Shown here: in pieces, positions 1-64,000 of the stretch
Layout: each line of letters starts with the position of its first letter
Numbering within the stretch: position 1 is the first letter of the stretch
Assembly: GCA_018052455.1 (NCBI GenBank)
Contig: JAGPNE010000004.1
Coordinates: 52,882-116,881, forward strand
Reading direction: 5' to 3'
Length of the DNA: 64,000 bases
From: Candidatus Fermentithermobacillaceae bacterium
GTDB taxonomy: Bacteria > Bacillota > Sulfobacillia > Fermentithermobacillales > Fermentithermobacillaceae
Notes under the pieces: generated by a model
Databases searched by the model: none
Told to the model about the DNA's origin: nothing
What the model saw: the letters and a program-made list of their open reading frames with translations, nothing else
Position numbers and translations under genes: made by a program

Positions 1-287
1 CAGGGCTCGCAAGAGAATGCGAAGTGCAGGTGGCGTATGTAATAGGGGTAGCCGAGCCTGTCTCTGTCTACGTAGATACAAAAGGTACGGGCGTTGTGTC
101 CGACGATGCTATACTGGATGCAATCAAGAAGTGTTTTGATTTCAGACCTGAAGGCATCATTGAAAGATTTGATTTGAGGCGTCCCATCTACTCCCAGGTT
201 TCTGTGTATGGCCATTTCGGCAGAAGCGATCTAGACCTCCCATGGGAACGGCTAGACCTCAAAGATGAGATCCTAAGGCACGTATAG
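1..287 (+). CDS. metK: S-adenosylmethionine synthetase, C-terminal part (5' truncated by window edge)
   Basis: Frame open from base 3: [26 protein letters not shown]...[27 protein letters not shown], the MetK C-terminal signature. Confidence 0.95.
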
Positions 288-311
288 AGTCGGTCATTTA
301 CTGCAATGTGG

Positions 312-349
312 CTCCCTCTACAGGTCGTTACCTGCAGAGGGAGTTTTTA
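312..349 (+). terminator. Intrinsic terminator after metK
   Basis: ctccctct-a-cagg / cctg-c-agagggag stem (one mismatch) followed by ttttt. Confidence 0.8.
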
Positions 350-364
350 TTGTATCGGAATGTG

Positions 365-393
365 TTGCCTTAATCCGCTTTATGGCATAAACT
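365..393 (+). promoter_or_regulatory. Sigma-A-like promoter for the comF-flagellar operon
   Basis: TTGCCT-17 bp-TAAACT directly after the metK terminator. Confidence 0.45.
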
Positions 394-603
394 GATAATT
401 ACGGAAAAGCTTAGGAGTGGTTTTCGGTCAAAAAGCACCCTACGAATGAACAAAGGGGCATATTTCGCGTTGCAACTGCAGAAACTTGTAGAGTTCTGTC
501 GGGCGTTATCTACGGCGAACCGACTTACTGCTGCCTCTGCGGTAGACGCACTCTAGTTGGCGAGGGAGTATGTGAAATATGCAAGGAGTCTCTGAAACGC
601 CAA

Positions 604-1182
604 ATGGCCAATACCTGCAACGTATGTGGAATTCCTATTCCTCCACCTTTCAACCTATGTGAGACGTGCCGTAAGAATCTTTGCTATTTTGACGCAGGAA
701 AATCCGCAGGGATCTACGGAGGGCTCTTGAAAAATGCGATTGTAAGGATGAAGTACTACAAAGAGCGGTGGCTGTCCAGACCTTTGGGCAGATTGCTGTC
801 TGAAGCCGTAGTTTTCCAAGAGGAGATAGATATGCTTGTTCCCATACCGCTTGAGCCTTCAAGCATGCAGAAAAGAGGATACAATCAAGCAAAAGACCTC
901 GCGATCGAAGTTTCTAGTAAAATAAAGTTGCCTGTGTTCGATATTCTGATTAGAGAAGGTAAAAAAGATCGACAGGCCAAACTTAATCGAGTGAGCAGAT
1001 GGGAAAACTTGAGGGGCACAATGACTGTGAGGAGCGGATACCAGCTGATGGGTGCAACCGTAGTTCTGGTGGACGATGTAACAACAACTGGCGCTACCCT
1101 TGACGAAGGCGCAAGAGCCCTTAAGGAGGCCGGAGCCCAAAGGGTGCTTTGTGCCACCCTTGCACGAACTGCAAAGTACTGA
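604..1182 (+). CDS. comF: ComF/ComFC family phosphoribosyltransferase-like competence protein (true start probably upstream; frame open from 415)
   Basis: CxxC zinc-ribbon motifs, VPIPL..RGYNQA, VVLVDDVTTTGATL PRTase motif. Confidence 0.9.
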   Translation: MANTCNVCGIPIPPPFNLCETCRKNLCYFDAGKSAGIYGGLLKNAIVRMKYYKERWLSRPLGRLLSEAVVFQEEIDMLVPIPLEPSSMQKRGYNQAKDLAIEVSSKIKLPVFDILIREGKKDRQAKLNRVSRWENLRGTMTVRSGYQLMGATVVLVDDVTTTGATLDEGARALKEAGAQRVLCATLARTAKY

Positions 1183-1248
1183 CACCTGGTCGCTGCAAGC
1201 ATATTCTTAGGCAAAGACTAGTGAGTTTTTGAGGAAGAAGGGATCAAC

Positions 1249-1701
1249 TTGCCCATACAAAACTGCAAGAAGTGCGGAAAGCTCTTTGTCAGCTCAGGTC
1301 TTGCAATCTGCGAAGAATGCGTAGAGAAGGAAGATGAGCAGTTCCAAACCGTAAAGAGATATCTAGCGGAGAATCCCGGTTCTTCTGTAATAATGGTCAG
1401 TGAAGAAACTGGAGTCCCAGTTGAAACGGTCACTGAATTTATCCGTCAAGGGCGGTTGATGGGAATTGAGCCACACGGTACGGAGAGCGTGCTTGTGTGT
1501 GTCATATGCAAAAAACCTATTTCTTCTGGCAGGATATGCGATGAATGTCAGAAAGCGCTTTCAGGACGTTCTTATGATGGAACTGATAGAGAAAGTGATA
1601 AAATGAAAACAGAAGAACCCAGGTTGAGTTTTGGCGGGCAAAATGATAAGTTCGGTGAGCGCATGTACACTATTGATCTCATTCGAAAGAAAAAACAATA
1701 A
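1249..1701 (+). CDS. YvyF-like flagellar operon protein (zinc ribbon plus HTH)
   Basis: NCKKCGKLF...ICEEC, VKRYLAENPGSSV..VSEETGV, second CxxC pair; located between comF and flgM as in Bacillus. Confidence 0.8.
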   Translation: MPIQNCKKCGKLFVSSGLAICEECVEKEDEQFQTVKRYLAENPGSSVIMVSEETGVPVETVTEFIRQGRLMGIEPHGTESVLVCVICKKPISSGRICDECQKALSGRSYDGTDRESDKMKTEEPRLSFGGQNDKFGERMYTIDLIRKKKQ

Positions 1702-1718
1702 GTCCTGATAGGTATAGC

Positions 1719-1746
1719 TAAACGCAGTGTCCCAATTAATCGATGA
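1719..1746 (+). promoter_or_regulatory. Possible sigma-28/sigma-D promoter for flgM
   Basis: TAAA-16 bp-ATCGATGA versus consensus TAAA-N15/16-GCCGATAT. Confidence 0.35.
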
Positions 1747-1790
1747 TTAGTTGTGGACGGTGGCGCGACCCAAAGAGAGGCGATGTCAAG

Positions 1791-2090
1791 GTGATGATAT
1801 CCAAGATACAAGTGGATCAGGTGCTAAAGGTATATAAGACCAATAAGTCATTGGGCGCTCAATCGGCTGTTGAAAGTGTTTCCCACAACAACAGGCAAGA
1901 TGAAATCGGGCTTTCCTTTACAAAAGAGGATATTGAGAAGATAAAGGAACTTGTTAGAAAGATGCCTGATGTCCGCGAAGACTTGATTGCGCCGATTTCG
2001 AAGAAGGTCGAAAGTGGCGAGTATTCGGTCGAGTCCAATGCCATTGCCGAGAAGATGATGGGAAGACTTCTGGCCGATAAGATCAGGTGA
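1791..2090 (+). CDS. flgM: Anti-sigma-28 factor FlgM
   Basis: DEIGLS...MPDVREDLIAPISKKVESGEYSVESNAIAEKMM; start set at GTG 1791 after GAGAGG. Confidence 0.85.
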   Translation: MMISKIQVDQVLKVYKTNKSLGAQSAVESVSHNNRQDEIGLSFTKEDIEKIKELVRKMPDVREDLIAPISKKVESGEYSVESNAIAEKMMGRLLADKIR

Positions 2091-2148
2091 TGACTTGCCT
2101 CAAAATGTATGAGAGTTAAGCTCGCTACCGTCCCTTAAGGGGGCGGAT

Positions 2149-2574
2149 ATGGTGGAACAGAAATCTCTTGAAGTTGCTGGTCTGCTTAATCGGTTAGAAT
2201 TGGTCCTCGAACGGCTGATTGACTTGGCCAGAAAGAAGCAAGATTTTGTGATTGCCGGTGATTGCGGTGGACTGGAAAGAGTCCTAGCGGAGGAAGCAGC
2301 CGCCTTGGGGGACCTAGAATACTTAGAGAAACAATTTGGCGGTAGAGATGATTCATGCATTTTAGGGGATATTCTTAAAAGAGATGAATACCGCTCCGCA
2401 AAGACTTTCCTCACCGAGAAAGCCTCATTGCTCCGTAGCATCAACGATCAAAACCAAAGGCTAATATCTAAAAGCCTGGAAATCGTGAAATATGAACTAG
2501 GTTTGTTCTTGCCCAAAGACGACTATTTCAATACTTCTGAAATGGCGCCTATTGCTTTCGACCAAAAAGTCTAG
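2149..2574 (+). CDS. flgN: Flagellar export chaperone FlgN
   Basis: Helical protein with L..L...N..N..LI motif between flgM and flgK. Confidence 0.75.
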   Translation: MVEQKSLEVAGLLNRLELVLERLIDLARKKQDFVIAGDCGGLERVLAEEAAALGDLEYLEKQFGGRDDSCILGDILKRDEYRSAKTFLTEKASLLRSINDQNQRLISKSLEIVKYELGLFLPKDDYFNTSEMAPIAFDQKV

Positions 2575-2589
2575 CCGGAGGTGGCTTGT

Positions 2590-4011
2590 ATGCCTTCTAC
2601 GTTTACCGCTATTGAAATTGGGAAATCAGCTCTACTTGCCGCAAGACGTGCAATGGATACCACAGGGCACAATATAGCCAATGCTGCTACGCCAGGATAT
2701 TCGCGACAGCGGGTGGTACTTGAACCCATTATCCAGAGAATTGACATAAACTCAGGCACATCTGGACTTGGAGTCAAAGTAACTGACGTTAACCGTATAA
2801 GAGATCCGTTCATAGACGGGGTGTTGCGCAATGAGCAGGCAAAAGGAGCGAGTTTTGAAGCTCAGAAGGAGGTTCTTGACCATCTGCAGATAGTCTTTGC
2901 CGAACCCTCGGATTCGAGCATGAGGACGTTTGTAGATTCTTTCTGGGCGGCGTGGCATGATCTTGCATCAGAACCGCAATCCCAGGCAGCGAGGGCACAA
3001 CTCATGGAAACCGGCCGGTCCGTGGCAGATATGTTCAAACACCTAGGAAGCCAGATAGATTCTCTGGTCGGAGACATTGAAGGCGCCATAGATTCTACTA
3101 TAAACACGGTGAATCTTCTCAGCGACAAAATCTGTTCTTTGAACACCGAGATTTCAAGGGGATTATCCCGAAACGAGCCTGTCGGAGATCTAATGGATAG
3201 GCGAGACCTGCTTATAGATGAACTAACGCAGCTTACCGGTGCAACTGTGAGCTATCTGGACGAAGGTACCGTGAAAGTTAGCATCGGGGGAATAGCGCTT
3301 GTCGATAAGTACAAGTCGTATCCCATTTCAAGTTCAATAACTTCAGCGGGAGTTAAGTTTTTCGTAGTTACGGGCCCTGCAAGTAGCGACAAGATAGAAC
3401 TGAATTTGGTTTCTGGAACACTGGGAGGGCACAAAGCTGCAAGAGATGAAATCGCTCTCAAATTCAGGCAAGAACTCAATACTATTGCGACACAGTTTTT
3501 TGAAGGGATAAACAATATTCACCAGACAGATCCTACTACTGGGCAGGTAGATCCTTCATACATCAAGTTCTTCGAATTTACCGCTTCAGACGTCCTTTCA
3601 ACGATAAAAGTAAACGATGTAATAGTAAATGACCCGGCAAATATTCGGGCTTCTGCAGGAACGGATCCTTTGGATAGTACTATCGCCCACGCCATTGCTG
3701 ACTACATAGAGGGCACGCCTAACAGTTTCATTATTGATGACTCCGGCGGCAATTTTACAGAGAAATGGATGTCGATTGTGGGCAAGTTGGGAGTTGAGGG
3801 TCAGAAAGTAGAGATCGGGCATTCAACTCAGGAGCTACTAGTGAAGGAACTATCAAACAGGAAAGACTCGGTAAGCGGGGTGTCACGTGACGAGGAAATA
3901 ACCGAACTCATACGCGAGCAGCACGCTTTCAATGCGGCTAGCAGAGTCATAACCGTTGCGGATGAGATGCTCGATACGATAATTAACCGGATGGGAATGA
4001 GTGGCAGATAG
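2590..4011 (+). CDS. flgK: Flagellar hook-associated protein FlgK
   Basis: IGKSAL.A...AMDTTGHNIANAATPGYSRQ N-terminus, VSGVSRDEE...EQHAFNAASRVI C-terminus; ATG 2590 follows GGAGGTG. Confidence 0.95.
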   Translation: MPSTFTAIEIGKSALLAARRAMDTTGHNIANAATPGYSRQRVVLEPIIQRIDINSGTSGLGVKVTDVNRIRDPFIDGVLRNEQAKGASFEAQKEVLDHLQIVFAEPSDSSMRTFVDSFWAAWHDLASEPQSQAARAQLMETGRSVADMFKHLGSQIDSLVGDIEGAIDSTINTVNLLSDKICSLNTEISRGLSRNEPVGDLMDRRDLLIDELTQLTGATVSYLDEGTVKVSIGGIALVDKYKSYPISSSITSAGVKFFVVTGPASSDKIELNLVSGTLGGHKAARDEIALKFRQELNTIATQFFEGINNIHQTDPTTGQVDPSYIKFFEFTASDVLSTIKVNDVIVNDPANIRASAGTDPLDSTIAHAIADYIEGTPNSFIIDDSGGNFTEKWMSIVGKLGVEGQKVEIGHSTQELLVKELSNRKDSVSGVSRDEEITELIREQHAFNAASRVITVADEMLDTIINRMGMSGR

Positions 4012-4044
4012 TTTAGGATCCACAGGTAAAGGGGGCAGGTTTTT

Positions 4045-4854
4045 ATGCGAGTAACAGATCTCACCATTCAGCGGAACTTTCTTTACAACATATTCGGTGT
4101 CGAAAAGAGATTAGGAGAGCTTCAGGATATGGCTTCCTCAGGGAAATCTATTACTAGGCCTCAGGATGATCCGGTAGGTTCGGAGAAATCCATATCACTA
4201 AGACACGATCTTTGTGTGAACGACCAGTATCTACGCAATATCGATAAAGCCAAGACGTGGATGTCTCAAACAGAACAGGCGATGGCCCACGCAACGTCAG
4301 TGTTGTCGAGAGTACACGATCTGGCTCTTTATGGGGGAACCGGGACTACACCAGACGAGGCAAGGAATGCAATCGCCGCAGAGGTTAGTCAGCTTAAGGA
4401 AGAGTTATCTTCAGTATTCAATACTACAGTTGACGGTCGTAACCTTCTTTACGGAACTATGCCTGTGTGGAGGCTGGGTACGGACGTAACGCTAACATGC
4501 AAGGGAATCGAAGCAATTATGACTGACGTAAATGCCTACATGGATCAGTTGGAACAAGGACTACAGACTTCGAACGTAGATGATATCGCAGCTGCTGCCG
4601 AAGGGCTAGATCAGGCGTTGGACAAGGTGTTATCTCACAGGGCTGAAAATGGCGCAAAACTTCGAAGATTAGATACTTTGGAAGAAAAATCGAACGATAT
4701 GTATGTCGAGTACAAAAGGGTATTATCCAATGTGGAAGAGGTTGATCTCACTGAAGTAGTTGTAAAGCTCATGTCTCAGCAGATGGCTTACCAATCTGCG
4801 CTTGCCGTTGGGGCAAGGCTGATTCAACCTAGTCTCCTGGACTATCTGCAATAG
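4045..4854 (+). CDS. flgL: Flagellar hook-associated protein FlgL
   Basis: MRVT...SSGKSITRPQDDPVG; C-terminal EEVDLTEVVVKL..QQMAYQSALAVGARLIQPSLLDYL. Confidence 0.92.
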   Translation: MRVTDLTIQRNFLYNIFGVEKRLGELQDMASSGKSITRPQDDPVGSEKSISLRHDLCVNDQYLRNIDKAKTWMSQTEQAMAHATSVLSRVHDLALYGGTGTTPDEARNAIAAEVSQLKEELSSVFNTTVDGRNLLYGTMPVWRLGTDVTLTCKGIEAIMTDVNAYMDQLEQGLQTSNVDDIAAAAEGLDQALDKVLSHRAENGAKLRRLDTLEEKSNDMYVEYKRVLSNVEEVDLTEVVVKLMSQQMAYQSALAVGARLIQPSLLDYLQ

Positions 4855-4905
4855 GTTCTTGCTTGGTTCTGATAGGGTACGTCACGTTGGGCAGGAGGGA
4901 TTCAT

Positions 4906-5358
4906 GTGGAGTTTCCCACTAAACAGTTTGGAGTCATACATATAAGAGAAGACCAGGTCATAAACTTCCCAGAAGGTCTTATTGGCTTTCAATCATGCAA
5001 GAGGTTCTTTGTTTTCGACCTCGACGAATTTGGGGTTTTCAAATGGCTCCAGAACCTGGACGACGAGTCTTTGGGGTTCGTAATCCTAGACCCTAGACTC
5101 TTGTTTAAAGACTACGATCCCGAGTTTGTCGCAAGAGATCTAGAGATTCTGGAGGCTTCCAGCCCTGGGGATCTCGTACTCCTTTCGGTAGTTACTCTGC
5201 CGGAGGAGGTAAGAGATATGACCGTCAATCTGCAAGCACCTCTTGTGATAAACCCGTCGAAACGTCTAGGCCGGCAGGTAATAACCATTTCGCAGGAGTA
5301 TAGTACTAAGCACAACGTATTCGTGCATGTAAAGAATCTCATGAAGAGGACGGGCTAG
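4906..5358 (+). CDS. fliW: Flagellar assembly factor FliW
   Basis: T.QFG...I.FPEGLIGF, WLQ, DP, MTVNLQAPLVIN motifs. Confidence 0.93.
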   Translation: MEFPTKQFGVIHIREDQVINFPEGLIGFQSCKRFFVFDLDEFGVFKWLQNLDDESLGFVILDPRLLFKDYDPEFVARDLEILEASSPGDLVLLSVVTLPEEVRDMTVNLQAPLVINPSKRLGRQVITISQEYSTKHNVFVHVKNLMKRTG

Positions 5359-5360
5359 AT

Positions 5361-5615
5361 ATGCTTGTTCTATCAAGGAAGCAAGGCGAAGCAATACTGA
5401 TAGGTGACGACATTGTCATACGCGTTACAGAGATAAAAGGCAGAGGTTCTAAGGCGTTTGTTAAGCTGGGGATTGAAGCTCCGTCCGGAACCAAGATCTT
5501 GAGGGAAGAAGTAGAGATCGAGATTGCCACCGAGATGGCTTTAGCGAAAGATCCTGTTTTGGACTTGGAACGTCTGAAAAGCGAGTTTTTGAAAAGAGAA
5601 GATAAGGAAGAATAA
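5361..5615 (+). CDS. csrA: Carbon storage regulator CsrA
   Basis: MLVLSRKQGEAILIGDDI...VKLGIEAP...ILREE; adjacent to fliW. Confidence 0.93.
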   Translation: MLVLSRKQGEAILIGDDIVIRVTEIKGRGSKAFVKLGIEAPSGTKILREEVEIEIATEMALAKDPVLDLERLKSEFLKREDKEE

Positions 5616-5784
5616 GGCTAATCTCTTCTCCCCTACATACGATTACATTGTTGAAGGAACTATGAAAGAACTTCTAGACCTGAAACCTTCTTGCAACTTG
5701 TGTTTGCTGGGAACTAGGATTCGGGACAAAGATTCGGGCGATAGGGTTACCTGGGAACTATACAGGCATTTTGGGGGTGTAAGC

Positions 5785-7128
5785 ATGAGTTCTAAGATTA
5801 CGATGAATATGACCGGACTGGATACGCAGGAAATCATTGACCAGCTTATGAAAGTAGAAAGGCTGCCTCTGCAAAGACTGGAATCAAAGAAGGCAGCGGT
5901 TGCAGAAAAAAGAGCGGCGTGCAATGCCATAAAGACCAAAGTCGACTCGGTGATTTCAAGAATAAGTGCACTTACGACAAAGGGCATTTACAGCGCTAAG
6001 ACAACCAAAGTTAGCGAGCTGGGCGTTGTTTCCGGATCGGCATCCGAATCAGCCGCTGTGGGCCGATATGACGTCGAGGTTTTAGCCCTGGCCCGTTCCC
6101 ATGTCCTTCAATCCAGAGTTTTTTCCGAGGGTCCTGATGCTCCATTAGGAATTTCAGGGAGCCTAACGCTGACTCTTGGGGATTCAGACCCGTTTTCTAT
6201 TGACGTTGACGATACAGATACTCTTAACTCAATCGCCGAGAAGATAAACCAAAGCGGGGCGGGAATCAAGGCGTCTGTTCTGCAGGTTAGGCCCAACGAG
6301 TATTCTCTTGTCCTTACTGGTGAGTCTACGGGTAAAGAAATAAGTGTGGCTGAGGTTCTTGAAGGGGGAGCCTTCGAGATGTCGCAGGTAGTTTCTGCAT
6401 CGAAAGCTAGTTTCAAGATAAACGGTGTGACGTTTGAACGAGACTCCAATACGGTATCTGACGCGATTGAGGGACTTACACTTAATCTTTTAAAAACTGG
6501 TGCAACATCTGTGTCGGTAGCCTACAATGACGATGCACTTGTAAACGGGGTAAAGTCGTTTGTAGATGAATACAACTCTTTAATAGATCTCACTTCACGT
6601 TACAATTTCTGGGACAATGACACCAAGGCAAGCGGACTTCTTTTTGGAGATCCCTTGCTTCAGAGATTGCTTTCTGAAATTCAGAGCACCTTATTCGCGT
6701 CCATCAATCTCCCAGGGTTTAGGTTCGTAGGGCAGGTCGGCATAAGCACAGGCGCGATCGGTGCTTTTTCGCGGGACGGGAAGATTACTCTTGATGAATC
6801 AAAACTCAGAGAGGCACTTTCGAACGATAGGGATTCGGTTGCTTCTCTTTTCACTGAGGGAAGCTCGGGTTCTGACGGAGTGTTCAAGAAATTAGAAAGC
6901 ACGCTGCAGATGTACACTTCATACAACGGTTTTTTGCCACTGAAAGATGCTCAATTTGAGTCTGAGAACAAAGACATATCAAGGCAGATTGACAGACTCG
7001 AGAAGCGTTTAGACATGAAACTTGCCGGTCTTCAGAAGAAGTTTACAACGCTAGAGACATACTTGGCCAAGATGGAAACCCAGTCAATGTGGCTATCCCA
7101 GCAGATGCTATCTATGTTTAGCGTCTAG
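5785..7128 (+). CDS. fliD: Flagellar filament cap FliD
   Basis: MTGLDTQEIIDQLMKVER N-terminus, GLLFGDPLL, L.KKFTTLE..LAKM..Q C-terminus; ATG 5785 follows GGGGGTG. Confidence 0.93.
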   Translation: MSSKITMNMTGLDTQEIIDQLMKVERLPLQRLESKKAAVAEKRAACNAIKTKVDSVISRISALTTKGIYSAKTTKVSELGVVSGSASESAAVGRYDVEVLALARSHVLQSRVFSEGPDAPLGISGSLTLTLGDSDPFSIDVDDTDTLNSIAEKINQSGAGIKASVLQVRPNEYSLVLTGESTGKEISVAEVLEGGAFEMSQVVSASKASFKINGVTFERDSNTVSDAIEGLTLNLLKTGATSVSVAYNDDALVNGVKSFVDEYNSLIDLTSRYNFWDNDTKASGLLFGDPLLQRLLSEIQSTLFASINLPGFRFVGQVGISTGAIGAFSRDGKITLDESKLREALSNDRDSVASLFTEGSSGSDGVFKKLESTLQMYTSYNGFLPLKDAQFESENKDISRQIDRLEKRLDMKLAGLQKKFTTLETYLAKMETQSMWLSQQMLSMFSV

Positions 7129-7159
7129 AACGAGGCATAAGAAAGACAGGTGATGGGTT

Positions 7160-7555
7160 TTGGTAAATGCGGGATATGTGGGAAACAGAGATAAAGCTCT
7201 TGAAGCATACAGGCAATCGAAGGTAGAAACCGCTTCTCCGGCCGAGTTGGTACTTATGCTATACAATGGCTGTCTTAAATACATGCGAAACGCAGTACAA
7301 TGTATCAAATCTAAGGACTACAGCGGTGCAAATGAAAGCCTGATACATGCTCAGGATATCATTGATGAACTGAGAGTATCGCTGGACTTTAGTATGGGAG
7401 AGATAGCCGACAGCCTTGCTTCTGTGTACGACTTCGTCTATTCGTCGCTTGTAAGCGCAAACTTAAAAAAAGACGCAGAGCAGATACAAGACACGATTAC
7501 AGTCATGACAGAGATTAGAGATGGTTGGGAAGAAGCGATAAGAAGCCATGGTTAG
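7160..7555 (+). CDS. fliS: Flagellar export chaperone FliS
   Basis: AY.Q..VETASPAELVLMLYNG...AQDIIDELRVSLD...L..VYDF...RDGWEEA. Confidence 0.95.
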   Translation: MVNAGYVGNRDKALEAYRQSKVETASPAELVLMLYNGCLKYMRNAVQCIKSKDYSGANESLIHAQDIIDELRVSLDFSMGEIADSLASVYDFVYSSLVSANLKKDAEQIQDTITVMTEIRDGWEEAIRSHG

Positions 7556-7889
7556 AATGTTCAAAAATCTACTAACACTAACCCAGGAGGCAAAAAAGTT
7601 TGCCGAGGTGGGAGACTTTCAAAAACTTGGGAAGATAATCGCCCAAAGGGAAGATGTTCTCAAGAAAATAGATTCTTGCAGCAGTCTTCAGTTAAGTGCC
7701 GAAGACTCCGAGTTAGTAAAGGATATGATCCTTTCAGTAAACGAACTGGATAAGGAAATCGCGTTGCTTCTTCAACAAGAGATGGCTGACCTTAGCCAGG
7801 AGATTTCTGAGGTCATTACGCAACTTAAGGTTCTGTCAGCTTATTCTGCCGGTATCTCCTCTGGTGGAAGATTTGACACCACTCTTTAG
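7548..7889 (+). CDS. FliT-like flagellar chaperone
   Basis: 113-aa helical protein overlapping the fliS stop, at the fliD-fliS-fliT position. Confidence 0.55.
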   Translation: MVRMFKNLLTLTQEAKKFAEVGDFQKLGKIIAQREDVLKKIDSCSSLQLSAEDSELVKDMILSVNELDKEIALLLQQEMADLSQEISEVITQLKVLSAYSAGISSGGRFDTTL

Positions 7890-7893
7890 CCTG

Positions 7894-7925
7894 AAAATAA
7901 AAAAGCCCCGGTTGTAGACCGGGGC
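7894..7925 (-). terminator. Intrinsic terminator of the cold-shock gene
   Basis: gccccggt/accggggc 8-bp stem; the A-tract on its left is a U-tract on the minus strand. Confidence 0.8.
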
Positions 7926-7938
7926 GAGTTGGCTTTGC

Positions 7939-8142
7939 TTACTCAGAAATTTTAGTCACTTCTGCAGCTTGCAGCCCTTTAGGGCCTTCGACGATTTCGA
8001 ACTCTACAAGATCGCCTTCGTTAAGCGTACGAAACCCTTCAGATTTGATTGCCGAATAGTGCACGAACACATCTGGACCATCGTCACGTTGAATAAAACC
8101 GAAGCCTTTTTGCGCGTTGAACCATTTCACTGTACCTTGCAT
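7939..8142 (-). CDS. csp: Cold-shock protein (CspA family)
   Basis: [17 protein letters not shown]...DVFVHYSAI...GFRTLNEG. Confidence 0.97.
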
Positions 8143-8216
8143 TGTGGGACATTCCTCCTAATTCCCGACGATGGGTCCCAACCCAACGTCTTTTGGAGCT
8201 TTAAGCTCGTGTTGCG

Positions 8217-8245
8217 AATATAGCATGATACAGAGAAAGAGTCAA
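8217..8245 (-). promoter_or_regulatory. Sigma-A promoter of the csp gene
   Basis: Minus strand TTGACT-17 bp-TATATT with extended -10 TG. Confidence 0.7.
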
Positions 8246-8298
8246 CAAGTATTTTAGGTTTTCTTGTGAGGGGTTGGGGAAAACGGTATAGAGACGTC

Positions 8299-8371
8299 TG
8301 TGGATACTGTGGACAATTATGTTGATAACCACTTAAATGCTATTTAATATTGTGCACAGTTGTGTGGATTG
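8299..8371. promoter_or_regulatory. Cluster of five DnaA-box-like 9-mers
   Basis: TGTGGATAC 8299, TGTGGACAA 8308, TGTTGATAA 8320, TTGTGCACA 8350, TGTGGATTG 8363, around an AT-rich palindrome. Confidence 0.6.
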
Positions 8372-8538
8372 CAGGTTCACACGTGTATGGGTTTGGCGTA
8401 TTATTGAATTGCGATGGGAATGACCCATAAAGGTAAATTGAACAGACTCGGAGAAGTTATTGCGTAGTCAAGAGAGATCCTTGGTTTTTTGGTGACGCCC
8501 AAGGCAAAAGTAACGGTTACTTTGAGGAGGCATGCCAC

Positions 8539-9054
8539 ATGGAGATCAACGTAAGAGGTAAGAACATGAACGTAAGCCCCGCACTTCGGGAATATGCAGA
8601 GAAGAAATTGTCCAAACTGGAGAAATACGTGAGGCAGGATTCTTGTTTGTGCCAGGTGATGTTTTCAACTCAGCGGGGCAAGTATGTGGTTGAAGTTACG
8701 CTACCTCTGAATGGCATGATTTTGAGGGCGGAAGAGTCGGCTCAGGATGCGTTTGCCTCAGTAGATCTGGTTGTGGAGAAACTCGAGAGGCAGCTGGAGA
8801 AATACAAGACGAGACTGCTTAAGCGCGATAAGCAAGAGCAGCGATTGTCAGAGCCTGAGGAAGAACTCGAAACAGGACAGATTGTAAAGGTCAAGAGATT
8901 TGCTATGAAACCTATGATGCCTGAGGAAGCAGTAATGCAAATGGAGCTTCTAGGTCACGATTTCTTTGTTTTTGCAAACGGCGAAACAGGTTTGGTTAAC
9001 GTTATTTACAGACGCAAAGACGGCAACTTCGGTCTGATTGAACCTGAGATTTAG
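8539..9054 (+). CDS. hpf: Ribosome hibernation promoting factor (long HPF, YvyD type)
   Basis: MEINVRGKN...ALREYAEKKL, AEE...DAFASVDLVVEKLERQL.KYK, C-terminal KPM.PEEA..QMELLGHDFFVF. Confidence 0.95.
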   Translation: MEINVRGKNMNVSPALREYAEKKLSKLEKYVRQDSCLCQVMFSTQRGKYVVEVTLPLNGMILRAEESAQDAFASVDLVVEKLERQLEKYKTRLLKRDKQEQRLSEPEEELETGQIVKVKRFAMKPMMPEEAVMQMELLGHDFFVFANGETGLVNVIYRRKDGNFGLIEPEI

Positions 9055-9096
9055 AGTTTCTTAAGAGATTTGTGTATGTTAAGCGGGGGAGCCAGC

Positions 9097-10251
9097 TTGG
9101 AACAACCTAAGGTTACTGCAGTTATGTTTGAAGGCGGTAAACCACAAACCTCTCTAGATGCTAAAATCAAGAATATCCGGAAAGAGATCGCCTTGGACAC
9201 ACTGTCCAAGCTGGCTTTAGCGCCGGAAATCGACGAAATCATACTAGCAACAAATTATGAGGATCTTGCGCACGAGGCATCCGAGTTTGCCATTGTTGAC
9301 TTGGAGTCAAATGACATTAAGTTTCATTTCGGGCGCAGACTAAGAGAGATAATCGTCAACTATCGCTTGGATAACGTGTTGTACATGGGGGGAGTAGCTG
9401 CCCCCCTTGTGTATTCGGAGGAGTTTAACCAAGTTGCCCTCACGCTTAAGCAAACCAGAAATACAGTGATAATGAACAATGTCCAGTCTGCAGACCTCGT
9501 TGCGTTTACGCCCGCAAGGGCAATTGATGAAGTCGAACTGCCCGATAACGACAATGTACTGGGCAATCTGCTCCGTGAGATTGGTATGCGGCGGCTTCTT
9601 ATTCCTAATTCAGGTAGGGTGAACTTCGATATAGACACTCCAACTGACATCTTAATCCTTGGTCTGCACCCTCACTGCGGGGAAAGATCATCAAGGATCA
9701 TAGGCTCTCTGGATTGGCCTACTCAGAACCTGTGTGAGGCCCTGAGAGTACTTAGGGAAGAGTCGCGAGAAATAGCGGTGATAGGACGAGTTGGACCCGC
9801 GGTCATACAGTATATAAACTCGAACATGGTTCACAGAATGCGGGTGTTTTCCGAGGAGAGAGGTATGAAGGCCTTGGGCCGAGAAGAAAGAGGGCAAGTC
9901 GTATCGTTGTTGGGTTTCATGGTAGATGAGGTAGGCCCGAAGAGGTTTTTCGAGTACCTATCGCGTGTCTGCGACCTAGCTTTTATCGATACAAGAGTGA
10001 TGTTTGCTCATCTTGAGGGCCAAGTTTCGGATTGGGACAGGTTTTACTCAGACCTGGGCCAATATCAAGTAATCCAAAATGAGTGGGTTAGGGAGTTTAC
10101 GAAGAGTGCTGTTGAATGCCCAATTCCGGTTGTGCTCGGTGGACATAGCCTCGTAGCTGCCGGCCTTTGGATTATGGCGGAAATGGTCGTAAAGGAGAAA
10201 GAGGATTCAGGATATCGTCATAACACCGCAATTATGACCCCTTATAGCTGA
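9097..10251 (+). CDS. Uncharacterised protein with N-terminal CofC/nucleotidyltransferase-like (GT-A fold) domain
   Basis: FDIDTPTDI motif, IILATN, FHFG..L; TTG start after GGGGGAG; C-terminal domain not recognised. Confidence 0.5.
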   Translation: MEQPKVTAVMFEGGKPQTSLDAKIKNIRKEIALDTLSKLALAPEIDEIILATNYEDLAHEASEFAIVDLESNDIKFHFGRRLREIIVNYRLDNVLYMGGVAAPLVYSEEFNQVALTLKQTRNTVIMNNVQSADLVAFTPARAIDEVELPDNDNVLGNLLREIGMRRLLIPNSGRVNFDIDTPTDILILGLHPHCGERSSRIIGSLDWPTQNLCEALRVLREESREIAVIGRVGPAVIQYINSNMVHRMRVFSEERGMKALGREERGQVVSLLGFMVDEVGPKRFFEYLSRVCDLAFIDTRVMFAHLEGQVSDWDRFYSDLGQYQVIQNEWVREFTKSAVECPIPVVLGGHSLVAAGLWIMAEMVVKEKEDSGYRHNTAIMTPYS

Positions 10252-10283
10252 TTGGAACACTTTTTCAATCGGGAGTGTATAAA

Positions 10284-10925
10284 ATGGCCGGCAAGGATTA
10301 TACAGCTAGAGACTACGAGGATATCATCAAGAAGATAAATGACGTTTTGGATTGCCGAGTTTCGACCGGTGAGAACGACAGTATCGATGAAATCCATATT
10401 GTGGCACGGATAGGTCGGTCGCCTAAATACGTGGTACGAGATGTAGAATCTGCTGTTTTGGCGGCATCCGGGGAGAAAATCGACAGAACAAGGATCTCGA
10501 TTGTTCAAATGGCCGGTAATGAACCGAGCTTTACCTCCAGACCTAGACTTGTAGCTGTAGAACTTGTGACCAGTGAGTCTTCGGCTGTAGCCAGAGTAAA
10601 ACTCTCCTTGGGAGAGGAGGTTCGTCTAGGAGAGAGTGAAGGGATTGCCACGCCTACTAGGTGGGATTGGTTCTGCGCGGAAGCTACTGTCAATGCGCTG
10701 AGCCAGTTTTTCAGAGAAGGTGTGAAGATTTCTTTGAGGGACGTAAACGTATTTGATTCGAGGTCTCTGCGAACAGCGGTGGTAGCTCTGTGTGTCATTG
10801 AAGACGGCAGAGAATTGGTGCTAACGGGTTCGTGTCCTGTTTTATATGATGAAAGAGAAGCGGTAGTAAAGGCAACTCTTGATGCGGTCAATAGGAGGTT
10901 TCCGATGCTAACGGCAAATAGCTGA
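10284..10925 (+). CDS. Conserved hypothetical cytoplasmic protein; C-terminal half resembles a LeuA-type regulatory fold
   Basis: IDEIHIVA...RSPK.VVRDVES...RISIVQ, then two beta-rich repeats ending AEATVNAL and VKATLDAVNR. Confidence 0.6.
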   Translation: MAGKDYTARDYEDIIKKINDVLDCRVSTGENDSIDEIHIVARIGRSPKYVVRDVESAVLAASGEKIDRTRISIVQMAGNEPSFTSRPRLVAVELVTSESSAVARVKLSLGEEVRLGESEGIATPTRWDWFCAEATVNALSQFFREGVKISLRDVNVFDSRSLRTAVVALCVIEDGRELVLTGSCPVLYDEREAVVKATLDAVNRRFPMLTANS

Positions 10926-10952
10926 AATTAAATGAATTTTGCACCACTTATA

Positions 10953-10981
10953 GAAGGACTAATTGAAGCAGCGTTGAACAA
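10953..10981 (+). promoter_or_regulatory. Sigma-H-like promoter upstream of the small peptide gene
   Basis: GAAGGACTA-11 bp-GTTGAACAA (AGGA-N17-GAAC; consensus AGGA-N17/18-GAAT). Confidence 0.4.
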
Positions 10982-10989
10982 ATTACTAA

Positions 10990-11178
10990 GCCGACAGCCT
11001 GGTGACTTTCATCAGCGGAGTTAGATGAATCTGATCTAGCGGTTCAGATTCAGCCAGTTGACAGGGGGTTTTCAGGTGAGCAAGAAGGTTCTTAGGGTGA
11101 TTTTCGCCATCCTCACGCTCCTTTTGGCCGGAGCAGCGAACTTTCAACTAGGCTAAAGTTTCTGTCAGGGCTGTCGGC
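10990..11178 (+). ncRNA. Putative structured RNA enclosing the peptide ORF
   Basis: gccgacagcc 10990-10999 pairs with ggctgtcggc 11169-11178; ttgacagggg 11058-11067 pairs with tttctgtcag 11159-11168; perfect 9-bp hairpin 11026-11052. Confidence 0.5.
11076..11156 (+). CDS. 26-aa signal-peptide-like precursor MSKKVLRVIFAILTLLLAGAANFQLG (missing from ORF track)
   Basis: GTG start 7 nt after AGGGGG RBS, TAA at 11154-11156; basic n-region, hydrophobic h-region, LAG-A c-region. Confidence 0.8.
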   Translation: MSKKVLRVIFAILTLLLAGAANFQLG

Positions 11179-11200
11179 CCGGTCACGAGGTGTTCTAGCA

Positions 11201-12451
11201 TTGAACAAAGAGATTAAGGCCTTCGATGTCTATTTGTGGGGAATAGTTTGCCTCGGTATGGTCTTACTTTTTATGAATATCCCTGTCTTCGAGGGCTTGC
11301 TTCACTTCCTGGAAGTGGGTTTTCTCGGGGCTCTCATTGCTTTTGGTGAGACCCTGGCAATCCCATTTCCCAAGGGTAAAGGTACCGCATCTGTCGCTGC
11401 GCCCCTGATTTTTACTGTTATTGTTCTCCATGGTCCTGCCATTGGCATGTGGGTTGCAGCATTAGCTACTCTACGCAAAAGAGATCTGGCAGGGGAGGTT
11501 CCCATACGTCTGGTTCTTTTCAACAGAGGGATGCTAAGCATATGTGCCTATGGGTTCTCGACGGCCTACAGTCTTTTGGGAGGCGAGTTCGGATTTCTCG
11601 AGTTTCCTTCGGGTCTTCTAGGTTTCATATTGGCAGCAACTGTTTACACCATACTGAATGCGGTCATAATTGGAGAGGCACTATCGCTTCAGACCGGCCT
11701 GCCATTTTTGACCATCTGGCGCCAGAATATAGTCTGGATGCTACCTAACATGTTTGCTTTGTTTCCTCTGGGTGCCCTTATGGTTGTTGTCACAAAGCAA
11801 GCCGGGCCGCTTGTACTTCTACTGTTCTATTTGCCCTTGGTCGTAACTAAGATGTCTCTACAGAAATACGTGGATCTGAAAGAGACCTATGGCGAAATGG
11901 CTCAGGCTCTAGGTACGGCTGTAGACGCGAGGGATCCATATACCCAAGGACATTCGATAAGGGTATCGGAATACTCTGGGCTATTAGGAAAAGAAATGGG
12001 ATTCGATGATGAAGAGGTTGATTTGCTGAAATATGTTGCGCTTCTGCACGATGTAGGCAAGGTGGGCATACCCGACAGCATTCTAAAGAAAACAGACTAT
12101 TTTACATACGAAGAATATCAAGAAATGAAGCGGCATGTTGATATAGGTGCAGATATCATTGGAGCTATGAAGATATTAGGCAAAGGCGAGGAATGGGTAA
12201 GATATCACCACGAAAGATGGGACGGCACAGGTTTCCCCAAGGGCTTACGTGGCGATGAAATACCTCTAGAAGCACGTATTATTGCCTGCGCGGATGCTTT
12301 TGACGCTATGACTACAGATAGGCCGTACAAAGAGAGAATGGACTACGAGGAAGCCAGAGAAGAGATTGTAAGGTGCAGCGGAACCCAGTTTGATCCCAAA
12401 GTGGTAGAAGCTATGCTCAAAGTCGTAGATGAAAAGATTTTGAGGAAGTGA
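11201..12451 (+). CDS. Membrane-anchored HD-GYP cyclic di-GMP phosphodiesterase
   Basis: Multi-TM N-terminal ~220 aa; ARDPYTQGHSIRV, LLHDVGK, HHERWDGTGFP, ADAFDAMTTDRPY. Confidence 0.88.
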   Translation: MNKEIKAFDVYLWGIVCLGMVLLFMNIPVFEGLLHFLEVGFLGALIAFGETLAIPFPKGKGTASVAAPLIFTVIVLHGPAIGMWVAALATLRKRDLAGEVPIRLVLFNRGMLSICAYGFSTAYSLLGGEFGFLEFPSGLLGFILAATVYTILNAVIIGEALSLQTGLPFLTIWRQNIVWMLPNMFALFPLGALMVVVTKQAGPLVLLLFYLPLVVTKMSLQKYVDLKETYGEMAQALGTAVDARDPYTQGHSIRVSEYSGLLGKEMGFDDEEVDLLKYVALLHDVGKVGIPDSILKKTDYFTYEEYQEMKRHVDIGADIIGAMKILGKGEEWVRYHHERWDGTGFPKGLRGDEIPLEARIIACADAFDAMTTDRPYKERMDYEEAREEIVRCSGTQFDPKVVEAMLKVVDEKILRK

Positions 12452-12455
12452 TCCA

Positions 12456-13040
12456 TTGTTCCTAACCGTTGTAGCTGTTTCCCTTGTACTTGGCCTGGTT
12501 TCGGGAGGCAAGATCTCTCATCTTGGTGACATAGATCTCGATAGGTTAGGGTGGATTGTGGGGTCCTTTTTAGTAAAGATTGGATCGAACAAGTTATTGA
12601 GCGGGAGGGTGGAGCCATCTTCCAAGGTTTGTCTTGCTCTAAGTCTAGTCACCTACCTCATGCTGTTTTACGGTCTTTGCCCAAATCTAAGATTCCCTGG
12701 CTTTCGCGTGCTTACCTTCGGGACTTTTTTGAACTTTATTGTCATACTAGCCAACGGAGGTAGAATGCCTGTCGATTTGTCCCCACTCGGAGCTGATGTC
12801 TTAAATAGCCAAATACCCGTGCTCGTCTCTAGCTTCACCCACTGTGAGATGGGAGATCGCACAAAGTTAAGATGTCTGGCTGACATATTTTCCTCTGAGT
12901 TTCTTTCCAAAACACCTACCACTTTCAGCCTGGGTGACATACTCATGGCCGTAGGGATCTTCGCGTTCATAATGAATGTGATGCACGCGGGTTTTCTCGA
13001 GGGACAAAAGAATGGTAGAATTAAGGGCAATGAGAGCTAA
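12456..13040 (+). CDS. DUF5317-type membrane protein, putative signal-peptidase-II-like aspartic peptidase
   Basis: GG...L, GTFLNFIVILANGGRMPV, LADIF (D143), FSLGDILMAVG (D161). Confidence 0.7.
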   Translation: MFLTVVAVSLVLGLVSGGKISHLGDIDLDRLGWIVGSFLVKIGSNKLLSGRVEPSSKVCLALSLVTYLMLFYGLCPNLRFPGFRVLTFGTFLNFIVILANGGRMPVDLSPLGADVLNSQIPVLVSSFTHCEMGDRTKLRCLADIFSSEFLSKTPTTFSLGDILMAVGIFAFIMNVMHAGFLEGQKNGRIKGNES

Positions 13041-13090
13041 GGAAAGCTACCTGACCGCTTTTGAGTTTGCACGCAGAAAAGGAGATATGT

Positions 13091-15850
13091 ATGTCAATTT
13101 TGAAGAATCTTTTCAACTCCAACGACCGGGAGCTCCGAAAAATAGGACCAACTGTCGATTCAGTGGCAAGATTTGAGCCTACTTTTGAGCGAACCTCCGA
13201 CTCGGACCTCCAGCGCAAGACAGGTGAGTTTCGGGAACGTATTTCCAGGGGTGAGCCCATGGACAAAATTCTTCCCGAAGCCTTTGCGGTTGTTAGGGAG
13301 GTCTCCAGACGTGTACTCGATATGCGGCATTTTGACGTACAAATACTAGGTGGTGTTGTTCTTCATCAGGGACGGATTGCAGAGATGCAAACTGGTGAAG
13401 GGAAAACGCTTGTGGCGACTCTTCCGGCATATTTGAACGCGATAGGAGGCGCTACCGTACACGTAGTTACGGTCAACGATTATCTGGCGAAACGAGACAG
13501 GGAATGGATGGGTCAAATATATAGGTTTCTAGGCCTGGATGTAGGACTTGTGATCCCTGGTATGGAAGTGGCGCAGAAGAAGGCCTCGTATTCCTGCCCT
13601 ATCATCTACGGCACAAATACAGAATTTGGTTTTGACTATCTTAGAGATAATATGGCTTGGCGGAAGGATGACCTTGTTCAAAGCCCCCTAAACTACGCCA
13701 TAATCGACGAGGTTGACTCAATTTTGATAGATGAGGCTAGAACCCCTCTCATAATTTCTGGCCGCGGTGAGGGCACTACAGACAAGTACATAAGATTTCG
13801 GGATCTTGCTCGTATGCTAAAACGAGATAAGCACTATACAGTTGACGAGAAGGCGAAAACGATTGTCTTGACTGATGAAGGCATTGAGAGAACAGAAGAA
13901 TGGCTGGGTATAGATGACCTTTCAGACGAGGGAAACATAGGGTTGGAACACTATGTTAAGCAGGCTTTAAGGGCTAAAGAACTGATGCATCGCGATGTTG
14001 ACTACGTGGTGAAAAACGGAGAAGTTTTGATAGTTGATGAATTTACCGGCCGTATTCTTGTGGGCAGAAGATTTTCAGATGGTCTTCATCAGGCAATTGA
14101 AGCAAAAGAAGGCGTAGAGATAAAAGAGGAAAGTGATACTCTTGCTACCATAACTGTCCAGAACTTTTTCAGGATGTACGACAAACTTTCGGGCATGACA
14201 GGAACTGCCGCGACCGAAGAACCAGAATTTCTAGAAATATACGGCTTGGACGTTGTATGTATTCCGCCAAACAAGTCCCTAATAAGGACCAATATGCCTG
14301 ATTCAATTTGGAAGACCGAAGGTGCCAAGTTCGAGGCTGTCGTAGAAGAAATTGACCGTATGCATCAAGTCGCGCGGCCTGTCCTTGTGGGCACACGTTC
14401 TGTGGAGAAATCGGAGATGCTGTCGGCAATGCTCAAAAGGAGAGGCATTGACCATGAAGTTCTTAACGCCAAGCACCACGAACGTGAAGCGGAAATAGTG
14501 GCTCAGGCTGGAAGAAAAGGCTCAGTGACCATTGCAACTAACATGGCTGGGCGGGGAACTGATATACTCCTTGGCGGCAATCCTGACTTCATGGCGCGTT
14601 CAACTCTCAGAAAAGAAGGATATGATGCTGACGTGGTTTCTGTCGCTGCGGAGAAAGTCCTTCCCCAAGCAATGCTTGCGAGAATAGAGGCAGGCACAAC
14701 TGACGAGCATATTGAAGCGATTCTTGCGGCCAGAGACAGGTACAAAGAGCTTTTTGAGCAGTTCAAGAAGGTGACTGATGAAGAACATGAGGAAGTTGTA
14801 TCTCTGGGCGGTCTGCATGTGCTTGGTACAGAACGTCATGAAGCCCGGCGTATAGATAACCAGCTGCGAGGTAGGGCTGGTAGGCAGGGAGATCCGGGCT
14901 CATCGAGATTCTATCTCTCCTTGGATGACGAACTTATGCGGCTATTTGGGGGAGACCTCATAAGCGGTGTTATGGAGAAAGTAGGGTTCTCGGACGACGA
15001 GGCCATAGAACATCCTTTGATCACCAAGTCTGTAGAAACGGCTCAGAAGCGTATTGAGGCGCACAACTTTTCCATAAGGAAAAATGTATTAGAATACGAC
15101 AACGTTCTGAACAAGCAGCGCGAGGTCATATACTCTCAAAGACGCCAGGTACTTGAGTTTGATGACCTTTCAGATATTGTAAGGGGTATGATTGCAGGAA
15201 CAGTAGAAAGAGGCTTTGGTGTTTTCTGGAATCAGGGTGAAAGGAACCATGAGGCAGATACAGATGGGCTTGTTTCTTATCTGAAAGAGTTAATGCCGGC
15301 TGCAGACTTTAGAAAAGTCCTAGATTCTGCTGGTTCGAGACAGGCTGCTCTAGACGCAGTCATGGAGGTTTTCAGCGAGGGCTATAAGGAAAAGGCGGAG
15401 ATGTTAGGGCCCAATCTAAACGAGGTACAGCGGCTGATACTTCTTAGAGTGGTTGACCAAAAATGGATTGACCAGTTACGTGCAATGGAGGGTCTGCGTG
15501 AAGGCATTGGCTTAAGGGCGTATGGTCAAAGAGACCCTCTGCTTGAATATCAAAAAGAAGGCTATGACCTTTTTCAGAACATGATTGAGAACATTGAGAA
15601 AGATACTGTCGCCTATTTCTACAGGGTAACCGTATCCAAAGAAAGAGGCGTGCGAGCTGCCGGAGATGGCCAAGGAGCCGCAGGACCGGTAAGGGTAATA
15701 AGACTTACGGGGCCTCAATCTCAAGATACCGAGGGCCGGGAACAGGTAAGACCTGGGCCAGTTAAGTCCGGGAAAAAGGTGGGACGAAACGATCCCTGCC
15801 CATGTGGTAGTGGAAAGAAGTACAAGAACTGTTGTGGAAAACTTGGATAA
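13091..15850 (+). CDS. secA: Preprotein translocase ATPase SecA
   Basis: AEMQTGEGKT, IIDEVDSILIDEARTPLIIS, TIATNMAGRGTDI, C-terminal GRNDPCPCGSGKKYKNCCG. Confidence 0.98.
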   Translation: MSILKNLFNSNDRELRKIGPTVDSVARFEPTFERTSDSDLQRKTGEFRERISRGEPMDKILPEAFAVVREVSRRVLDMRHFDVQILGGVVLHQGRIAEMQTGEGKTLVATLPAYLNAIGGATVHVVTVNDYLAKRDREWMGQIYRFLGLDVGLVIPGMEVAQKKASYSCPIIYGTNTEFGFDYLRDNMAWRKDDLVQSPLNYAIIDEVDSILIDEARTPLIISGRGEGTTDKYIRFRDLARMLKRDKHYTVDEKAKTIVLTDEGIERTEEWLGIDDLSDEGNIGLEHYVKQALRAKELMHRDVDYVVKNGEVLIVDEFTGRILVGRRFSDGLHQAIEAKEGVEIKEESDTLATITVQNFFRMYDKLSGMTGTAATEEPEFLEIYGLDVVCIPPNKSLIRTNMPDSIWKTEGAKFEAVVEEIDRMHQVARPVLVGTRSVEKSEMLSAMLKRRGIDHEVLNAKHHEREAEIVAQAGRKGSVTIATNMAGRGTDILLGGNPDFMARSTLRKEGYDADVVSVAAEKVLPQAMLARIEAGTTDEHIEAILAARDRYKELFEQFKKVTDEEHEEVVSLGGLHVLGTERHEARRIDNQLRGRAGRQGDPGSSRFYLSLDDELMRLFGGDLISGVMEKVGFSDDEAIEHPLITKSVETAQKRIEAHNFSIRKNVLEYDNVLNKQREVIYSQRRQVLEFDDLSDIVRGMIAGTVERGFGVFWNQGERNHEADTDGLVSYLKELMPAADFRKVLDSAGSRQAALDAVMEVFSEGYKEKAEMLGPNLNEVQRLILLRVVDQKWIDQLRAMEGLREGIGLRAYGQRDPLLEYQKEGYDLFQNMIENIEKDTVAYFYRVTVSKERGVRAAGDGQGAAGPVRVIRLTGPQSQDTEGREQVRPGPVKSGKKVGRNDPCPCGSGKKYKNCCGKLG

Positions 15851-15922
15851 GGAAACAAAATGTCGTATTATGCATCTTTAGAGAGCAGATGATATATACC
15901 GTGATTAGCGGAGGGAGTTTAT

Positions 15923-17036
15923 ATGTACGAAGAGGTAATAGGTGAGCTAGAGTCGTTGAGGGAAAGATTAGCTAATATCGGGAGGTCTCTTTGACCCTGT
16001 CGCGTTATCTCAGGAATTGACAGATCTTAAGACGAAAATGCAAGACCCTTCAGTGTGGGAAGACCACAGGCGAGCGCAGTCAATTGGCCGACGTATAAGC
16101 CACATTGAAGACAAACTAGATACATTTAACGATCTTAAGACCCAGATAGATGACAGTATTTCCATAGCTGTTCTGGCGGAAGAAGAAGGCGACATATCAC
16201 TTCTAGAAGATCTTCATCAGACGGCACAGGAACTATCTAGAAAGATCCACGAACTCGAGTTTGAGACGTTGTTTTCTGGTCCGTATGACTCAAGAGACGC
16301 CATCGTTACTTTGCACGCGGGTGCAGGTGGGACAGAGGCCATGGATTGGGTTGAAATGCTCTACAGAATGTACTCGAGGTGGGTTGAGCGCAAAGGGTTC
16401 GAGCTAGAGACTCTTGATATGTTGCCTGGCGAGGAAGCCGGGCTGAAGAGTGTGAGTTTTTCTGTAAAAGGGGACCATGCATATGGTTTTTTGCGTCCGG
16501 AAAAGGGCGTTCACAGGTTGGTAAGGATTTCTCCTTTCGATTCAAATCAGAGAAGGCACACCTCTTTTGCATCTGTGGATGTACTGCCTGAAATTGAGAC
16601 GGAAGAAGAAGTGGATGTAAACCCAGATGAGCTAAAGATAGACACATATAGGTCTTCGGGCGCAGGCGGCCAACACGTCAACAAGACTGATTCGGCTGTT
16701 AGGATCACGCATATTCCTACGGGTATTGTGGTTACGTGCCAGAATGAGCGTTCTCAGCACTCGAATAAGATTGTGGCAATGAGGGTCCTTAAAGCCAAAC
16801 TCTTGGCTCTTAAAGAGGAAGAAAGGCTAAAGGAAATTGAAAACCTCAGAGGCCCTCAGAAAGAGATTACATGGGGAAGTCAGATCAGATCATATATCTT
16901 TCAGCCGTATACTTTGGTTAAAGACCATCGCACAGGGCTTGAGATAACCAATGTGGAACGTGTCATGGACGGCGAGATAGACGACTTCATATATGCCAAA
17001 CTGCGGCAAGATGCCGAACGGGCAGTAGCCGGATAA
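15923..17036 (+). CDS. prfB: Peptide chain release factor 2 with programmed +1 frameshift
   Basis: 23-codon ORF from ATG 15923 ends CTT TGA C at 15989-15995 with internal SD GGGAGG; the +1 frame has SPF and GAGGQHVN motifs. Confidence 0.97.
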
Positions 17037-17067
17037 CATATCTTAACCTACGGAAGGTGGTTTTGAA

Positions 17068-17487
17068 ATGCCAAGGAGATACATGACATATCTTGTCATA
17101 TTGGCAGCGGTGGGCGCGTTCTTAGTTGGGTGGTTCGGTAGAGGGGCGGTTTTTGCCGGTAGCACCGCTTTGCCTGGGAGCGAAGAAGATCCGTTAGTGT
17201 CAAGGTCTTACGTAGATTCGGTAGTAAAAATGACTGTAGTCGAACTTTCTTCAGGGCAGAGTCTGATTGGGTATTCAGGGACCGAGATCATCCTTAGGTC
17301 GGGAACGGCGACCGTGGTCGATTCGGAACTTGGTGGGCTATGCGATTCTACTCTTGGATCTGATCTCACAAAAGGCACACAAGTGCCGAAAAATCACCTG
17401 CTTCTAGTGCCGAGAGATGACGGCAGAGGGATAAAAGCTACCTCTAACGCTTTCGTAATGGTGCGCGGCAAGTTTGATATTAGGTAG
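17068..17487 (+). CDS. Conserved hypothetical exported protein
   Basis: N-terminal hydrophobic segment; GS..DPLVS.SYVD, GTE.ILRSG, VP.NHLLLVPRDDGRG. Confidence 0.7.
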   Translation: MPRRYMTYLVILAAVGAFLVGWFGRGAVFAGSTALPGSEEDPLVSRSYVDSVVKMTVVELSSGQSLIGYSGTEIILRSGTATVVDSELGGLCDSTLGSDLTKGTQVPKNHLLLVPRDDGRGIKATSNAFVMVRGKFDIR

Positions 17488-17499
17488 GGTATCGGAGTT

Positions 17500-18594
17500 C
17501 TAGACGTGGTCTAGTTGAGACAGGACAATGTCGATGTTCTCCTGGGCCAAGGAGGAGAATGTCGATAGTTTTTCATTCAGCTCTTGTTTGTAGATGTCAC
17601 CATCTCGGATCAACGCTGAGAATTCTTCTACAATGTCAAAGTTGGGTTCCTCTTGCGGGTATGGCAGAACTGGACAACCTGCGGTCCTGCAAAACGCACT
17701 GATTTTTGGGTCTATGTCTACCCCAATAAATGGGATTGCGACTCTAGATGATAGTATTAGAGTGTGTAATCGCATTCCCAGGCAAAATTGACCACAGCTG
17801 AGGATGCCAAGAGCGTCTTCGGGCGTGACATTAGAGACAACAGGCAATGGATCTATGTTCATTTTTGCAAGATCCTGGTTCAGTTCAGCGGTCAACGCCA
17901 GGTCTCTATCTTGCATTGCAAGAAAACACGGCGATAGTCCCTTTTTCCTGAGCAGAGATACAAGGGCTTTGATTTGGTCGTAAAACCAGGTCGGCGCATT
18001 TATGTCTCTTAGGGCAATCCAGACGATACTCTCTTGGGCGTCTACCTCATGGGACTCAAGAATTTCCCTCACTAGATGGTCTGGGGATGGTTCTAAAAGA
18101 AAAGCCGGGTCTGCCGTTACCTTTATGTCTTTGGTCACTCCTATTTTCAGGAGCTCCTCCTTGGAGTCAGCATCTCTTACGGTAACAGCTTGCACTTTTC
18201 CCATAGCCCTTCTCGTAAGCAGTCTACCCAAACGAGAGTTTATGGGACCAATTCCATTTGCGTATACAACTACAGGCTTCTCGTAGAAATCTGAGATATG
18301 AATTATAGAAAGGTAGTACAGAAGAGATCTAAAAGAAGTAGCGTCCTGCAGTAGACTTCCACCGCCGAAGATCACTAGATCTGACCTTTTCACGGCTTTT
18401 TTGACCTCGCCCAAAGACATTCTAGGATACGACTCTACACTGTATGTCTTGCTGGTTTCCTCGGGATGTTGAGAAAGAACCATGATATCGAGGTCAGGTC
18501 TGGCATTTCTCAGAGCTTTCACAGTAGAAGCTAGTATAGCTTCGTCCCCTATGTTGCCAAAACCATAATATCCGGAAAGGAGAATCCTACTCAC
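17500..18594 (-). CDS. csaB: Polysaccharide pyruvyl transferase CsaB
   Basis: ILLSGYYGFGNIGDEAIL, FGGGSLLQDATS.RSLLYYL, GMRLH; GTG 18594 after GAGGTG. Confidence 0.93.
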   Translation of the reverse strand: MSRILLSGYYGFGNIGDEAILASTVKALRNARPDLDIMVLSQHPEETSKTYSVESYPRMSLGEVKKAVKRSDLVIFGGGSLLQDATSFRSLLYYLSIIHISDFYEKPVVVYANGIGPINSRLGRLLTRRAMGKVQAVTVRDADSKEELLKIGVTKDIKVTADPAFLLEPSPDHLVREILESHEVDAQESIVWIALRDINAPTWFYDQIKALVSLLRKKGLSPCFLAMQDRDLALTAELNQDLAKMNIDPLPVVSNVTPEDALGILSCGQFCLGMRLHTLILSSRVAIPFIGVDIDPKISAFCRTAGCPVLPYPQEEPNFDIVEEFSALIRDGDIYKQELNEKLSTFSSLAQENIDIVLSQLDHV

Positions 18595-18648
18595 ACTTCC
18601 GCACCTCTTTTTCTTGCATAACCCGTGTACTGATCTATTGACCATAAG

Positions 18649-18676
18649 ACAGGATGAAAATCAAGTCTTTTTGAAT
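18649..18676 (+). promoter_or_regulatory. Sigma-H-like promoter upstream of tagA
   Basis: ACAGGA-N18-GAAT. Confidence 0.35.
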
Positions 18677-18800
18677 CATAACAAAAAAGGATACTCTTAA
18701 GGAAGTGTTGTATCCTTCGACAGATGGATAAGCGGACGGAATCTAAGACTATGGAGCACGAGAACCGTCCCCGTGTTACACTGAAAAGGGTGAGGACAGG

Positions 18801-19547
18801 TTGGCCGATATTCTTGGTGTTGAATTTTATCCTGTGACGCTTGGTGGTGCGTTGAGCACAATGGAGTGGATGCTCTCTCAAGAGGACGGTCGTACAAGGC
18901 TTGTTGTCACGGCTAATCCTATTATGGTTATGACCGCTCAGAAGGATCCTGAGTTTATGGAGATACTCAGACGGGCGGATCTGATTGTGCCTGATGGTGT
19001 AGGAATTCTCTGGGCGGCTCGCAGGAAAGGTCTGGATTTGCCTGAGAGGGTAACAGGTGTAGAATTGGCTTACGCTATGCTAGGTTCGGACGTTTCGCCT
19101 AAGGTTTTCTTTTTGGGTGGAAAAGAAGGGGTAGCGGAGAAAGCAGCTCAAAACGCTAGGGAGATGTTTCCTGGCGTCAGGATATCAGGGGCCCATCACG
19201 GATATTTCTCCTCTGATGAGGAGAGTGAAGTTGTAGAGGCCATCAGAGATAATGAAACAGATGTTCTGTTTTGCGCTATGGGATCGCCGAAGCAGGAAAA
19301 ATTCATATGGAAGCATAAAAACGAACTGGGTGCCAAAGTAGGCATAGGAGTTGGCGGGGTTCTTGATGTTTTGGCAGGAGAGAAGAAGAGGGCGCCTGAG
19401 CTTGTACAGAGACTGGGTCTGGAGTGGTTGTACAGGCTAATCCTCGAACCTAGCAGGATAAAACAGGACGTTTTACTATTGGAGTTTGCAGCCAGAGTCT
19501 TTTTTAGTGGCAGCGATGAAAAGGAAGATCGCAAATTGGAGGGCTAG
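18801..19547 (+). CDS. tagA: WecB/TagA/CpsF family glycosyltransferase (N-acetylmannosaminyltransferase)
   Basis: VVTANP, PDGVGI.WA, ERVTGV, G.PKQE, GVGGVLDV.AG, RAP...LGLEWLYRL. Confidence 0.9.
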   Translation: MADILGVEFYPVTLGGALSTMEWMLSQEDGRTRLVVTANPIMVMTAQKDPEFMEILRRADLIVPDGVGILWAARRKGLDLPERVTGVELAYAMLGSDVSPKVFFLGGKEGVAEKAAQNAREMFPGVRISGAHHGYFSSDEESEVVEAIRDNETDVLFCAMGSPKQEKFIWKHKNELGAKVGIGVGGVLDVLAGEKKRAPELVQRLGLEWLYRLILEPSRIKQDVLLLEFAARVFFSGSDEKEDRKLEG

Positions 19548-20405
19548 ATGATGCAGGAATCTCCAGGCGAGAGCATGGAAGAAACAGTTCGCTTAATAAA
19601 GGAAAAGGCAAGGGATATCAGAATCAACGTAATAAAGATGACATGTAAGGCTGGCTCGGGTCATCCGGGCGGGTCTTTGTCTTGCGCAGACATACTGAGC
19701 ACATTGTATTTTGGCAGGGTGCTTGATGTAAAGCCTGACGATCCTTTATGGCCCGATAGAGATAGATTTATTCTCTCTAAAGGTCATGCTGCTCCCGCGC
19801 TGTATGCGGCATTAGCTGAAAAGGGTTTTTTCTCAAAAGATCTCTTACCTACGCTCAGACAGTTGGGTTCACCTTTGCAAGGGCATCCTGACTGTCGCAA
19901 AGTTCCAGGGGTTGAAGTCTCTACAGGTTCTCTGGGTCAGGGCTTGTCCATGGGAGTGGGGATGGCTCTTGCAGGTAAATTGGACAAGAAGCAATACAGA
20001 GTCTGGGTACTGCTGGGAGATGGTGAATGTCAGGAAGGGCAGGTGTGGGAAGCCGCAATGGCGGCTTGTCACTACAAGCTAGACAACCTTACGGCTGTAG
20101 TTGACCACAATCACCTTCAGATAGACGGCAGGATTGAGGACATAATGTGCCCTGAACCTTTATCGGAGAAGTTCAGAGCATTCGGTTGGAACGTTCTTTC
20201 GGCAAACGGTCATAGCCCTTTGGAGCTTCTTAGTGCCTTTGAGAAGGCAAGTGCGGAAGAAGGACGCCCTTCCGTTGTAATTGCTGAGACTGTAAAGGGC
20301 AAGGGCGTGAGTTTCATGGAGAACAAGAAAGAATGGCATGGGAAAGCTCCGACTGCAGAAGAAGCGGTCAGAGCCATAGAAGAGTTGATGAGGCAAGAGG
20401 CTTAG
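19548..20405 (+). CDS. Transketolase, N-terminal subunit
   Basis: GSGHPGGSLS, RDRFILSKGH, STGSLGQG, GDGECQEGQVWEA TPP motif. Confidence 0.93.
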   Translation: MMQESPGESMEETVRLIKEKARDIRINVIKMTCKAGSGHPGGSLSCADILSTLYFGRVLDVKPDDPLWPDRDRFILSKGHAAPALYAALAEKGFFSKDLLPTLRQLGSPLQGHPDCRKVPGVEVSTGSLGQGLSMGVGMALAGKLDKKQYRVWVLLGDGECQEGQVWEAAMAACHYKLDNLTAVVDHNHLQIDGRIEDIMCPEPLSEKFRAFGWNVLSANGHSPLELLSAFEKASAEEGRPSVVIAETVKGKGVSFMENKKEWHGKAPTAEEAVRAIEELMRQEA

Positions 20406-20458
20406 CAGTTCATCCATGTCGTTTTCGTAGAATTAGTGTGCAAAAGGGTGAATTAAGA

Positions 20459-21487
20459 ATGTCTGAAGTGTCTGAAATGAAAGCAACAAGGGACGCCTAT
20501 GGTGAGACCTTGGTTGAACTAGGCAGGGAGAATCCTGGTATCTGTGTGCTGGATGCGGATCTGTCTTCCTCTACCAAGACATCTATGTTCGCAAAAGCGT
20601 TCCCTGACCGGTTTTTTAACGCTGGAATAGCGGAAGCTAATATGATGGGTATTGCGGCAGGACTTGCACGATCGGGTAAGGTTCCTTTTGCATCGACTTT
20701 TGCTGTGTTCGCAAGCGGCAGGACATATGATCAAGTGCGACAGTCGATTGCCTATCCTGGCTTCAACGTCAAGATAGTAGCTTCTCACGGCGGGCTTACC
20801 GTAGGACCCGATGGAGCATCTCACCAAGCCCTGGAGGATATCGCACTTATGAGGGCAATTCCGGGCATGGTAGTTGTAGTGCCTTGCGATGCACAGGAAA
20901 CACGCCTTGCTGTAAGGGCTGCGGCTGCTTATGAAGGGCCGGTCTACATTAGGTTGGGTAGGGAGAAAGTGCCGCAGATTCTCAAACCCTATGAGATCTT
21001 TGAGATCGGAAGGGGCTTGGTTCTGTGGCCTGAATTGTCCGAAGGTTCTATCGATGATCCTATAGAAGAGAGATTGCGTTCGGATTCGGAGGAACCACCT
21101 TTTGACGTCTGTTTCATAGCTTGCGGAGTGACGGTTCAGCCGGCTTTGGAAGCGGCCCAAACTCTTGAAGGAGAAGGGATTTCGTGTCTTGTCATAGACA
21201 TGGCATGCATAAAACCCATCGACGAAGCCTTGCTAGGAAAAGCTGCAAGGAGCAGTCGGGTGATCATAACCTGTGAGGAACATAACATCATTGGTGGTTT
21301 GGGTAGCGCAGTATGCGAAACTGTGAGCAGAATACATCCAGTCCCTGTGATCCGCCTAGGTGTTAACGATGAATTCGGCCAGTCTGGTTCGGCTAAGGAA
21401 CTCATGGAAGCTTACGGGCTTACGCGTGAAAGGTTTTGCGAAGAAGCAAGGAGCTTTCTGGGAACGTGGTGGCAGTTTTTCTCATAA
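20459..21487 (+). CDS. Transketolase, C-terminal subunit
   Basis: ATRDAYG, DADLSSST, GIAEANM, GPDGASHQALED, EEHNIIGGLG. Confidence 0.93.
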   Translation: MSEVSEMKATRDAYGETLVELGRENPGICVLDADLSSSTKTSMFAKAFPDRFFNAGIAEANMMGIAAGLARSGKVPFASTFAVFASGRTYDQVRQSIAYPGFNVKIVASHGGLTVGPDGASHQALEDIALMRAIPGMVVVVPCDAQETRLAVRAAAAYEGPVYIRLGREKVPQILKPYEIFEIGRGLVLWPELSEGSIDDPIEERLRSDSEEPPFDVCFIACGVTVQPALEAAQTLEGEGISCLVIDMACIKPIDEALLGKAARSSRVIITCEEHNIIGGLGSAVCETVSRIHPVPVIRLGVNDEFGQSGSAKELMEAYGLTRERFCEEARSFLGTWWQFFS

Positions 21488-21512
21488 AGTCGCATACTAG
21501 CCGTATCTGGGA

Positions 21513-21541
21513 ACAGGATGCGCAGGAATTGTGTCGAATAA
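21513..21541 (+). promoter_or_regulatory. Sigma-H-like promoter upstream of ftsE
   Basis: ACAGGATGC-11 bp-GTCGAATAA (AGGA-N17-GAAT). Confidence 0.55.
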
Positions 21542-21586
21542 TAGTATGCAAGCACAAGGACATTTTTCGTTGGGGTACTACGGCAG

Positions 21587-22276
21587 GTGACTAATTTGAT
21601 CAGTTTGAGGAATGTATCTAAAGATTATGGCAGCAGCGTGAAAGCCTTGGACTCGGTAACTCTTGGCATAGACAAGGGCGAGTTTGTGTTTATTGTGGGT
21701 CCTAGCGGCGCAGGCAAATCCACCCTCATTAAGCTATTATATAGAGAAGAAGTACCGTCTGACGGTCAAGTTGTGGTTTTAGGCAAAGACATGGCGAAGA
21801 TTCGGCGAAGGGAGATCCCTTTTCTCAGACGACGTATAGGCGTCGTGTTCCAAGATTTCAAGCTGCTTGAGGACAAGACCATAGGAGAGAACATATCTTT
21901 CGCTTTAGAGGTTACGGGTGCGCCAACACGCGAAATCAAGAAGAGGGTAACGCAAGTGTTGAACCTAGTTGGCCTGAAAGACAGGAAGGATGCGTATCCT
22001 AATGAACTGTCAGGGGGGGAGCAGCAAAGAATTGCAATTGCCAGAGCACTCGTCCGGAATCCTGATATTCTCTTGGCAGATGAACCTTCTGGTAATCTAG
22101 ATCCTAAGACGTCTCATGAGATTTTTAGCCTTCTCGAGCGCGCTAACATGTACGGCACAACTGTAGTGGTTGCAACTCATGCACAGGATATGGTCAATCT
22201 CTTGAAGAAGAGAGTAATCGAACTCAGAAACGGCACACTCATACGTGACGAGAGAAGAGGGGCGTATAGTTCTTGA
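21587..22276 (+). CDS. ftsE: Cell division ATP-binding protein FtsE
   Basis: GPSGAGKST, IGVVFQDFKLL, LSGGEQQR, LLADEPSGNLDP. Confidence 0.95.
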   Translation: MTNLISLRNVSKDYGSSVKALDSVTLGIDKGEFVFIVGPSGAGKSTLIKLLYREEVPSDGQVVVLGKDMAKIRRREIPFLRRRIGVVFQDFKLLEDKTIGENISFALEVTGAPTREIKKRVTQVLNLVGLKDRKDAYPNELSGGEQQRIAIARALVRNPDILLADEPSGNLDPKTSHEIFSLLERANMYGTTVVVATHAQDMVNLLKKRVIELRNGTLIRDERRGAYSS

Positions 22277-23157
22277 GGTTCATAGGATATGTGTTCTCTG
22301 AAGCTTTTAGGAGTCTATGGCGCAACAAACTTTCGTCATTTCTTTCATCTCTCACAACAGGGTTTGCGTTGTTTCTGCTGGGGATTAGTTTTTTAGTGAG
22401 CATTAACCTAGGTTACATATATACGGTAGCGGAACAGCAGATGGAGATCCAAGCATATATCATAAAAGACGCAACTGCCGAGCAGATCTCTACAGCTGTA
22501 GATCAGGTGCAGAAAATACAGGGTGTTAGCACCGTAAAATATGTGAGCAAGGAAGATGCTCTTGAAGAATTGAAATTGATGTTCAAGGACAAGGCGTCTG
22601 TGCTCGACTCTTTGAAAGAAGAAAACCCTTTGCCTGCGAGCATAAGGGTGAGAACTAGCAGTGTGGAACAAATCGACGCTGTTGTGGCTGAGATTCGAAC
22701 TCTTGATGTTGTAGACGATGTTATTTACCAAGAGGAAGTCTCTAGGCGAATGATGTCCATTGGCCGGGCTGTTCAATATGTGTCTCTTGGCGGTATGGTT
22801 GCAGTAGGGGCAGTTTCCATAATGGTCATAGGGAATTCGATTAGGTTGACGATCGATTCTAGACGGCACGAAATCGCGGTAATGAAGCTCGTAGGTGCTA
22901 CCGATGGATTTGTTGTGGGGCCCTTCATACTTGAGGGAGTAGTAATAGGCATATTTGGGAGCATTTTGGGTACCGTCTTTGCAGTTGGCATTTACAATTG
23001 GCTCTTTGAAAAGCTTTACGAGTTCATTCCATTTGTACCAATGTATGTGCTGGATGCTCAGTCGAAACTGCAGATGTTTGGGATAATGGCTGTTACGGGG
23101 ATCGTGGTTGGGGTCGCAGGTTCGGTGCTTTCTGTCCGAAGACATCTGAAAGTGTAA
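22273..23157 (+). CDS. ftsX: Cell division permease FtsX
   Basis: EAFRSLWRN, YVSKEDAL, NPLP, I.NSIRLTIDSRRHEIAVMKLVGAT. Confidence 0.93.
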   Translation: MRFIGYVFSEAFRSLWRNKLSSFLSSLTTGFALFLLGISFLVSINLGYIYTVAEQQMEIQAYIIKDATAEQISTAVDQVQKIQGVSTVKYVSKEDALEELKLMFKDKASVLDSLKEENPLPASIRVRTSSVEQIDAVVAEIRTLDVVDDVIYQEEVSRRMMSIGRAVQYVSLGGMVAVGAVSIMVIGNSIRLTIDSRRHEIAVMKLVGATDGFVVGPFILEGVVIGIFGSILGTVFAVGIYNWLFEKLYEFIPFVPMYVLDAQSKLQMFGIMAVTGIVVGVAGSVLSVRRHLKV

Positions 23158-23174
23158 TCGCTAGGGGGGTTGTT

Positions 23175-24338
23175 ATGAAAAAAGGCAGATCTAGATGCAA
23201 AAGTATCATGGCGTTGGTTCTGCTTGCTGCCTTTTGCCTTGCTTTCATTCCATACCTCAATGTTGCAAGAGCAGGAATTCTGGATGATAAATACACAGAA
23301 CTTGAGCAGATGCAAAAGGAAATTGAGCAATATCAGAAACAGATTGATTCAAAACGGCGCTCAGAGAGTTCTGTCCTGAAGGAACTAGAGAAGTTGGAGA
23401 TGGAGCTTACTTTGTCGGAGAAGGAACTCGCCTACATGGTAGCTCGAATTGAATATCTAAATGGAAGAATAGATGAAACAAAAAATGAAATCAAAGATAT
23501 GGAAGATAAGATAGCAGAGCAGAAAGGTCTTTTCGACGAAAGACTCGTTTCTATGTACAAAGCCGGGAGAATGTCTTACCTGGAAATACTATTGAATTCA
23601 GATAGCATCTCGGATTTCACGGCTAGGTTGTACTATCTTCGGGAGGTGGCCCAGGATGACGTCCGCCTTATCGAAGAGTACGAAGCTATGAAAGTTGCGC
23701 TTGACGAGAAAAAAGAAGTGCTTGAGAAAGACCTTAACGACATAACCTGGTCAAAGAAGCAAGAGGAGCAAAAAAGAGCTGCGGTCGCCTCTCGAAGCAC
23801 AGACAGGGAAAGATATCTGGCACAATTGCAGCAGGATAGGAAGAAGCTTGAAGAAACCCTGGACGAAATGGAGCGCGAGTCTAAAGCTCTGGAGCAGGTG
23901 ATTGTAGAACTTCAAGCACAGGGTCATCAGCGTGAAAAACCTGAGGGCCTGTCTATGATACGTCCTGTTTCGGGCGGGTGGATAAGTGACGAATATGGAA
24001 ACAGGTGGCACCCAATACTTGGAAAATACAAATTTCATTCAGGCATAGATATTGCCGTCAATTCCGGTACTCCTATAAAGGCCGCGGAAGATGGAACTGT
24101 TATCTTGTCCGGTTCCAATGGCGGGTACGGGCTTTGCGTAATCATTGACCATGGCGGCGGTATTTCAACCCTTTACGGTCATGCTTCTAAGCTATTAGTG
24201 AAAGTCGGAGATGTGGTTACAAGAGGCGAATCGATTGCCCTGGCTGGGAGCACAGGGGTGTCTACCGGTCCTCACCTTCACTTTGAAGTACGTGTGAAAG
24301 GTGTTACGGACAACCCGAAGAATTGGGTATCTTTTTAG
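23175..24338 (+). CDS. Coiled-coil M23 peptidase / murein hydrolase activator (EnvC-like)
   Basis: Signal peptide, long coiled coil, HSGID and STGPHLHFEV M23 motifs. Confidence 0.88.
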   Translation: MKKGRSRCKSIMALVLLAAFCLAFIPYLNVARAGILDDKYTELEQMQKEIEQYQKQIDSKRRSESSVLKELEKLEMELTLSEKELAYMVARIEYLNGRIDETKNEIKDMEDKIAEQKGLFDERLVSMYKAGRMSYLEILLNSDSISDFTARLYYLREVAQDDVRLIEEYEAMKVALDEKKEVLEKDLNDITWSKKQEEQKRAAVASRSTDRERYLAQLQQDRKKLEETLDEMERESKALEQVIVELQAQGHQREKPEGLSMIRPVSGGWISDEYGNRWHPILGKYKFHSGIDIAVNSGTPIKAAEDGTVILSGSNGGYGLCVIIDHGGGISTLYGHASKLLVKVGDVVTRGESIALAGSTGVSTGPHLHFEVRVKGVTDNPKNWVSF

Positions 24339-24349
24339 ACCATATATTG

Positions 24350-24460
24350 GGTCTCATGACGCACATGTAACTACTGCTTATCCAGGTTGGTATGGGAGTC
24401 TTATGCACAAGCCGGTCGTGCCAACCTGGGTAAGCAGTTTCGTCTTGGATGTGCTAGACT
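24350..24460 (+). ncRNA. Long intergenic rod-like hairpin, unidentified
   Basis: 20-bp arms 24373-24392 / 24419-24438 with two G-U pairs, plus outer gcacat/atgtgc and ggtct/agact pairings. Confidence 0.4.
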
Positions 24461-24543
24461 AAGTATGATACCTCATGTCTTGTGCAAGATCTGAATGCAG
24501 TAGACTGTTGTGGCTCAACAAAGCAAAGAACGGCGGTGGCTCT

Positions 24544-25668
24544 ATGGAAAGCAGCTCGAAGCGAAAAACCGTAAGACTATGTGTTATCACAGCCCTTATA
24601 TCTGTTCTAGTGACACTTGGATTATGTTCATACCTTGTGATTAGTTATACTCCTATAGCAAAAGTATACGAAGTCCTAAGGGTTTTGGACCAAGCATACT
24701 ACAAGGATTTCGACAAAACTAGTTTGATGGAGGGTGCTCCACGCGGGGTTGTGTCAGCTCTCGGCGATCCTTACACCACATACATGACAAAAAAAGAGTG
24801 GACCGAGTTTTACATCACCACTAGCGGTGAATACTCTGGCGTCGGTATCACTATAGGGGTAAAGGATGGGAAAATTACCGTTGTCGCGCCAATGAAGGGA
24901 ACCCCCGCCGACAAGGCCGGTATCAAGGCAAATGACATAATTCTCAGCGTTGATGGCAAAGACGTCGCTACTAGCGACGAAGCTGCGTCCCTGATCAGAG
25001 GCCCTGCTGGAAGCGAAGTGAGCATCAGCGTATATCGCAATGGCGAAACCCTTGAGTTTGTGCTTGTGAGAGAGAACATTGTGATTCCTGCCGTAAACTA
25101 TGAAATGAAGGAAGGTACCATAGGCTACATCGAACTCATAACTTTTAGCGAAAATGCCGCTGTAGAAACGTCTAATGCTCTGAAGGACCTAAAGGCCCAG
25201 GGTGCTCAGGCAATCATACTTGATCTGCGCTACAATGGTGGAGGCCTCTTAGACAAGTGCATAGACATTGCGAACTTGTTTGTACCTAAAGGCACGGTTG
25301 TTACTATCAGCGGAAGAAAGTTCGAGAAGACGAGCTTCAACTCATCGGGGACGGGATTGGGCATGCCGCTTTTTGTCCTGGTCAACGAGGGGACTGCCAG
25401 TGCCTCAGAAATCTTGGCGGGAGCCATACAAGATTACGAGGTAGGCACTTTGATAGGCAAGACTACCTTTGGGAAAGGTCTGGTGCAGAATTCCTATGAG
25501 CTAAGCGATGGGTCGTATGTCAAAGTCACAATAGCCGAATACCTGACTCCTAAGGGGCGTTCTATCCATGGAATAGGGCTTGAGCCGGACGTGATCATAG
25601 AAGGTGACGAGGAACAGCTTGCAAAGGCGTTGGAACTTGCCAAGGCTGAGATTAATAGGACTTTCTAG
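24544..25668 (+). CDS. S41 carboxy-terminal processing protease (CtpA/CtpB family)
   Basis: LGDPYT, PDZ domain GVGITI, LDLRYNGGG, GTASASEILAG, TFGKG. Confidence 0.92.
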   Translation: MESSSKRKTVRLCVITALISVLVTLGLCSYLVISYTPIAKVYEVLRVLDQAYYKDFDKTSLMEGAPRGVVSALGDPYTTYMTKKEWTEFYITTSGEYSGVGITIGVKDGKITVVAPMKGTPADKAGIKANDIILSVDGKDVATSDEAASLIRGPAGSEVSISVYRNGETLEFVLVRENIVIPAVNYEMKEGTIGYIELITFSENAAVETSNALKDLKAQGAQAIILDLRYNGGGLLDKCIDIANLFVPKGTVVTISGRKFEKTSFNSSGTGLGMPLFVLVNEGTASASEILAGAIQDYEVGTLIGKTTFGKGLVQNSYELSDGSYVKVTIAEYLTPKGRSIHGIGLEPDVIIEGDEEQLAKALELAKAEINRTF

Positions 25669-25703
25669 CCTCTATCCGGTTTTCGTATGAGAGGGGAATA
25701 CAT

Positions 25704-26996
25704 GTGGGCCCATTGATTGAGCTGATTGGTTCGGTTATTCGTTCTTACCCGAGTATATTTAGCAATGCTGTGGTAGATGGCTTGTATTTGGTTGTGCTGG
25801 TTCTTGTGGCAGTTCAGTATCACAAGATACAGTCTCTTGAGGAGAAAATGTATGGTGCAGCGAAGAACAAGGCGTTTCGCAATACACTTTACGCCATAGG
25901 CCTTGGGCTGGTGGGTGGATTGCTTGCGAGCCTCCTTTTGGTTGTAGTTGGGGTGTCAGTAAGTGACAGTGGGATAGGTTACCTTTTTCCACTGGCTTTA
26001 TTGCTGTTTCTGGTAGGCCCCAGATTTGTGTGTTACTCGTATGCAGGTGGTCTTGCGGGCCTTAGTTACCTTCTATTTGGGTGGCCGAAGATCAACGTGC
26101 CGTCGGTTATGGGTCTCGTTGCATGTCTTCATGCTGCGGAATCTTTTCTAATAAGGATATCGGGGCATTCGTGCTCTACTCCTTTTTATGTTTCGCGTAA
26201 GGACGGGCAGGTAGTTGGCGGCTTTGCACTTCAGCGGTTTTGGCCTATTCCCCTTATTGTGTTATTTCTTATACAAGCGCCATTTCTTGCAGATGTACAG
26301 GACCTGATTTACCTTCCCGATTGGTGGCCATTGATAAGGACACCTTCTGAACTACGCGCCGAACACATGATTTTTGCAATGATGCCCGTAATTGCGGCAC
26401 TAGGTTACGGTGATATCGCTGTTGCAACAAACCCCAAGGATAAATCCATAAGCACATCGAAGAACCTCATGCTCTTTAGCGTGGTTTTACTGGTCCTTTC
26501 AATTATGGCATCAAGATGGCCTTTTTTTGCGTGGGTCGCGGTATTGTTCTCGCCAATTGGACATGAACTGGTGATAAAGAAAGGCCTTAAGGAGGAGTTT
26601 GAAAATCCCCCGATATATGTGCCGCCTGAGAAAGGTGTCATGGTCCTTGACGTTGTGCATGGCAGTGTTTCAGAAAAGTCGGGGATCAGAAGTGGAGACA
26701 TAATAGTCTCAGTTGATGGCTTGGAAGTAGGTTCCAGGGATGATTTTGCAAATAGCATTGAGTCTTCAGAATCAGAAACTGTGGTTTTGACTGTAAAGAG
26801 AACCGGTGAAGATGGTAAGGCCGAAACGATCCATACTGACGTTCGAAGAACCCATGGGGAAGCCCTAGGGATAATCCTGGTTCCCGAGCCGGGAGATGAG
26901 CCCATGGTGAGCCAATACAGCGAAGGGATCATCGTCACGTTCATAAAGAAAATGCTAAGAAAGAAGTCACTCAAACCTACAGATACTAACCAGTAG
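25704..26996 (+). CDS. minJ: Multi-TM PDZ-domain protein, MinJ-like
   Basis: Several TM helices, C-terminal PDZ (GVMVLDV..GS.SEKSGIRSGDII); ftsEX-ctp-minJ-uvrB order as in Bacillus. Confidence 0.75.
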   Translation: MGPLIELIGSVIRSYPSIFSNAVVDGLYLVVLVLVAVQYHKIQSLEEKMYGAAKNKAFRNTLYAIGLGLVGGLLASLLLVVVGVSVSDSGIGYLFPLALLLFLVGPRFVCYSYAGGLAGLSYLLFGWPKINVPSVMGLVACLHAAESFLIRISGHSCSTPFYVSRKDGQVVGGFALQRFWPIPLIVLFLIQAPFLADVQDLIYLPDWWPLIRTPSELRAEHMIFAMMPVIAALGYGDIAVATNPKDKSISTSKNLMLFSVVLLVLSIMASRWPFFAWVAVLFSPIGHELVIKKGLKEEFENPPIYVPPEKGVMVLDVVHGSVSEKSGIRSGDIIVSVDGLEVGSRDDFANSIESSESETVVLTVKRTGEDGKAETIHTDVRRTHGEALGIILVPEPGDEPMVSQYSEGIIVTFIKKMLRKKSLKPTDTNQ

Positions 26997-27072
26997 TCTC
27001 ACGGCAAAGCAAGGTTTTCCTGTGGAAACACCGCCTACACATAGGGTTTATTTTCATGTCTGGACGCATATA

Positions 27073-27107
27073 GAACATTTGATTGCCTACCCCTCGCCGG
27101 TTATAAT
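27073..27107 (+). promoter_or_regulatory. uvrB sigma-A promoter overlapped by a degenerate LexA (Cheo) box
   Basis: TTGATT(27079)-17 bp-TATAAT(27102); GAAC-ATTT-GATT versus GAAC-N4-GTTC. Confidence 0.6.
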
Positions 27108-27121
27108 AAATGGACGGGGGA

Positions 27122-29152
27122 ATGGAATTGTCTGATTTTGAACTAGTTTCTGATTTCAGGCCAGAAGGAGACCAGCCTGAAGCCATAGATGCCCTTGTGG
27201 ATGGCGTACGGAAGGGATACAAGCACCAAGTGCTGCTGGGGGTTACAGGCTCAGGCAAGACGTTTACTATTGCCAACGTAGTCGCACGGCTCAATCGTCC
27301 TACCTTGGTGGTTTCTCACAACAAGATCTTGGCTGCTCAGTTGGCTTCAGAGTTTAAGTCCTTCTTCCCTAATAACGCGGTTGAGTACTTCGTTAGCTAC
27401 TATGACTATTACCAGCCAGAGGCATATATTCCTCAGACGGATACCTACATAGAAAAGGACGCCATGATTAACGACGAGATCGACAAGCTGAGACACTCAG
27501 CAACGTGCGCCTTATTTGAACGTAGAGACGTCCTTACCGTGGCGAGCGTATCTTGCATCTACGGCTTGGGTTCACCGGAAGACTACAGAGACCTTGTTCT
27601 TTCGGTACGCAAAGGAATGCAGAAAGAAAGAGAGGAGATCCTTCGGAGGCTGGTAGATATACAGTACACTCGAAACGATATAGATTTTCAGCGGGGTACG
27701 TTTAGGGTTCGTGGTGACACCATAGAGATCTATCCGGCAGGAGCGACCGGCACAGCTATACGAGTTGAGCTATTCGGGGATGAGGTAGAAAGAATCTTGC
27801 AGTTTGACGTACTTACAGGACGGGCTATTTCAGAGATGAATCACGCCATGATCTACCCTGCCAAACACTACGTGGTCAAAGATGACAAAATGGCGACTGC
27901 TATCGAGACTATAGAAGAAGAACTGGAGATAAGACTAAGAGAACTTAGGGAACAAGGTAAAATCCTCGAAGCTTACAGGCTTGAGCAGAGGACTAAGTTT
28001 GACTTGGAGATGCTCCAGGAGATGGGATACTGCTCGGGAATTGAAAACTATTCTAGGCATCTTACCCAAAGGTTACCTGGGCAGCCGCCATACACCCTGC
28101 TAGATTTCTTTCCAGAGGACTTCATAGTGGTAATAGACGAGTCTCACGTGACTATACCCCAACTTCGGGCCATGTACGAGGGGGATCGCTCTCGAAAAGA
28201 GTCATTAGTGAATTTCGGATTCAGGCTGCCTTCGGCGTTCGACAATAGGCCGCTTACTTTCGATGAGTTCATGTCAAAAGTGGGCCAGGTAATCTACGTA
28301 TCTGCTACGCCAGGTCCTTTTGAGCTTGGAGTTGCTTCTCAAATAGTAGAGCAGGTTGTACGCCCTACGGGGCTTGTCGATCCGGAGATAGAGGTTAGGC
28401 CGACAAAGAATCAAATAGATGACTTAGTCGCTGAGATACAAGGGGCTTCTTCTAGAAACGAGAGGGTCTTAGTAACTACCCTCACAAAGCGCATGGCAGA
28501 GGATCTTACTGAGTATCTTAGGGAGCTAGGGATAAAAGTAACCTACATGCACTCCGATGTAAAGACTCTGGAACGCATGGAGATAATCAGAGATTTGAGG
28601 CTTGGCGTTTTTGACGTCCTAGTAGGTATAAACCTCCTTAGAGAGGGGCTTGATCTGCCTGAGGTTTCGCGAGTTTGCATATTGGACGCTGATCGAGAAG
28701 GGTTTTTGCGATCCGAAACGTCTCTTATACAAACTACTGGAAGGGCAGCCCGAAATGCAAATGGAAAAGTTATAATGTATGCAGATACCATAACAGGATC
28801 CATGGCAAGAGCCATTCGCGAAACCGAAAGACGTAGAGTGAAGCAAAAGGCATACAATGAAAAACATGGTATTGTGCCGCAGACTATAGAGAAAAAGATC
28901 CGCGACGTAATCGCGCACGAGAGGCCGCTAGAAGAAGAAAAAGTGGATTCTCTCCTCAAAGAAAAGAACTTGAGGGACATCCCAAGGAAACAAATTCCTG
29001 CAGTCATCGACACTTTGATGAAAGAAATGAAAGAAGCATCTGCCAACCTTGAATTTGAAAGGGCTGCGATCATAAGAGATATGCTATTTGAGATCGAACA
29101 ATCTGGAGGAGAAATCCCATATTTGAGAGGTAAACGGAATGTTCCACGATAA
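27122..29152 (+). CDS. uvrB: Excinuclease ABC subunit B
   Basis: [46 protein letters not shown] domain. Confidence 0.98.
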
Positions 29153-32123
29153 ACTAGTTATAAGGGGTGCGCGTCAGCACAACCTAAAGAACATAAACCT
29201 AGAAATACCTAGAAACACCTTGACAGTCATAACCGGGTTATCAGGCTCGGGTAAGAGCTCGTTAGCTTTTGATACCATCTACGCTGAAGGTCAGAGGCGG
29301 TACGTCGAGTCTTTATCCGCCTATGCCAGACAGTTCCTAGGTCTTATGGATAAGCCCGATGTAGACTACATAGAAGGTCTATCGCCTGCCATTTCTATTG
29401 ATCAGAAATCCGGGGTTAGGAATCCCCGGTCGACTGTAGGTACCGTGACAGAGATATATGACTACCTGCGTCTTCTTTACGCGCGTGTGGGCCATCCTCA
29501 TTGTCCTAAATGTGGGAAACCTATCTCCCGACAAAGCGTGGACCAGATAGCTGATCAAATCCTTGAACTGCCCGAAGGTACAAGGTTTTCGGTGTTGGCT
29601 CCTTTGGTGCGAGGCAGAAAAGGGGAGTACGAAAGGGTCTTCGATGACATTCAAAAGTCAGGGTTCGTAAGGGTCAGGGTTGATGGAGTTACGGGAGAGA
29701 TTTCAGAGTTTTTGGGTACGCGGTTGTCAAAACACAAGAAGCACGACATAGAGGTGGTTGTTGACAGGCTGGTACTTCGAGAAGGCACGCGCCAGAGGCT
29801 TGTGGATTCGCTGGAAACTGCCCTTTCCTTGTCAGGTGATCTTGTGTGCATTGAACTTGTTGTCGATGACAAGAAAGAAGATATCATTTTCAGCCAGTCT
29901 CTGGCCTGTCCTGATTGCGGTATATCCATACCTGAACTTGAGCCCAGGTTGTTTTCCTTCAATAGCCCGTTTGGTGCTTGCCCTGCATGCAATGGACTGG
30001 GAGTCAACATGGAAATTGATCCTGAAATGATTATTCCTGATAGAAGAAAGTCCATTTCCGATGGCGCTATCGCGCCTTGGAATGGAACTCCTGACGGATA
30101 TTACGCACAGCTTCTGGACGCTGCAGCCGAGTACTTGGGCGTATCTACAGACGTGGCGATTCAGGATCTCCCGCCTGAACATATTGAAGCGATTCTATAC
30201 GGAATTTCAGACCGGAAGATACCTTTTCACTATGAAAGCCCTTACGGTAGAGAATCGGATCGTCTGGTTACTTTTGAAGGAGTCATTCCCAATCTACAAA
30301 GGCGCTATAACCAGGCCACCAGTGATGACGTAAGACAGTGGGTAGAGCAGTTTATGGCTGCTGTGCCCTGTCCTGTTTGTGAAGGTAAGCGTCTCAGACC
30401 CGAAGCTCTGGCAGTAACCGTAGGCGGGATCAGCATAGCTGAGCTCACCAACATGTCATGTGAAAACGCCTTGAACTTTATAAATGCTCTGACGTTCACC
30501 GAAAGAGAAGGGCTAATTGCAAATCAGATTGTAAAACAGCTTCGTTCCAGATTGACCTTTTTGACTGATGTAGGACTAGGGTATATAACGCTGAACCGTC
30601 ACGCAGGAACTCTTTCCGGGGGAGAATCTCAAAGGATCCGGTTGGCGACTCAAATCGGTTCAGGTCTGGTGGGGGTTCTGTACGTACTAGATGAGCCAAG
30701 TGTAGGTCTTCACGCGCGCGACAACAAGAAACTGTTGGATACGCTGAAACACTTGCGTGACATAGGAAATACAGTAATTGTGGTTGAGCATGATGAGGAG
30801 ACAATTCGTTCGGCAGATTTCGTCATAGACATTGGTCCCGGCGCCGGCGAAAAAGGCGGTTACGTTATATGCGCTGGTTCAGTAGACGATCTCATTGCGT
30901 GTGAAGAATCGCTGACCGGCCAATATCTATCTGGCAAAAGGCAGATTCCTGTTCCCAAGAAACGCCGTACGGCTGACAATTTCATCACGATCAAAGGCGC
31001 TAGGGAGCACAATCTAAAGAACATCGACGCAAAGATTCCTCTGGGGGTATTTACCTGTATAACAGGGGTTTCGGGTTCTGGGAAGAGTACTTTGGTAGAT
31101 GATATCCTTTACAGGAAACTCGCGTCCTCGCTGCATGGGGCGAGACTCCGGCCAGGTGATCACGATGGGATCGAAGGCATGCAATTACTGGATAAGGTCA
31201 TAAACATAGATCAGTCACCCATAGGTCGGACTCCGAGATCCAATCCGGCCACGTACACAGGAGTGTTTACTGATATAAGGCAGCTTTTTGCCGGGACTCC
31301 CGAGGCCAAAATGAGGGGGTACAAGCCGGGAAGATTCAGTTTCAACGTAAGAGGAGGCAGGTGCGAAGCATGTAGGGGGGAAGGCATCATCCGAATAGAA
31401 ATGCAGTTCCTACCTGATGTGTACGTTCCATGCGAAGTGTGTAACGGCAAGAGGTACAATAGCCAGACATTGGAAGTGAAGTACCGCGGAAAGAACATAG
31501 CGGAAGTTTTGGACATGACAGTTGAAGAGGCCTTGGAGCTTTTCAAGAACGTGCCTTCGGTGAAGCGCAAACTCAAGACACTCTATGATGTTGGATTAGG
31601 ATATATAAAGTTAGGGCAACCTGCTACTACGTTGTCTGGAGGAGAAGCTCAAAGAGTAAAACTGTCTACCGAGCTTTCAAGAAGGGGCAATGAGAAAACC
31701 CTTTACATTTTGGATGAACCAACTACCGGGCTTCATTTTGAAGACATACGGAAACTCTTGAGTGTCCTTCAGCGTTTGACAGATGCAGGCAGTACTGTGG
31801 TAGTTATTGAGCACAACATGGATGTCATAAAGTCGGCCGATCACATTATTGATTTGGGTCCCGAAGGAGGCGAAGAAGGTGGTTACATTGTTGCGGAAGG
31901 CACCCCTGAGGAGGTCATGAACCACCCGTCTTCTTATACAGGTCAGTCTTTGAGAAAGGTTCTGCCTGTGTCTAAAGATAATGCAAAGAAACTGCCATCT
32001 AGGCAAAAAGCGACCAAGTCGTCCCAAAGTCTAAACTCGGAAAAGTCAAAAAAGGCGCAAGGTCACAGCAAAGTGGCTGTGGAAAATGGTACTGGTGTTG
32101 GGGTAAATGAATGTGAAAAATAG
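29139..32123 (+). CDS. uvrA: Excinuclease ABC subunit A
   Basis: Two ABC cassettes ([18 protein letters not shown]), LSGGE x2, zinc fingers. Confidence 0.98.
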
Positions 32124-33999
32124 CTCGCAACAAGAACGTATGTGGGCCGGCATCACCGGTGATCGTGAAATCTTAAGCGAGAAGACAAAAGATCTACCTA
32201 CTTCTCCCGGAGTCTATGTGTTTCGCGATGAAGCCGGGGAGGTTCTCTATGTTGGCAAAGCCAGAAACCTAAAGAACAGGGTCCGTTCGTACTTTATGTC
32301 GAATCTATCGCCTAAGACCGAAGCACTCATGGAGAGAGTAGGCGGCCTAGAAACAATAATAGTAGATTCTGAAGCAGAAGCTCTGATTCTAGAGTGTAAC
32401 CTCATAAAGAAGCACCGCCCTAGGTACAACATATTGCTGCGAGATGACAAGAATTATCCTTACCTCAGAATAGGAATAGAGGAACAGTGGCCAAGAGTCA
32501 CTATCGTTAGAAGAATGAGCCAGGATGGTGCGCGATACTTTGGGCCGTTCACCAAAGCGGGGTCGCTTAGAGAGACACTCTCTGTTCTGCGTCGGATTTT
32601 CCCATACAGAACCTGTTCGGACACGTATCTGTCACAGACGTCTCGTCCGTGTTTGGACTACCAGATAGGAAGATGTCTAGGGCCTTGTACTGGGAACATG
32701 GACCGAGAGACCTATATGGAAACAATCGATGGCGTAATCAAGTTTTTGGAAGGTCGACACAAGGACGTTAGAGATACCCTAACTGCGCATATGGAGCAGT
32801 GTGCTGAGAACCTTGACTTCGAGAATGCTGCAAGGATCAGAGATCGGATTTCCGCACTTGATGATGTAACTCAAAAGCAGAAAATCGTACTTCCCGACAT
32901 GAAAGACCGAGACATCCTAGGATTGGCACGTTCGGGGAGACTCAGTTTTGTTGCCCTTTTGCCGGTGCGGGAAGGAAAACTCATGGGCAAGGAAGGGTTT
33001 GTTCTTTCGGGGACTGAATTTGACGAAGATTCTGAGATAATAAGTGCGTTTATGGCCCAATATTATCCGAATGCTTCCTTTGTTCCAAGGGAGGCTGCGG
33101 TTCCTGTTTCTTTGCCTGACGCTGACGAAGTCAGTGAGTATACGGGCTTACGAGTGAGGGTTCCCAAGAGGGGCGTGCTAAAAGACCTCGTGTCAATGGC
33201 AAACGACAATGCTAGGGCGATGATGCAGGCGTATATACCCAAGTATCAAAAGGAACAAGAAGAGAACCTGAAGGCTCTTGAAGATCTAGCCGGCGCTCTA
33301 GACCTGCCCGCCCTACCTTTGAGGGTTGAGTGCTATGACATTTCAAATACCTCTGGGAAAGAGGCTGTGGCATCAATGGTCTGCTTGGTAGATGGTAAGC
33401 CGGATAAATCTTCTTATCGGAGGTTTCGAATGAAGACAGATGGGAAACCTGATGACTATGCCATGATGCAAGAAGTGCTGTGGAGACGTTTCAAAAGGGG
33501 GCTTCAAGAGAGGGACGCCATAGAAAAAGAAGGTAAGATGTCGCGAAGGCAGAGCAAATTTGCAGTTTTTCCTGACCTTATTATTGTCGATGGGGGGAAA
33601 GGACAGGTAAGCGCGGCAAAGCAGGTTCTAGACGAGCTGGAACTGGACATACCTCTCGCAGGTCTTGCAGAGCGAAATGAAGAGATTTTCTTGCCCCATA
33701 GATCCGAACCAATAGTACTCCCTAGAGACTCAGGCGCTTTGTTCCTGGTTGTTAGGATTCGCGACGAGGCGCACAGATTTGCTATTTCATATCATCGAAA
33801 GATCAGGGACAAAAAATCCATAGATACTGAATTGTCTCAGATCCCGGGGCTAGGCCCCAAGAAAGCCAAGGATCTTCTCAAGGCTTTCGGCAGCGTAGCT
33901 TCTGTAAAATCCGCATCCTACGACGAACTCCTCAAAGTCAAAGGGATTGGTCCAAAACTGGCCTCATCCATCCTCGAGTATTTCGCCAGTCACCGCTAA
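32107..33999 (+). CDS. uvrC: Excinuclease ABC subunit C (start uncertain)
   Basis: PGVYVF...[21 protein letters not shown] domain, [21 protein letters not shown], HhH. Confidence 0.97.
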
Positions 34000-34021
34000 C
34001 ACGAAAGAGTTCAATCGATTA

Positions 34022-34073
34022 ATTAATATTATTAATATTGCTATTGACATTTCTAAACCTTCTGTCATATATT
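34022..34073 (+). promoter_or_regulatory. Sigma-A promoter with tandem ATTAATATT repeat immediately upstream of -35
   Basis: ATTAATATT at 34022 and 34031; TTGACA 34044, TATATT 34068 (18-bp spacer). Confidence 0.6.
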
Positions 34074-34096
34074 GATAAAGAAAGGTGGGATGAAAC

Positions 34097-34498
34097 GTGC
34101 CGAATGAAGTGATTGGAAGGTGTCCTGTTTGTTCTCAGCCTATGGAGGTTACAGAACTAGAATGTCCCGTTTGCCATACCAAAATATCGGGCAACTTTGA
34201 ACTGTGCAAGTTCTGTTCGCTCACGCCCGAACAAAAGGGGTTTGCAGAAGTATTCATAAAGAACCGAGGTAACATCAAAGAGGTTGAGCGGGAGCTGGGA
34301 ATCTCATACCCCACTGTAAGAAGCAGACTGGAGTCTTTGATAAGGGCATTAGGGTATCCAGTAGACGGAGAAGAGGCCGGTTATGCTGACGAGGAGAGAT
34401 ATTCGGAACAACGGAGAATGATCTTGGATAGACTCGATAGCGGAGAAATAAGTGCCCAGGATGCAACAAGAATGCTGAAGAACCTGGGTCGCCGGTGA
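34097..34498 (+). CDS. DUF2089 family zinc-ribbon/HTH protein
   Basis: CPVC...C..C.TKISGNF, FIKNRGNIKEVERELGISYPTVRSRL, LDSGEISAQDA. Confidence 0.85.
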   Translation: MPNEVIGRCPVCSQPMEVTELECPVCHTKISGNFELCKFCSLTPEQKGFAEVFIKNRGNIKEVERELGISYPTVRSRLESLIRALGYPVDGEEAGYADEERYSEQRRMILDRLDSGEISAQDATRMLKNLGRR

Positions 34499-34529
34499 GA
34501 ATTTCAGCCAATTGTAAGGGGGAAGAGTT

Positions 34530-35714
34530 GTGTCGAAAGAGGAAAAGATGCTCATTCTCGAAATGGTGAAAGAAGGCAAGATTGCACCGGAACAAGGTGT
34601 TGAGTTGCTCAATGCCCTTGGGCGGGCCAACCTGCCTCCCAAAGCGCCTTTGAGATTTGGACCCGGTATCTCAGGTGAAATCGAAGACAAAGAGGAGTCA
34701 ATAGAGAAAACGGTAGAGAAGATAGAGGAATTGGCAGAATCAAAAGCCGAGAGTCTGGCCGAACGCATTAGCCACATGTTTTCAGGCAGTACGGCACGGG
34801 GCCCACGGTTTGAGTTCTCAGATGAATTTCACGGCGAGTTAGATCCGGAAGGCGAAATTGAGGTGGAGCTGCGGTCCTCAAACGGTGCGATCGAGGTCAG
34901 AAGCTGGGACAAATCGGGTTATAGTCTAGAAGTTACGAAAACGGTAAATGCTGCAAGTGAAGAAGAAGCTAAGAAGATTCTGGAAGATTGCTTCGAGTTT
35001 ACTCATGAGGGGTCAGTACTTACCGGGGTAGCAAAGGAACGCCAGGTTTTCGGGAATAGAAATCTATGTGTAGATTTCACACTCACCTTACCCGCAGATA
35101 GAAGCGCAATCCTAAACCTTCACTCGGCGAATGGGCGCATAACTGTAGAGGGCGTATCGGGTCCTGGCTGCAAAGCCAGAACGGCTAATGGGCGTATAGA
35201 GATGGGCGACAGTAAGTTTGAGACATTGGCCCTGAACACTTCTAATGGTCGGATAGTCATGGACGAGGTTTCAGGCAAAAAATGCACAGCAGAGACAATG
35301 AATGGCCGCATTGAAGCTACAAACTGCAGCTTTGATGAGATGGACATGACAGATATGAATGGGCGAGTTGAATATGAAGGCAGGGCTAGCAATATGACTG
35401 CGAAGACCATGAACGGCAGGATAGTTGCAGAACTCGCCGGGACAGGGAATTGGGATCTCAAAACAAGCAACGGACCTATTGAAGTGAGGATTCGTAGGGG
35501 TGAGGCCGACTTGTACGAAGTCGATTTATCTTCTAGTAATGGAGAGATCGAAGTAGACGGGATGGGCGAAGTAGACGTCATTATCGACGAGAGGAGAAAG
35601 TACTCACGTAGCAGGCACTATAAAGCTAGCAATAAGGGGTTTGACAAGGCTGATTCAAAAAGCTATTTGACAGCATCGACGGGTTCGGGTCGAATATCTG
35701 TGGAATTTCTCTAA
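34530..35714 (+). CDS. DUF4097 beta-strand-repeat protein with SHOCT-like N-terminus (YvlB/LiaX-like)
   Basis: EEKMLILEMVKEGKI..EQGVELL; repeated T/S-x-NG-x-I motifs. Confidence 0.8.
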   Translation: MSKEEKMLILEMVKEGKIAPEQGVELLNALGRANLPPKAPLRFGPGISGEIEDKEESIEKTVEKIEELAESKAESLAERISHMFSGSTARGPRFEFSDEFHGELDPEGEIEVELRSSNGAIEVRSWDKSGYSLEVTKTVNAASEEEAKKILEDCFEFTHEGSVLTGVAKERQVFGNRNLCVDFTLTLPADRSAILNLHSANGRITVEGVSGPGCKARTANGRIEMGDSKFETLALNTSNGRIVMDEVSGKKCTAETMNGRIEATNCSFDEMDMTDMNGRVEYEGRASNMTAKTMNGRIVAELAGTGNWDLKTSNGPIEVRIRRGEADLYEVDLSSSNGEIEVDGMGEVDVIIDERRKYSRSRHYKASNKGFDKADSKSYLTASTGSGRISVEFL

Positions 35715-35734
35715 AAGGAGATGTTAGATAAGTC

Positions 35735-36121
35735 ATGGATGAAGAGAGACTGCGTGTGCTTCAGATGTTGAAGGAAGGTAAGATCACTGCCGAGGAAGCC
35801 GTTGGCCTACTTGAGGCAATGGACCTGCCCACTGATGTGGCGGAGTCAGATGTGCCTCAGACACCTGCCAAATGGCTCAGGATTAGAGTAACTGATTTGG
35901 GTTCCAACAAACCCAAAGTCATGGTCAATCTACCCATGAAGCTTGTTAACTGGGCGCTCAAAACAGGCAACAAGTTCTCGTCCGTAGGCGGTGTGGACAT
36001 CGATGATATGGGAGTAGATCTCAACGAGCTCAGCGAAGCTCTATCTTACGGTTTTAGAGGCAAATTGATTGACGTGGTTGACGAAGATGAAGGGCAACAT
36101 GTCGAAATTGTCATTGAGTGA
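35735..36121 (+). CDS. SHOCT-like domain protein
   Basis: EERLRVLQMLKEGKITAEEAV.LLEAM, KWLRIRVTD, V.VNLPM.LV. Confidence 0.75.
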   Translation: MDEERLRVLQMLKEGKITAEEAVGLLEAMDLPTDVAESDVPQTPAKWLRIRVTDLGSNKPKVMVNLPMKLVNWALKTGNKFSSVGGVDIDDMGVDLNELSEALSYGFRGKLIDVVDEDEGQHVEIVIE

Positions 36122-36132
36122 CCTTACTCAGA

Positions 36133-37050
36133 TTATTTGAGTTTGGGCAAACCCTCGGAGCTATCACTTGCTCCTCTGGGTTTTCCTTCTTTTATAGATG
36201 CAGCTTTTTCGGATATCCTGCGCAACCTGTGATTGACTGCAGATTTGGAAATCGGTGGAGTGAGAGTTTGCCCCAATTCGTCCATAGTAAGAGACGGGTT
36301 TGCCAGCCTTGCCCGGGCTATCTCTTTAAGGGCAGGTGGCAAGGAGTGTAAGCCGATTTCCTGGTCGATTAATTCAATATCGGCTATCTGACCCAAAGAT
36401 GACTCCACCGTTCTCGAAACGTTAGCTTTATCCATATTGACCTGCCTTTGCACAGAACTTTTCAAGATTTTCTGTACCCTTATTTCTTCGTACTTAAGTA
36501 CTGAAAGTGACGCTCCAAGCATGGTGAGGAATTCCGATATCTCATCGCCATTTTTCATATACACCACCCATGAACTCCTGCGCTCAGTTATTCCGGTCTT
36601 TAGCCCCTCAACCGTGAGAAGGTCAGAAACACAAAGTGCCATCTCTTTTTTGGGAAGCACAAATTCCAGATGGTGCTGTCTGAGCGGTGACGAAAGAGAG
36701 CCTTTGGCGAGAAAAACGCCCCTTAGAAACGCTCTCCTATCTTCCACATCATGCTTGAGTTCCTCGATGCTTTTGGGCTTATCGTCGTCTGCATTCTTAT
36801 TGGGCGTGTTGAGTGTCTTATCCAGGTAGAACATTCTACGAAGCAGGTAGGGTTTTGTCTGGCTCTTGGAGGCTTCAAAGTCAAACCGATTGTGAACCGG
36901 GAGATGACTCTGTTCGTTGCGCAGGTTGTCGGGAAACAAGAGTGAACTAAGCGCATAGTACTCCCAAAACGCCTGGGAATAGCCTCTTGTCTCGACCCTG
37001 GACAATTCTTCTTTTACCGTTCTCGAAAATGTATCTCTTTCGAGTTTCAC
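36133..37050 (-). CDS. whiA: DNA-binding protein WhiA
   Basis: FS..VKEEL, AFLRGVFLAKGS, YHLEF-like HHLEF, NMDKAN, SL.ELG..L.PPISKSAVNHRLR. Confidence 0.93.
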   Translation of the reverse strand: MKLERDTFSRTVKEELSRVETRGYSQAFWEYYALSSLLFPDNLRNEQSHLPVHNRFDFEASKSQTKPYLLRRMFYLDKTLNTPNKNADDDKPKSIEELKHDVEDRRAFLRGVFLAKGSLSSPLRQHHLEFVLPKKEMALCVSDLLTVEGLKTGITERRSSWVVYMKNGDEISEFLTMLGASLSVLKYEEIRVQKILKSSVQRQVNMDKANVSRTVESSLGQIADIELIDQEIGLHSLPPALKEIARARLANPSLTMDELGQTLTPPISKSAVNHRLRRISEKAASIKEGKPRGASDSSEGLPKLK

Positions 37051-37053
37051 TGC

Positions 37054-38049
37054 TTAATCTGGACCTGCCTTTATATCTTCGATTCCGCTGCACGTGTAAT
37101 GAGGATCGGCAAGATTCAATATCGTGCGCGCGGTCTTCATTGAATCGTGGTGCGCGATATCCGTGCTTGCTAGAAAATCGCCTGCAATTGGCGTGTAACC
37201 AGCTGACAGTATTGCATCGATGTCGGCTATCACCTGGCGTTTCTTTTCAATTGCATATTTTTCCGACAATTCAGGAGAAGGTACACCCACATTTGCAACC
37301 ACGTAGGTAAATAATCTTCCGGCGTGTTCCTCAATAGCTCTTATGTGGTCATAGGCAGAGTAGCCGTCAGTCTCCCCGGGTTGGGTCATAATGTTGCACA
37401 CGTACACTTTTTTGCCAGTGGACTTCTTAATAGCAGCAGGTATTCCTTGAACGAGGAGATTAGGTATTATCGAGGTATATAGGCTCCCGGGACCAATCAC
37501 TATTATATCTGCGTTTTCGAGCTCATACACTGCTTCGTCAAGCGCAGGTGGGTTCTCAGGAACCAACTTCACTTTCTTGATCTTCCTGTTACCTGCCGGA
37601 ATATTCGTCTCCCCAAGTATATTGGTACCATCTTCCATTTCTGCTACGAGCATTACATTGCTCAAGGTTGCAGGCAATACCTTTCCCTTTACCGCGAGGA
37701 TTCTTGACATTGCTCTTATTGCTACTTGGAAATCACCTGTCATTTCAGTCATTGCTGCTAGGAATAGGTTGCCAAAACTATGGCCTTTCAACTCTCCCTT
37801 TTGGAATCGGTGGCTAAAAAGAGCAGTCATGTCTGTCTCTGCCTCTGCCAGGGCTATAAGGCAGTTCCTTATGTCTCCGGGTGGCAGTATTCCCATGTCT
37901 TTTCTTAGACGTCCTGAGCTACCTCCGTCGTCAGCAACTGTGACTATGGCCGATATTCTGCAGGGAAACGATTTAAGACCTCGCAAGATTGTGGAGAGGC
38001 CGGTTCCGCCCCCTATTGCCACGATTCTTGGGGGTGCACCTACTTTCAT
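37054..38049 (-). CDS. yvcK: YvcK/GlmR family (UPF0052) gluconeogenesis/morphogenetic factor
   Basis: IGGGTGLS, VTVADDGGSSGRLR, PPGDIRN, GPGSLYTS, N.MTQPGET. Confidence 0.93.
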   Translation of the reverse strand: MKVGAPPRIVAIGGGTGLSTILRGLKSFPCRISAIVTVADDGGSSGRLRKDMGILPPGDIRNCLIALAEAETDMTALFSHRFQKGELKGHSFGNLFLAAMTEMTGDFQVAIRAMSRILAVKGKVLPATLSNVMLVAEMEDGTNILGETNIPAGNRKIKKVKLVPENPPALDEAVYELENADIIVIGPGSLYTSIIPNLLVQGIPAAIKKSTGKKVYVCNIMTQPGETDGYSAYDHIRAIEEHAGRLFTYVVANVGVPSPELSEKYAIEKKRQVIADIDAILSAGYTPIAGDFLASTDIAHHDSMKTARTILNLADPHYTCSGIEDIKAGPD

Positions 38050-38936
38050 GAGTCATCACCTTTGTCTTCGCCAAGCCTAATATCTCTGTGCTCTACAATC
38101 ACCATATAACCTTTGGATTCTAGGTACTGTTTTATCTTTTCGCCGATAACGACTGACCTATGGCGACCGCCTGTGCAGCCTATGGCAATTGTGAGATGGG
38201 TTTTGCCTTCCTCAATGAAATTGGGTATCAAGAAGTCCAAAAACTCGGTGGAATATTCCAAGAATTTCTGACTAACAGGAGCGTCAAGAACATACTGGGC
38301 TACTTCCTCATCCAGTCCCGAACGCGACTTGAGCTCTGGCACATAGTATGGATTCGGTAGAAAGCGAACGTCAAACACAAGGTCTGCATCTAGAGGGATG
38401 CCGTGTTTGAAGCCAAAAGTGATGACGTTGATTATCAACTGCTCCAGGTTCACCGTTTTGGATATTATCTCTATGACCTGTCGTCGGAGCTCCTGACTCT
38501 CGAGGTGGGTGGTATCTATGACTATGTGAGCTTTGTCGCGTATGTCCTTTAGCATTGCCCTTTCGTCGCGTATGCTCTCTAGCACGCCGCTTTGTGCAGA
38601 TAAAGGGTGCCTTCGCCGCGTGGACTTGTAGCGTTTGATCAAGGTATCGTCATCGGCTTCAAGGAACAAGACAGTAGGCTTAATCCCAACTTCCTTGATG
38701 TCGGACATTGCACGAGACAAGTCCTGAAAGAATTCACCGCCCCTAATGTCCACAACGACTGCTATTTTATCGAGAGGTTTTTTTGCCTGTGAGCAGAGGT
38801 CCATGAAGGTCGGAATCAAGGAAGGTGGTAGATTGTCTACACAGAAATAGCCGAAGTCCTCCAGGGCTCTAAGAACGCTGGATTTTCCCGCTCCTGACAG
38901 GCCTGTAATAATAATCAAGCTGGTATCTGAGTCCAA
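38046..38936 (-). CDS. rapZ: RNase adapter / P-loop nucleotide-binding protein RapZ (YvcJ)
   Basis: ITGLSGAGKS, VDNLPP, TRRRHPL, FGFKHG.P.DAD.VFDVRFLPNP, GCTGGRHRSV. Confidence 0.95.
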   Translation of the reverse strand: MDSDTSLIIITGLSGAGKSSVLRALEDFGYFCVDNLPPSLIPTFMDLCSQAKKPLDKIAVVVDIRGGEFFQDLSRAMSDIKEVGIKPTVLFLEADDDTLIKRYKSTRRRHPLSAQSGVLESIRDERAMLKDIRDKAHIVIDTTHLESQELRRQVIEIISKTVNLEQLIINVITFGFKHGIPLDADLVFDVRFLPNPYYVPELKSRSGLDEEVAQYVLDAPVSQKFLEYSTEFLDFLIPNFIEEGKTHLTIAIGCTGGRHRSVVIGEKIKQYLESKGYMVIVEHRDIRLGEDKGDDS

Positions 38937-38969
38937 AATGAAGCCTCCCTCAATTCACAAAAACACGAG

Positions 38970-39770
38970 CTATGCGTGTCCACTTTGTTCTTGCATACTA
39001 TGCCAAAGGCTATCGTAAAGATGAGGTTTGATCAGGAAACCCAAATTGGCACCTGCCTGCCAGGATCCATATATGCTCTTGCCACGATACAGACCTAGCG
39101 AAGGGAAGTCTCTGGGCTTTTCTAACCTAGGTTTTGGATGTTCACTGTAAGTATCATTAGGCATAAAGATGCTCTGCCCTTTGTATTCAACGTCGTAATA
39201 GGCCATCCCTTTTCTAGCCCTTATGGGTTCATAGACCGATAGACAATCCCTCGCGATCCAGTTCGCGATGACAAGTGGCTCAGATCCCGGGTTAACCGTG
39301 GCGTGCGCATAGTGTGGCGGGATCAGCAAAATATCGCCTTTTTCGAAATCGGCTACAATGAAATCTTCTATTTCGCCACTTACATGTCCGCCCTTCTGCA
39401 GAAGAAAATGGGCTTTTCCGTGCAGCACTTGGTACATTTCAGGGTATGTGTAAGAACTTCCAGGTACCAAAGGGTGGTAGTGCCCCACTGTCTTTACGTA
39501 TTCTGAGCCAATTCTACCTGGATATATTACTGTTATGTCGTACCTTAGTCCTGCATTCATCATAGCTATTCTATCTTTTTCCACGCCAGTACCCCTGTAC
39601 ATAAGGTAGAGGGTATCTGGTCCGCCTTGTTCTGAATAAAGAAGCACATCCACCGCATCCCGGCATTTTCGTGCCTCAGGAGACGGTGACAATGTACCTT
39701 CCCCGAATTCAAGGAGGCCGTCTTGATTAAGGGATACCTCAAATCCGGCAATTTCTGAAATGTCTATCAT
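38970..39770 (-). CDS. Cupin-type (archaeal-type) glucose-6-phosphate isomerase family protein
   Basis: LRYDITVI.PG..G.EYVKTVGHYH...PEMYQVLHGKA..LLQ, IPP.YAH...N. Confidence 0.8.
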   Translation of the reverse strand: MIDISEIAGFEVSLNQDGLLEFGEGTLSPSPEARKCRDAVDVLLYSEQGGPDTLYLMYRGTGVEKDRIAMMNAGLRYDITVIYPGRIGSEYVKTVGHYHPLVPGSSYTYPEMYQVLHGKAHFLLQKGGHVSGEIEDFIVADFEKGDILLIPPHYAHATVNPGSEPLVIANWIARDCLSVYEPIRARKGMAYYDVEYKGQSIFMPNDTYSEHPKPRLEKPRDFPSLGLYRGKSIYGSWQAGANLGFLIKPHLYDSLWHSMQEQSGHA

Positions 39771-39791
39771 TAATATCCTCCCACGAAAATC

Positions 39792-40349
39792 CTATTTTCT
39801 TGGACTAAGCGGTTTGCAGAGTATTTCTAGTACCTGTGTATCGAATATATTGTTTGAATGAGAGGGAAGAAGAACAAGGGCTGTGTCAGCCCCGCCGCTT
39901 GTCCCGCCAACTGAGATCACTGTTTCTCCATAGGGGATCATGCCTGCGTCTAGTGCCATAACCGCTACCTCTACAGCCACTTTTGTACCTTGGGAAAACA
40001 TGCGAAGTGCATGGGAGATGATCCCACCGGGATAAAGACCGCCAAATTTGTTGGTCACTGCCCTTTCTACGTTTCCGAACAGATGAGTAGTAGTAAGGAC
40101 CTTTACTCCTTGCGCTTCAAGGTTTTTCCTTTCGTCTTGGCTCATCTCGTTGGTTCCCGGTTCACGGAAACCAGACTGATGGGTTACGCAGGTGACACTT
40201 ATGTCTGCATTAGTAAAAAACCGTGCAGTGTAGCCTGTGTTCGAAGCGACAACTATGTTCTTTACGCCCAGTTCCTTGGCGCGTTTGAGCGCGATGGATG
40301 CCGTTTCCTGAGTGTTTGCGCGGCCAGGCTCCTCAAAGTAAACTGTCAT
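39792..40349 (-). CDS. Stand-alone pyruvate-kinase C-terminal-like domain protein
   Basis: YFEEPG.ANT, VVASNTG.TA, VTH..GF, FSQG.KVAVEVAVMALDAG, GG...GADTA. Confidence 0.75.
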   Translation of the reverse strand: MTVYFEEPGRANTQETASIALKRAKELGVKNIVVASNTGYTARFFTNADISVTCVTHQSGFREPGTNEMSQDERKNLEAQGVKVLTTTHLFGNVERAVTNKFGGLYPGGIISHALRMFSQGTKVAVEVAVMALDAGMIPYGETVISVGGTSGGADTALVLLPSHSNNIFDTQVLEILCKPLSPRK

Positions 40350-40545
40350 GTCAATCCGCCTCCTTACATTATTTGTTTGTGGCTAGTATTAATGATACAC
40401 AATTGGGCGAGTGAATGAAATGCAAACCCGACGTAATTCAAGGATGTAGCCTGTTTAGGGGCAATGTGTGACTTTCGGAACACTTCTTCAAAAAAGGGTT
40501 TATCCGCGCTTGTCTGAGTGTTATCCTATATGCAATGGAAAGGAT

Positions 40546-41370
40546 GTGTTCAGGTACTTGTTAGAGCAACTGAAGTTCTTCACTTGGCAAGACGCTATTT
40601 TGGCCATCGTAGACATTGCTTTGGTCGCGTATTTCTTCTACAAGATCTATACGCTTATTAGAGGTACGAGGGCCGTTCAGCTCCTTAAAGGTATTATTGT
40701 ACTGCTCCTTCTTGTTTCGCTAACCCAGTGGGCTAGGCTCTATACTGTCAACTGGCTTTTGGTCCAGATAAGAACAATGCTTCTTGTTGCGCTCCCAGTT
40801 GTGTTCCAGCCTGAGCTTCGGCGTGCGCTTGAACAGATTGGGCGTGGCAAGATATTCACACGTTCTTTCCTGAAGCCCGCGGGAGAATCAGTTGAGCGCA
40901 CGGTTGACGAGATAGTATCCGCTTGTTTTGATATGTCTTCAGACAGAATCGGAGCGCTCATTGTGCTTGAAAGACAGACCGGTCTTGAAGAATACATGGA
41001 AGATGCCGTTAGACTCGATGCGCTAGTCAGCAGTGAACTGCTAAAGAATGTATTCAATCCTGGCAGTCCGCTTCATGATGGCGCTTGCATAATAAGGGGA
41101 GACAGAATAGCCGCCGCGGCGACTTTTCTTCCTTATACTCAAGACCCTGTTGCAATAGAACTGGGCTCCAGGCACAGGGCTGCTATAGGTATCACCCAGG
41201 TGTCCGACGCAGTCTCGGTGGTGGTGTCTGAGGAGACCGGAATTGTGTCACTGGCTGAGGGCGGGAGGCTTATACGTGGATTGGACGCAAAAACCCTTAA
41301 GGACAAACTCATGGAAAGTCTTGATATGCAACGCATCTCTGGGATTTTCAGCCGGAGGGATGACAAATGA
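40546..41370 (+). CDS. cdaA: Diadenylate cyclase CdaA (DacA)
   Basis: 3 TM, VFQPELRRALEQIGR, GALIV.ER, SPLHDGA, LGSRHRAA, VSEETG. Confidence 0.95.
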   Translation: MFRYLLEQLKFFTWQDAILAIVDIALVAYFFYKIYTLIRGTRAVQLLKGIIVLLLLVSLTQWARLYTVNWLLVQIRTMLLVALPVVFQPELRRALEQIGRGKIFTRSFLKPAGESVERTVDEIVSACFDMSSDRIGALIVLERQTGLEEYMEDAVRLDALVSSELLKNVFNPGSPLHDGACIIRGDRIAAAATFLPYTQDPVAIELGSRHRAAIGITQVSDAVSVVVSEETGIVSLAEGGRLIRGLDAKTLKDKLMESLDMQRISGIFSRRDDK

Positions 41371-42581
41371 TCAAAGCGGCAATGTCTAAAGATCTCACCG
41401 CGAAAATCATTGCTATCATACTTGCGGTTGTTGTCTGGGCGCAGGTTTTCAACGACAAGAATCCCATTGAAAGGCGCACGCTTGTTCTAGATGTAGTTCC
41501 TGCAATGGTTGAAGATGGAATGATGATTGTCTCGACCAAACCTGACAAGGTGACGGTTACGCTAGAGGGGCGGGCGAGAACTCTGGATGAACTTGACGAG
41601 AAGAAGTTGAAGGTTGAGGTTGATCTTTCTTCGGTTGAGCCAGGTTCTTTTTCTGCAAATCCCCATGTTGATGTGCCGTACGGCGTCAAGGTGGTCGAGA
41701 TAAACCCGGGAACGGTTACTTTTGAACTCGATGTCATGAGTTCTGCCGAAGTGGGTGTTGTCGTAGAAGTGCAGGGTAGTCCTGGTGAAGACTACGAAAA
41801 GGGGATACCAATGCCTTCGGTAGGTACTGTGACTGTAAAAGGAGCCAAGAGGTTTGTTGATAAAGTAAATCATGCCTGCGCTAGGGTAGATATAACTGGA
41901 GCGACGGGCGAAGTTACCGCAACTGCTAAGCTTGTAGCAGTAGATGCGGTAGGAAGTGAACTCTCTGGAATACAGATCGAGCCTGCGGAAATAGAGGTTG
42001 TAGTGCCTTTGCAGAAGCTACCTCCTGCCAAAATTGTACCTGTCCAGGTTGTTGTGAGCGGGACTCCGAAAGACGGGTATACGGTTGGACCCATTGTGGC
42101 CAATCCCCAGCAAGTCAAGATTCGCGGAGACAAAGGCGTTATTGATACCATAAACTGGATAGGCACTAAGCCTGTGGATGTATCAGGAAAGGACGGTGTG
42201 TTCCAGAGCACGGTTGCGCTTAGCCTTCCTGCGGGAGTCACGTGTCAGACGCAGCAAGTAGTGGTTAAGATAGATATAATCGAGGAAATCGAAACTCGTA
42301 CGCTTGAAGATGTCATAGTGCAATTGGAGTCGCCGCCTGTAGGGTACACCTGGAGCATAGAGCCTGCTACAGTGAGCGTGGTCCTTACTGGCAGGAGCGA
42401 TCTCGTTCGCAAGGTGCAGGGCGAGAATGTAACGGTCTATATAGACGCCCAGGGAAGAAGTGAGGGCACCCACGACCTCGTAGTGGCGTACAAGATCCAG
42501 GCTCCTGAAGGAGTTACAGTGGATAACCTCCAGGTAGACATAAAACCGCCGAAAGTCAAGTTGACTTTGACCAAAAGATAG
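41367..42581 (+). CDS. cdaR: CdaR (YbbR-repeat) regulator
   Basis: N-terminal TM plus four YbbR-like repeats (P..V.V.., VD.SG); between cdaA and glmM. Confidence 0.9.
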   Translation: MIKAAMSKDLTAKIIAIILAVVVWAQVFNDKNPIERRTLVLDVVPAMVEDGMMIVSTKPDKVTVTLEGRARTLDELDEKKLKVEVDLSSVEPGSFSANPHVDVPYGVKVVEINPGTVTFELDVMSSAEVGVVVEVQGSPGEDYEKGIPMPSVGTVTVKGAKRFVDKVNHACARVDITGATGEVTATAKLVAVDAVGSELSGIQIEPAEIEVVVPLQKLPPAKIVPVQVVVSGTPKDGYTVGPIVANPQQVKIRGDKGVIDTINWIGTKPVDVSGKDGVFQSTVALSLPAGVTCQTQQVVVKIDIIEEIETRTLEDVIVQLESPPVGYTWSIEPATVSVVLTGRSDLVRKVQGENVTVYIDAQGRSEGTHDLVVAYKIQAPEGVTVDNLQVDIKPPKVKLTLTKR

Positions 42582-42620
42582 TCTTGGTACTTGCCATCAC
42601 TGAATGACGGAGGTCTTATC

Positions 42621-43952
42621 ATGAACCTATTTGGAACTGATGGCATTCGCGGTATTGCCAATCAGGACTTGAGCTGTGAAAAAGCATTTAGGCTGGGTAG
42701 GGCAGTCGGCTTGCTTTTGCCGTCTGATAAGCCTATCGGCGTTGGTAAAGATACTAGAGTTTCTAGCGACATGTTAGAAGCTGCCTTGACAGCCGGAATT
42801 GCTTCAACCGGAAGAAATGTGGTCGAATTAGGCGTCATCACTACGCCAGGTCTTTCATACATCATTAAGCACTTTGACCTGGGCGGAGGCGTGATGATTT
42901 CCGCGTCCCACAACTCGTTCGAGTACAATGGCCTGAAGGTGTTCGGCGCGGATGGGACCAAGATTCCTGATGAAACCGAGATGCTTTACTCCGAAAGGAT
43001 CATGAGCCCAGAAGATGAAGGCCCATGGCCTACTGGGGAAAAAATAGGCAGAGTTATACGCGGTAACCATCTGGTGCGTTCTTATAGTGATTTCTTGAAG
43101 TCCCTGCCTGGGGTAGATTTGTCGGATCTCCGAATCCTTGTTGATACCGCAAATGGTTCGACGTCTGCGATTGCTCGCGATGTGTGGCGGTCCCTCTGCC
43201 CAAATGCTGATTTTATGAACTTTTCCCCTGACGGATTCAATATAAACCTGGAATGCGGATCCACACACCCTGGTTCATTGGCATCACATGTAATAGAAGG
43301 TGGCTATGATGCTGGGTTTGCTTACGACGGTGACGGCGATAGATGTATTGCCGTAGATGAGCAGGGCAATGTGATAAATGGCGATAAGTTGATGGGCGTA
43401 ATAGGCCTTTACATGGCTCAGAGCGGTCGTTTGGCGCATAACACGGTTGTAGGTACAGTCATGTCCAACTATGGTCTGGAGCGATGTCTTTCTTCCTACG
43501 GTATCAGGTTGGTTAGAACACAAGTGGGTGACAGGTTTGTCCTCGAAGAAATGCTTCGAGGAGGCTATAGCCTAGGCGGCGAACAGTCAGGCCACATAAT
43601 CGTGGCAGACATCCTACATGCTGGAGACGGCATTGTCACCTCACTTTGTATCGGTGAGATTTTGGCTAGCACGGAGTCTACCTTTTCGGAACTTGCTTCA
43701 GTTGTCAGGGAAATTCCCCAAGTGCTGGTAAACGTGAGGGCCCCGTTTCCGGGTCATATAGTTAATCTTCCGAGAGTGCGAGAAGCTGTCGAAAAAGTAG
43801 GCAACGAATTGTCAGGGGTAGGGCGGGTGCTTGTAAGGGCTTCTGGAACAGAACCGGTCGTGAGGATCATGGTAGAATCTGAAGATGCCAAAATTGTTGA
43901 CGAGTGTGTGGACTACCTCAAGAGAATCCTTGAAGAGGAGATCAACCCTTAA
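42621..43952 (+). CDS. glmM: Phosphoglucosamine mutase
   Basis: LFGTDGIRG, ISASHN phosphoserine loop, DGDGDR, GGEQSGH, VRASGTEP. Confidence 0.95.
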   Translation: MNLFGTDGIRGIANQDLSCEKAFRLGRAVGLLLPSDKPIGVGKDTRVSSDMLEAALTAGIASTGRNVVELGVITTPGLSYIIKHFDLGGGVMISASHNSFEYNGLKVFGADGTKIPDETEMLYSERIMSPEDEGPWPTGEKIGRVIRGNHLVRSYSDFLKSLPGVDLSDLRILVDTANGSTSAIARDVWRSLCPNADFMNFSPDGFNINLECGSTHPGSLASHVIEGGYDAGFAYDGDGDRCIAVDEQGNVINGDKLMGVIGLYMAQSGRLAHNTVVGTVMSNYGLERCLSSYGIRLVRTQVGDRFVLEEMLRGGYSLGGEQSGHIIVADILHAGDGIVTSLCIGEILASTESTFSELASVVREIPQVLVNVRAPFPGHIVNLPRVREAVEKVGNELSGVGRVLVRASGTEPVVRIMVESEDAKIVDECVDYLKRILEEEINP

Positions 43953-44087
43953 GGCGTCATACTTCAAGAGAGCAAGAAAAAAGAGGGGGAACTCGAGCCA
44001 CATTCCCATAGGGGAACATTTGAAATGTGGCTAATGGCGGGGCATGCATCGACAGACAGTGGCAAATCACTGCCTGCCGATTGCCTT

Positions 44088-45189
44088 TTATGCGACTTCC
44101 TGTGGCGTAGGCGCTTGCTCTGTGGCAGCGTCTGTCTCCGCAAAGTTATCCAACAGACCGATGTCACGGTAATAAATACCGATGGCCTGCGATGCTGTGC
44201 GGGAGTACCGCTCTTCACGCTCGCCCACTTCCACACGCTCGATAAATAAGTTTAGAATCTCAGCAGTCAGGGTATCGAGCTTGGTGTATTGCTTCGCTTT
44301 CTCTAAAAACGCACTCACATTGGGGATTTTGCCAAGGACGTTATCTTCATAGAGCCTTTTGAATAAGGCGGTCAGTTCGGTGTCCCTGCGCTTTAGCCCC
44401 TCCAGCTCTCGCTCTGTCTGAGTGATCTCCCTGCGGATTTCCGCACCGTTCTTTTGGGTGATGTGCTTTGCGAATGCGACCTGATTTTGCCGTGCAAAGG
44501 GGGTAACCCTGCGTAAATCATCCAGCAGAATTTCAGCGAGCTGATTTTCCCCAACTTGATGGGCGGTGCAGTGTTCCTTGCCCTTTTTCTTGTAAGTAGA
44601 GCACATAAAGTTGTTTTCTACGGCATCCGTGGTATGGGCTCGGCGCAACACCATGGTGCCGCGCAGTCCTTACAGTAGATAAGCCCAGAGAAGATATTCT
44701 GCTCCGCCATGTTGGCTCTGCGCCGCTTACGGCCACGAATGTCCTGCACAATCTCCCAAGTAGCCTTGTCGATGATAGTTTGATAAGTGTTTTCGAACCG
44801 CAGCTGCTCCGACTCGGGGCGAGTGACCTTCTTCTTGTTCTTGTAAGACAGTGTGGTGGATTTCAGGTTTTTTCTCCTGAGAATGGTTTGTCAGCCCAAC
44901 TCCATACTTCTCAAAATAGAAGTGCGATGAACCGAATATCGTAGATGGGAAACACAATTTCGGTCAGCCTGCCAACCTCTAAATACTCTCTGCCAAGCCT
45001 GCTCATATCCTTCACGATGAGAGCTGCTACCTCACCGTTTTCCATGAGCGCCATGAGCTCCGTCCACGCCGGCCGCTGAAAATTGGTACCCGAAAAGCCA
45101 TCGTCATAGAGGAACTTCAGATTTTCAAACCCATTGTCTTTTGCGTATTTGTCAAGGGCATTTTTTGCATAACATAACATCTGCCACAA
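44088..45189 (-). pseudogene. Large serine recombinase (TnpX-like) remnant
   Basis: Resolvase part YDDGFSGTNFQRP..IVKDMSRLGR, recombinase part NLKSTTLSYKNKK..IIDKATWEIVQ, IYCKDC frameshifted near 44660, coiled coil shortened at GKIP/NVSAF. Confidence 0.85.
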
Positions 45190-45576
45190 GATTCCCTGCT
45201 ATCGACAATGATCGGCACTTATGCTATTTTTGATTCAAAGAGACGCTGGGACGCTTGACCGATGCCTTGGCAAAGGGAAAGCGCTCTTTTTTTCAATTCC
45301 TTCAAGGTAAGGTAAGAGTAATGCCAATAGCGAAGAATTATTTAAGAAGGGTTAAGCCCCATAGTACATTTTGTTACCTATGTGGCTTAACGCTGGTACG
45401 GGAATAAGCTTATGGCCGCCTTACTGTTATATCTGGCAAAGCCAACAGAAGCTAAGAACTTGCTCGTCCATCTGGCCGAGTAGGAAGTCGGCGTGCAACA
45501 CTCATTGGAACCATGCGAATCAAACGGGAATTGAACAATTATCTTAAGTAAGCAGTCAGTAGTCTAAGTTATCGCC

Positions 45577-46953
45577 TCAGGACATAGTGCCTTTTCGAAA
45601 TTTTGCCGCAAGTTCGGTTCTGTTAACGCACTCTGTCTTACGCAGCGCGTTTCTGACGTGAAATTTTACCGTGCTTTCGGACACATACAAATCAGCCGCA
45701 ATTTCGGAATTTGACCGGCCGCTGACAATAAGCTCAAACACTTCGGCTTCTCTTGAGGTCATCTCATACTTTTCCTCAAATAAATGCAACAGATCTTCGA
45801 TGGATATGTTCTGCACTGGCATGGTGGAATAAGTTTTGTTGTAAAACCGGAAGAATATAAGGAAAGTTGCTATAAGCAGTCCTGCCGCAATCCAGACAGA
45901 TGTCATCTGGACATTTGATGTAATAATCCCGATTAGAAAACCCAGCGCATCACCAATACGCCCAAACATTAACCCGAATCCCGCTATGAATAACAGCCCG
46001 TCTTTTTTTCTGGAGAGATCGGAAAAAGTAACCACCCGATAAACGGAAAAGAAGCCAAAGAAAACATATCCTGCTATCCAGAGCACTGCGCCGGTATTCG
46101 GTTCTCCTCTGAGGGCAAAGGTTAAGAACGGGAAGACCAAAGCACACAAGCAACAAATTGCTCCATGCTTTCGGCTTTTATCATTAATGATTCCTGCCGC
46201 GATCAATCCTATGGCATAAAAAGCACGAACCGACTCCGCGCTTACGACCCCAGCGGTCGCATCAATGCTTGGGAAATAGAAGCCTAGTCCTTTTACAACG
46301 GAAAGCAGAACAACGAGACCGGCTGCCAATGGCACGGATAGCCTATCGAAATAAAGCGGCTCCGCAGATTCTGCGTCGTTATCAGCTGCCACGACCGGCA
46401 TACGGTCAACAAGAATGATTGCGAGAATCATCAAAGCGTATATTACAAAAACATAAGGGCTTCCGAGATATTTTCCGTCCATGAAAAGCGACAATAACCA
46501 CGATCCTATGCTCCCAAAGGCATATGCAGCACCGAACACGATGCCTCTCTTCTGCTGCGGCACTGTTTGGGTAAGACGGATCAGGTAGTAGCCGCCGATT
46601 GCTCCGTGCAAAAGGTTCATGAGCAGTCCGGCAAACAGGACGCTGTACGCCCCGGGTACAAAGTAAGCAACAGCAGTTGCCGCGCCATCGGCCAAAACAA
46701 GAAAAAGAAAGCTACGGTGGGAAAGCACCTTCTCATTTTTCTTGACGGAGAGTGAAAAGAGCAAAATACCGGCAGCCTGAAATAAGTATCCAACTACCTC
46801 AGACCAAATATCTGCCCCGGCAGTTCCAAAATGCGGAGTCAGCCGATAAAGCCACCATGTGATATATTCAGATCCTGTCAATAAAAAACACAGGCCAATC
46901 AGTGAACAGATTGCCAATGCAGCGTTTTTACGTTTGATAAATAACACCTCCAA
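45577..46953 (-). CDS. LuxR-family HTH regulator fused to an MFS-like multi-TM domain
   Basis: About 11-12 hydrophobic segments followed by MTSREAEVFELIVSGRSNSEIAADLYVSESTVKFHVRN. Confidence 0.88.
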   Translation of the reverse strand: MEVLFIKRKNAALAICSLIGLCFLLTGSEYITWWLYRLTPHFGTAGADIWSEVVGYLFQAAGILLFSLSVKKNEKVLSHRSFLFLVLADGAATAVAYFVPGAYSVLFAGLLMNLLHGAIGGYYLIRLTQTVPQQKRGIVFGAAYAFGSIGSWLLSLFMDGKYLGSPYVFVIYALMILAIILVDRMPVVAADNDAESAEPLYFDRLSVPLAAGLVVLLSVVKGLGFYFPSIDATAGVVSAESVRAFYAIGLIAAGIINDKSRKHGAICCLCALVFPFLTFALRGEPNTGAVLWIAGYVFFGFFSVYRVVTFSDLSRKKDGLLFIAGFGLMFGRIGDALGFLIGIITSNVQMTSVWIAAGLLIATFLIFFRFYNKTYSTMPVQNISIEDLLHLFEEKYEMTSREAEVFELIVSGRSNSEIAADLYVSESTVKFHVRNALRKTECVNRTELAAKFRKGTMS

Positions 46954-46973
46954 ACAGCCTCCACGGTCATTCC

Positions 46974-47186
46974 TTAATCTTCAGTAATCTCCATAATATC
47001 GGGAAAGTCACAGTTCAGAGCCTTGCAGATTTTCAGAAGAACATCGGTCGTTACATTTTCGCTTCTCCCAAGTTTTGCAACGGAGGCATGGCTGATTTCC
47101 GCCATCAGACAGAGGTCTTTCTTCTTGATATCTCTATCAATCAACAATTTCCAGAGTCGTTTATAGCTAATTGTCAACGCTCTCAC
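46974..47186 (-). CDS. XRE/Cro-C1 family small HTH regulator
   Basis: ISYKRLWKLLIDRDIKKKDL...AKLGR.ENV.TDVLLKIC.AL.C...DIME. Confidence 0.85.
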   Translation of the reverse strand: MRALTISYKRLWKLLIDRDIKKKDLCLMAEISHASVAKLGRSENVTTDVLLKICKALNCDFPDIMEITED

Positions 47187-47286
47187 CTCACAGCTTCATA
47201 TATCGATATTACACAGCATACAATCAGCTATTGCAACAGAATGTATGCGATAGCTGAAAAAATGAGCCAATAGCGGCTTAGGAATA

Positions 47287-47306
47287 AAACCTAACTCAAA
47301 CCTAAC
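47287..47306 (+). promoter_or_regulatory. Direct repeat AAACCTAAC x2 (11-bp period), putative activator site
   Basis: Copies at 47287 and 47298, upstream of the operon starting at 47403. Confidence 0.45.
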
Positions 47307-47402
47307 CCTCCTATTCCGCAATACTGACCCAATCCTTATCTGTTCATTATCGGTTTTCACAGTAGAACTAGAGTAGATACTGTATGAGCAGGAGGTGTTT
47401 TC

Positions 47403-47711
47403 ATGAGTGAATACACGAGGGAGTATCCGTATGAAAAAACGATGGTGCTCAACGCGGTTTACGATGCGGTAGACACGATGAATTTCCTTATTGATAAAGC
47501 GAACAGCATGCGCGGTACGCTTATAATTTCCTCTGCGTCCTTTCCGCGAATTGGAGGGCGCGTTGCTATATCGCCTGATGATACGACAGGCCACACTCGG
47601 GTAGAGATATTTCCGAAATGCGAGGACGCACCACTGCTTGGATGGCCTTGCGCACTTCTCGATGAAGCAGAAGCCCTGTTAAGACAAGCGGGACTGGAGG
47701 AAGATCTATGA
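47403..47711 (+). CDS. Hypothetical protein (102 aa), first gene of the exported-protein operon
   Basis: Strong RBS GGAGGTG; stop overlaps the next start. Confidence 0.75.
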   Translation: MSEYTREYPYEKTMVLNAVYDAVDTMNFLIDKANSMRGTLIISSASFPRIGGRVAISPDDTTGHTRVEIFPKCEDAPLLGWPCALLDEAEALLRQAGLEEDL

Positions 47712-49381
47712 AGAAAAGTATTTCATCTATTGCAGTCACTATATGTATGTGCCTCATTTTCTCGAGCTGTTCATTTCTGCCAGACAACTTCGTAAAAACT
47801 AATCCTAATGATAACAAAGCCGACGAGCGTCAAGTCTACTCCAACTCCGTGATGGACTTCTCCTTTCTGTATGATCCTGATATGACCGTTGAAGAAAAAG
47901 ACAGTGCTGTTGTGGTTTATGTTGAGGGCGATGGCGAATCTCCTTATATAAGGCTTTTCTTTACTCCGATTGGTGAAGTGGCTTTTTCGTTGGAGAATTA
48001 CCTGCATTTCGTAGTGGAAGATCTCCGCGCTGTCCATGGGGACAAGTTGTTGGAGGCCGGTGAAAAACAAAACTTCGACATGGCTGGGAAAACACTGACT
48101 GGTATCCGCTGTGCTCTCGACGATCCTGATGGCAACATATATATGTGGTTCCTCGCTGATGAAAGCGATACCTATGTAGTTCAGTATGAGTGTGTCTGTT
48201 CAGAAGGCGGCGGAGACTCGGTAATGGATACGTTGGAATACACAGTCGAAACACTTCGCCCTGACGCAGATTACTACGCATCAGGAACTCATCAGCCAGA
48301 CGCAAGCGGGACAAATAATCAGACCACGGACGTGGGCAAGCCAACGAAATCCGCCCCCTCAAAGCTCGGCGCATATTCTGTGACAAAAAACACGCCACTT
48401 CAACTTCAGACGGCGTTATATAACGGAGGCTTCTTCTCCCTCACACTGCCGACAGGCTGGGTTATCGAAACGACCGGCGAATACACGCTGTTTGGCTTCC
48501 ACGCCTTTGACCCGAACATACCTGAACGCCAGGTGTTCTTCTACTGCAAGCATCATCCGCTGCTAAAAAACATGGATGCCAAGAATTACTATGAGAGGGC
48601 GGCACAAGCGGTAGGTTCCTACGATCTCTACGGCTATCACCAGTGGGCAGATACACCAGTGCTACTGGAACCGACCACTGAATATTTCTTTTATATCTAT
48701 AACGACTACAATAACTTCCTGAATAAATACGGTCTTAACCACCAGCTGCCGATCATGAACGATATAAGCATACTGGAAACATACCCAAATGACACGCCTA
48801 CAGCATTCAATACCTTGGATAACTCAATTGTCCGCGCCAGCTTCAATTCCGCAAACGGTGTAGCATGCGAGGGCTTAATGGCAGGACAGGTGGCGAACTA
48901 CGGAACGGACACCTATTCGGTGCCCGGCGCGGATATGGGTACCTATGCTGTATATAACTGCAACGGCGTTATCGCTCCGGCTGGGGAGTTTAACGAGCTG
49001 CACGAACAACTCATGGCATGCCTTGCCAGCTTTACCTTCACCGAGGATTACGTCAAGCAGACTCAGCAGCATGTGGCAGAGGAAACATCGTCAATCCTTG
49101 CCATGTCACGCCAGATGCAAGCGGCTTACGATTCCTACAACGCCGCGTGGAGCGCCCGCCAGACCTCCTACGACATTATCTCACAGAAGAACAGCGACGC
49201 TACACTTGGCTATGACAGGCTCTATGATCCCTACACTGGCGAAATCTATCGCGCCGAACAGGGATTCTACGATGCCTACGATATCAACCGCGATCAATAC
49301 AGTAACCCCAATCTGCAAATAATCGATGGCAGTACAGAGAACTATTATCTGGATGGCGTCGATTACTACATAACCAAGTGA
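47708..49381 (+). CDS. Putative lipoprotein
   Basis: Signal peptide with lipobox-like IFSSC; Tyr/Asp-rich C-terminus SDATLGYDRLYDP.TGEIY. Confidence 0.75.
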   Translation: MKKSISSIAVTICMCLIFSSCSFLPDNFVKTNPNDNKADERQVYSNSVMDFSFLYDPDMTVEEKDSAVVVYVEGDGESPYIRLFFTPIGEVAFSLENYLHFVVEDLRAVHGDKLLEAGEKQNFDMAGKTLTGIRCALDDPDGNIYMWFLADESDTYVVQYECVCSEGGGDSVMDTLEYTVETLRPDADYYASGTHQPDASGTNNQTTDVGKPTKSAPSKLGAYSVTKNTPLQLQTALYNGGFFSLTLPTGWVIETTGEYTLFGFHAFDPNIPERQVFFYCKHHPLLKNMDAKNYYERAAQAVGSYDLYGYHQWADTPVLLEPTTEYFFYIYNDYNNFLNKYGLNHQLPIMNDISILETYPNDTPTAFNTLDNSIVRASFNSANGVACEGLMAGQVANYGTDTYSVPGADMGTYAVYNCNGVIAPAGEFNELHEQLMACLASFTFTEDYVKQTQQHVAEETSSILAMSRQMQAAYDSYNAAWSARQTSYDIISQKNSDATLGYDRLYDPYTGEIYRAEQGFYDAYDINRDQYSNPNLQIIDGSTENYYLDGVDYYITK

Positions 49382-49393
49382 AGGGAGGTTATT

Positions 49394-50248
49394 ATGAAAC
49401 ACTTTTTTGCATCAGTCACAGCCGCAGTAATGACGCTGTTGCTGCTTGCGGGCCGTTCTGCGGAAACCGATACCCGGCAGGACACCGTGACAAAAGGCGG
49501 AGGCAATAGAGATACAGTGACCTACATCATGGATGTGTTAGGCGACGATATGCTTGCCATATACGAAAACCGCGATACGGCGCTTCCTGCAGCGGTCAGC
49601 TATATCTTTCAGGGCAACGGCGTGCGCGTGGAGTCGCCGCTGTTTGGCGAGGATGACGTGAGCGCCATTCTGGACGCCATAGCGCAGATAACCATATCCG
49701 GCGAAACGGACATTTCAATCGCTGACAGCGATTCGAGCTATACCTTCATAAACGCGGATGGTACAGAGGCTGGCAGCGTATCCTTCAACGGTGATTTTCT
49801 TGACTGCGGCGACAAAAAATACGAGGTGGGCGGCAAAAAGGCGCTTGCCACCATCGACTTCCCGGCGGAGACGGGCAGGGATATGCTGACGCTTGACGGT
49901 CCCGATCCAAGGATGCATGAGTTCCTTGAACGGTGCAAGACCGAGGAACCCGCAAGCATCAAGTTCGCGCACGACGGCAGCGAATCCGAGATAACAGAAT
50001 CCGGCGCAATTCGTGAAGCGGTGGCTGCGCTGCATTCCATAGGTCTCACCATGTATGCGTTGCGAGGAGCGGAACCTCCCACCGCGGCGCTTACCGCCAC
50101 CTTTGTGATGAACGACGGCTGGGAATATAGCCTGACCTTCTATGACAACAGTGTTTATGTATATGAATATCCCGAACCGCTGGGGGTATGGTCTTTCTAC
50201 ACGGACGGATCGGAGCATTTCACAGAGATACTCGAAGGAGAAAAATGA
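49394..50248 (+). CDS. Exported two-domain protein with a broken lipobox (LLAG-R)
   Basis: RBS GGGAGG; signal-like N-terminus with CGT at 49454 where Cys is expected; two similar ~100-aa domains. Confidence 0.65.
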   Translation: MKHFFASVTAAVMTLLLLAGRSAETDTRQDTVTKGGGNRDTVTYIMDVLGDDMLAIYENRDTALPAAVSYIFQGNGVRVESPLFGEDDVSAILDAIAQITISGETDISIADSDSSYTFINADGTEAGSVSFNGDFLDCGDKKYEVGGKKALATIDFPAETGRDMLTLDGPDPRMHEFLERCKTEEPASIKFAHDGSESEITESGAIREAVAALHSIGLTMYALRGAEPPTAALTATFVMNDGWEYSLTFYDNSVYVYEYPEPLGVWSFYTDGSEHFTEILEGEK

Positions 50249-50288
50249 GGTCAGACGCTCTAAACAAGTTTTAACGGAGGATGAAAAC

Positions 50289-50413
50289 ATGAGGAACGTG
50301 TCGATAAGAGGTGTTCCCAAAGGACAACCCCAAGGATGTAGGCGAAATGGATAGCCGCGCTGTTCGACGAGGTAAAAACGCTTTTGAAGAAAGCAAATAT
50401 AGGAGGAAGATGA
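50289..50413 (+). pseudogene. Remnant paralogue of the 47403-47711 gene
   Basis: With two 1-nt shifts reads EVFPKDNPKDVGE/WIAALFDEVKTLLKKA, aligning to EIFPKCEDAPLLGWPCALLDEAEALLRQA. Confidence 0.6.
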
Positions 50414-50414
50414 A

Positions 50415-52438
50415 ATGAAAGCGAAAAACAGAATGCTTGCCCTGCTCCTGTGCCTGTGCATGGCAATAACCCTGTTCCCGATGACTGCGCTGGCGGCGAA
50501 TACAGACGGCACTGCCCGCGACATTACCTTTGAACTGGCCATGGCCTCTGACCTGAAGGAACTCGGATTGTTTGAGGGGTCGGAACAAATGCGGACGGCA
50601 GCACCAATTTCGACTTGAACCGCGCACCTTCAAGGCTTGAGGCGCTGGTCATGCTGCTTCGGCTTCTCGGAAAGGGCGCGGAGGCAAAAGCGTACACCGG
50701 CGCGTGCCCGTTTGCCGATGTGCCGAATTGGGGAAAGCCGTATGTGGCCTACGCCTTTGACAACGGGCTGACCAACGGCAGCTCCGCCACAAAGTTCGGC
50801 ATGGGCGATGCGAATGCGGCGATGTACCTGACCTTCGTGCTGCGCGCGCTAGGTTATTCCGACGCAAACGGCGCGGACTTCACATGGGACGCCCCCTTCA
50901 CGTTGGCGGAGAGCACCGATATCATGCCGGCGGGAATAGACACAAAAGCCTTCTGGCGCGCTGATGTTGTTGCCGTCAGCTATGCTGCGCTCTACGCCGC
51001 AAAAAAGGGCGGTACACGACCCCTCTACGAAACCCTTGAGGCGCAGGGCGTATTTACGGTGGCACAGTTTGAGGAAAGCGCTGATGAGCACCTGCTGCTG
51101 GCTCACACGATACCCGAACTGCGGCTGGAGGGCGACTGGCCCTGTTCGAGAGAGCTTCTTCAGAAAAAGTGGGCAGAGATATACCCCTATTACTGCCGCT
51201 ATCTTGGCCTGCCAACGAAAATTCTCACCGAGGGCGTCACATGGAAATGGGACGGCGGCATCAACGGGGATGAGGTGGAGTATTCCGCCGCTACGAACTC
51301 CGTGCTCATGGGCCGCGTGAATCAGCACGTTTATTTCAATGATGATTTCCATTATGACTATGAGGATCTCTTCCTGCAATGTATGCACGAGACCTCGCAC
51401 CTCTTCTGGCAGGCTGGCAGTGAGAACATCATGACCGGCTTCGGCCAGTGGGCGTGGGAAGCCACGGCGCTGGTGGCGGAGAGCATGTATTTTGCCGAGT
51501 GCTATGGCGACTATAACCACTCGAATATGCGCCGCTTCGACTGCACGGAGTTCTGCGGCCGCGACGCCGTCAACGGTGTTTACAGCGACTCCTGCAAGTA
51601 TGACCGCACCGTCGCCAACGGCTCGGCCACGGACACTTTCATCTATCTGTGCAGCGTGCTTTCAGACGAAGGGACGCAGAATTACTTTACCAAGGTCAAC
51701 GGGCTGCGTATTAAGCGTTATGAGGAGACCGGCGAGCTGAACGTCACCCTCGACCAGTACGCCGCACTTCTTGACGAGGCGGCGGAAGGCCGAACGATAG
51801 ACGGCATGAAGCCCTCGGATTGGTTCCGCGCCCGCGCCGTAGCCAACACCGACGGCGCTGTGGGCGACTACCTGATCGTCTATCCTTACCGCTCCATAGA
51901 CAATTCCGCCGGCGTGTCCTACGCCTGCTGGAACCGCTATGTGGACGAGCAGGGAGATAAACGAGAGAAAGCCTATGCAGGCCAAAGTGTCGATTTGAAG
52001 GCGTATACGCCCGACGGAACGCTTGTCGGCAGCAGGACGGTACAGACGGACAACCGCGGTATCGGCGGGACCGAACTCCAGCTTTCCCCCGGCATTGCCG
52101 ACAACACCGCCCTCAAGGTCACGGCTACGACGACCGTGAACGGAAAAACGCTGACGGCCGTCACCTATACGGTATACGACCAGTTCTGGATCAAGCCCGA
52201 CGTCAAGGAGCATATGTACCTCATCCTCCTCGACGCAAACGGTGATATCGTCACCGACGTCGCCGCCTCAGACGTGAAGGTCACGGGCGCAAAGTCGGCC
52301 GATACCTCGGCGCTCTCCGGCGGCATGCTTATCCTGACCGTTGCCACCGGCGGCACGGCAAATATCAGCATCGGTGCAAATACCTTTACTCTCTCACAGC
52401 CTATCGGCATCCGTGTCGCGCCGATCGTGCTCGAATAA
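50415..52438 (+). pseudogene. S-layer-homology-domain zinc metallopeptidase-like protein, split by a 1-nt frameshift
   Basis: Adding one G to GGGG at 50576-50579 gives LGLFEGVGTNADGSTNFDLNRAPSRLEALVMLLRLLG (SLH-like); HETSH...WEATA gluzincin-like motif. Confidence 0.8.
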
Positions 52439-52486
52439 CGATGCGCCCTTGGTATATCTCCAGACAAAACTGAAGGAGGATCATTT

Positions 52487-55399
52487 ATGAAGCTCAAAAG
52501 AATTGCGGGACTCGTTCTCTGCCTGTGCATGGTGATTACGCTGCTGCCCATGACGGCGTTCGCGGCTGACGGCGCAAAGACATACACGTTCAATAGCTCA
52601 CAAATTACAAGTCAGCCTACCAGTGATTTGCGGGCAAACGTTTATTTTAAGGGGGACACCATCGTGTTCACCCCGGATGTAATTGAATCGTTTACATCAT
52701 CCGACCACGGGGTATGCAAAGCGCCGAATGTCGGTCTGAAAATTGGCTGCGGTGCCGATGTGACCGGCGGGATATGCAGCGTGAATACATACAGCAGCGA
52801 CGGCAGCGGCTACATGGTTTCGTTCACAATAACATCAGATAACCCTGTAACGCTCGACTACAAAGGCGCCGGGCCGACCGGCATCAAAACCACGCCCGAT
52901 GCAGACAACAACTACTATGCCTACCGTTATCTTGAACTGCAATTCGTGGCTCATCCTACAAGCTATCCAATCAATTATGACCTTGGCACATACGGAAGCT
53001 GGCCAAGCGGCACGAACCCTCCGACAAGCTTAGAGCTTGACGGAAACAAAGACTCATACACATTGCAGATCCCAACCCCGCAAAGCAACGACAGCAGTTA
53101 CTACTTTACGAATTGGCAGATTTCTGAAAATGTGAAGATACTCTCAAACCCAAATATCAGTACTGGATCTACAGCTACGGTATTTCCGATAAATGGGGTA
53201 GTTAAACTGCCGTTTACCATTTGCAAGGCCGAGGTTCCCTATGCGACTATAGAAGAGCACTTTACTATCACCGCAGTATGGTCAAATGCACCGCGAACCG
53301 CTGCGCCGAAGTTCAGCGTGGCAGGAGGTACATATTCTTCAACGCAAAATGTTGCACTATCATGCACAACGTCAAATGCAACGATTCGTTACACAACGGA
53401 TGGCAGCGTGCCCACACGGTTTAGTACGCAATATACTGTACCGATCGAGGTTTCCTCAACAACGACAATAATCGCAAGAGCATTTTCACCTGATGACGTA
53501 TATGGTATTGAGGACAGCGAAGCGGTTTCCGCAACTTATACCATCAACACACAGCCGCCCGCGCTCTCCACTGTTGCCACGCCCACATTCAGTCCTGCGG
53601 GCGGAACCTTTACCTCGGCGCAGAGCGTAACGCTATCTTGCTCGACGACTGGCGCTACCATCCGCTATACCACGAACGGAAATGATCCCACCGAGGCAAG
53701 CACGGCTTTTGTGGCAGATACGCCCATTGCGGTATCGTCAACGACCACCATCAAGGCAAAGGCATTCAAAGATGGATTAACAGCGAGCGAGATAGCTTCG
53801 GCAACATATACAATCACGATAACGCCTCCCGCACCTGCTGCACTGTCCTTTACTGATAGTCAAAACTATGACGTCCCTGCCGGAAGCACCGGCGTTGCTA
53901 TCACTCCCGTTGATGTGAGCAGTGGCGTATCAGGCGGCTCTTTACCCTATACGTTCACCTTTGAGGGCATGCCCCCCGCATGGCTGGATATAAGTAATGC
54001 GGGAATTATCACGGGTACGCGCCCGGCTACCGCGCAGACGGCAACCACAGTCGCGATCAAGGTAACAGACAGTGCAACACCAACAGTTACAGCATCCATT
54101 ACGATAAGTGTAGGCGCAGTGACAGAAACGGTACAGACGTCAGATCCTCCTTCGCCGCCTGCGCCTCCGTCTCCTGTTATCTCAGACCCGGTCGTGGACG
54201 ACTGCACGGCTACTGTTACGACGAAGGTCACACCGACGCTGTCCGGCACGACGGCCAGTGCCGCGATTCCCGCCTCCACAGCAAAAAATGCCGTCAGCAG
54301 CGCGCTTAAATCAGCTGCGGAGAGCGGTACGGCCCCGGTTGTGGAGATTGCCCTCGATATCATCGCAAGAGCAGACGGCATGAAGGTCACGCTTCCCACC
54401 GCCGCTATTGAAACTCTCAGCGAAAATGAGAACGCGGTGCTTGCCATCACCTCCGATGTGGGCGACATCACGCTCGACAGCGCCGCGCTCGCCGCTGTCG
54501 CGGAGCAGGCCAGCGCAAGCGTCAGCGTCAGCATTAAGCCCGTGGACGTCTCCAAACTCAATGAGCGCCAAAAGGAAGCTGTGGGTGATGCTCCGGTGTA
54601 TGATATCTCCATCACCAGTGGCAACGTGGCCATCTCGGATCTGGACGGCGGCCAGGCTACGGTCTCCGTGCCCTACGAGCTTGCCGATGGTCAGGATGCC
54701 GACGGCATTGTTGTCTATTATCTGGACGATGAAGGCAACATTCACAAGTGTGAAACAACCTACGACCTCGCAACTAAAACGGTCTCTTTCGTCACCACCC
54801 ACTTTTCCAAATACGTGGTCGGCTACGACGCCATCGCCGCGTGGGTCAATCCTTTCAGCGATGTTACGAAAAGCGACTGGTTCTTTGAGGACGCTGCCTA
54901 CGCAAACCTTGCCGGTCTGATGAAAGGCACCAGCGACACGACCTTTGCCCCACACGGCGCCACAACCCGCGGCATGATTGTTGAGATCCTTTACAGGCTG
55001 GAGAACAAGCCTGCTATCACCGGCACCTGCCCGTTTGATGATGTGGCCTCCGGCAAGTATTATGAGAATGCGGTCACATGGGCGGCGGCTAACAAGATAG
55101 TCGACGGATACGGCGACGCAAAGTTCGGCCCCGAAGATCCCATCACCCGCGAACAGATCGCGGCCATTCTGTACCGCTACGAGCAGTACAATGGCGGCGG
55201 CTTCACGGGAGCGTGGGTGTTCCCGCTTAACTTCCCCGACGCGGATAAGGTCAGCGATTGGGCGTATGAGGCCATGTGCTGGTGTACGATGAACGGAATC
55301 ATCAACGGCAACAGCGATGGCACGCTTGCTCCGCAGGGCAACGCTGAGCGCTGCCAGGTGGCCGCGATCCTGCACCGGTTCTGTGAGAACGTAAAATAA
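52487..55399 (+). CDS. Large S-layer-homology surface protein with two chitobiase/Fn3-associated repeats and an Ig-like domain
   Basis: Signal peptide MTAFA; two P.FS.AGGT...V.LSC.T..ATIRYTT.G..PT repeats; three C-terminal SLH repeats (NPFSDV..., FAP....TR). Confidence 0.88.
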   Translation: MKLKRIAGLVLCLCMVITLLPMTAFAADGAKTYTFNSSQITSQPTSDLRANVYFKGDTIVFTPDVIESFTSSDHGVCKAPNVGLKIGCGADVTGGICSVNTYSSDGSGYMVSFTITSDNPVTLDYKGAGPTGIKTTPDADNNYYAYRYLELQFVAHPTSYPINYDLGTYGSWPSGTNPPTSLELDGNKDSYTLQIPTPQSNDSSYYFTNWQISENVKILSNPNISTGSTATVFPINGVVKLPFTICKAEVPYATIEEHFTITAVWSNAPRTAAPKFSVAGGTYSSTQNVALSCTTSNATIRYTTDGSVPTRFSTQYTVPIEVSSTTTIIARAFSPDDVYGIEDSEAVSATYTINTQPPALSTVATPTFSPAGGTFTSAQSVTLSCSTTGATIRYTTNGNDPTEASTAFVADTPIAVSSTTTIKAKAFKDGLTASEIASATYTITITPPAPAALSFTDSQNYDVPAGSTGVAITPVDVSSGVSGGSLPYTFTFEGMPPAWLDISNAGIITGTRPATAQTATTVAIKVTDSATPTVTASITISVGAVTETVQTSDPPSPPAPPSPVISDPVVDDCTATVTTKVTPTLSGTTASAAIPASTAKNAVSSALKSAAESGTAPVVEIALDIIARADGMKVTLPTAAIETLSENENAVLAITSDVGDITLDSAALAAVAEQASASVSVSIKPVDVSKLNERQKEAVGDAPVYDISITSGNVAISDLDGGQATVSVPYELADGQDADGIVVYYLDDEGNIHKCETTYDLATKTVSFVTTHFSKYVVGYDAIAAWVNPFSDVTKSDWFFEDAAYANLAGLMKGTSDTTFAPHGATTRGMIVEILYRLENKPAITGTCPFDDVASGKYYENAVTWAAANKIVDGYGDAKFGPEDPITREQIAAILYRYEQYNGGGFTGAWVFPLNFPDADKVSDWAYEAMCWCTMNGIINGNSDGTLAPQGNAERCQVAAILHRFCENVK

Positions 55400-55410
55400 C
55401 CCGAAACACA

Positions 55411-55444
55411 AGAGGAGGCCGGAGCGATCCGGCCTCCTCTTTTC
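55411..55444 (+). terminator. Intrinsic terminator of the exported-protein operon
   Basis: Perfect 13-bp stem agaggaggccgga/tccggcctcctct, GCGA loop, U-tract. Confidence 0.9.
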
Positions 55445-55605
55445 TGCTTTTGGAGATATCAGGCTGCGCAGCCGAAGCGATCAGCTTCTACGGCGCAGTT
55501 GTCTGTCTGTAAATGGCAAAAGGGCCTGCCTGTGCAAACCGCACGGGTAAGCCCCTTCATAATAAAATATCAGTTTTGTCTATCGGGTCGGCGTTCCCGA
55601 TCGTC

Positions 55606-56058
55606 TCAGCTTTTCTTCTTCGGCTGGCGTTCCTGATGCATTTTTCGCTGATGCTCCCGTTTTATTTGCTGCATCTTTCTGTCCTCGGCGCATTGCAGAT
55701 TTTGGAGAACCACCGCTTTCTCAGAGCGCAGTTCCTCCAACAATTCTGTCAGCTCCGCGATACGGGCGGCAACCTCTCTGTGCTTCGGGATATTCCAGAA
55801 TGGGATACCCTCCTTCTCAGCGAGGAGCGTTTTGCGTTCTTTGCTCTTCCCCCTGATTTGATCCACAAGCCCATGGTACTGCTTCATTTCAGCTTTTACG
55901 GCAGAGAGATATTCCCCGACTCTTTTCTGTCCGCTGCGGATATGCCCAAGCTGGTAACAAAAGATCATCACATTTCTGCGCACGTTCTCCATTGCTTCGG
56001 CAAGAGCAATAGTATCGGCAGGCAGTGAGACGGTTATCTTATCCGTTTTCATCGTCAT
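55606..56058 (-). CDS. Coiled-coil protein resembling a C-terminal fragment of a clostridial relaxase/mobilisation protein
   Basis: GIPFWNIPKHREVAARIAELTELLEELRSEK; no relaxase catalytic motifs present; assignment from recall only. Confidence 0.4.
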   Translation of the reverse strand: MTMKTDKITVSLPADTIALAEAMENVRRNVMIFCYQLGHIRSGQKRVGEYLSAVKAEMKQYHGLVDQIRGKSKERKTLLAEKEGIPFWNIPKHREVAARIAELTELLEELRSEKAVVLQNLQCAEDRKMQQIKREHQRKMHQERQPKKKS

Positions 56059-56284
56059 ATCCCTCCTCAAAAATCGGATGCCGGTATGCATAGATGGTAT
56101 CATATCGGATGTTGCCGATGGTGTTTTCTACGTCCTTGACACACTTGCTGCGCAGCCGTTTTAACGTTTCGTCATCCGCATTTCCAACCATAGAGGCTGT
56201 AACATGGCCCACCATGGACAGCTCCACGCACATCCGAAACAGCTGGCGGCAGAGCCTCGCGTCCAGCTTTGTCACCTGATCCAC
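56039..56284 (-). CDS. Hypothetical protein
   Basis: 81-aa ORF overlapping the next start, consistent with translational coupling. Confidence 0.5.
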   Translation of the reverse strand: MDQVTKLDARLCRQLFRMCVELSMVGHVTASMVGNADDETLKRLRSKCVKDVENTIGNIRYDTIYAYRHPIFEEGYDDENG

Positions 56285-56460
56285 CAGAAACGCAAGGGTG
56301 GTCTTATCTATGTAATCGGTGTCGTTCTGGCTTCATGTGAATCCCTACTTTTGTTTTGTTGCTGTCATTCATGTTACAAATCTCCTTTTTAGATTTCGTG
56401 CATCTTCTCCGACCGCCCAAAAACATCGCTCCGCGCCCCGCACTGCGGGAGGCTGTGACC

Positions 56461-56498
56461 GTCAGGTGGCCGCTTGCGGTCACCTGACTTTACCCTGC
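56461..56498. other. Candidate origin of transfer (inverted repeat plus nic-like motif)
   Basis: gtcaggtggccgc-tt-gcggtcacctgac followed by TTTACCCTG|C. Confidence 0.35.
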
Positions 56499-56571
56499 TC
56501 ATCTCTTCGTCCGTGGGGAAGGCCTGGGGTTTCTGTATTCTGGGTAGTTCTTTATTCGCTTTTGTTTTATC

Positions 56572-56895
56572 CTATCGCTGTGTGACAGGGGGAGATGGTT
56601 CATCATAAACCGAGGGGGTGTTCAGAGAGAGCAGCTCATAGGAATTGTTACGCTGGCGGCCGTCGCCAAAGTCGTGGTTCACTTTGATGAGCCCACACTT
56701 CTCCAACTGCTTGACGGCGCGGCCTGCGGAGCTGTCGGAGATACCGCAAGCTTTGCAGATGGTCTGCCTGCTGGGATAGCAGCCGTTTGTTTTGTTGTGG
56801 CAGCACAGCAGGTAACAGTAGATTGCAAAGGATATCGGCGGCAACTGGTACGCAAAGATTTTTCTTGGGAGCATGACGAATGGTTCTTGCTTCAT
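56572..56895 (-). CDS. Winged-helix (HTH_36-like) protein of phage/plasmid replication-initiator type
   Basis: AIYCYLL......CYPSRQTICKACGIS.SSAGRAVKQLEKCGLI...RNNSYEL. Confidence 0.75.
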   Translation of the reverse strand: MKQEPFVMLPRKIFAYQLPPISFAIYCYLLCCHNKTNGCYPSRQTICKACGISDSSAGRAVKQLEKCGLIKVNHDFGDGRQRNNSYELLSLNTPSVYDEPSPPVTQR

Positions 56896-57106
56896 GTTCT
56901 TGTCCTCTGTCTCGTTTTGAAAAAATGTCCTCACTGTGTAGGCAGCGACAAGATTAAAAATATGCCATCTATTATCAAGCCGATTTTAAATATGGGTTGA
57001 GCCAGTCAATTTTGAACTATCAAAAACCTCCTCACTACTAAGCCGATCTCAGATGCGGGTTGAGCGGATGAATTCTTAGTTCGATAGGGGGTCTACAAAA
57101 ACAGAA

Positions 57107-57145
57107 TGCAAAGTGCCGCCGGGTTTTTACGGACGGCACTTTGCA
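57107..57145 (-). terminator. Intrinsic terminator
   Basis: 12-bp stem tgcaaagtgccg/cggcactttgca, followed on the minus strand by ttctgttttt. Confidence 0.7.
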
Positions 57146-57179
57146 GGATGCGGAGCGTAAAAAATGGGCGAGATTCTTT

Positions 57180-57377
57180 TTATCGAATCACGCCCAATTC
57201 CCGCATGGTATCCTTCGCGTCTTGGCTGAGATGAGAAACACATTTTTGCACCTGCCCACTGAGCTCAACCCTCCGAAGCCCCAGTTCATTGACTTCGGGA
57301 ATTTCATTGCGCTGTTGCTTGTGGCCTCGCTCGGTGAGTTCGGTAATGGCCATTTCCAATATTTCATCGTATTGCAT
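57180..57377 (-). CDS. Small hypothetical protein, possibly internally deleted
   Basis: RBS AAGGAG before ATG; 65 aa ending RELGVIR. Confidence 0.5.
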   Translation of the reverse strand: MQYDEILEMAITELTERGHKQQRNEIPEVNELGLRRVELSGQVQKCVSHLSQDAKDTMRELGVIR

Positions 57378-57805
57378 GGCTGACTCCTTTCGCCTGATTT
57401 GAGAAGCATCCGGTTTTCAGCAACACAACATACCACACGCAAATTCGAATAGATATCATCATTTTCTATGAATCCGACGTACCTCTTGGACGAATCTCAC
57501 AATACAAAAACAAGTGCTTTATATTCTTCCACAAAAGGAAGTATGATGAAATCATCTACTATTGCCATGAAAACAGGTGAAGCATATGGATTATATAACA
57601 GTCAGAGAAGCTGCACAGAAGTAGGGTGTCGCCACCCGCTCTATTACGTATCATCTTGCGGATGGTTGCATCCCCGGTGCTGTGAAAAAAGGAAACCTCT
57701 GGCTTATTCCCACAGCCGCCGAAAAGCCTGCGGATTTGCGCAGGCGAAAGAAAAAGCGATGAAAGTATCTGTCTTATGCAAAATAAAATCATGGCAGGTG
57801 AGCAT

Positions 57806-59098
57806 ATGAAAAATCGGCTAACACAGTTTATCAGCACATTTTTTGGCACTGGCCTTGATTTTCGGGTACGGCTATTCAATGTGCTTGCCATGGGCGGTAC
57901 AGTTATCAGCATGGCCATGGCACTGGTTGGCATTGTAGCAGATGCAGGGATTGGAAACATCATGGCTAATTTCATTTCAGCCGTCCTCTCCTACGCCTTG
58001 CTCTGCTATTCCCAGCGCACCGGCCGATACCAGTTGTGCTACATGATCACAATTGTCGCCATTTTTCTGGTGCTGTTCCCTGTTATGTTCTTCACGGCGG
58101 GGGGATATCACAGCGGGATGCCCAGCTTTTTTGTATTTGCAGTGACCTTCACCATCCTGATGCTGGAGGGCAAAAAGGCAATTGTGATGTCCATCATGGA
58201 AATTCTACTGTACCTTGCTATTTGCGTGATTGCCTTTCGCTATCCCGAACTGGTCAAGGCATGGGATACCGAGCAGGACATGCTCACCGATGTGATAGTA
58301 GGATTTGTATCGGTCAGTGCTGTGCTTGGCACAATGCTCTATCTCCACTTTAAGCTCTATAACGAGCAGCAAAAAAAGCTTGACGAACAAAATCATATCC
58401 TTGAGAGAGCCAGCCGTGCAAAAACAGAATTTCTGTCCAACACCTCCCACGAAATGCGTACACCATTGACGGTTATCTCTGTGAACGTGCAGACAGTGGC
58501 GGAAATTTTAGAGGACATGGGCGAAGCTGTGAGGGATGGAGAGGCAACGGAGTTGCTCCAGAACGCTCAGCAGGAGATCATGCGGCTGGCTCGCATGGTA
58601 GGCGGGACGTTGACTCTGGCTGCAATAAGCGAAAACACGGATAGGCAGGCACTGGATTTCTCCACCCTGCTACGCAGCAGTGTGGAGATGTTCTCCCTGC
58701 ATCTGCAAAAGCGGGGCAATACCCTGACTTCGGAAATTGCGGGAGGGCTGACCGTGTTCGGCACTGCGGATCTGCTGGCACAGGTGGTAGCCAATCTGCT
58801 TCAAAATGCCGCTGCCTATACCCGACATGGAGAAGTTACTCTGCGGGCTGAGAAAGAGGGGCACGAGGTGTTGATCGCGGTGAAGGATACAGGCGACGGC
58901 ATTTCCGCTGAGCTGTTGCCCCATGTGTTTGAGCGGGGTGTTTCCACCGGCGGTACAGGCTTTGGCCTATACCTATGCAAGACGGTGGTGGAATCCCACG
59001 GCGGCCGGATTTGGATTGAGAGCGAACCCGGAAGCGGCACAGCGGTGATGTTTGCCCTTCCAACCTATGAAGGGCAGTTCGGAGGTGAAGGAGAATGA
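57806..59098 (+). CDS. Membrane sensor histidine kinase
   Basis: About 5-6 TM; H-box FLSNTSHEMRTPL, N-box VANLLQNA, VKDTGDG, GGTGFGL. Confidence 0.93.
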   Translation: MKNRLTQFISTFFGTGLDFRVRLFNVLAMGGTVISMAMALVGIVADAGIGNIMANFISAVLSYALLCYSQRTGRYQLCYMITIVAIFLVLFPVMFFTAGGYHSGMPSFFVFAVTFTILMLEGKKAIVMSIMEILLYLAICVIAFRYPELVKAWDTEQDMLTDVIVGFVSVSAVLGTMLYLHFKLYNEQQKKLDEQNHILERASRAKTEFLSNTSHEMRTPLTVISVNVQTVAEILEDMGEAVRDGEATELLQNAQQEIMRLARMVGGTLTLAAISENTDRQALDFSTLLRSSVEMFSLHLQKRGNTLTSEIAGGLTVFGTADLLAQVVANLLQNAAAYTRHGEVTLRAEKEGHEVLIAVKDTGDGISAELLPHVFERGVSTGGTGFGLYLCKTVVESHGGRIWIESEPGSGTAVMFALPTYEGQFGGEGE

Positions 59099-59757
59099 AG
59101 CAGATTTTGCTGTTGGAGGACAACGAGCAAATTATGCAGGGCAATGAGCGTATGCTGAAACGGCGAGGCTATGAGGTTATCACGGCGCTGACCCTTGCCC
59201 AGGCGCGAATCGCCATTCAGGCACAGATGCCCGACTTGTTTGTGCTGGACATTATGCTGCCAGATGGAAGCGGACTGGACTTTATGTCGGAGCTACGCAA
59301 GTATTCACAGACACCGATTCTGCTGCTGACCGGGTTGACCACGCCGGAGGATATTGTGCGGGGACTTACGGTGGGTGGCGACGACTACCTTCCCAAGCCC
59401 TATGACTTTGGGGTGCTGCTGGCACGGGTGGAGGCACTGCTCCGCCGTGCACAGCAGGTGCCGGAGCGTATCCACAAGGGTCGGCTCTGCCTTGATGTAA
59501 CGGCTGATGTGGCAACCCTTGACGGCGCCGACTTGCTGCTGTCTCAGAAGGAATTTTCCCTACTGCTGATTTTCGTACAGAACGAGGAGCGTTTTATCAG
59601 TGCCGAATATCTGTATGAAAAGGTGTGGAAGCAGGCCATGGTGGGCAACAGCAATACACTGAAAACAACAATTAACCGTCTGCGGGAAAAAATCAAGAGC
59701 AGTGATTATCGAATTGCGTGGTCCCGTGGTGAGGGGTACTGCTTTGAGAGAGAATAG
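59095..59757 (+). CDS. OmpR-family response regulator
   Basis: ILLLEDN, LDIMLPDGSG, GGDDYLPKPY, winged helix with EFSLL...RLREKI....GEGY. Confidence 0.95.
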   Translation: MKQILLLEDNEQIMQGNERMLKRRGYEVITALTLAQARIAIQAQMPDLFVLDIMLPDGSGLDFMSELRKYSQTPILLLTGLTTPEDIVRGLTVGGDDYLPKPYDFGVLLARVEALLRRAQQVPERIHKGRLCLDVTADVATLDGADLLLSQKEFSLLLIFVQNEERFISAEYLYEKVWKQAMVGNSNTLKTTINRLREKIKSSDYRIAWSRGEGYCFERE

Positions 59758-59806
59758 GATTTTGAAATAATCAACACCACCCGTTGGGCCACGACCCATA
59801 ATACTT

Positions 59807-59850
59807 GTGGCGAGAGTAACAATTTTGTTACTCTCGCCACTTTTGATTTT
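59807..59850 (+). terminator. 34-bp palindrome / intrinsic terminator after the two-component pair
   Basis: gtggcgagagtaacaa-tt-ttgttactctcgccac followed by ttttgatttt. Confidence 0.8.
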
Positions 59851-59928
59851 ATGGCATGGTAAAACTATACACAGATTATAGTAGACTTTAACCTTTTACG
59901 AATCGTGTGTTTAGACGAGGAGGTGGCT

Positions 59929-60234
59929 ATGGCAATGGAATCTGAACAAACTGCAATCGAGCAGTTGAGAATTGTCCGTGTAGAGGCATTTGATGGAGAC
60001 ACCTTTGGAATTACGCTGGAGAGTGGGCATACCGTCCTGCTGGAACTGGAGCACAGAATCAAAGAACCGGCCTTTGCCACCCTGATCGAAAGCAGGGATT
60101 TCTGCAAGCCCTATACCGACGGCAAAGCAATCTGCTGGCCCGGTGGGGTATCCATCTCGCTGGAGGAGATTTTAGAGATGCTTCTCTCCTACGGCAATGC
60201 AACACAAAACCAAAATAATTATGAGGAGGAATGA
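59929..60234 (+). CDS. DUF2442-like protein
   Basis: IVRVEA......ITLESG...L.L.......F..L.....F....TDG.AI.WP.G; ATG 59929 after GGAGGTG. Confidence 0.65.
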   Translation: MAMESEQTAIEQLRIVRVEAFDGDTFGITLESGHTVLLELEHRIKEPAFATLIESRDFCKPYTDGKAICWPGGVSISLEEILEMLLSYGNATQNQNNYEEE

Positions 60235-60238
60235 GAGA

Positions 60239-63200
60239 ATGAGAACACAACGGGCAAGCAAGACACTGTCTTTGTTTCTGGCATTTTGCGTGGTATTTAC
60301 TATGCTGCCGACTGTGGCTTTTGCCGAAACCGGCGATGTGGATTCCGGTGTGCCTTTAGGCGTGAGCGGCATCATCACCGACTTTGCGCCGCTGGATGAA
60401 GATGTGGCAGAGCAAACGGTGGAAATGGGTACAGCCGAGGATATGCTGAAGCTGCCAAACCAGATGATAGTTACGGAAGAAACCGAAATTACGGCAACGG
60501 ACAGCGATGTCCATAGTACCGGCTCTGTCGCCCGCACTATGGACATCGGCGGGCAAACCGGTGTTGGTCTTGACGCTGATACCAGCGGAACAGGCTGGAC
60601 TTGGACGGCAAGCACCTCCACCCTGACGCTTAACAGCAGTTACCAAGGCGGCTACATAACACTTGAATGTGCCGACACCGATACCATCAATCTGTTATGC
60701 GACGGTGCCGTCACGGTTAACCAAGGTTCTACCTACGCCATCGACTGCTATGGGAGCCTCGTCATCAAAGGTGAAGGCCAGCTTACGCTTAGCGGCGGCA
60801 TAAGAGCCTCTAAAAATATCGTCATCTTGGGTACGATGGGCAATATCAGCGGCGGCATTGACGCCGGCGGCAGTGTTACTATCTCCGGCAGGGTGGGCGA
60901 TATTACGTCCACGATTCACACGATTTACGCAAATGGCGACATTACAATTTCCTCCAACGCCGTTGTGGGCAAGATAGGAGCAGGAGGCACCGGCTCTAGC
61001 AGCAGCACCCATGGCATTTACTCATATGGCGGCGGCGTGGTCATCAACGGCACAACAGGCGATATTTCAGGCACATACTATGGAATTTACGCAAAGGGCG
61101 GCAGTGTTATCATCAACGGCACAACAGGCGCGATTAGCAGTGCACTCGGATCAACGTCAGACAACTCCGGCATTCGCGCAGAAAGCGGCGGCGTTACCAT
61201 TACCGGCGAAACAGGCGCGATCAGCTCCGCGAGTAACTACGGTGTTTACGCGAAAACTGGCGACGTTTTAATCAGCGGCAAAACCGGTGATATCACCGGC
61301 GCGAAAGCCATCGGCATTTTAGCGTTAGCGGGCGGTATTACAATTTCACCTAACGCTGTTGTGGGCAATATCGCCGGCGCTCAAAACAGCATCGACGCAT
61401 ACGGCGACGTCACAATCGGCGGTAAAACCGGCGATATTACAGGCGTCGCAGGCAGCTTATTTGGCGGCGGCATTCGCGCAGGCGGCAGCGTCACAATCAC
61501 AGGAGAAACGGGCGATATTGCCAGCACTAACGCCAGCATCCCGGCAATTGGCGCAGGCGGTGACGTCTCCATCATAGGCAGTGTGGGCAAGATTGCAGTC
61601 ACCGCCTCCAGCGGTGGTGGTGGTCTCGGTATTTACGCTGACGGCGGCATCCACATCATCAATTCTGCCACGGTAAGCAGCTTCAATGGCGCGTTCAATA
61701 AGGCCCCCGCCACTTTACCCTCTTCCTATACAGCCACTTGGAGCAACAACGCGGACGGCTCCGGTGTGTCCACCGGCAGTACCTATACATGGAACGGCAG
61801 CCATAAATACGTAAAAATTGAAAATGGTAGCGGCGGTGGAACATCCGTCCCCACTGTGTCGAGCTTTGTGGCTGGACGCAAGGATGCGGATAGTGTGAGA
61901 TTTTACTTCACGCCCAGCACCACCGGGAAATTTGGATTTCAGATTGAGAAAAAAGAATCACCAGCGCCGACTAATCTTCCGCTGGTCCATGAAATGACTG
62001 CCATAATGGAATTTGGTATCGAGGCAAGAGAGTTTGGCGCCACCGCCACTGATATTCTCGTAATATATCTGCAAACCGAGGACACAGAAGGTGTCAAGAG
62101 CCAGATATACTCCCTTGAAGTCCCGGCATATACACCGCCGACGGATGCTAAAGCGCCAAGCATTAGCGAACAACCGACAAGCGCAACCTATGTGCAAAAC
62201 GAGACGCCCATCAATTTGTTGGTGCTCGCAAACAACACGGATGGCGGCAGCCTATCGTACCAGTGGTACTGTAATACGACAAACAGCACAGTAGGCGGAA
62301 CACCAGTCACCAGCTCGTCTATCAACGGGTGCACGCCATCCACTGCCATGGTCGGCACGACCTATTACTATTGTGTGGTCACAAACACCAACAGCGAAGC
62401 GACCACAAATAAAACCGCCACGGCGACCAGCGATGTAGCGGCGGTAACGGTGAATGCACCGGGCGGCACAACCTCACCCATCGAGATTACCGGTTTTGAA
62501 GCTATTCCCGATGAGGATGTCGGAAAAGCAGGAAGTACAATCTGTGTTAATGTGGCGGAGGTCATTAACCTTCTAAAATCGATCCATCCGTATGCAAGCG
62601 CAATGCACAGCGGCAACCAAACGACCCTTTTCCTTATTACAGGCTGGGAGGACACAGACGGCTATAATCCGAGCAAGGCAGGCAGCTATACCTTCACCGC
62701 TGCCGCTGCCATACTGCCTGGCTTTGCCAATAGTGCCGGTCACAAAGTCACCGTGGAGGTGGCGGTGGCTTCGGCGGATGCCGCAACCATCACCATCACA
62801 AAGCACCCTCAGAATGTAACCGTAACACAGGGCAGCATTAACGGAACCTTGACGGCGGAAGCTGTCGCAAGCAACGGCAAGCCTATCCGCTATCAGTGGC
62901 GTCGCTTTATCGGTGGTATTGGCAGCGATAACACGCAGCCTTTACTCGGCGAAACAAGTAGTACTCTCACCATCCCGGCAGGTCTAACCGCAGGGACTTA
63001 TCAATACCTTTGCGTTTTCAACACAGATGGTACCGATTATGTAGATAGCAATACTGCCATCGTAACCGTAAATCCGCCTTCTAGTGGTGGCAGCAGCGGC
63101 TCCGGCGGTGGAAGATATACACCACCTCCGGCCACCACGCCGCCACAAGGGCCGCCCAACCAGCCTATCACAGCGACGGCACCTGTGACCGCTGCAAGAG

Positions 63201-63823
63201 GCACAAACGGCATAGCCAATGCAAACATCCCCACAAGTGCTATTCCCGATGCCATTACCAGAGCAGAGGCCACCGCAAGAGCACAGGGTAGTTCTGCAAA
63301 CGGCATTTCGATAGAGCTGAATGTCACCATGCCGCAGGGGGCGACTTCCCTGACGGCTGCGATTCCCCAAAGTGCGTTGCAGAGTCTTGTCACAGCAGGG
63401 GTAAACCAGTTTACGGTAAATGGTGCTCCGGTATCTCTCGGCCTCAATCAGAGTGCACTTCAGGCCATTCAAAGTCAGGCCAGTGGCGGTATTACCATCG
63501 GCATGACCCCTGCAACCGGACTTTCCGCATCGGCACAGTCGATGATCGGCAGCCGTCCGGTTTACAACATTACCATCAGCTATACCGACAAGAGTGGTAA
63601 GACGCAGAACATTACCAGTTTCGGAAGCGGCACGGCTACGCTCGCTATCCCTTACACAGCCGGTAGAAATGAAGCCGCCGGCTACTTGTTTGGCGTGTAT
63701 GTGGACGGAAAGGGCAACGCAAGCCGTATCCCCGGCTCGGTGTATGATGCAAATAGCCGAAGCATTCTCATCCCTACCAATCATCTCTCGGTGTACGGTG
63801 TAGGCTACACGATAAAGAAGTAG
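60239..63823 (+). CDS. Large surface protein (Gly-rich beta-helix-like repeats, Ig-like domains), prematurely stopped before its SLH anchor
   Basis: Signal peptide PTVAFA; repeated G.VTI.G..G.I units; ITKHPQ and ISEQP Ig-like starts; TAG stop lies inside a 34-bp insert. Confidence 0.85.
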   Translation: MRTQRASKTLSLFLAFCVVFTMLPTVAFAETGDVDSGVPLGVSGIITDFAPLDEDVAEQTVEMGTAEDMLKLPNQMIVTEETEITATDSDVHSTGSVARTMDIGGQTGVGLDADTSGTGWTWTASTSTLTLNSSYQGGYITLECADTDTINLLCDGAVTVNQGSTYAIDCYGSLVIKGEGQLTLSGGIRASKNIVILGTMGNISGGIDAGGSVTISGRVGDITSTIHTIYANGDITISSNAVVGKIGAGGTGSSSSTHGIYSYGGGVVINGTTGDISGTYYGIYAKGGSVIINGTTGAISSALGSTSDNSGIRAESGGVTITGETGAISSASNYGVYAKTGDVLISGKTGDITGAKAIGILALAGGITISPNAVVGNIAGAQNSIDAYGDVTIGGKTGDITGVAGSLFGGGIRAGGSVTITGETGDIASTNASIPAIGAGGDVSIIGSVGKIAVTASSGGGGLGIYADGGIHIINSATVSSFNGAFNKAPATLPSSYTATWSNNADGSGVSTGSTYTWNGSHKYVKIENGSGGGTSVPTVSSFVAGRKDADSVRFYFTPSTTGKFGFQIEKKESPAPTNLPLVHEMTAIMEFGIEAREFGATATDILVIYLQTEDTEGVKSQIYSLEVPAYTPPTDAKAPSISEQPTSATYVQNETPINLLVLANNTDGGSLSYQWYCNTTNSTVGGTPVTSSSINGCTPSTAMVGTTYYYCVVTNTNSEATTNKTATATSDVAAVTVNAPGGTTSPIEITGFEAIPDEDVGKAGSTICVNVAEVINLLKSIHPYASAMHSGNQTTLFLITGWEDTDGYNPSKAGSYTFTAAAAILPGFANSAGHKVTVEVAVASADAATITITKHPQNVTVTQGSINGTLTAEAVASNGKPIRYQWRRFIGGIGSDNTQPLLGETSSTLTIPAGLTAGTYQYLCVFNTDGTDYVDSNTAIVTVNPPSSGGSSGSGGGRYTPPPATTPPQGPPNQPITATAPVTAARGTNGIANANIPTSAIPDAITRAEATARAQGSSANGISIELNVTMPQGATSLTAAIPQSALQSLVTAGVNQFTVNGAPVSLGLNQSALQAIQSQASGGITIGMTPATGLSASAQSMIGSRPVYNITISYTDKSGKTQNITSFGSGTATLAIPYTAGRNEAAGYLFGVYVDGKGNASRIPGSVYDANSRSILIPTNHLSVYGVGYTIKK

Positions 63824-63881
63824 AACGCACGAGGAAAGCGTCGGCTACCAATCATCTCTCGGTGTACGGTGTAGGCTACAC
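63774..63881 (+). repeat. 37-bp direct repeat flanking a 34-bp insert
   Basis: ctaccaatcatctctcggtgtacggtgtaggctacac identical at 63774-63810 and 63845-63881. Confidence 0.97.
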
Positions 63882-64000
63882 TGCTCCATCTGCCAAGTTT
63901 ACGGATGTTGCTGACCATTGGGCAAAAGAATCCATTGATTATGTAGTCGGCAGAGGGCTTCTCTCCGGCACATCGGAAACCACCTTTGCACCGAACATTG
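63845..64000 (+). pseudogene. Detached SLH-domain coding segment of the 60239 gene (continues past window)
   Basis: Reads TNHLSVYGVGYTAPSAKFTDVADHWAKESIDYVVGRGLLSGTSETTFAPNI. Confidence 0.85.

Follow-up and report, generated by a model that had tools for sequence, protein, structure and literature searches.

Gene organization of the locus

The DNA stretch analyzed here (the window; 64,000 nucleotides from Candidatus Fermentithermobacillaceae bacterium, positions counted from its first letter) carries at 10275-13040, on the + strand, four co-oriented genes, which encode p216, a 26-amino acid (aa) micro-protein, a MASE9-HD-GYP protein and a DUF5317 protein. These four genes, including the unannotated small open reading frame (ORF), had been named in the original prediction and all of them were present. 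The genes and their immediate context are as follows:

8539-9054, + strand: hpf, upstream context
9070-10251, + strand: p393, upstream context, with an N-terminal KdsB-like nucleotidyltransferase region
10275-10925, + strand: p216, cytoplasmic protein of 216 aa, with a GTG start (the original prediction had used an ATG at 10284)
11063-11068, + strand: Shine-Dalgarno (SD) sequence AGGGGG of the small ORF, 7 nt before its GTG start, assigned from the sequence
11076-11156, + strand: small ORF, GTG start, 26 codons, product VSKKVLRVIFAILTLLLAGAANFQLG
11201-12451, + strand: MASE9-HD-GYP protein of 416 aa, with about 8 transmembrane (TM) segments (residues 1-216) and an HD-GYP domain (residues 240-401)
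12456-13040, + strand: DUF5317 membrane protein of 194 aa, starting 4 nt past the HD-GYP stop
13061-15850, + strand: secA, downstream context, starting 20 nt past DUF5317

The order comFC-flg-fli-hpf-secA is ancestral in the Bacillota, and the module is inserted into that order. The flagellar genes (flgM...fliT) noted near the module in the original prediction are indeed there; however, since they belong to the ancestral order that hosts it, they do not constitute specific evidence of a link to motility. The seat of the module is a conserved core-genome position, although the module was also found distant from secA (e.g., loci L156, L160, L161 and L164), and p393 keeps company with hpf rather than with the four genes. 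No exporter gene belongs to the conserved module. Three GGDEF genes are encoded in the genome, so that c-di-GMP synthesis is present. In line with the claim that the system was undescribed, no description of the module was found in the literature searched.

The small ORF encodes a conserved, predicted membrane micro-protein

With a length of 81 nt, the small ORF falls below the usual limits of gene callers. Loci of relatives were gathered, among others, by a profile scan of genome contigs with the p393 alignment. The small ORF was located at the same site in every p216-HD-GYP spacer examined in relatives. In nearly all orthologues, GGGGG or GGAGG precedes the start by about 4-9 nt, and the start codon is likewise conserved. 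Codon-position entropy amounted to 1.02, 0.55 and 1.59 at positions 1, 2 and 3, respectively, i.e., the third position varies approximately 3-fold more than the second, and the synonymous share of codon differences was 36% in frame vs. 9% and 7% in the other frames. In a sample of 301 genomes of the phylum, the small ORF was detected in 88 (about a quarter; 90 matches, single copy in all but two of the 88), and its frame, length, SD and stop position were kept across 80 fetched loci from many genera. The conservation expected in the original prediction was borne out, with coding-type substitutions and a strong SD, and these comparisons mark the small ORF as a genuine gene under purifying selection at the protein level. 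A fusion of the small ORF with the HD-GYP gene was looked for in the fetched loci and none was found.

The mean pairwise identity of the micro-protein was 51%, compared to 29% for MASE9, 33.5% for DUF5317 and 35% for p216. Its layout comprises two basic N-terminal residues, a hydrophobic core of approximately 17 residues and a short aromatic/basic end. The block L-x-L-A-G-G-A is nearly invariant across the phylum (each residue in 60-67 of 68 orthologues) and is followed by 4-6 aromatic/basic residues; the window micro-protein carries LLLAGAA and ends in NFQLG. Judging by its composition, this end would act as a typical membrane-interface anchor, and the product of the small ORF is predicted to be a single-pass membrane micro-protein, essentially one TM helix.

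The window micro-protein lacks Cys, and its sole Ser, residue 2, does not belong to the C-terminal part; a Cys at position -5 occurs in some genera only. The lipobox of bacterial lipoproteins ([LVI][ASTVI][GAS]C, with an invariant Cys at +1) was not found in the micro-protein, where L-A-G is followed by Ala in the window and by Gly in 67/68 phylum orthologues, and not by Cys. The C-terminus reads AANFQLG in the window; the genus otherwise shows AANFQVG, and its sister genera AA[NC]FQ[LM]G. Pheromone precursors usually diversify, and peptide tails co-varying with the neighboring genes had been anticipated. In contrast, no other protein of the module is as conserved as the micro-protein, whose end is identical or nearly so within genus and family; a mature region diverging among close relatives and co-varying with a receptor was not observed, which argues against the pheromone or quorum reading of the original prediction.

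The small ORF is enclosed by a covarying leader RNA

The leader located between p216 and the HD-GYP gene has two covarying helices, P1 and P2, with the following elements:

10990-10999, + strand: 5' arm of helix P1, GCCGACAGCC, from RNAalifold, with compensatory changes
11014-11020, + strand: conserved unpaired motif AGCGGAG, invariant in the family alignment
11027-11051, + strand: hairpin P2, with covarying arms GAATCTGA / TCAGATTC and loop UCUAGCGGU
11169-11178, + strand: 3' arm of helix P1, GGCTGTCGGC, starting 13 nt past the small-ORF stop and ending 23 nt before the HD-GYP start codon

P1 is a helix of 10 bp, all of which change on both sides. The energy of its duplex was -25.0 kcal/mol with its own partner vs. 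-16.1 kcal/mol with partners from other loci, a value not reached in any of 10000 permutations. The arms of P2 also covary across the phylum (-10.9 vs. -6.1 kcal/mol, 0/10000 permutations). The unpaired motif was present as AGCGRAG in 64/80 phylum leaders vs. 0/80 on the reverse complement, and UAGCGR was found in 55/80 leaders. P1 encloses the whole small ORF, the interior of which lies outside the covarying helices, and its 3' arm begins 1-13 nt beyond the small-ORF stop across loci. In the window, P1 does not cover the SD of the HD-GYP gene, and the fold energy of the leader was modestly better than that of shuffled sequences (z = -1.67).

A search of Rfam 15 returned no match at the gathering score for the window, nothing meaningful at E values up to 10 for 10800-11300, and no match for the leaders of 18 further loci, so that a known riboswitch or other RNA upstream of the HD-GYP gene was ruled out. 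Likewise, P1 was ruled out as a plain intrinsic terminator, as no conserved U-tract was found after its 3' arm and its loop spans approximately 170 nt. A CsrA-type GGA site was considered for the AGCGG repeats of the leader and rejected as a poor match. Just 5' of P1, the family alignment shows a sigma-H-like promoter (AGGA-N17-GAAY, 10955-10979), a pattern that occurred in just 8/80 phylum loci.

Properties of the MASE9-HD-GYP, DUF5317 and p216 proteins

The C-terminal domain of the 416-aa protein matched HD_5 (PF13487) well above the Pfam cut-off (125.7 bits vs. 27.2, E = 2e-36, residues 240-401). The match of its membrane part to MASE9 (PF20972), at 23.9 bits, was just below the cut-off of 24.3, while orthologues and paralogues scored 29.0, 35.2, 41.0 and 46.1 bits, and the window protein was judged to belong to this family. 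The motifs LLHDVGK and HHERWDGTGFP are present, with HD and HHE..DG intact. The Tyr of GYP, which contacts c-di-GMP (bioRxiv 10.1101/2021.11.05.467447), is replaced by Phe (GFP) in the window protein and in 26/26 family-level orthologues; GYP is kept in 72/78 HD-GYP orthologues across the phylum. The window protein is predicted to be a c-di-GMP phosphodiesterase of the MASE9-HD-GYP type.

DUF5317, encoded by a single copy in the genome, matched PF17248 with 105 bits (cut-off 25, E = 4.7e-30). Its AF2 model (pLDDT 89.4) shows five TM helices with a loop of approximately 60 residues before the last one; if the charged tail at the C-terminus is taken to be cytoplasmic, this loop would lie on the outer side of the membrane. 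N93, N100, M104, P105, D143, S158, G160 and D161 were invariant in 105 copies, with one exception each at N100 and M104. The two LspA-like Asp motifs noted in the original prediction stand as far as the residues are concerned: D143 and D161 form an invariant pair 18 residues apart, and the second one, as part of S/N-x-G/A-D, marks the start of the last TM helix. The likeness to LspA itself fared less well. An hhalign comparison with LspA of the same clade aligned D143/D161 with the catalytic Asp pair, but weakly (probability 15%, 55 columns). No match to PF01252 (LspA, Peptidase_A8) nor any Pfam clan-level link was obtained, a sequence profile search of the PDB returned nothing, and the best Foldseek match of the model against the PDB had E = 0.57, with no LspA among 32 matches. 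The genome has its true LspA gene at another site (G000:C16). DUF5317 was rejected as an LspA homologue on the PDB profile and Foldseek searches, the hhalign resemblance being weak and unproven, which counts against its casting as a pheromone peptidase.

p216 of the window had no Pfam or NCBIfam match, and a weak PF08502 match was detected in 4/17 orthologues. Its AF2 model (pLDDT 90.4) consists of an N-terminal beta-alpha-beta unit and two beta-beta-beta-alpha units, the latter appearing to resemble the allosteric domain of LeuA and citramalate synthase in the modeled structure (Foldseek vs. PDB: LeuA regulatory domain, E = 1.7e-6; LiCMS regulatory domain, 1.5e-3). The p216 family is unnamed and comprises 4181 clusters at 50% identity.

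Distribution and linkage in the phylum

Among the 90 small-ORF matches, 72 were followed on their own strand by DUF5317, at a distance of 1.4-3.2 kb. All 70 loci fetched from those 72 showed the order small ORF - MASE9-HD-GYP - DUF5317, with p216 ahead in 68 of them. Viewed from DUF5317 (109 copies in 101 of the 301 genomes), the small ORF and a MASE9-HD-GYP gene were found upstream in 72/109 copies, and the co-occurrence proposed in the original prediction was thereby recovered. DUF5317 is encoded somewhere in 81/88 small-ORF genomes, most of the exceptions being weak matches, while 20 of the 101 DUF5317 genomes had no small-ORF match. p216 was present in 77/80 small-ORF loci (two of the three exceptions are contig-truncated) and, where present, lies directly upstream of the leader and the small ORF.

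In seven loci (L222-L228), DUF5317 has been relocated, and there the small ORF is still with p216 and directly before the HD-GYP gene, which goes against the proposed pairing of peptidase and peptide. Conversely, MASE9-HD-GYP-DUF5317 pairs without the small ORF were found in L234, L236, L239, L253 and L254; therefore, the MASE9 sensor does not universally need the small ORF. HD-GYP and DUF5317 are fused in L221, and other DUF5317 copies are fused to MFS permeases. DUF5317 paralogues adjoin other MASE9 proteins, whose output is GGDEF or PAS-HD-GYP, and, in addition, a TM-PAS-histidine kinase. The invariant residues of DUF5317 are the same in copies without a nearby small ORF, in HD-GYP fusions and in MFS fusions, at odds with a protein dedicated to the peptide.

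Taken together, p216 and the three membrane-related genes are a genuine conserved module tied to c-di-GMP turnover. This module is old, vertically inherited and composed of five parts: p216, the structured leader RNA, the micro-protein gene within the leader, MASE9-HD-GYP and DUF5317.

Possible roles of the micro-protein

We tentatively favor a role of the micro-protein as a membrane-resident partner of the MASE9 sensor rather than as a secreted pheromone. The micro-protein would insert as a single helix, probably with its N-terminus inside and its C-terminus outside, and stay in the membrane, where its small-residue face (A10, A/T13, A17-G18-G19-A20) may pack on the 8-TM MASE9 domain, with DUF5317 in the same complex. 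This packing would determine how active the cytoplasmic HD-GYP domain is and, hence, the c-di-GMP level, much as the small bitopic proteins MgrB and SafA regulate the sensor kinase PhoQ, the target here being a c-di-GMP enzyme. A physical coupling of MASE9-HD-GYP and DUF5317 is suggested by the L221 fusion and by the DUF5317 paralogues located beside other MASE9 proteins. A metabolite signal from the cytoplasm probably enters through p216 and would reach either the leader RNA or the enzyme. Since P1 links the 5' region of the mRNA with bases just past the small-ORF stop, it would tie synthesis of the micro-protein to how stable the transcript is or how strongly the HD-GYP and DUF5317 genes, further downstream, are expressed. 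Several observations do not sit easily with the membrane-partner reading. The best-conserved part of the micro-protein, the LAG-G/A block, has the look of a Cys-less lipobox and would fit a protease recognition site as well; the small ORF is almost never found in a DUF5317-free genome, which would also fit a dependence on processing; and MASE9-HD-GYP-DUF5317 pairs exist without it. Further, GYP carries a family-wide Y-to-F change and the HD-GYP activity is a predicted one.

Alternatively, DUF5317 might be an Asp/Asn membrane hydrolase that cuts the micro-protein between LAG and G/A, either to switch MASE9 in the same cell or to release a C-terminal peptide sensed outside (the quorum-type pheromone idea of the original prediction). 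The invariant polar set N93, N100, D143, S158 and D161 in 105 copies would suit such an enzyme, all the more as the helix order of the model, if the charged C-tail is cytoplasmic, would put this set at the outer membrane boundary and hhalign places the two Asp residues on the LspA catalytic pair. In addition, the micro-protein resembles a bare signal peptide whose most conserved part is the Cys-less lipobox, and DUF5317 accompanies it in the 81 genomes mentioned above. We nevertheless consider processing unlikely. The hhalign probability is low, the PDB searches were empty or, for Foldseek, yielded nothing below E = 0.5, and a protein that occurs without the small ORF in 20/101 genomes, or fused to HD-GYP or MFS partners, is a misfit for a dedicated precursor peptidase. 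The released piece would comprise 4-7 residues that are nearly identical within genus and family and, therefore, show no pherotype-like variation. Accessory quorum-sensing loci are usually patchy, whereas this module is single-copy in all but two of 88 genomes, occupies a conserved core position and is devoid of an exporter gene.

It is improbable, in our estimation, that the small ORF acts mainly in cis, as a leader peptide with no role after its release. Here, a ribosome on the small ORF or at its stop would cover the 3' arm of P1 and prevent P1 formation, thereby tuning how stable the HD-GYP-DUF5317 message is or how well it is translated. The location of the small ORF wholly within a covarying RNA domain, closed by a helix whose 3' arm follows closely on the stop, is consistent with this mechanism. 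So is the conserved aromatic-Q/K-x-G end, which would be near the peptidyl-transferase center and recalls sensing leader peptides such as TnaC, of 24 aa; the tie of small ORF and leader to p216 would, moreover, supply a possible trans-acting factor. However, the basic N-terminus and hydrophobic core are under selection like the rest of the peptide, and a tunnel-sensing or purely spacer ORF needs neither. Moreover, the 3' arm of P1 has no conserved U-tract behind it, P1 of the window leaves the HD-GYP SD uncovered, and the fold energy of the window leader is only modestly better than that of shuffled sequences. A SecM/MifM/VemP-type secretion monitor for secA was also considered and ruled out, because a 26-residue chain cannot exit the ribosome tunnel before termination and the module also occurs distant from secA.

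A composite of these ideas is more speculative, and we regard it as improbable: the micro-protein, a self-made helix resembling a signal peptide, may be the long-sought native ligand of a MASE-type sensor, with its synthesis gated by the new leader RNA, which the putatively metabolite-binding p216 might read, and with DUF5317 binding or cutting the micro-protein at the Cys-less lipobox and thereby switching HD-GYP. If true, the locus would encode a c-di-GMP switch worked by a peptide that acts cell-autonomously or is shared among cells, and DUF5317 would be an Asp/Asn membrane enzyme of orphan fold. Finally, that the small ORF is an accidental open frame in a non-coding leader, of which only the RNA is functional, can hardly be right despite its 26 codons, GTG start, omission from automated gene calls and location inside a structured RNA, given its codon-position variability and in-frame synonymous share, the frame, length, SD and stop kept in 80 phylum loci, and covarying helices that exclude its interior.

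Comparison with known systems

Like the agr system (AgrD/AgrB/AgrC) and the enterococcal sex pheromones, which LspA and Eep release from the signal peptides of lipoproteins, the module combines a short hydrophobic product with polytopic membrane proteins, and the LAG of the micro-protein is lipobox-like. Unlike them, the C-terminal part of the micro-protein has no Cys or Ser for a thiolactone or lactone ring and does not vary among close relatives, nor is the micro-protein the signal peptide of a larger lipoprotein. DUF5317 has no demonstrated relation to AgrB or LspA, and neither an AgrB peptidase, an AgrC-type or other histidine kinase, an RRNPP receptor nor a Cys/Ser-containing precursor was found in the module. 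DUF5317 shares with LspA (Peptidase_A8, PF01252) an Asp pair, 18 residues apart vs. 15 in the LspA of the clade; however, its five TM helices with a loop before the last one differ in number and order from the LspA fold, with four TM helices and a periplasmic beta-cradle, which was not found in DUF5317.

The closest known counterparts of the enzyme are the MASE9-HD-GYP phosphodiesterases of the Thermotoga maritima TM1467 type and Streptomyces venezuelae HdgA (Galperin and Chou, bioRxiv 10.1101/2021.11.05.467447; PMC6205966), with which it shares an 8-TM MASE9 input and an HD-GYP output in the membrane. Their descriptions include no micro-protein gene, DUF5317, p216 or structured leader, and the window family differs by its GFP. 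MASE9 has been argued to bind its ligand inside the membrane, and no natural input was reported in the 2021 survey in which it was defined (bioRxiv 10.1101/2021.11.05.467447); HdgA, the only MASE9 protein examined experimentally, showed no phenotype (bioRxiv 10.1101/2021.11.05.467447; PMC6205966). The locus offers three linked candidates for this input, namely the micro-protein, DUF5317 and p216 (approximately 4200 clusters at 50% identity), together with a leader that is a covarying RNA not represented in Rfam. The micro-protein is also an example of what escapes annotation pipelines.

MgrB and SafA, of 47-65 aa, are small bitopic membrane regulators of the sensor kinase PhoQ. On the basis of its hydrophobicity, charge pattern and gene linkage, the micro-protein may be likened to this class as a functional analogue: as in MgrB-PhoQ and SafA-PhoQ of E. 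coli and Salmonella, a tiny single-pass protein is proposed to bind the membrane portion of a sensor and to set its output. The proteins are unrelated in sequence, and the target is a histidine kinase there and a c-di-GMP phosphodiesterase here. At 25-26 aa, the micro-protein has almost no extramembrane part, and its gene lies beside that of its putative target, in a structured leader, with phylum-wide rather than family-wide conservation. It surpasses its partners in conservation and occurs in roughly one in four of the genomes sampled from this large, Bacillota-type phylum, which makes it a good test case for small membrane proteins that control second-messenger enzymes.

Gene Content and Genomic Context of the Locus

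On the forward strand of the window, a series of flagellar and associated genes leads through hpf into the locus, which is closed by secA, in the following arrangement:

Features of the locus (window coordinates, strand, description)
Upstream of hpf, +, comFC, flgM, flgN, flgK, flgL, fliW, fliD, fliS and fliT, in this order
8539–9054, +, hpf
9070–10251, +, p393, a 393-aa protein
10275–10925, +, p216, a 216-aa protein, followed by a 151-nt spacer
11076–11156, +, small ORF of 26 codons with a GTG start, followed by a 44-nt spacer
11201–12451, +, membrane HD-GYP protein of 416 aa (Pfam HD_5, E=2e-36; borderline MASE9)
12456–13040, +, DUF5317 protein of 194 aa (Pfam, E=4.7e-30), starting 4 nt past the HD-GYP gene
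13061–15850, +, secA, starting 20 nt past the DUF5317 gene

Judged by gene order and Pfam, the four genes of the original prediction are present as described; p216, p393 and the small ORF of the window had no Pfam match. The adjacency to flagellar genes is real as regards the neighbours themselves. The order from comFC to fliT, hpf and secA is the classical Bacillota order known from B. subtilis, and the module is inserted into it between hpf and secA, so that its position reflects inherited synteny and gives no specific support for a motility link. The gap between fliW and fliD (5358–5660) would fit csrA in size and position, as in B. subtilis.

The source genome (a 1.54-Mb assembly, 92% complete) contains three GGDEF genes, which indicates that c-di-GMP is made. 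Its nearest public relatives are MAGs named Candidatus Fermentithermobacillaceae. Less closely related carriers are found among Symbiobacterium and Peptococcaceae MAGs, and a Symbiobacterium thermophilum MAG (L126) has the module. In one phylum relative, a cspA thermoregulator (RF01766, 86.7 bits; L201, 1435–1825) was located upstream of the module.

The Small ORF and Its Linkage to HD-GYP and DUF5317 Genes

Coding signatures in the alignments indicate that the small ORF is a real gene. The same frame codes for a peptide of 24–29 aa in every relative with a p216–HD-GYP spacer examined, and almost all of these relatives have a GGGGG or GGAGG motif approximately 4–9 nt ahead of the GTG or ATG start. 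For 46 distinct sequences, the entropies of the three codon positions were 1.02, 0.55 and 1.59, and synonymous codon differences amounted to 36% in frame vs. 9% and 7% in the shifted frames.

An even sample of 301 genomes of the phylum was screened with the peptide profile in all six frames. The profile matched 88 genomes (86 once and two twice, 90 matches in total), in open frames of about 20–90 codons except for the weakest matches, while DUF5317 was present in 101 of the 301. In line with the co-occurrence that the original prediction had proposed for DUF5317 neighbourhoods, 72 of the 90 matches are followed on their own strand by a DUF5317 gene 1361–3225 nt downstream, and for 62 of these the distance is 1361–1668 nt, i.e., the two are one HD-GYP gene apart. 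Seventy of the 72 loci were fetched for gene order, and all 70 showed the small ORF followed by a MASE9-HD-GYP gene (sometimes two) and then DUF5317. p216 preceded the small ORF in 68 of them; hpf before and secA after the module were usual, and p393 was found in a minority only.

Seven further loci (L222–L228) retained p216, the small ORF, the HD-GYP gene and secA without an adjacent DUF5317 gene, which was located on another contig or, in one genome, not found. Conversely, 37 DUF5317 copies had no upstream small ORF: some follow a MASE9-HD-GYP gene, others precede another protein of the MASE9 type (its output being HD-GYP or GGDEF), still others are solitary, and two stand alone between hpf and secA. 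At these last two loci (L258 and L261), neither an HD-GYP gene nor p216 nor the small ORF was detected. The tightest links are thus those between p216, the leader RNA with its small ORF and the MASE9-HD-GYP gene, and DUF5317 is a frequent but separable partner of these.

DUF5317 as a Membrane Module

In the AF2 model of DUF5317 (pLDDT 89.4), there are five TM helices, the last of them preceded by a beta-rich loop of some 60 residues; if the charged C-terminal tail is taken to be cytoplasmic, this loop would lie outside the membrane. The two Asp motifs had been compared to those of the signal peptidase LspA. D143 and D161 do align to the LspA catalytic Asp pair, within 55 columns of an hhalign comparison with same-clade LspA whose probability was weak (15%). 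No fold match accompanied this alignment: a Foldseek search against the PDB gave a best E=0.57 with no LspA entry, and a profile search of PDB sequences gave no match. The relationship is unproven, and the source genome has a true LspA gene at another site.

In 105 DUF5317 copies, N93, N100, M104-P105, D143, S158, G160 and D161 were invariant or nearly so, with one exception each at N100 and M104. Since these residues are kept regardless of a nearby small ORF or HD-GYP gene, it is likely that DUF5317 possesses its own conserved site for catalysis or binding.

In one lineage, the HD-GYP and DUF5317 proteins are fused into a single 600-aa protein (Pfam MASE9, HD_5 and DUF5317; L221, 3622–5424), a Rosetta-stone fusion that links the two large membrane proteins. 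DUF5317 is also joined to MFS permease domains (PF05977, PF07690) in ten metagenomic proteins of 587–698 aa (P0016–P0025), which shows that it is not restricted to c-di-GMP enzymes. At four further loci (L232, L233, L255 and L202), all without the small ORF, DUF5317 paralogues adjoin other multi-TM proteins, namely TM-GGDEF (in two genomes of ~7 Mb), TM-PAS-HD-GYP and TM-PAS-histidine kinase proteins. Their membrane domains were assigned by a profile derived from the module; Pfam MASE9 was matched weakly in L233, and the domain of the histidine kinase matched the module-derived profile only. DUF5317 is thus better described as a portable module of the membrane than as a peptidase dedicated to a precursor.

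In a class-level relative (L058, 3789–5414), the stop codon of p393 is directly followed, in frame, by a short ORF resembling DUF5317; p216, the small ORF and the HD-GYP gene are all absent.

Character of the Micro-Protein

The phylum consensus of the peptide is M-x-(K/R)-(L/I)-x-K-x-L-x-A-L-x-(A/T)-L-(V/I)-L-A-G-G-A-x-(F/Y/W)-(K/R/Q)-(W/L/I), with or without a final G. L14, L16, A17, G18, G19 and A20 are nearly invariant (54–67 of 68). Mean pairwise identity was 51% for the peptide and 50% for the catalytic part of the HD-GYP protein, compared to 35% for p216, 33.5% for DUF5317 and 29% for MASE9. By this sequence picture, the micro-protein is predicted to form one membrane helix that offers a packing face of small residues and carries an interface anchor. 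Our first-ranked, still tentative reading is that it stays in the membrane as an accessory subunit of the MASE9 sensor, together with DUF5317 in one complex, and that p216 and the leader RNA control its supply.

Processing of the peptide by DUF5317 ranks second and appears unlikely. The near-invariant block does resemble a lipobox in which Ala/Gly replaces Cys, and this likeness is real, but the block is equally a helix-packing motif. The secreted-pheromone version, as originally predicted, is the least likely part of the processing model. A pheromone precursor would release a specificity-bearing end, whereas the end found here is conserved, with one conservative change within the genus (NFQLG to NFQVG) and the forms [NC]FQ[LM]G or x-W-Q-x-G across the family, and the tail past the block has only 4–6 residues, aromatic and basic.

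p216, p393 and the HD-GYP Protein

The predicted fold of p216 (pLDDT 90.4) matches two allosteric C-terminal domains, those of LeuA (E=1.7e-6) and of citramalate synthase, and a weak PF08502 match was obtained for 4 of 17 orthologues. From this model, small-molecule-binding regulation would be the natural inference for p216. Its family, which is large and has no name, comprises 4181 clusters at 50% identity. p393, with a weak KdsB-like nucleotidyltransferase (cytidylyltransferase) match at its N-terminus (E=0.003), shows very high conservation: column identity averages 62%, and numerous residues, SEERGMKALGR among them, are invariant. It is linked to hpf and not to the module, and hpf–p393–secA occurs in Symbiobacteriaceae loci from which the module is absent.

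In the HD-GYP motif of the window (HHERWDGTGFP, 12211–12243), the Tyr of GYP is replaced by Phe, as in 26 of 26 Fermentithermobacillaceae-level orthologues; across the phylum, GYP is kept in 72 of 78 orthologues.

A Structured Leader RNA around the Small ORF

Conserved bases flank the small ORF in the family alignment, and the structured leader RNA described here did not form part of the original prediction. RNAalifold predicted a 10-bp long-range helix, P1 (10990–10999 with 11169–11178), and a hairpin, P2 (11027–11051), with a UAGCGG loop; folding the window sequence to its minimum energy gives both as well. Over 78 phylum loci, the P1 arms of the same locus paired at a mean of -25.0 kcal/mol, compared to -16.1 kcal/mol for arms of different loci and -17.0 kcal/mol for a reversed control, and none of 10000 permutations reached the observed mean. 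For P2, the values were -10.9 for own arms vs. -6.1 kcal/mol for those of different loci (0 of 10000 permutations).

A covariance model built from the family alignment recovered 45 leaders. In their alignment, which is fitted to the model, 87% of cells pair vs. 60% in shuffles, 170 vs. 54 cells are changed on both sides, and sliding the partner by one column lowers the covariation score from 0.485 to below 0.10. AGCGRAG was present in 64 of 80 leaders and in none of the 80 reverse complements, and UAGCGR in 55 of 80. Rfam 15 matched nothing in the window, and nothing on the leader at 18 further loci.

The 3' arm of P1 begins 13 nt past the stop codon of the small ORF. A ribosome terminating there would cover this arm, and translation and P1 formation should therefore exclude each other. 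That the small ORF is mainly a cis-acting leader peptide ranks third among our readings, and we consider it improbable.

Just 5' of P1, AGGA-N17-GAAC (10955–10979; conserved as AGGA...GTAGAAT in the family alignment) resembles the sigma-H promoter consensus. This conservation does not extend to the phylum, where the element was present in 8 of 80 loci.

Comparison with Known Systems

No mention of DUF5317 was found in the searched literature, nor, among the literature matches listed, any paper combining HD-GYP with micro-protein terms; MASE9 was covered there by a single preprint (Galperin and Chou, bioRxiv 10.1101/2021.11.05.467447). That source describes MASE9 as a domain of 8 TM segments whose ligand is probably in the membrane, and names HdgA as the sole member studied. 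According to the Streptomyces study, HdgA is membrane-bound, weakly expressed and without a developmental phenotype.

Follow-up and report, generated by a model that had tools for sequence, protein, structure and literature searches.

In a Candidatus Fermentithermobacillaceae (Bacillota) genome assembled from a metagenome, the gap in front of a gene for a membrane HD-GYP protein, an enzyme of c-di-GMP degradation, specifies a structured RNA that encloses a short peptide gene, and covariation among homologous loci shows its outer helix (P1) and its hairpin (P2) to be a plus-strand RNA structure under selection, conserved across many Bacillota. Our best reading of the whole, to which we assign a probability of roughly 0.5, is that P1 is a static clamp and that the leader within it probably binds a factor. 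All features described here lie on the plus strand of the analyzed stretch of 64,000 nt (the window), and positions are counted from its first nucleotide.

The locus forms the end of a flagellar late-gene cluster, in which flgK, flgL, fliW, csrA (5361-5615), fliD, fliS, and fliT are followed by hpf (8539-9054). Between hpf and the gap lie genes for a 393-aa (9070-10251) and a 216-aa protein (10275-10925) with no Pfam or NCBIfam match, and searches of PDB sequences with both returned nothing useful. A gap of 275 nt separates the gene of the 216-aa protein from the HD-GYP gene (11201-12451), the product of which contains an HD_5 domain (E = 2e-36) and a MASE9 domain just below the cut-off. The next gene (12456-13040) encodes a DUF5317 protein, a domain for which a literature search found no papers, and is followed by secA and prfB. 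On the best reading of this arrangement, the leader, the peptide gene, the MASE9-like HD-GYP gene, and the DUF5317 gene would make up the 5′ module of an operon mRNA.

Within the gap, the 5′ arm of P1, GCCGACAGCC (10990-10999), has its exact reverse complement in the 3′ arm, GGCTGTCGGC (11169-11178), giving a perfect helix of 10 Watson-Crick pairs, as the first-pass annotation of this DNA had described; a wobble between T11000 and G11168 could lengthen it further. The hairpin P2 (11026-11052) reported by the same annotation is equally real, with 9 bp between 11026-11034 (TGAATCTGA) and 11044-11052 (TCAGATTCA) closing the loop TCTAGCGGT, and both helices are conserved in homologs. The leader carries a first, single-stranded AGCGG copy in the motif AGCGGAG (11014-11020) and a second copy within the P2 loop (11038-11042). 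A 26-codon open reading frame, MSKKVLRVIFAILTLLLAGAANFQLG, runs from a GTG at 11076 to a TAA at 11156 behind the Shine-Dalgarno sequence AGGGGG (11063-11068). The ribosome-binding site of the HD-GYP gene, read from the sequence as GAGGTG (11187-11192) with a TTG start at 11201 (together 11187-11203), begins 8 nt after P1, in agreement with its earlier placement just past the outer helix.

Homologs were gathered without using the P1 arms as a criterion, by BLAST in relatives, by an arm-free pattern in metagenomes, and through orthologous HD-GYP loci. In a BLAST search of 40 relatives with the gap as query, 8 genomes from 3 genera gave matches, with similarity starting almost exactly at 10990, and a metagenome scan with a pattern made of AGCGGAG and the hairpin only returned sequences that all contained both arms. 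Orthologs of the HD-GYP membrane domain are present in 147 of the 210 genomes of the class, and upstream DNA was read at 30 family, 20 class-level, and 20 phylum-level loci. Nearly all of these loci share a common layout, consisting of the 5′ arm, AGCGGAG, a hairpin with an AGCG loop, a strong Shine-Dalgarno sequence, a 24-26-codon reading frame, the 3′ arm, and the HD-GYP ribosome-binding site.

A covariance model (R1) built from 23 family sequences, with E-values that are rough, matches 71/210 genomes of the class (44/109 genera) and 54/401 genomes (43/278 genera) in an even sample of the phylum, figures that are lower bounds because R1 misses a divergent Alkaliphilus copy. Wherever coordinates were compared, the match lies directly upstream of an HD-GYP gene. 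The element occurs once per genome, apart from one genome with three copies, each adjoining one of its HD-GYP paralogs. In the cultured species Alkaliphilus peptidifermentans (GCA_900101495.1), the gap between the gene of a 213-aa homolog and a MASE9-HD-GYP gene measures 250 nt and holds a perfect 12-bp P1 (UUUAGAUCGACU ... AGUCGAUCUAAA) of a sequence unrelated to that of the window, together with AGCGAAG, a hairpin with UCUAGCGUC in its loop, and GGGGAGG followed by a 21-codon reading frame.

The two arms of P1 change jointly between lineages. The pair GCCGACAGCC / GGCTGTCGGC belongs to the genus of the window genome; the homologous loci read include the pairs GGCCGGCGGC / GCCGCCGGCC, GCCGGCAGTT / AACTGCCGGC, and AACCGGCAGCC / GGCTGCCGGTT, and further homologs have GGACCGGCGATG / CATCGCCGGTCC, GGGACACCAGCAC / GTGCTGGTGTCCC, and AAAAAGGCCGATTTTTAA / TTAAAAATCGGCCTTTTT. 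Alignment of 43 sequences with MAFFT alone (A1), independent of the covariance model, was used to score 11 P1 pairs; 90.8% of the cells are paired, and 10 of the 11 pairs show double-sided changes. Compensatory cells number 82 against 30.9±4.3 after shuffling, and none of 500 shuffles reached any of five measures; when the partner strand was slid by 1-3 columns on the same alignment, pairing fell to 27-47%. A larger set of 68 loci aligned by R1 (A3) is fitted to the model and therefore leans toward it; here, P1 is 95.6% paired, all 16 modeled pairs of P1 and P2 show double changes, and 228 compensatory cells compare with 65±6.7 in shuffled alignments, with 0/500 shuffles as high. RNAalifold independently predicts both helices on this 68-sequence alignment. 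The best long-range stems at class-level loci score 35.9 on average, compared with 22.5±3.3 after shuffling, and partition-function folding predicts P1, with an energy of about -20 kcal/mol, in every one of 33 homologs at probabilities of 0.65-0.98.

Folding energy taken by itself is less informative. The 189-nt stretch (10990-11178) folds better than its shuffled versions (z = -2.96, 0/200 as good), and z is only -0.71 once flanks of 64 and 37 nt are added; this loss makes thermodynamics alone weak evidence that decides nothing. The comparative evidence is decisive for P1 and P2: covariation in homologs, which the first-pass annotation had itself named as the test of its proposal, is found for the outer helix on A1 and for the outer helix and the hairpin on the 68-sequence alignment. 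The central claim of that annotation, namely, that a fold clamps the peptide reading frame, accordingly stands as far as a genuine, selected plus-strand RNA with its 3′ arm just before the HD-GYP ribosome-binding site is concerned.

The arms are invariant within three genera and their core is strongly conserved across the phylum, which could also be read at the level of DNA, with the arms as inverted repeats at which a recombinase would act to flip an invertible switch, or as a pair of operator half-sites. Invertible switches upstream of c-di-GMP genes are known from Clostridioides difficile. The mismatches in the P1 core argue against this reading, as they comprise 12 G·T or T·G and 2 A·C, a bias toward G·U on the plus strand that marks P1 as a plus-strand RNA and not as a DNA repeat or a minus-strand RNA. 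Moreover, all loci that were extracted and oriented agree in the direction of the element with respect to the HD-GYP gene, the segment contains a conserved and correctly oriented coding frame, and the Pfam-matched neighbor genes include no recombinase or DNA-binding regulator. We give a DNA-level element hardly any credence.

The stems of P2 are wholly different among lineages (UGAAUCUGA, UUGUCCGGA, CACUUUGCUC, CCCGGCGC, and CCCACCAC), and the loop of 7-12 nt retains (U/G)AGCG(G/A) despite this divergence. On the 68-sequence alignment, 88.6% of the P2 cells are paired, and all 6 modeled pairs change on both sides. A third helix, with no consistent definition, is frequently seen around P2, stopping 2-6 nt short of the Shine-Dalgarno sequence (e.g., CGGUU/AACCG).

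The copy of the motif in front of P2, AGCGGAG, is invariant across family members. AGCG[AG] occurs 2.43 times per leader compared with 0.28 times after shuffling (about 9-fold), at a density ~23-fold that found elsewhere in the element. Of 68 leaders, 63 carry two or more copies, some of them as many as 4-5, and the extended consensus is (U/G)AGCGG(A/U)(G/U). In the clamp reading that we prefer, the repeated AGCGG would form a platform on which a ligand or a trans-acting factor binds to set the output of peptide. A motif repeated two to five times, with one copy in a hairpin loop near the Shine-Dalgarno sequence, recalls the GGA sites of CsrA, the (G/U)AG sites of TRAP and HutP, and the two ACGR loops of the guanidine-II riboswitch. 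However, (U/G)AGCGG matches none of these, and GGA is kept neither in the loop copy nor in the G-run Shine-Dalgarno sequences, on which grounds CsrA sites were rejected despite the nearby csrA gene. Nor do the P2 loops, at 7-12 nt, fit ANTAR hexaloops. Searches of Rfam 15 with positions 8000-14000 of the window (E<=1) found nothing but an unrelated cspA hit, c-di-GMP-I and c-di-GMP-II not being matched, and the same database gave no match to ten homologous loci (E<=5).

Alternatively, the leader as a whole could be a sensor, a riboswitch-like or protein-binding element with P1 as its closing helix and with AGCGGAG and the AGCGG loop as its recognition site. This proposal overlaps with the clamp reading, the main difference being that P1 itself would be part of the sensor: binding of c-di-GMP or a breakdown product, or of the co-conserved 216-aa protein, would set translation of the peptide and, via P1, of the HD-GYP enzyme. 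Genes of c-di-GMP turnover are classic riboswitch targets. Besides the enrichment of AGCG[AG] and the constant position of the loop motif on changing stems, a sensor is favored by the P1 core, (G/A)CCG(G/A)C, which is nearly invariant; its conservation goes far beyond the needs of pairing alone and suggests that the sequence itself is recognized, for which a clamp alone offers no explanation. On the other hand, two lineage members without AGCGG retain P1 and P2, the element matches no Rfam family, an aptamer enclosing a reading frame that is translated would be unprecedented, and no conserved alternative pairing, and hence no expression platform, was found (see below).

The 216-aa protein, the gene of which is co-conserved immediately upstream of the element, is a candidate partner of the leader. 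Its AlphaFold model (mean pLDDT 87.1) consists of two beta-beta-beta-alpha repeats and has its best structural match in the regulatory domain of LeuA (E = 2.8e-6, TM 0.43), followed by the tandem double-stranded RNA-binding domains of TRBP, R2D2, and MLE in complex with RNA (E = 4e-4 to 1e-3). One source labels a homolog a "predicted nucleic-acid-binding protein", which speaks for the sensor together with these matches. Against it, the TM scores to the double-stranded RNA-binding proteins are low (~0.2 over the whole chain and ~0.5 over one domain), and the LeuA domain that matches best is one that binds amino acids. We treat this predicted resemblance as a lead and not as a finding, and consider the sensor reading possible if somewhat unlikely.

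The first-pass annotation had proposed more than a clamp. In its model, a nested switch, nucleotides just past the stop codon cover the Shine-Dalgarno sequence, an alternative stem competes with the hairpin, and the whole resembles the clamped mRNAs of type I toxins, which are translationally inert. In the window, all of the pairings invoked exist. The segment 11058-11067, which overlaps the Shine-Dalgarno sequence, can pair with the post-stop spacer (11159-11168) through 6 Watson-Crick pairs (TGACAG at 11059-11064 with CTGTCA at 11162-11167) and flanking G·U pairs, and both this inner helix and P1 appear in the centroid fold of the 189-nt RNA. A proposed competitor stem is complementary as well, with TTCATC (11008-11013) facing GATGAA (11024-11029), the latter sharing 4 nt with the 5′ arm of the hairpin.

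Neither the inner helix nor the competitor stem is conserved. The spacer, which may instead provide a weak extension of P1, varies in sequence and length between genera, and among 33 folded homologs, only two are predicted to pair it with the Shine-Dalgarno sequence, the window species (probability 0.77) and one relative (0.57). In the remaining 31, this probability is ~0, and the Shine-Dalgarno sequence is predicted to pair with some segment of the leader or reading frame or to be largely unpaired. In a sister species that is 89% identical, TGACAG is changed to TGACGG, CTGTCAG to CTGCCGG, and CCTGGTGA to CCCGGCAA, substitutions that weaken the inner helix and create a P1 extension, CCCGGCA/TGCCGGGG. 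The masking helix is not a conserved device, being particular to the window species and one close relative. The competitor stem does no better across 59 loci than in shuffled flanks (mean z 0.07), and a search of the leaders for a conserved alternative partner of the P1 3′ arm found none (mean z 0.14, with 1/43 below -2). Because the 3′ arm has no such partner in the leader, a cis-regulatory switch is not indicated, and of the two functions originally offered for the fold, switching or stabilization, the latter fits better.

The likeness to type I toxin mRNAs such as the hok/sok fold-back system and aapA1/IsoA1 of Helicobacter pylori extends to the helix between the 5′ end and a 3′ segment that encloses a short hydrophobic reading frame, and this enclosing helix is the part of the earlier analogy that is conserved. 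In contrast to these mRNAs, sequestration of the Shine-Dalgarno sequence is not, no antisense RNA is evident, with no promoter-like site on the minus strand between 10200 and 12600, and downstream of the 3′ arm comes a further cistron instead of the mRNA 3′ end. Type I toxin-antitoxin loci are patchy in distribution, often multicopy, and without fixed neighbors, whereas the present element, found in 44 genera of the class, is single-copy in all genomes but one and lies beside the HD-GYP gene at every locus compared, with a gene order fixed across the phylum. The resemblance is therefore one of analogy only, and a masked, toxin-like mRNA is in our judgment highly improbable.

Several other readings of the leader and spacer were rejected. 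A mini reading frame after AGCGGAG (MNLI* in the window) is conserved in neither frame nor start, and a 30-codon frame across the P1 5′ arm (10932-11024) is in another frame in the sister species. A leader-peptide transcription attenuator was discarded on finding no terminator-like site after the leader reading frame (11157-11200), and a terminator formed by P1 and a U-tract is absent from the window's family. U-rich tails beyond the P1 3′ arm occur in some distant lineages only.

A reading frame for 24-26 aa with a strong Shine-Dalgarno sequence is present in 43/43 loci analyzed. Its variability by codon position (0.25/0.11/0.41) and the maintenance of the pattern M-x-[KR]...LAL-x-ALVLAGGA-x-[FW]Q-x-G across the phylum indicate, from comparison of sequences, that this 24-26-codon frame is truly coding. 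The peptide of the window is small and hydrophobic, a property in favor of the toxin analogy, and it looks like the precursor of a signal peptide or pheromone and not like a toxin.

The position of P1 relative to the two cistrons bears on whether the helix could coexist with translation. In the window, the 44 intercistronic nucleotides are divided into 12 nt, the 10 nt of the P1 3′ arm, and 22 nt; the last of these distances, from P1 to the HD-GYP start, is 14-30 nt across the family. A ribosome at a stop codon covers a further ~9-10 nt downstream; the 30S subunit at initiation extends to about -20. With clearances of 12 and 22 nt, P1 fits between the footprints of the terminating ribosome and the initiating 30S subunit, and it could therefore persist during translation of both cistrons. 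Across 43 loci, 0-27 nt (median 11) separate the stop codon from the 3′ arm, with 10-12 nt in 10/43 and >12 nt in 18/43. At the 15/43 loci where this spacing is <=9 nt, a terminating ribosome would invade P1, and the geometry that would allow persistence is hence not universal.

Upstream of P1, the window's family shares a bipartite promoter-like motif. Its candidate -35 element in the window is GAAGGACTA (10953-10961; pattern RnRGGD) and its candidate -10 element GTTGAAC (10973-10979; pattern RnnGAAH), 10 nt upstream of P1. Among the family's 28 distinct upstream sequences, 27 contain the combination RnRGGD-N3, a spacer of 10-12 nt, and RnnGAAH, compared with 0.85% of shuffled 60-mers, and this motif ends 9-12 nt before P1 across 9 genera. 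The consensus for Bacillus subtilis sigma-H is RnAGGAwWW-N11-12-RnnGAATww, which we take the motif to fit, and the window genome encodes a sigH ortholog (358 bits, cut-off 294.8). From the position of the motif, we infer a transcription start at about 10988-10990, that is, at the first base of P1.

Other promoter assignments were rejected. Reading the 5′ arm as the -10 box (GCCGA...) of a sigma-D (sigma-28) promoter leaves the complementary 3′ arm unexplained, and the upstream block fits sigma-D poorly; a candidate flagellin promoter of the same genome reads GAAAGTCT-N-TTCGATAT, and GCCGACAGC, counted in testing the sigma-D reading, has 12 occurrences in the genome, as many as expected by chance. 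Judged by eye, the upstream block is wrongly spaced for an ECF-type (GAAC...CGAC) or a sigma-A promoter.

In the clamp reading, transcription in the window's family would start from the sigma-H-type promoter within a few nucleotides of P1 and give an mRNA with a double-stranded 5′ end. P1 would be static and not a switch, joining the very start of the leader to the spacer that follows the peptide stop codon. It would probably serve to shield the 5′ end against 5′-end-dependent decay, to isolate the fold of the leader, and to hold the end of the peptide cistron near the leader and the HD-GYP ribosome-binding site. The first of these roles is that of the 5′ stabilizers of Bacillus mRNAs (the ermC and aprE leaders and phage SP82). 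Pairing of the first transcript nucleotides defines those stabilizers, and the element would share it if the predicted start is right. Those are local hairpins, however, whereas the partner strand here lies ~170 nt downstream, beyond a translated reading frame. Protection of the 5′ end needs only a local hairpin and leaves the enclosure of the reading frame unexplained, a point that stands against the clamp reading. Outside this family, the preceding gene often stops a mere 0-45 nt short of P1, leaving no room for a promoter in the gap, and co-transcription with that gene is likely. The 5′ arm may then be internal to the transcript, where protection of a 5′ end would not apply.

A processing stalk would function inside a longer transcript as well. 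In this reading, a double-strand-specific RNase would cut P1 and release a stable peptide mini-mRNA of ~190 nt and an HD-GYP mRNA with a labile new 5′ end, so that a single transcript would yield much peptide and little enzyme. As with the stalks around rRNAs that are cut by RNase III, the sequences flanking a complete functional unit pair with each other, and the 3′ arm falls exactly in the intercistronic gap. Yet substrates of RNase III usually span roughly two helical turns, and the contiguous P1, at 9-17 bp (median 12; 43 loci), is much shorter than the rRNA stalks and below this substrate length. We consider a processing stalk improbable.

Long-range pairing at a cistron junction of a polycistronic mRNA also has precedents in the "Min Jou" interaction of the MS2 coat-replicase mRNA and the pseudoknots of infC-rpmI-rplT. 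In those systems, the downstream ribosome-binding site is paired, whereas here it lies at least 8 nt outside the helix, and translation would not need to melt the helix in most loci.

Both structured leaders and long-distance interactions within an mRNA belong to known kinds of element. It is unusual, though, to find a phylum-wide helix that is supported by covariation, surrounds a translated reading frame, and has no Rfam entry. This helix draws attention to a conserved operon of unstudied parts, comprising the 216-aa protein, a tiny peptide, a MASE9-type HD-GYP protein, and a DUF5317 protein. The two arms of P1, the loop of P2, and the AGCGG motifs offer handles for its study, and the presence of the element in the cultured A. 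peptidifermentans makes experiments feasible. If the leader is a sensor, it would represent a new regulatory RNA class in the c-di-GMP signaling of Gram-positive anaerobes. A tentative and rather unlikely extension of this idea is a new class of Bacillota regulatory RNA with a closing helix that encloses a translated mini-gene, which would sense a signal through its AGCGG repeats and coordinate the secreted peptide with the HD-GYP protein; candidates for the signal are c-di-GMP, one of its breakdown products, and the upstream protein. Were this the case, the element would be the RNA-level control point of an undescribed peptide-to-c-di-GMP module, in which the HD-GYP protein may perceive the peptide.

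The gene directly upstream of the RNA module (the leader and short peptide ORF preceding the HD-GYP gene) lies at window 10275-10925 on the + strand and encodes a 216-aa protein that is co-conserved with the module phylum-wide. An AlphaFold model of this protein (mean pLDDT 87) predicts two beta-beta-beta-alpha repeats, and the model's closest structural match is the LeuA regulatory domain, followed by tandem dsRNA-binding domains (TRBP, R2D2, and MLE). One source names a homologue a "predicted nucleic-acid-binding protein."

The module's layout is also present in a cultured species, Alkaliphilus peptidifermentans (L142; 4643-4893 of FMUS01000014.1). As in the window, a long-range helix (P1) joins the leader to the region after the peptide stop codon, here as a perfect 12-bp pairing between TTTAGATCGACT and AGTCGATCTAAA, together with a hairpin bearing an AGCG loop and a 21-codon ORF. 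This copy is not matched by covariance model R1, which was built from 23 sequences of the window's family, and downstream of it only a 54-aa ORF is found, with no DUF5317 gene called.

In two members of one family (L077 and L083), the AGCGG motif repeated in other leaders is entirely absent, despite which P1 (GGGACACCAGCAC / GTGCTGGTGTCCC), a hairpin resembling the leader hairpin P2, and the ORF are all retained. A class-level member (L080) has an expanded leader, with a P1 span of 260 nt and four to five copies of GAGCG(G/A), which looks like an array of putative binding sites. The P1 arm core in most lineages, GCCGGC, is itself palindromic; therefore, either arm could also engage in intermolecular pairing or fold locally into a small hairpin, of which GUCGGCUGCCGGCUGAC is an example from one genus.

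Elsewhere in the window, the cspA thermoregulator family of Rfam has a match below threshold at 8000-8235 on the - strand (E 2e-7); it reaches 38.5 bits, where the gathering score is 78, and is partial because it runs off the edge of the searched stretch. This match is located upstream of hpf, which is encoded on the other strand. The flagellar cluster includes a fliW-csrA pair (4906-5615, + strand). On contig C6 of the same genome, at about 930-960, the flagellin gene has a sigma-D-like promoter (GAAAGTCT...TTCGATAT) and two GGA-containing sites in its leader, an arrangement that resembles the hag/CsrA system of B. subtilis.

One genome (G043) carries three RNA modules on three contigs, each adjoining one HD-GYP paralogue; thus, the whole module duplicates as a unit.

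Follow-up and report, generated by a model that had tools for sequence, protein, structure and literature searches.

How does the gene of a large surface protein come to be cut short, just ahead of the domains that anchor its product to the cell wall, by a unit with the dimensions of a CRISPR repeat, spacer and repeat, and can such an interruption be undone? The question is raised by a locus of a widespread anaerobic-digester bacterium. The window considered here is the whole stretch of 64,000 nucleotides at C7:52882-116881 of a scaffolded draft MAG of 1.54 Mb (30 contigs, 92% complete), and the unit is located close to its right-hand end. As will be discussed, the unit is a natural insertion, and its origin is best, if only by a little over an even chance, explained by off-target integration of a spacer by Cas1-Cas2.

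The interrupted surface-protein gene

The preliminary description of this DNA had reported an exact 37-bp duplication of coding sequence around a unique 34-bp insert that brings in a TAG stop codon, and the duplicated segment was said to end in the palindrome GTGTAG-G-CTACAC. Coordinates and sequence bear out both statements: the 37-bp direct repeat reads CTACCAATCATCTCTCGGTGTACGGTGTAGGCTACAC and the insert GATAAAGAAGTAGAACGCACGAGGAAAGCGTCGG, arranged as follows.

60239..63823, + strand: truncated surface-protein ORF, identical to P0123
63774..63810, + strand: copy 1 of the duplicated 37-bp target, encoding (P)TNHLSVYGVGYT
63798..63810, and again 63869-63881, no strand assigned: palindrome GTGTAG-G-CTACAC, the 3' end of each 37-bp copy
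63811..63844, + strand: unique 34-bp insert, purine-rich, 50% GC
63821..63823, + strand: TAG stop codon, located within the insert
63845..63881, + strand: copy 2 of the 37-bp segment, in frame +2 relative to copy 1
63862..64000, continuing to C7:117831, + strand: orphaned C-terminal fragment, a 316-aa ORF from the GTG at 63862, equal to P0121/P0122

Since an exact 37-mer would recur 71 bp away with a probability of 4^-37 per site, the second copy is not there by chance. The structure spans 108 bp, of which 71 bp (34 new bases and a 37-base copy of the target) are additional to the uninterrupted gene, and the shift of frame between the copies follows from 71 being 3x23+2. When the filled and the empty allele are aligned, both junctions are found to be free of microhomology, with no shared bases. 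The palindrome is native coding sequence, being present also in the empty allele; in vitro work suggests that a 13-nt palindrome at the border of a target may be relevant. A k-mer scan of the entire 1.54-Mb assembly revealed no second unit of this kind, the repeats found being REP-like elements and one coding repeat.

The insert-derived TAG terminates an ORF of 1194 codons, counted from the ATG at 60239, or of 1208 if the first ATG (60197) is used, so that the product ends in ...VYGVGYTIKK. The truncated protein comprises a Sec-type signal peptide (...TVAFA/ETGD), beta-helix-like repeats, Ig-like modules and a conserved pre-SLH module. In the intact protein (P0127) three SLH domains begin at approximately residue 1195 and are followed by choline-binding-type repeats up to residue 1496, whereas the insertion sits at residue 1191, with all the wall-anchor domains downstream of it. 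Thus, with the signal peptide and the passenger modules retained and the anchors lost, the 1194-aa product should be secreted without becoming attached to the wall. The orphaned fragment carries the three SLH domains and the choline-binding-type wall-binding repeats, but it lacks a signal peptide and no Shine-Dalgarno sequence is visible upstream of its GTG, and it is therefore probably a silent remnant.

The possibility that ribosomes bypass the 71 nt was also considered, given the identical take-off and landing sequences and the stop codon that follows. The predicted hairpin is weak and the idea found no support; moreover, the intact allele of sister lineages marks the insert as a mutation rather than a conserved feature, and bypass was rejected on these grounds.

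Filled and empty alleles in public assemblies

At least 23 contigs, drawn from ENA (assembled with SPAdes or MEGAHIT), JGI and NCBI assemblies, carry the filled allele, and the repeat-insert-repeat unit is identical in every filled contig whose sequence was read. The empty allele was found in two assemblies, namely L003 (ERZ941568, MEGAHIT k127) and L004 (SRR26984152, a Logan contig). Both are shorter by exactly 71 bp in the alignment and otherwise identical around the site, so that the restoration of the reading frame upon removal of 71 bp, deduced in the preliminary description from the filled sequence, turns out to be realized in nature: the empty allele encodes a 1500-aa protein that reads through ...VYGVGYTAPSAKFTDVADHWAK... 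The same picture emerges from the protein cluster (90%) to which the truncated product belongs: members of 1194 aa, on many contigs, are joined there by C-terminal fragments of 316 aa, on some 40, and by two members of 1500 aa, which correspond to exactly 1191 + 309 residues. No longer allele, with a full element between the 37-bp repeats, was met in any of the retrieved contexts.

That the structure was created by assembly or scaffolding, as had also been suggested, is a reading that can practically be set aside. The window genome is, admittedly, a draft MAG joined by scaffolding; in one public scaffold the copies are separated by 100 N, and a Logan contig built at k=31 ends within the repeat. 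Breaks and gaps of this type are, however, what a genuine 37-bp repeat predicts. The identical structure recurs in the at least 23 contigs from different samples and three assemblers (SPAdes, MEGAHIT k127 and JGI), and the contig ends of the window assembly overlap by 127 bp, which indicates a k of 127, in excess of the 108 bp of the structure. The unit is, in other words, natural.

The intact gene is not restricted to the two empty contigs. In relatives at 85-89% protein identity, and in more distant ones, VYGVGY[T/G/E]APS leads straight into the SLH domain, and the uninterrupted allele, for which relatives had been suggested as the place to look, thus exists both at this distance and in L003 and L004. 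It follows that the empty site is ancestral and the insertion derived. At the DNA level, none of 60 relatives searched gave a match to the locus.

Filled haplotypes differ from the window genome by 0-6 SNPs over 9-13 kb, and the filled clone is therefore nearly clonal across digesters, in datasets from several continents. The empty haplotypes are also close: L003 differs from the window genome by 9 SNPs in 8.6 kb, distributed on both sides of the site, and L004 by 15 SNPs in 6.6 kb. Overall, filled and empty haplotypes of the SLH gene are only 0.1-0.2% apart and, judged by this divergence, the insertion is a very recent, single event. Both alleles occur within one digester study, PRJEB20855, in which L003 is empty and L007 and L228 are filled. 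At a SNP 522 bp from the insertion (C7:116170, T/C), all four combinations with the insertion are encountered: filled with T in the window genome, filled with C in L228, empty with T in L003 and empty with C in L004. Such a four-gamete conflict can arise only if strains have recombined, if the 71 bp have been lost precisely or if a mutation has recurred.

Origin of the insertion

The sizes of the duplicated and inserted segments, which the preliminary description had taken to fit those of CRISPR repeats and spacers, can be compared with the systems of the family. Cas1 is encoded in 16 of 33 genomes of 'Ca. Fermentithermobacillaceae'. The genus-mate UBA3907 (G002, DGFF01) carries an island with cas6, a type III-B cmr module, two CARF genes and then the type I-B genes in the order cas1-cas2-cas4-csa1-cas8b-cas7-cas5-cas3, followed by a leader and an array of up to 27 repeats. 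The repeat, GTTGCAGCGAGGATCCCGATGTAAAGGGAACTGAAAC, is 37 nt long, which is precisely the length of the duplication, the system compared being that of the genus-mate and not the host's own. Among 83 distinct spacers collected from UBA3907-type arrays on eleven contigs, 35 nt is the commonest length (31 spacers) and 34 nt the second commonest (20 of 83, 24%), followed by 36 nt (13), 37 nt (9), 40 nt (5), 39 nt (2) and 38, 33 and 32 nt (1 each). The fit of 37 and 34 bp to repeat and spacer sizes has, thus, been substantiated within the genus. In another family member, G028, a different 37-nt repeat is associated with spacers of 33-36 nt. If five family repeat lengths are allowed for, the chance of matching both the repeat length of the genus and one of its two top spacer lengths is estimated at approximately 1/30 or less, and a fortuitous size match with the genus's own system is unlikely.

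The likeness does not extend to the sequence of the target, which agrees with the UBA3907 repeat, in register, at 11-12 of 37 positions, i.e. at the random level (the genome background being 9.2 +/- 2.7). The G028 repeat scores higher (17/37, with a shared GAGAGnGATTG), and this value is not significant after multiple testing. Unlike the UBA3907 array, with its leader and adjacent cas6, cmr and cas genes, the unit of the window consists of two copies of host coding sequence only, with no leader, and no cas6 or other cas genes are found in the genome; what it shares with that array is the repeat length of 37 nt and an insert length that falls within the spacer range of 34-37 nt. With no leader and no Cas6, and being placed inside an ORF, the unit is not expected to function as a CRISPR array.

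The window genome itself appears to have lost the machinery. In the 92%-complete assembly neither Cas1 (PF01867) nor Cas2 (PF09827) gave a Pfam match, tblastn with the Cas proteins of UBA3907 detected no homologues, and no CRISPR array or repeat remnant was found, contig ends included. In UBA3907 the island is placed between the gene of an S41 peptidase and a glyoxalase/amidohydrolase pair. The orthologous flanks in the window genome are only 1.6 kb apart (C16:428391-431980) and enclose the tail of cmr5 and a decayed cmr6 of 164 aa, which lacks residues 1-45, 92-149 and 233-297 of the 325-aa protein. A relic in this syntenic position implies that the lineage once possessed an orthologous CRISPR-Cas island; with at least four separate deletions visible, cas6, cmr1-4, the CARF genes, all the type I-B genes and the array have evidently been lost by several deletions. 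The identical relic is found, each time in the same context, in 74 blocks of public assemblies, and the contigs that bear it form two strain groups, which are about 0.55% apart, evenly over 12.5 kb. No intact conspecific island was recovered through the closest Cmr6 homologues (at most 80% identical and, therefore, not conspecific) or through the exact glyoxalase neighbour. Since the relic is common to groups about 0.55% apart while filled and empty alleles are separated by 0.1-0.2%, the island was probably gone before the insertion took place; the loss is most probably the older event, in a comparison that spans different loci and assumes limited recombination.

The suggestion of a natural off-target acquisition, as originally put forward, therefore survives in one part and not in the other. 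The dimensions agree with those of a genus-mate, whereas the host, in which an absence of cas1-cas2 had been held to speak against such an origin, is indeed without them as far as its assembly goes.

The source of the 34-mer was sought at several levels. It does not recur in its own genome with up to 3 mismatches allowed, nor was a local or inverted donor found. No match, exact or with up to 3 mismatches, was obtained in GTDB representatives and 210 genomes of the class, and none in phage and plasmid collections or in the IMG/VR viral collection, which was searched with the full 34-mer and two 22-mers. Two scans of JGI metagenomes, in which a flanking 'not-C' base was used to exclude the locus itself, gave no match outside it, and the 34-mer is absent from the 83 spacers of the UBA3907-type arrays. 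The search among genome, phages and plasmids that had been proposed for this insert has, thus, yielded no protospacer. Most natural spacers match nothing known.

Off-target spacer integration is reportedly the origin of what Nivala, Shipman & Church (2018, Nat Microbiol 3:310) described as neo-CRISPR units. To our knowledge, integration by Cas1-Cas2 is the sole mechanism from which foreign DNA of some 34 bp would be expected to lie between precise copies of a target of about 37 bp, without homology at the junctions, and it is the explanation that we favour here, with a confidence only somewhat above even. The integrase that we infer, one with a 37-bp ruler, would have attacked the surface-protein gene once on each strand, at positions 37 bp from one another, one border of the segment abutting the 13-nt palindrome, and a 34-bp prespacer of foreign origin would have been joined at the attacked site. 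Repair of the gaps would then have duplicated the 37-bp target, and the outcome would be the +71-bp frameshift with its immediate TAG, and hence a secreted 1194-aa protein devoid of the three SLH domains and the choline-binding-type repeats, along with an untranslated C-terminal remnant. The lack of microhomology and of a genomic donor fits the chemistry of an integrase and not template switching, and the occurrence of a single unit in the genome is as expected of a rare misfire. With the island of the host probably already decayed, the integrase may have been provided by a mobile element or by a locus within the unassembled 8% of the genome.

Precedents are available from two systems. In E. 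coli, off-target integration by Cas1-Cas2 reportedly duplicates a repeat-length target in vivo (Nivala et al. 2018, as cited in PMC7054753, PMC11788318 and bioRxiv 10.1101/148544), the integrase being over-expressed, the duplication 28 bp and the spacers 33 bp long (PMC7054753, PMC11788318, PMC6698737, bioRxiv 10.1101/148544), and the natural cases of neo-CRISPR units are described as circumstantial only and concern two other species (PMC7054753, PMC11788318, bioRxiv 10.1101/148544). The P. furiosus Cas1-Cas2 integrates off-target in vitro, at sites that have sequence features in common with the repeat (PMC6698737). The unit of the window resembles neo-CRISPR units in its foreign insert of spacer length, the repeat-length duplication of an ordinary site, the clean junctions and its rare and singular occurrence. 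It departs from those of E. coli in being natural, polymorphic in wild populations and gene-truncating, in its type I-B dimensions (37/34) and in belonging to a genome that no longer encodes Cas1-Cas2. With the P. furiosus reaction it shares a non-CRISPR target and, by proposal, a spacing between the two attacks that is set by the enzyme; here, however, the target has no significant similarity to the repeat of the genus. No comparable scar, of 37 bp around an insert of 3x bp, was seen in the 1.38 Mb (81%) that were scanned of the cas-positive UBA3907.

A process that does not involve Cas proteins is the alternative with the greatest remaining weight, and we regard it as possible, though doubtful. 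Repair of a double-strand break with filler DNA could be responsible, as could a polymerase that switched to an ectopic template, or an integrase not yet described, the CRISPR-like dimensions being then coincidental or due to an enzyme with a similar ruler. Such an origin would agree with a genome without cas1 and cas2, whose chromosomal island was lost earlier, with a target unlike any CRISPR repeat tested and with the failure to find a protospacer. On the other hand, template switching and microhomology-mediated repair normally leave a donor and microhomology, and neither is seen, the latter at either junction; we know of no bacterial repair route to a precise 37-bp duplication; and the match to the repeat and spacer lengths of the genus would have to be due to chance, at about 1/30 or less. 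With no donor, microhomology or element ends found, the earlier suggestion that the unit is an excision footprint or a templated insertion likewise finds no support.

That a transposable or integrative element left this footprint, having duplicated its target site and lost all but 34 bp of itself, is highly improbable. Transposition does typically leave foreign DNA between direct duplications, as is observed, but the 34-mer has no terminal inverted repeats, is single-copy in the genome and absent from the 210 genomes of the class, and an allele with the full element was not seen in the retrieved contexts; nor do we know of an IS family with a fixed 37-bp duplication and a 34-bp residue. Even jointly, this reading and that of an artefact retain a very slight chance of being correct.

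Reversion and consequences for the host

Off-target integration by Cas1-Cas2 would account for how the unit arose; whether the unit can be removed again is a separate matter, which applies whatever the origin. Deletion without RecA proceeds readily between identical repeats of 37 bp that lie only 34 bp apart, and precise reversion through the two copies is possible. A stronger proposal, also made in the preliminary description, is that the unit works as a genetic switch, the copies recombining or slipping so that 71 bp are deleted and the anchored protein is restored, with populations alternating between a released and a wall-bound form. The co-occurrence of both alleles in PRJEB20855, and the four combinations of SNP and insertion, which call for more than one change of state or recombination, are in line with it. 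However, the change would be in one direction only, given that the 34 bp cannot be regained; the haplotypes of the two empty alleles differ, with 9 SNPs in one and 15 in the other, private or shared, as would those of lineages that never received the insertion; and the four-gamete pattern is equally well accounted for if coexisting strains have exchanged DNA by homologous recombination. A switch is, therefore, unlikely. As in phase-variable surface genes, direct repeats would allow a precise, frame-restoring deletion and both states are found in natural populations, whereas, unlike in those genes, the change could run in one direction only, no sign of recurrent switching was seen and the repeats stem from a single insertion and not from an evolved repeat tract.

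Off-target integration has been well demonstrated only for the over-expressed Cas1-Cas2 of E. coli. If the favoured origin is correct, the present case would be a new natural example of this kind, complete with an empty-site allele and a consequence at the level of the gene, in which a wall-anchored protein of 1500 aa is predicted to give way to a released form of 1194 aa. What sets it apart is that the host was probably already without its CRISPR-Cas island. That an integration with CRISPR dimensions took place in an already island-less lineage, through the adaptation enzymes of a transient mobile element or an unrecognized enzyme with the same ruler, can be put forward only tentatively. Were it true, surface-protein genes would be exposed to mutation by spacer-type integration in nature even outside CRISPR-bearing cells, and a gene so hit, now holding two 37-bp repeats, would be ready to revert precisely. 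The case also invites the question whether host genes are mutated by adaptation enzymes, even in cells without the system. The proposal lends itself to experiment, as the intact target sequence can be paired with a defined integrase, that of the 37/34 type I-B system of the sister species.

As to the effect on the host, the near-clonal truncated allele in digesters worldwide raises the possibility that cells benefit from shedding the protein, which might, for instance, serve phages as a receptor. The same gene is apparently broken at another place in a related lineage (P0130 and P0002, whose longest contigs have the same length of 69,630 bp), which hints that loss of the surface protein is tolerated.

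Variation in and beside the surface-protein gene

The surface-protein gene truncated by the 34-bp insert and its flanking 37-bp direct repeats seems to have been damaged repeatedly. P0125 (JGI, 1145 aa), the product of a filled allele (i.e. one with the 71-bp insertion), carries an additional 28-residue in-frame deletion (SGTATLAIPYTAGRNEAAGYLFGVYVD...) directly upstream of the insertion (cf. window 63600-63700), and in another lineage, that of P0130 and P0002 (longest contig 69,630 bp for both), the gene appears to be split midway by a frameshift. The beta-helix-like part of the truncated gene also contains a coding repeat with a period of 69 bp (window 61040-61130; C7:113922-114011), encoding ..INGTTGDISG.. 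/ ..INGTTGAISS.., which is ordinary intragenic repetition with no relation to the 34-bp/37-bp insertion.

Approximately 1.2 kb downstream of the insertion structure, four SNPs are clustered in 59 bp (C7:117959-118017). They divide the filled clone into two sub-haplotypes and are common to the empty (insertion-free) L003 allele. The position of the cluster coincides with a contig break of the G000 assembly (C7/C21), which suggests mixed strains or a short recombined segment.

The CRISPR-Cas island relic and other arrays

The relic of the type III-B/I-B CRISPR-Cas island lies outside the window (G000 C16:429005-429782), with a glyoxalase on one side and an S41 peptidase on the other, and consists of the tail of cmr5 and a cmr6 of 164 aa with three deletions, each of which keeps the frame; the open frame may have been retained by chance or by selection. 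An identical cmr5/cmr6 relic is found in 74 blocks of public assemblies. The adjoining S41 peptidase (C16:430133-431980; loci L068-L077) varies between strains in its N-terminal region and at its 3' end, with called products of 562-617 aa and an indel cluster near slice position 8630-8675.

The genus-mate UBA3907 (G002) has a second CRISPR array at a contig end (C131:48-709; L207), with the repeat GTTTTAGCCTACCTATGAGGGATGGAAAC (29-30 nt) and spacers of 33-37 nt; a similar repeat occurs in the family member G019 (L014). The public contig L053 (JAKOTN010000096.1, 1939 bp) consists of nothing but the 37-nt repeat of the UBA3907 type, present 27 times, and its assignment to a MAG labelled Pseudomonadota is almost certainly a binning error.

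A dispersed hairpin repeat

A REP-like hairpin repeat, with the core GAAGCAAAAAGTGCCGTCCCCGC / GGGACGGCACTTT(C/T)TGCTTC, is dispersed in G000 at sites including:

C16:29805-29888, REP-like repeat
C16:16360-16480, REP-like repeat
C20:173273-173401, REP-like repeat
C26:25233-25306, REP-like repeat

Copies frequently form pairs 47-65 bp apart and frequently lie at scaffold gaps. Many G002 contigs carry the repeat as well, and GGGACGGGGGTTTTTGCTTC is a related element in this genus-mate.
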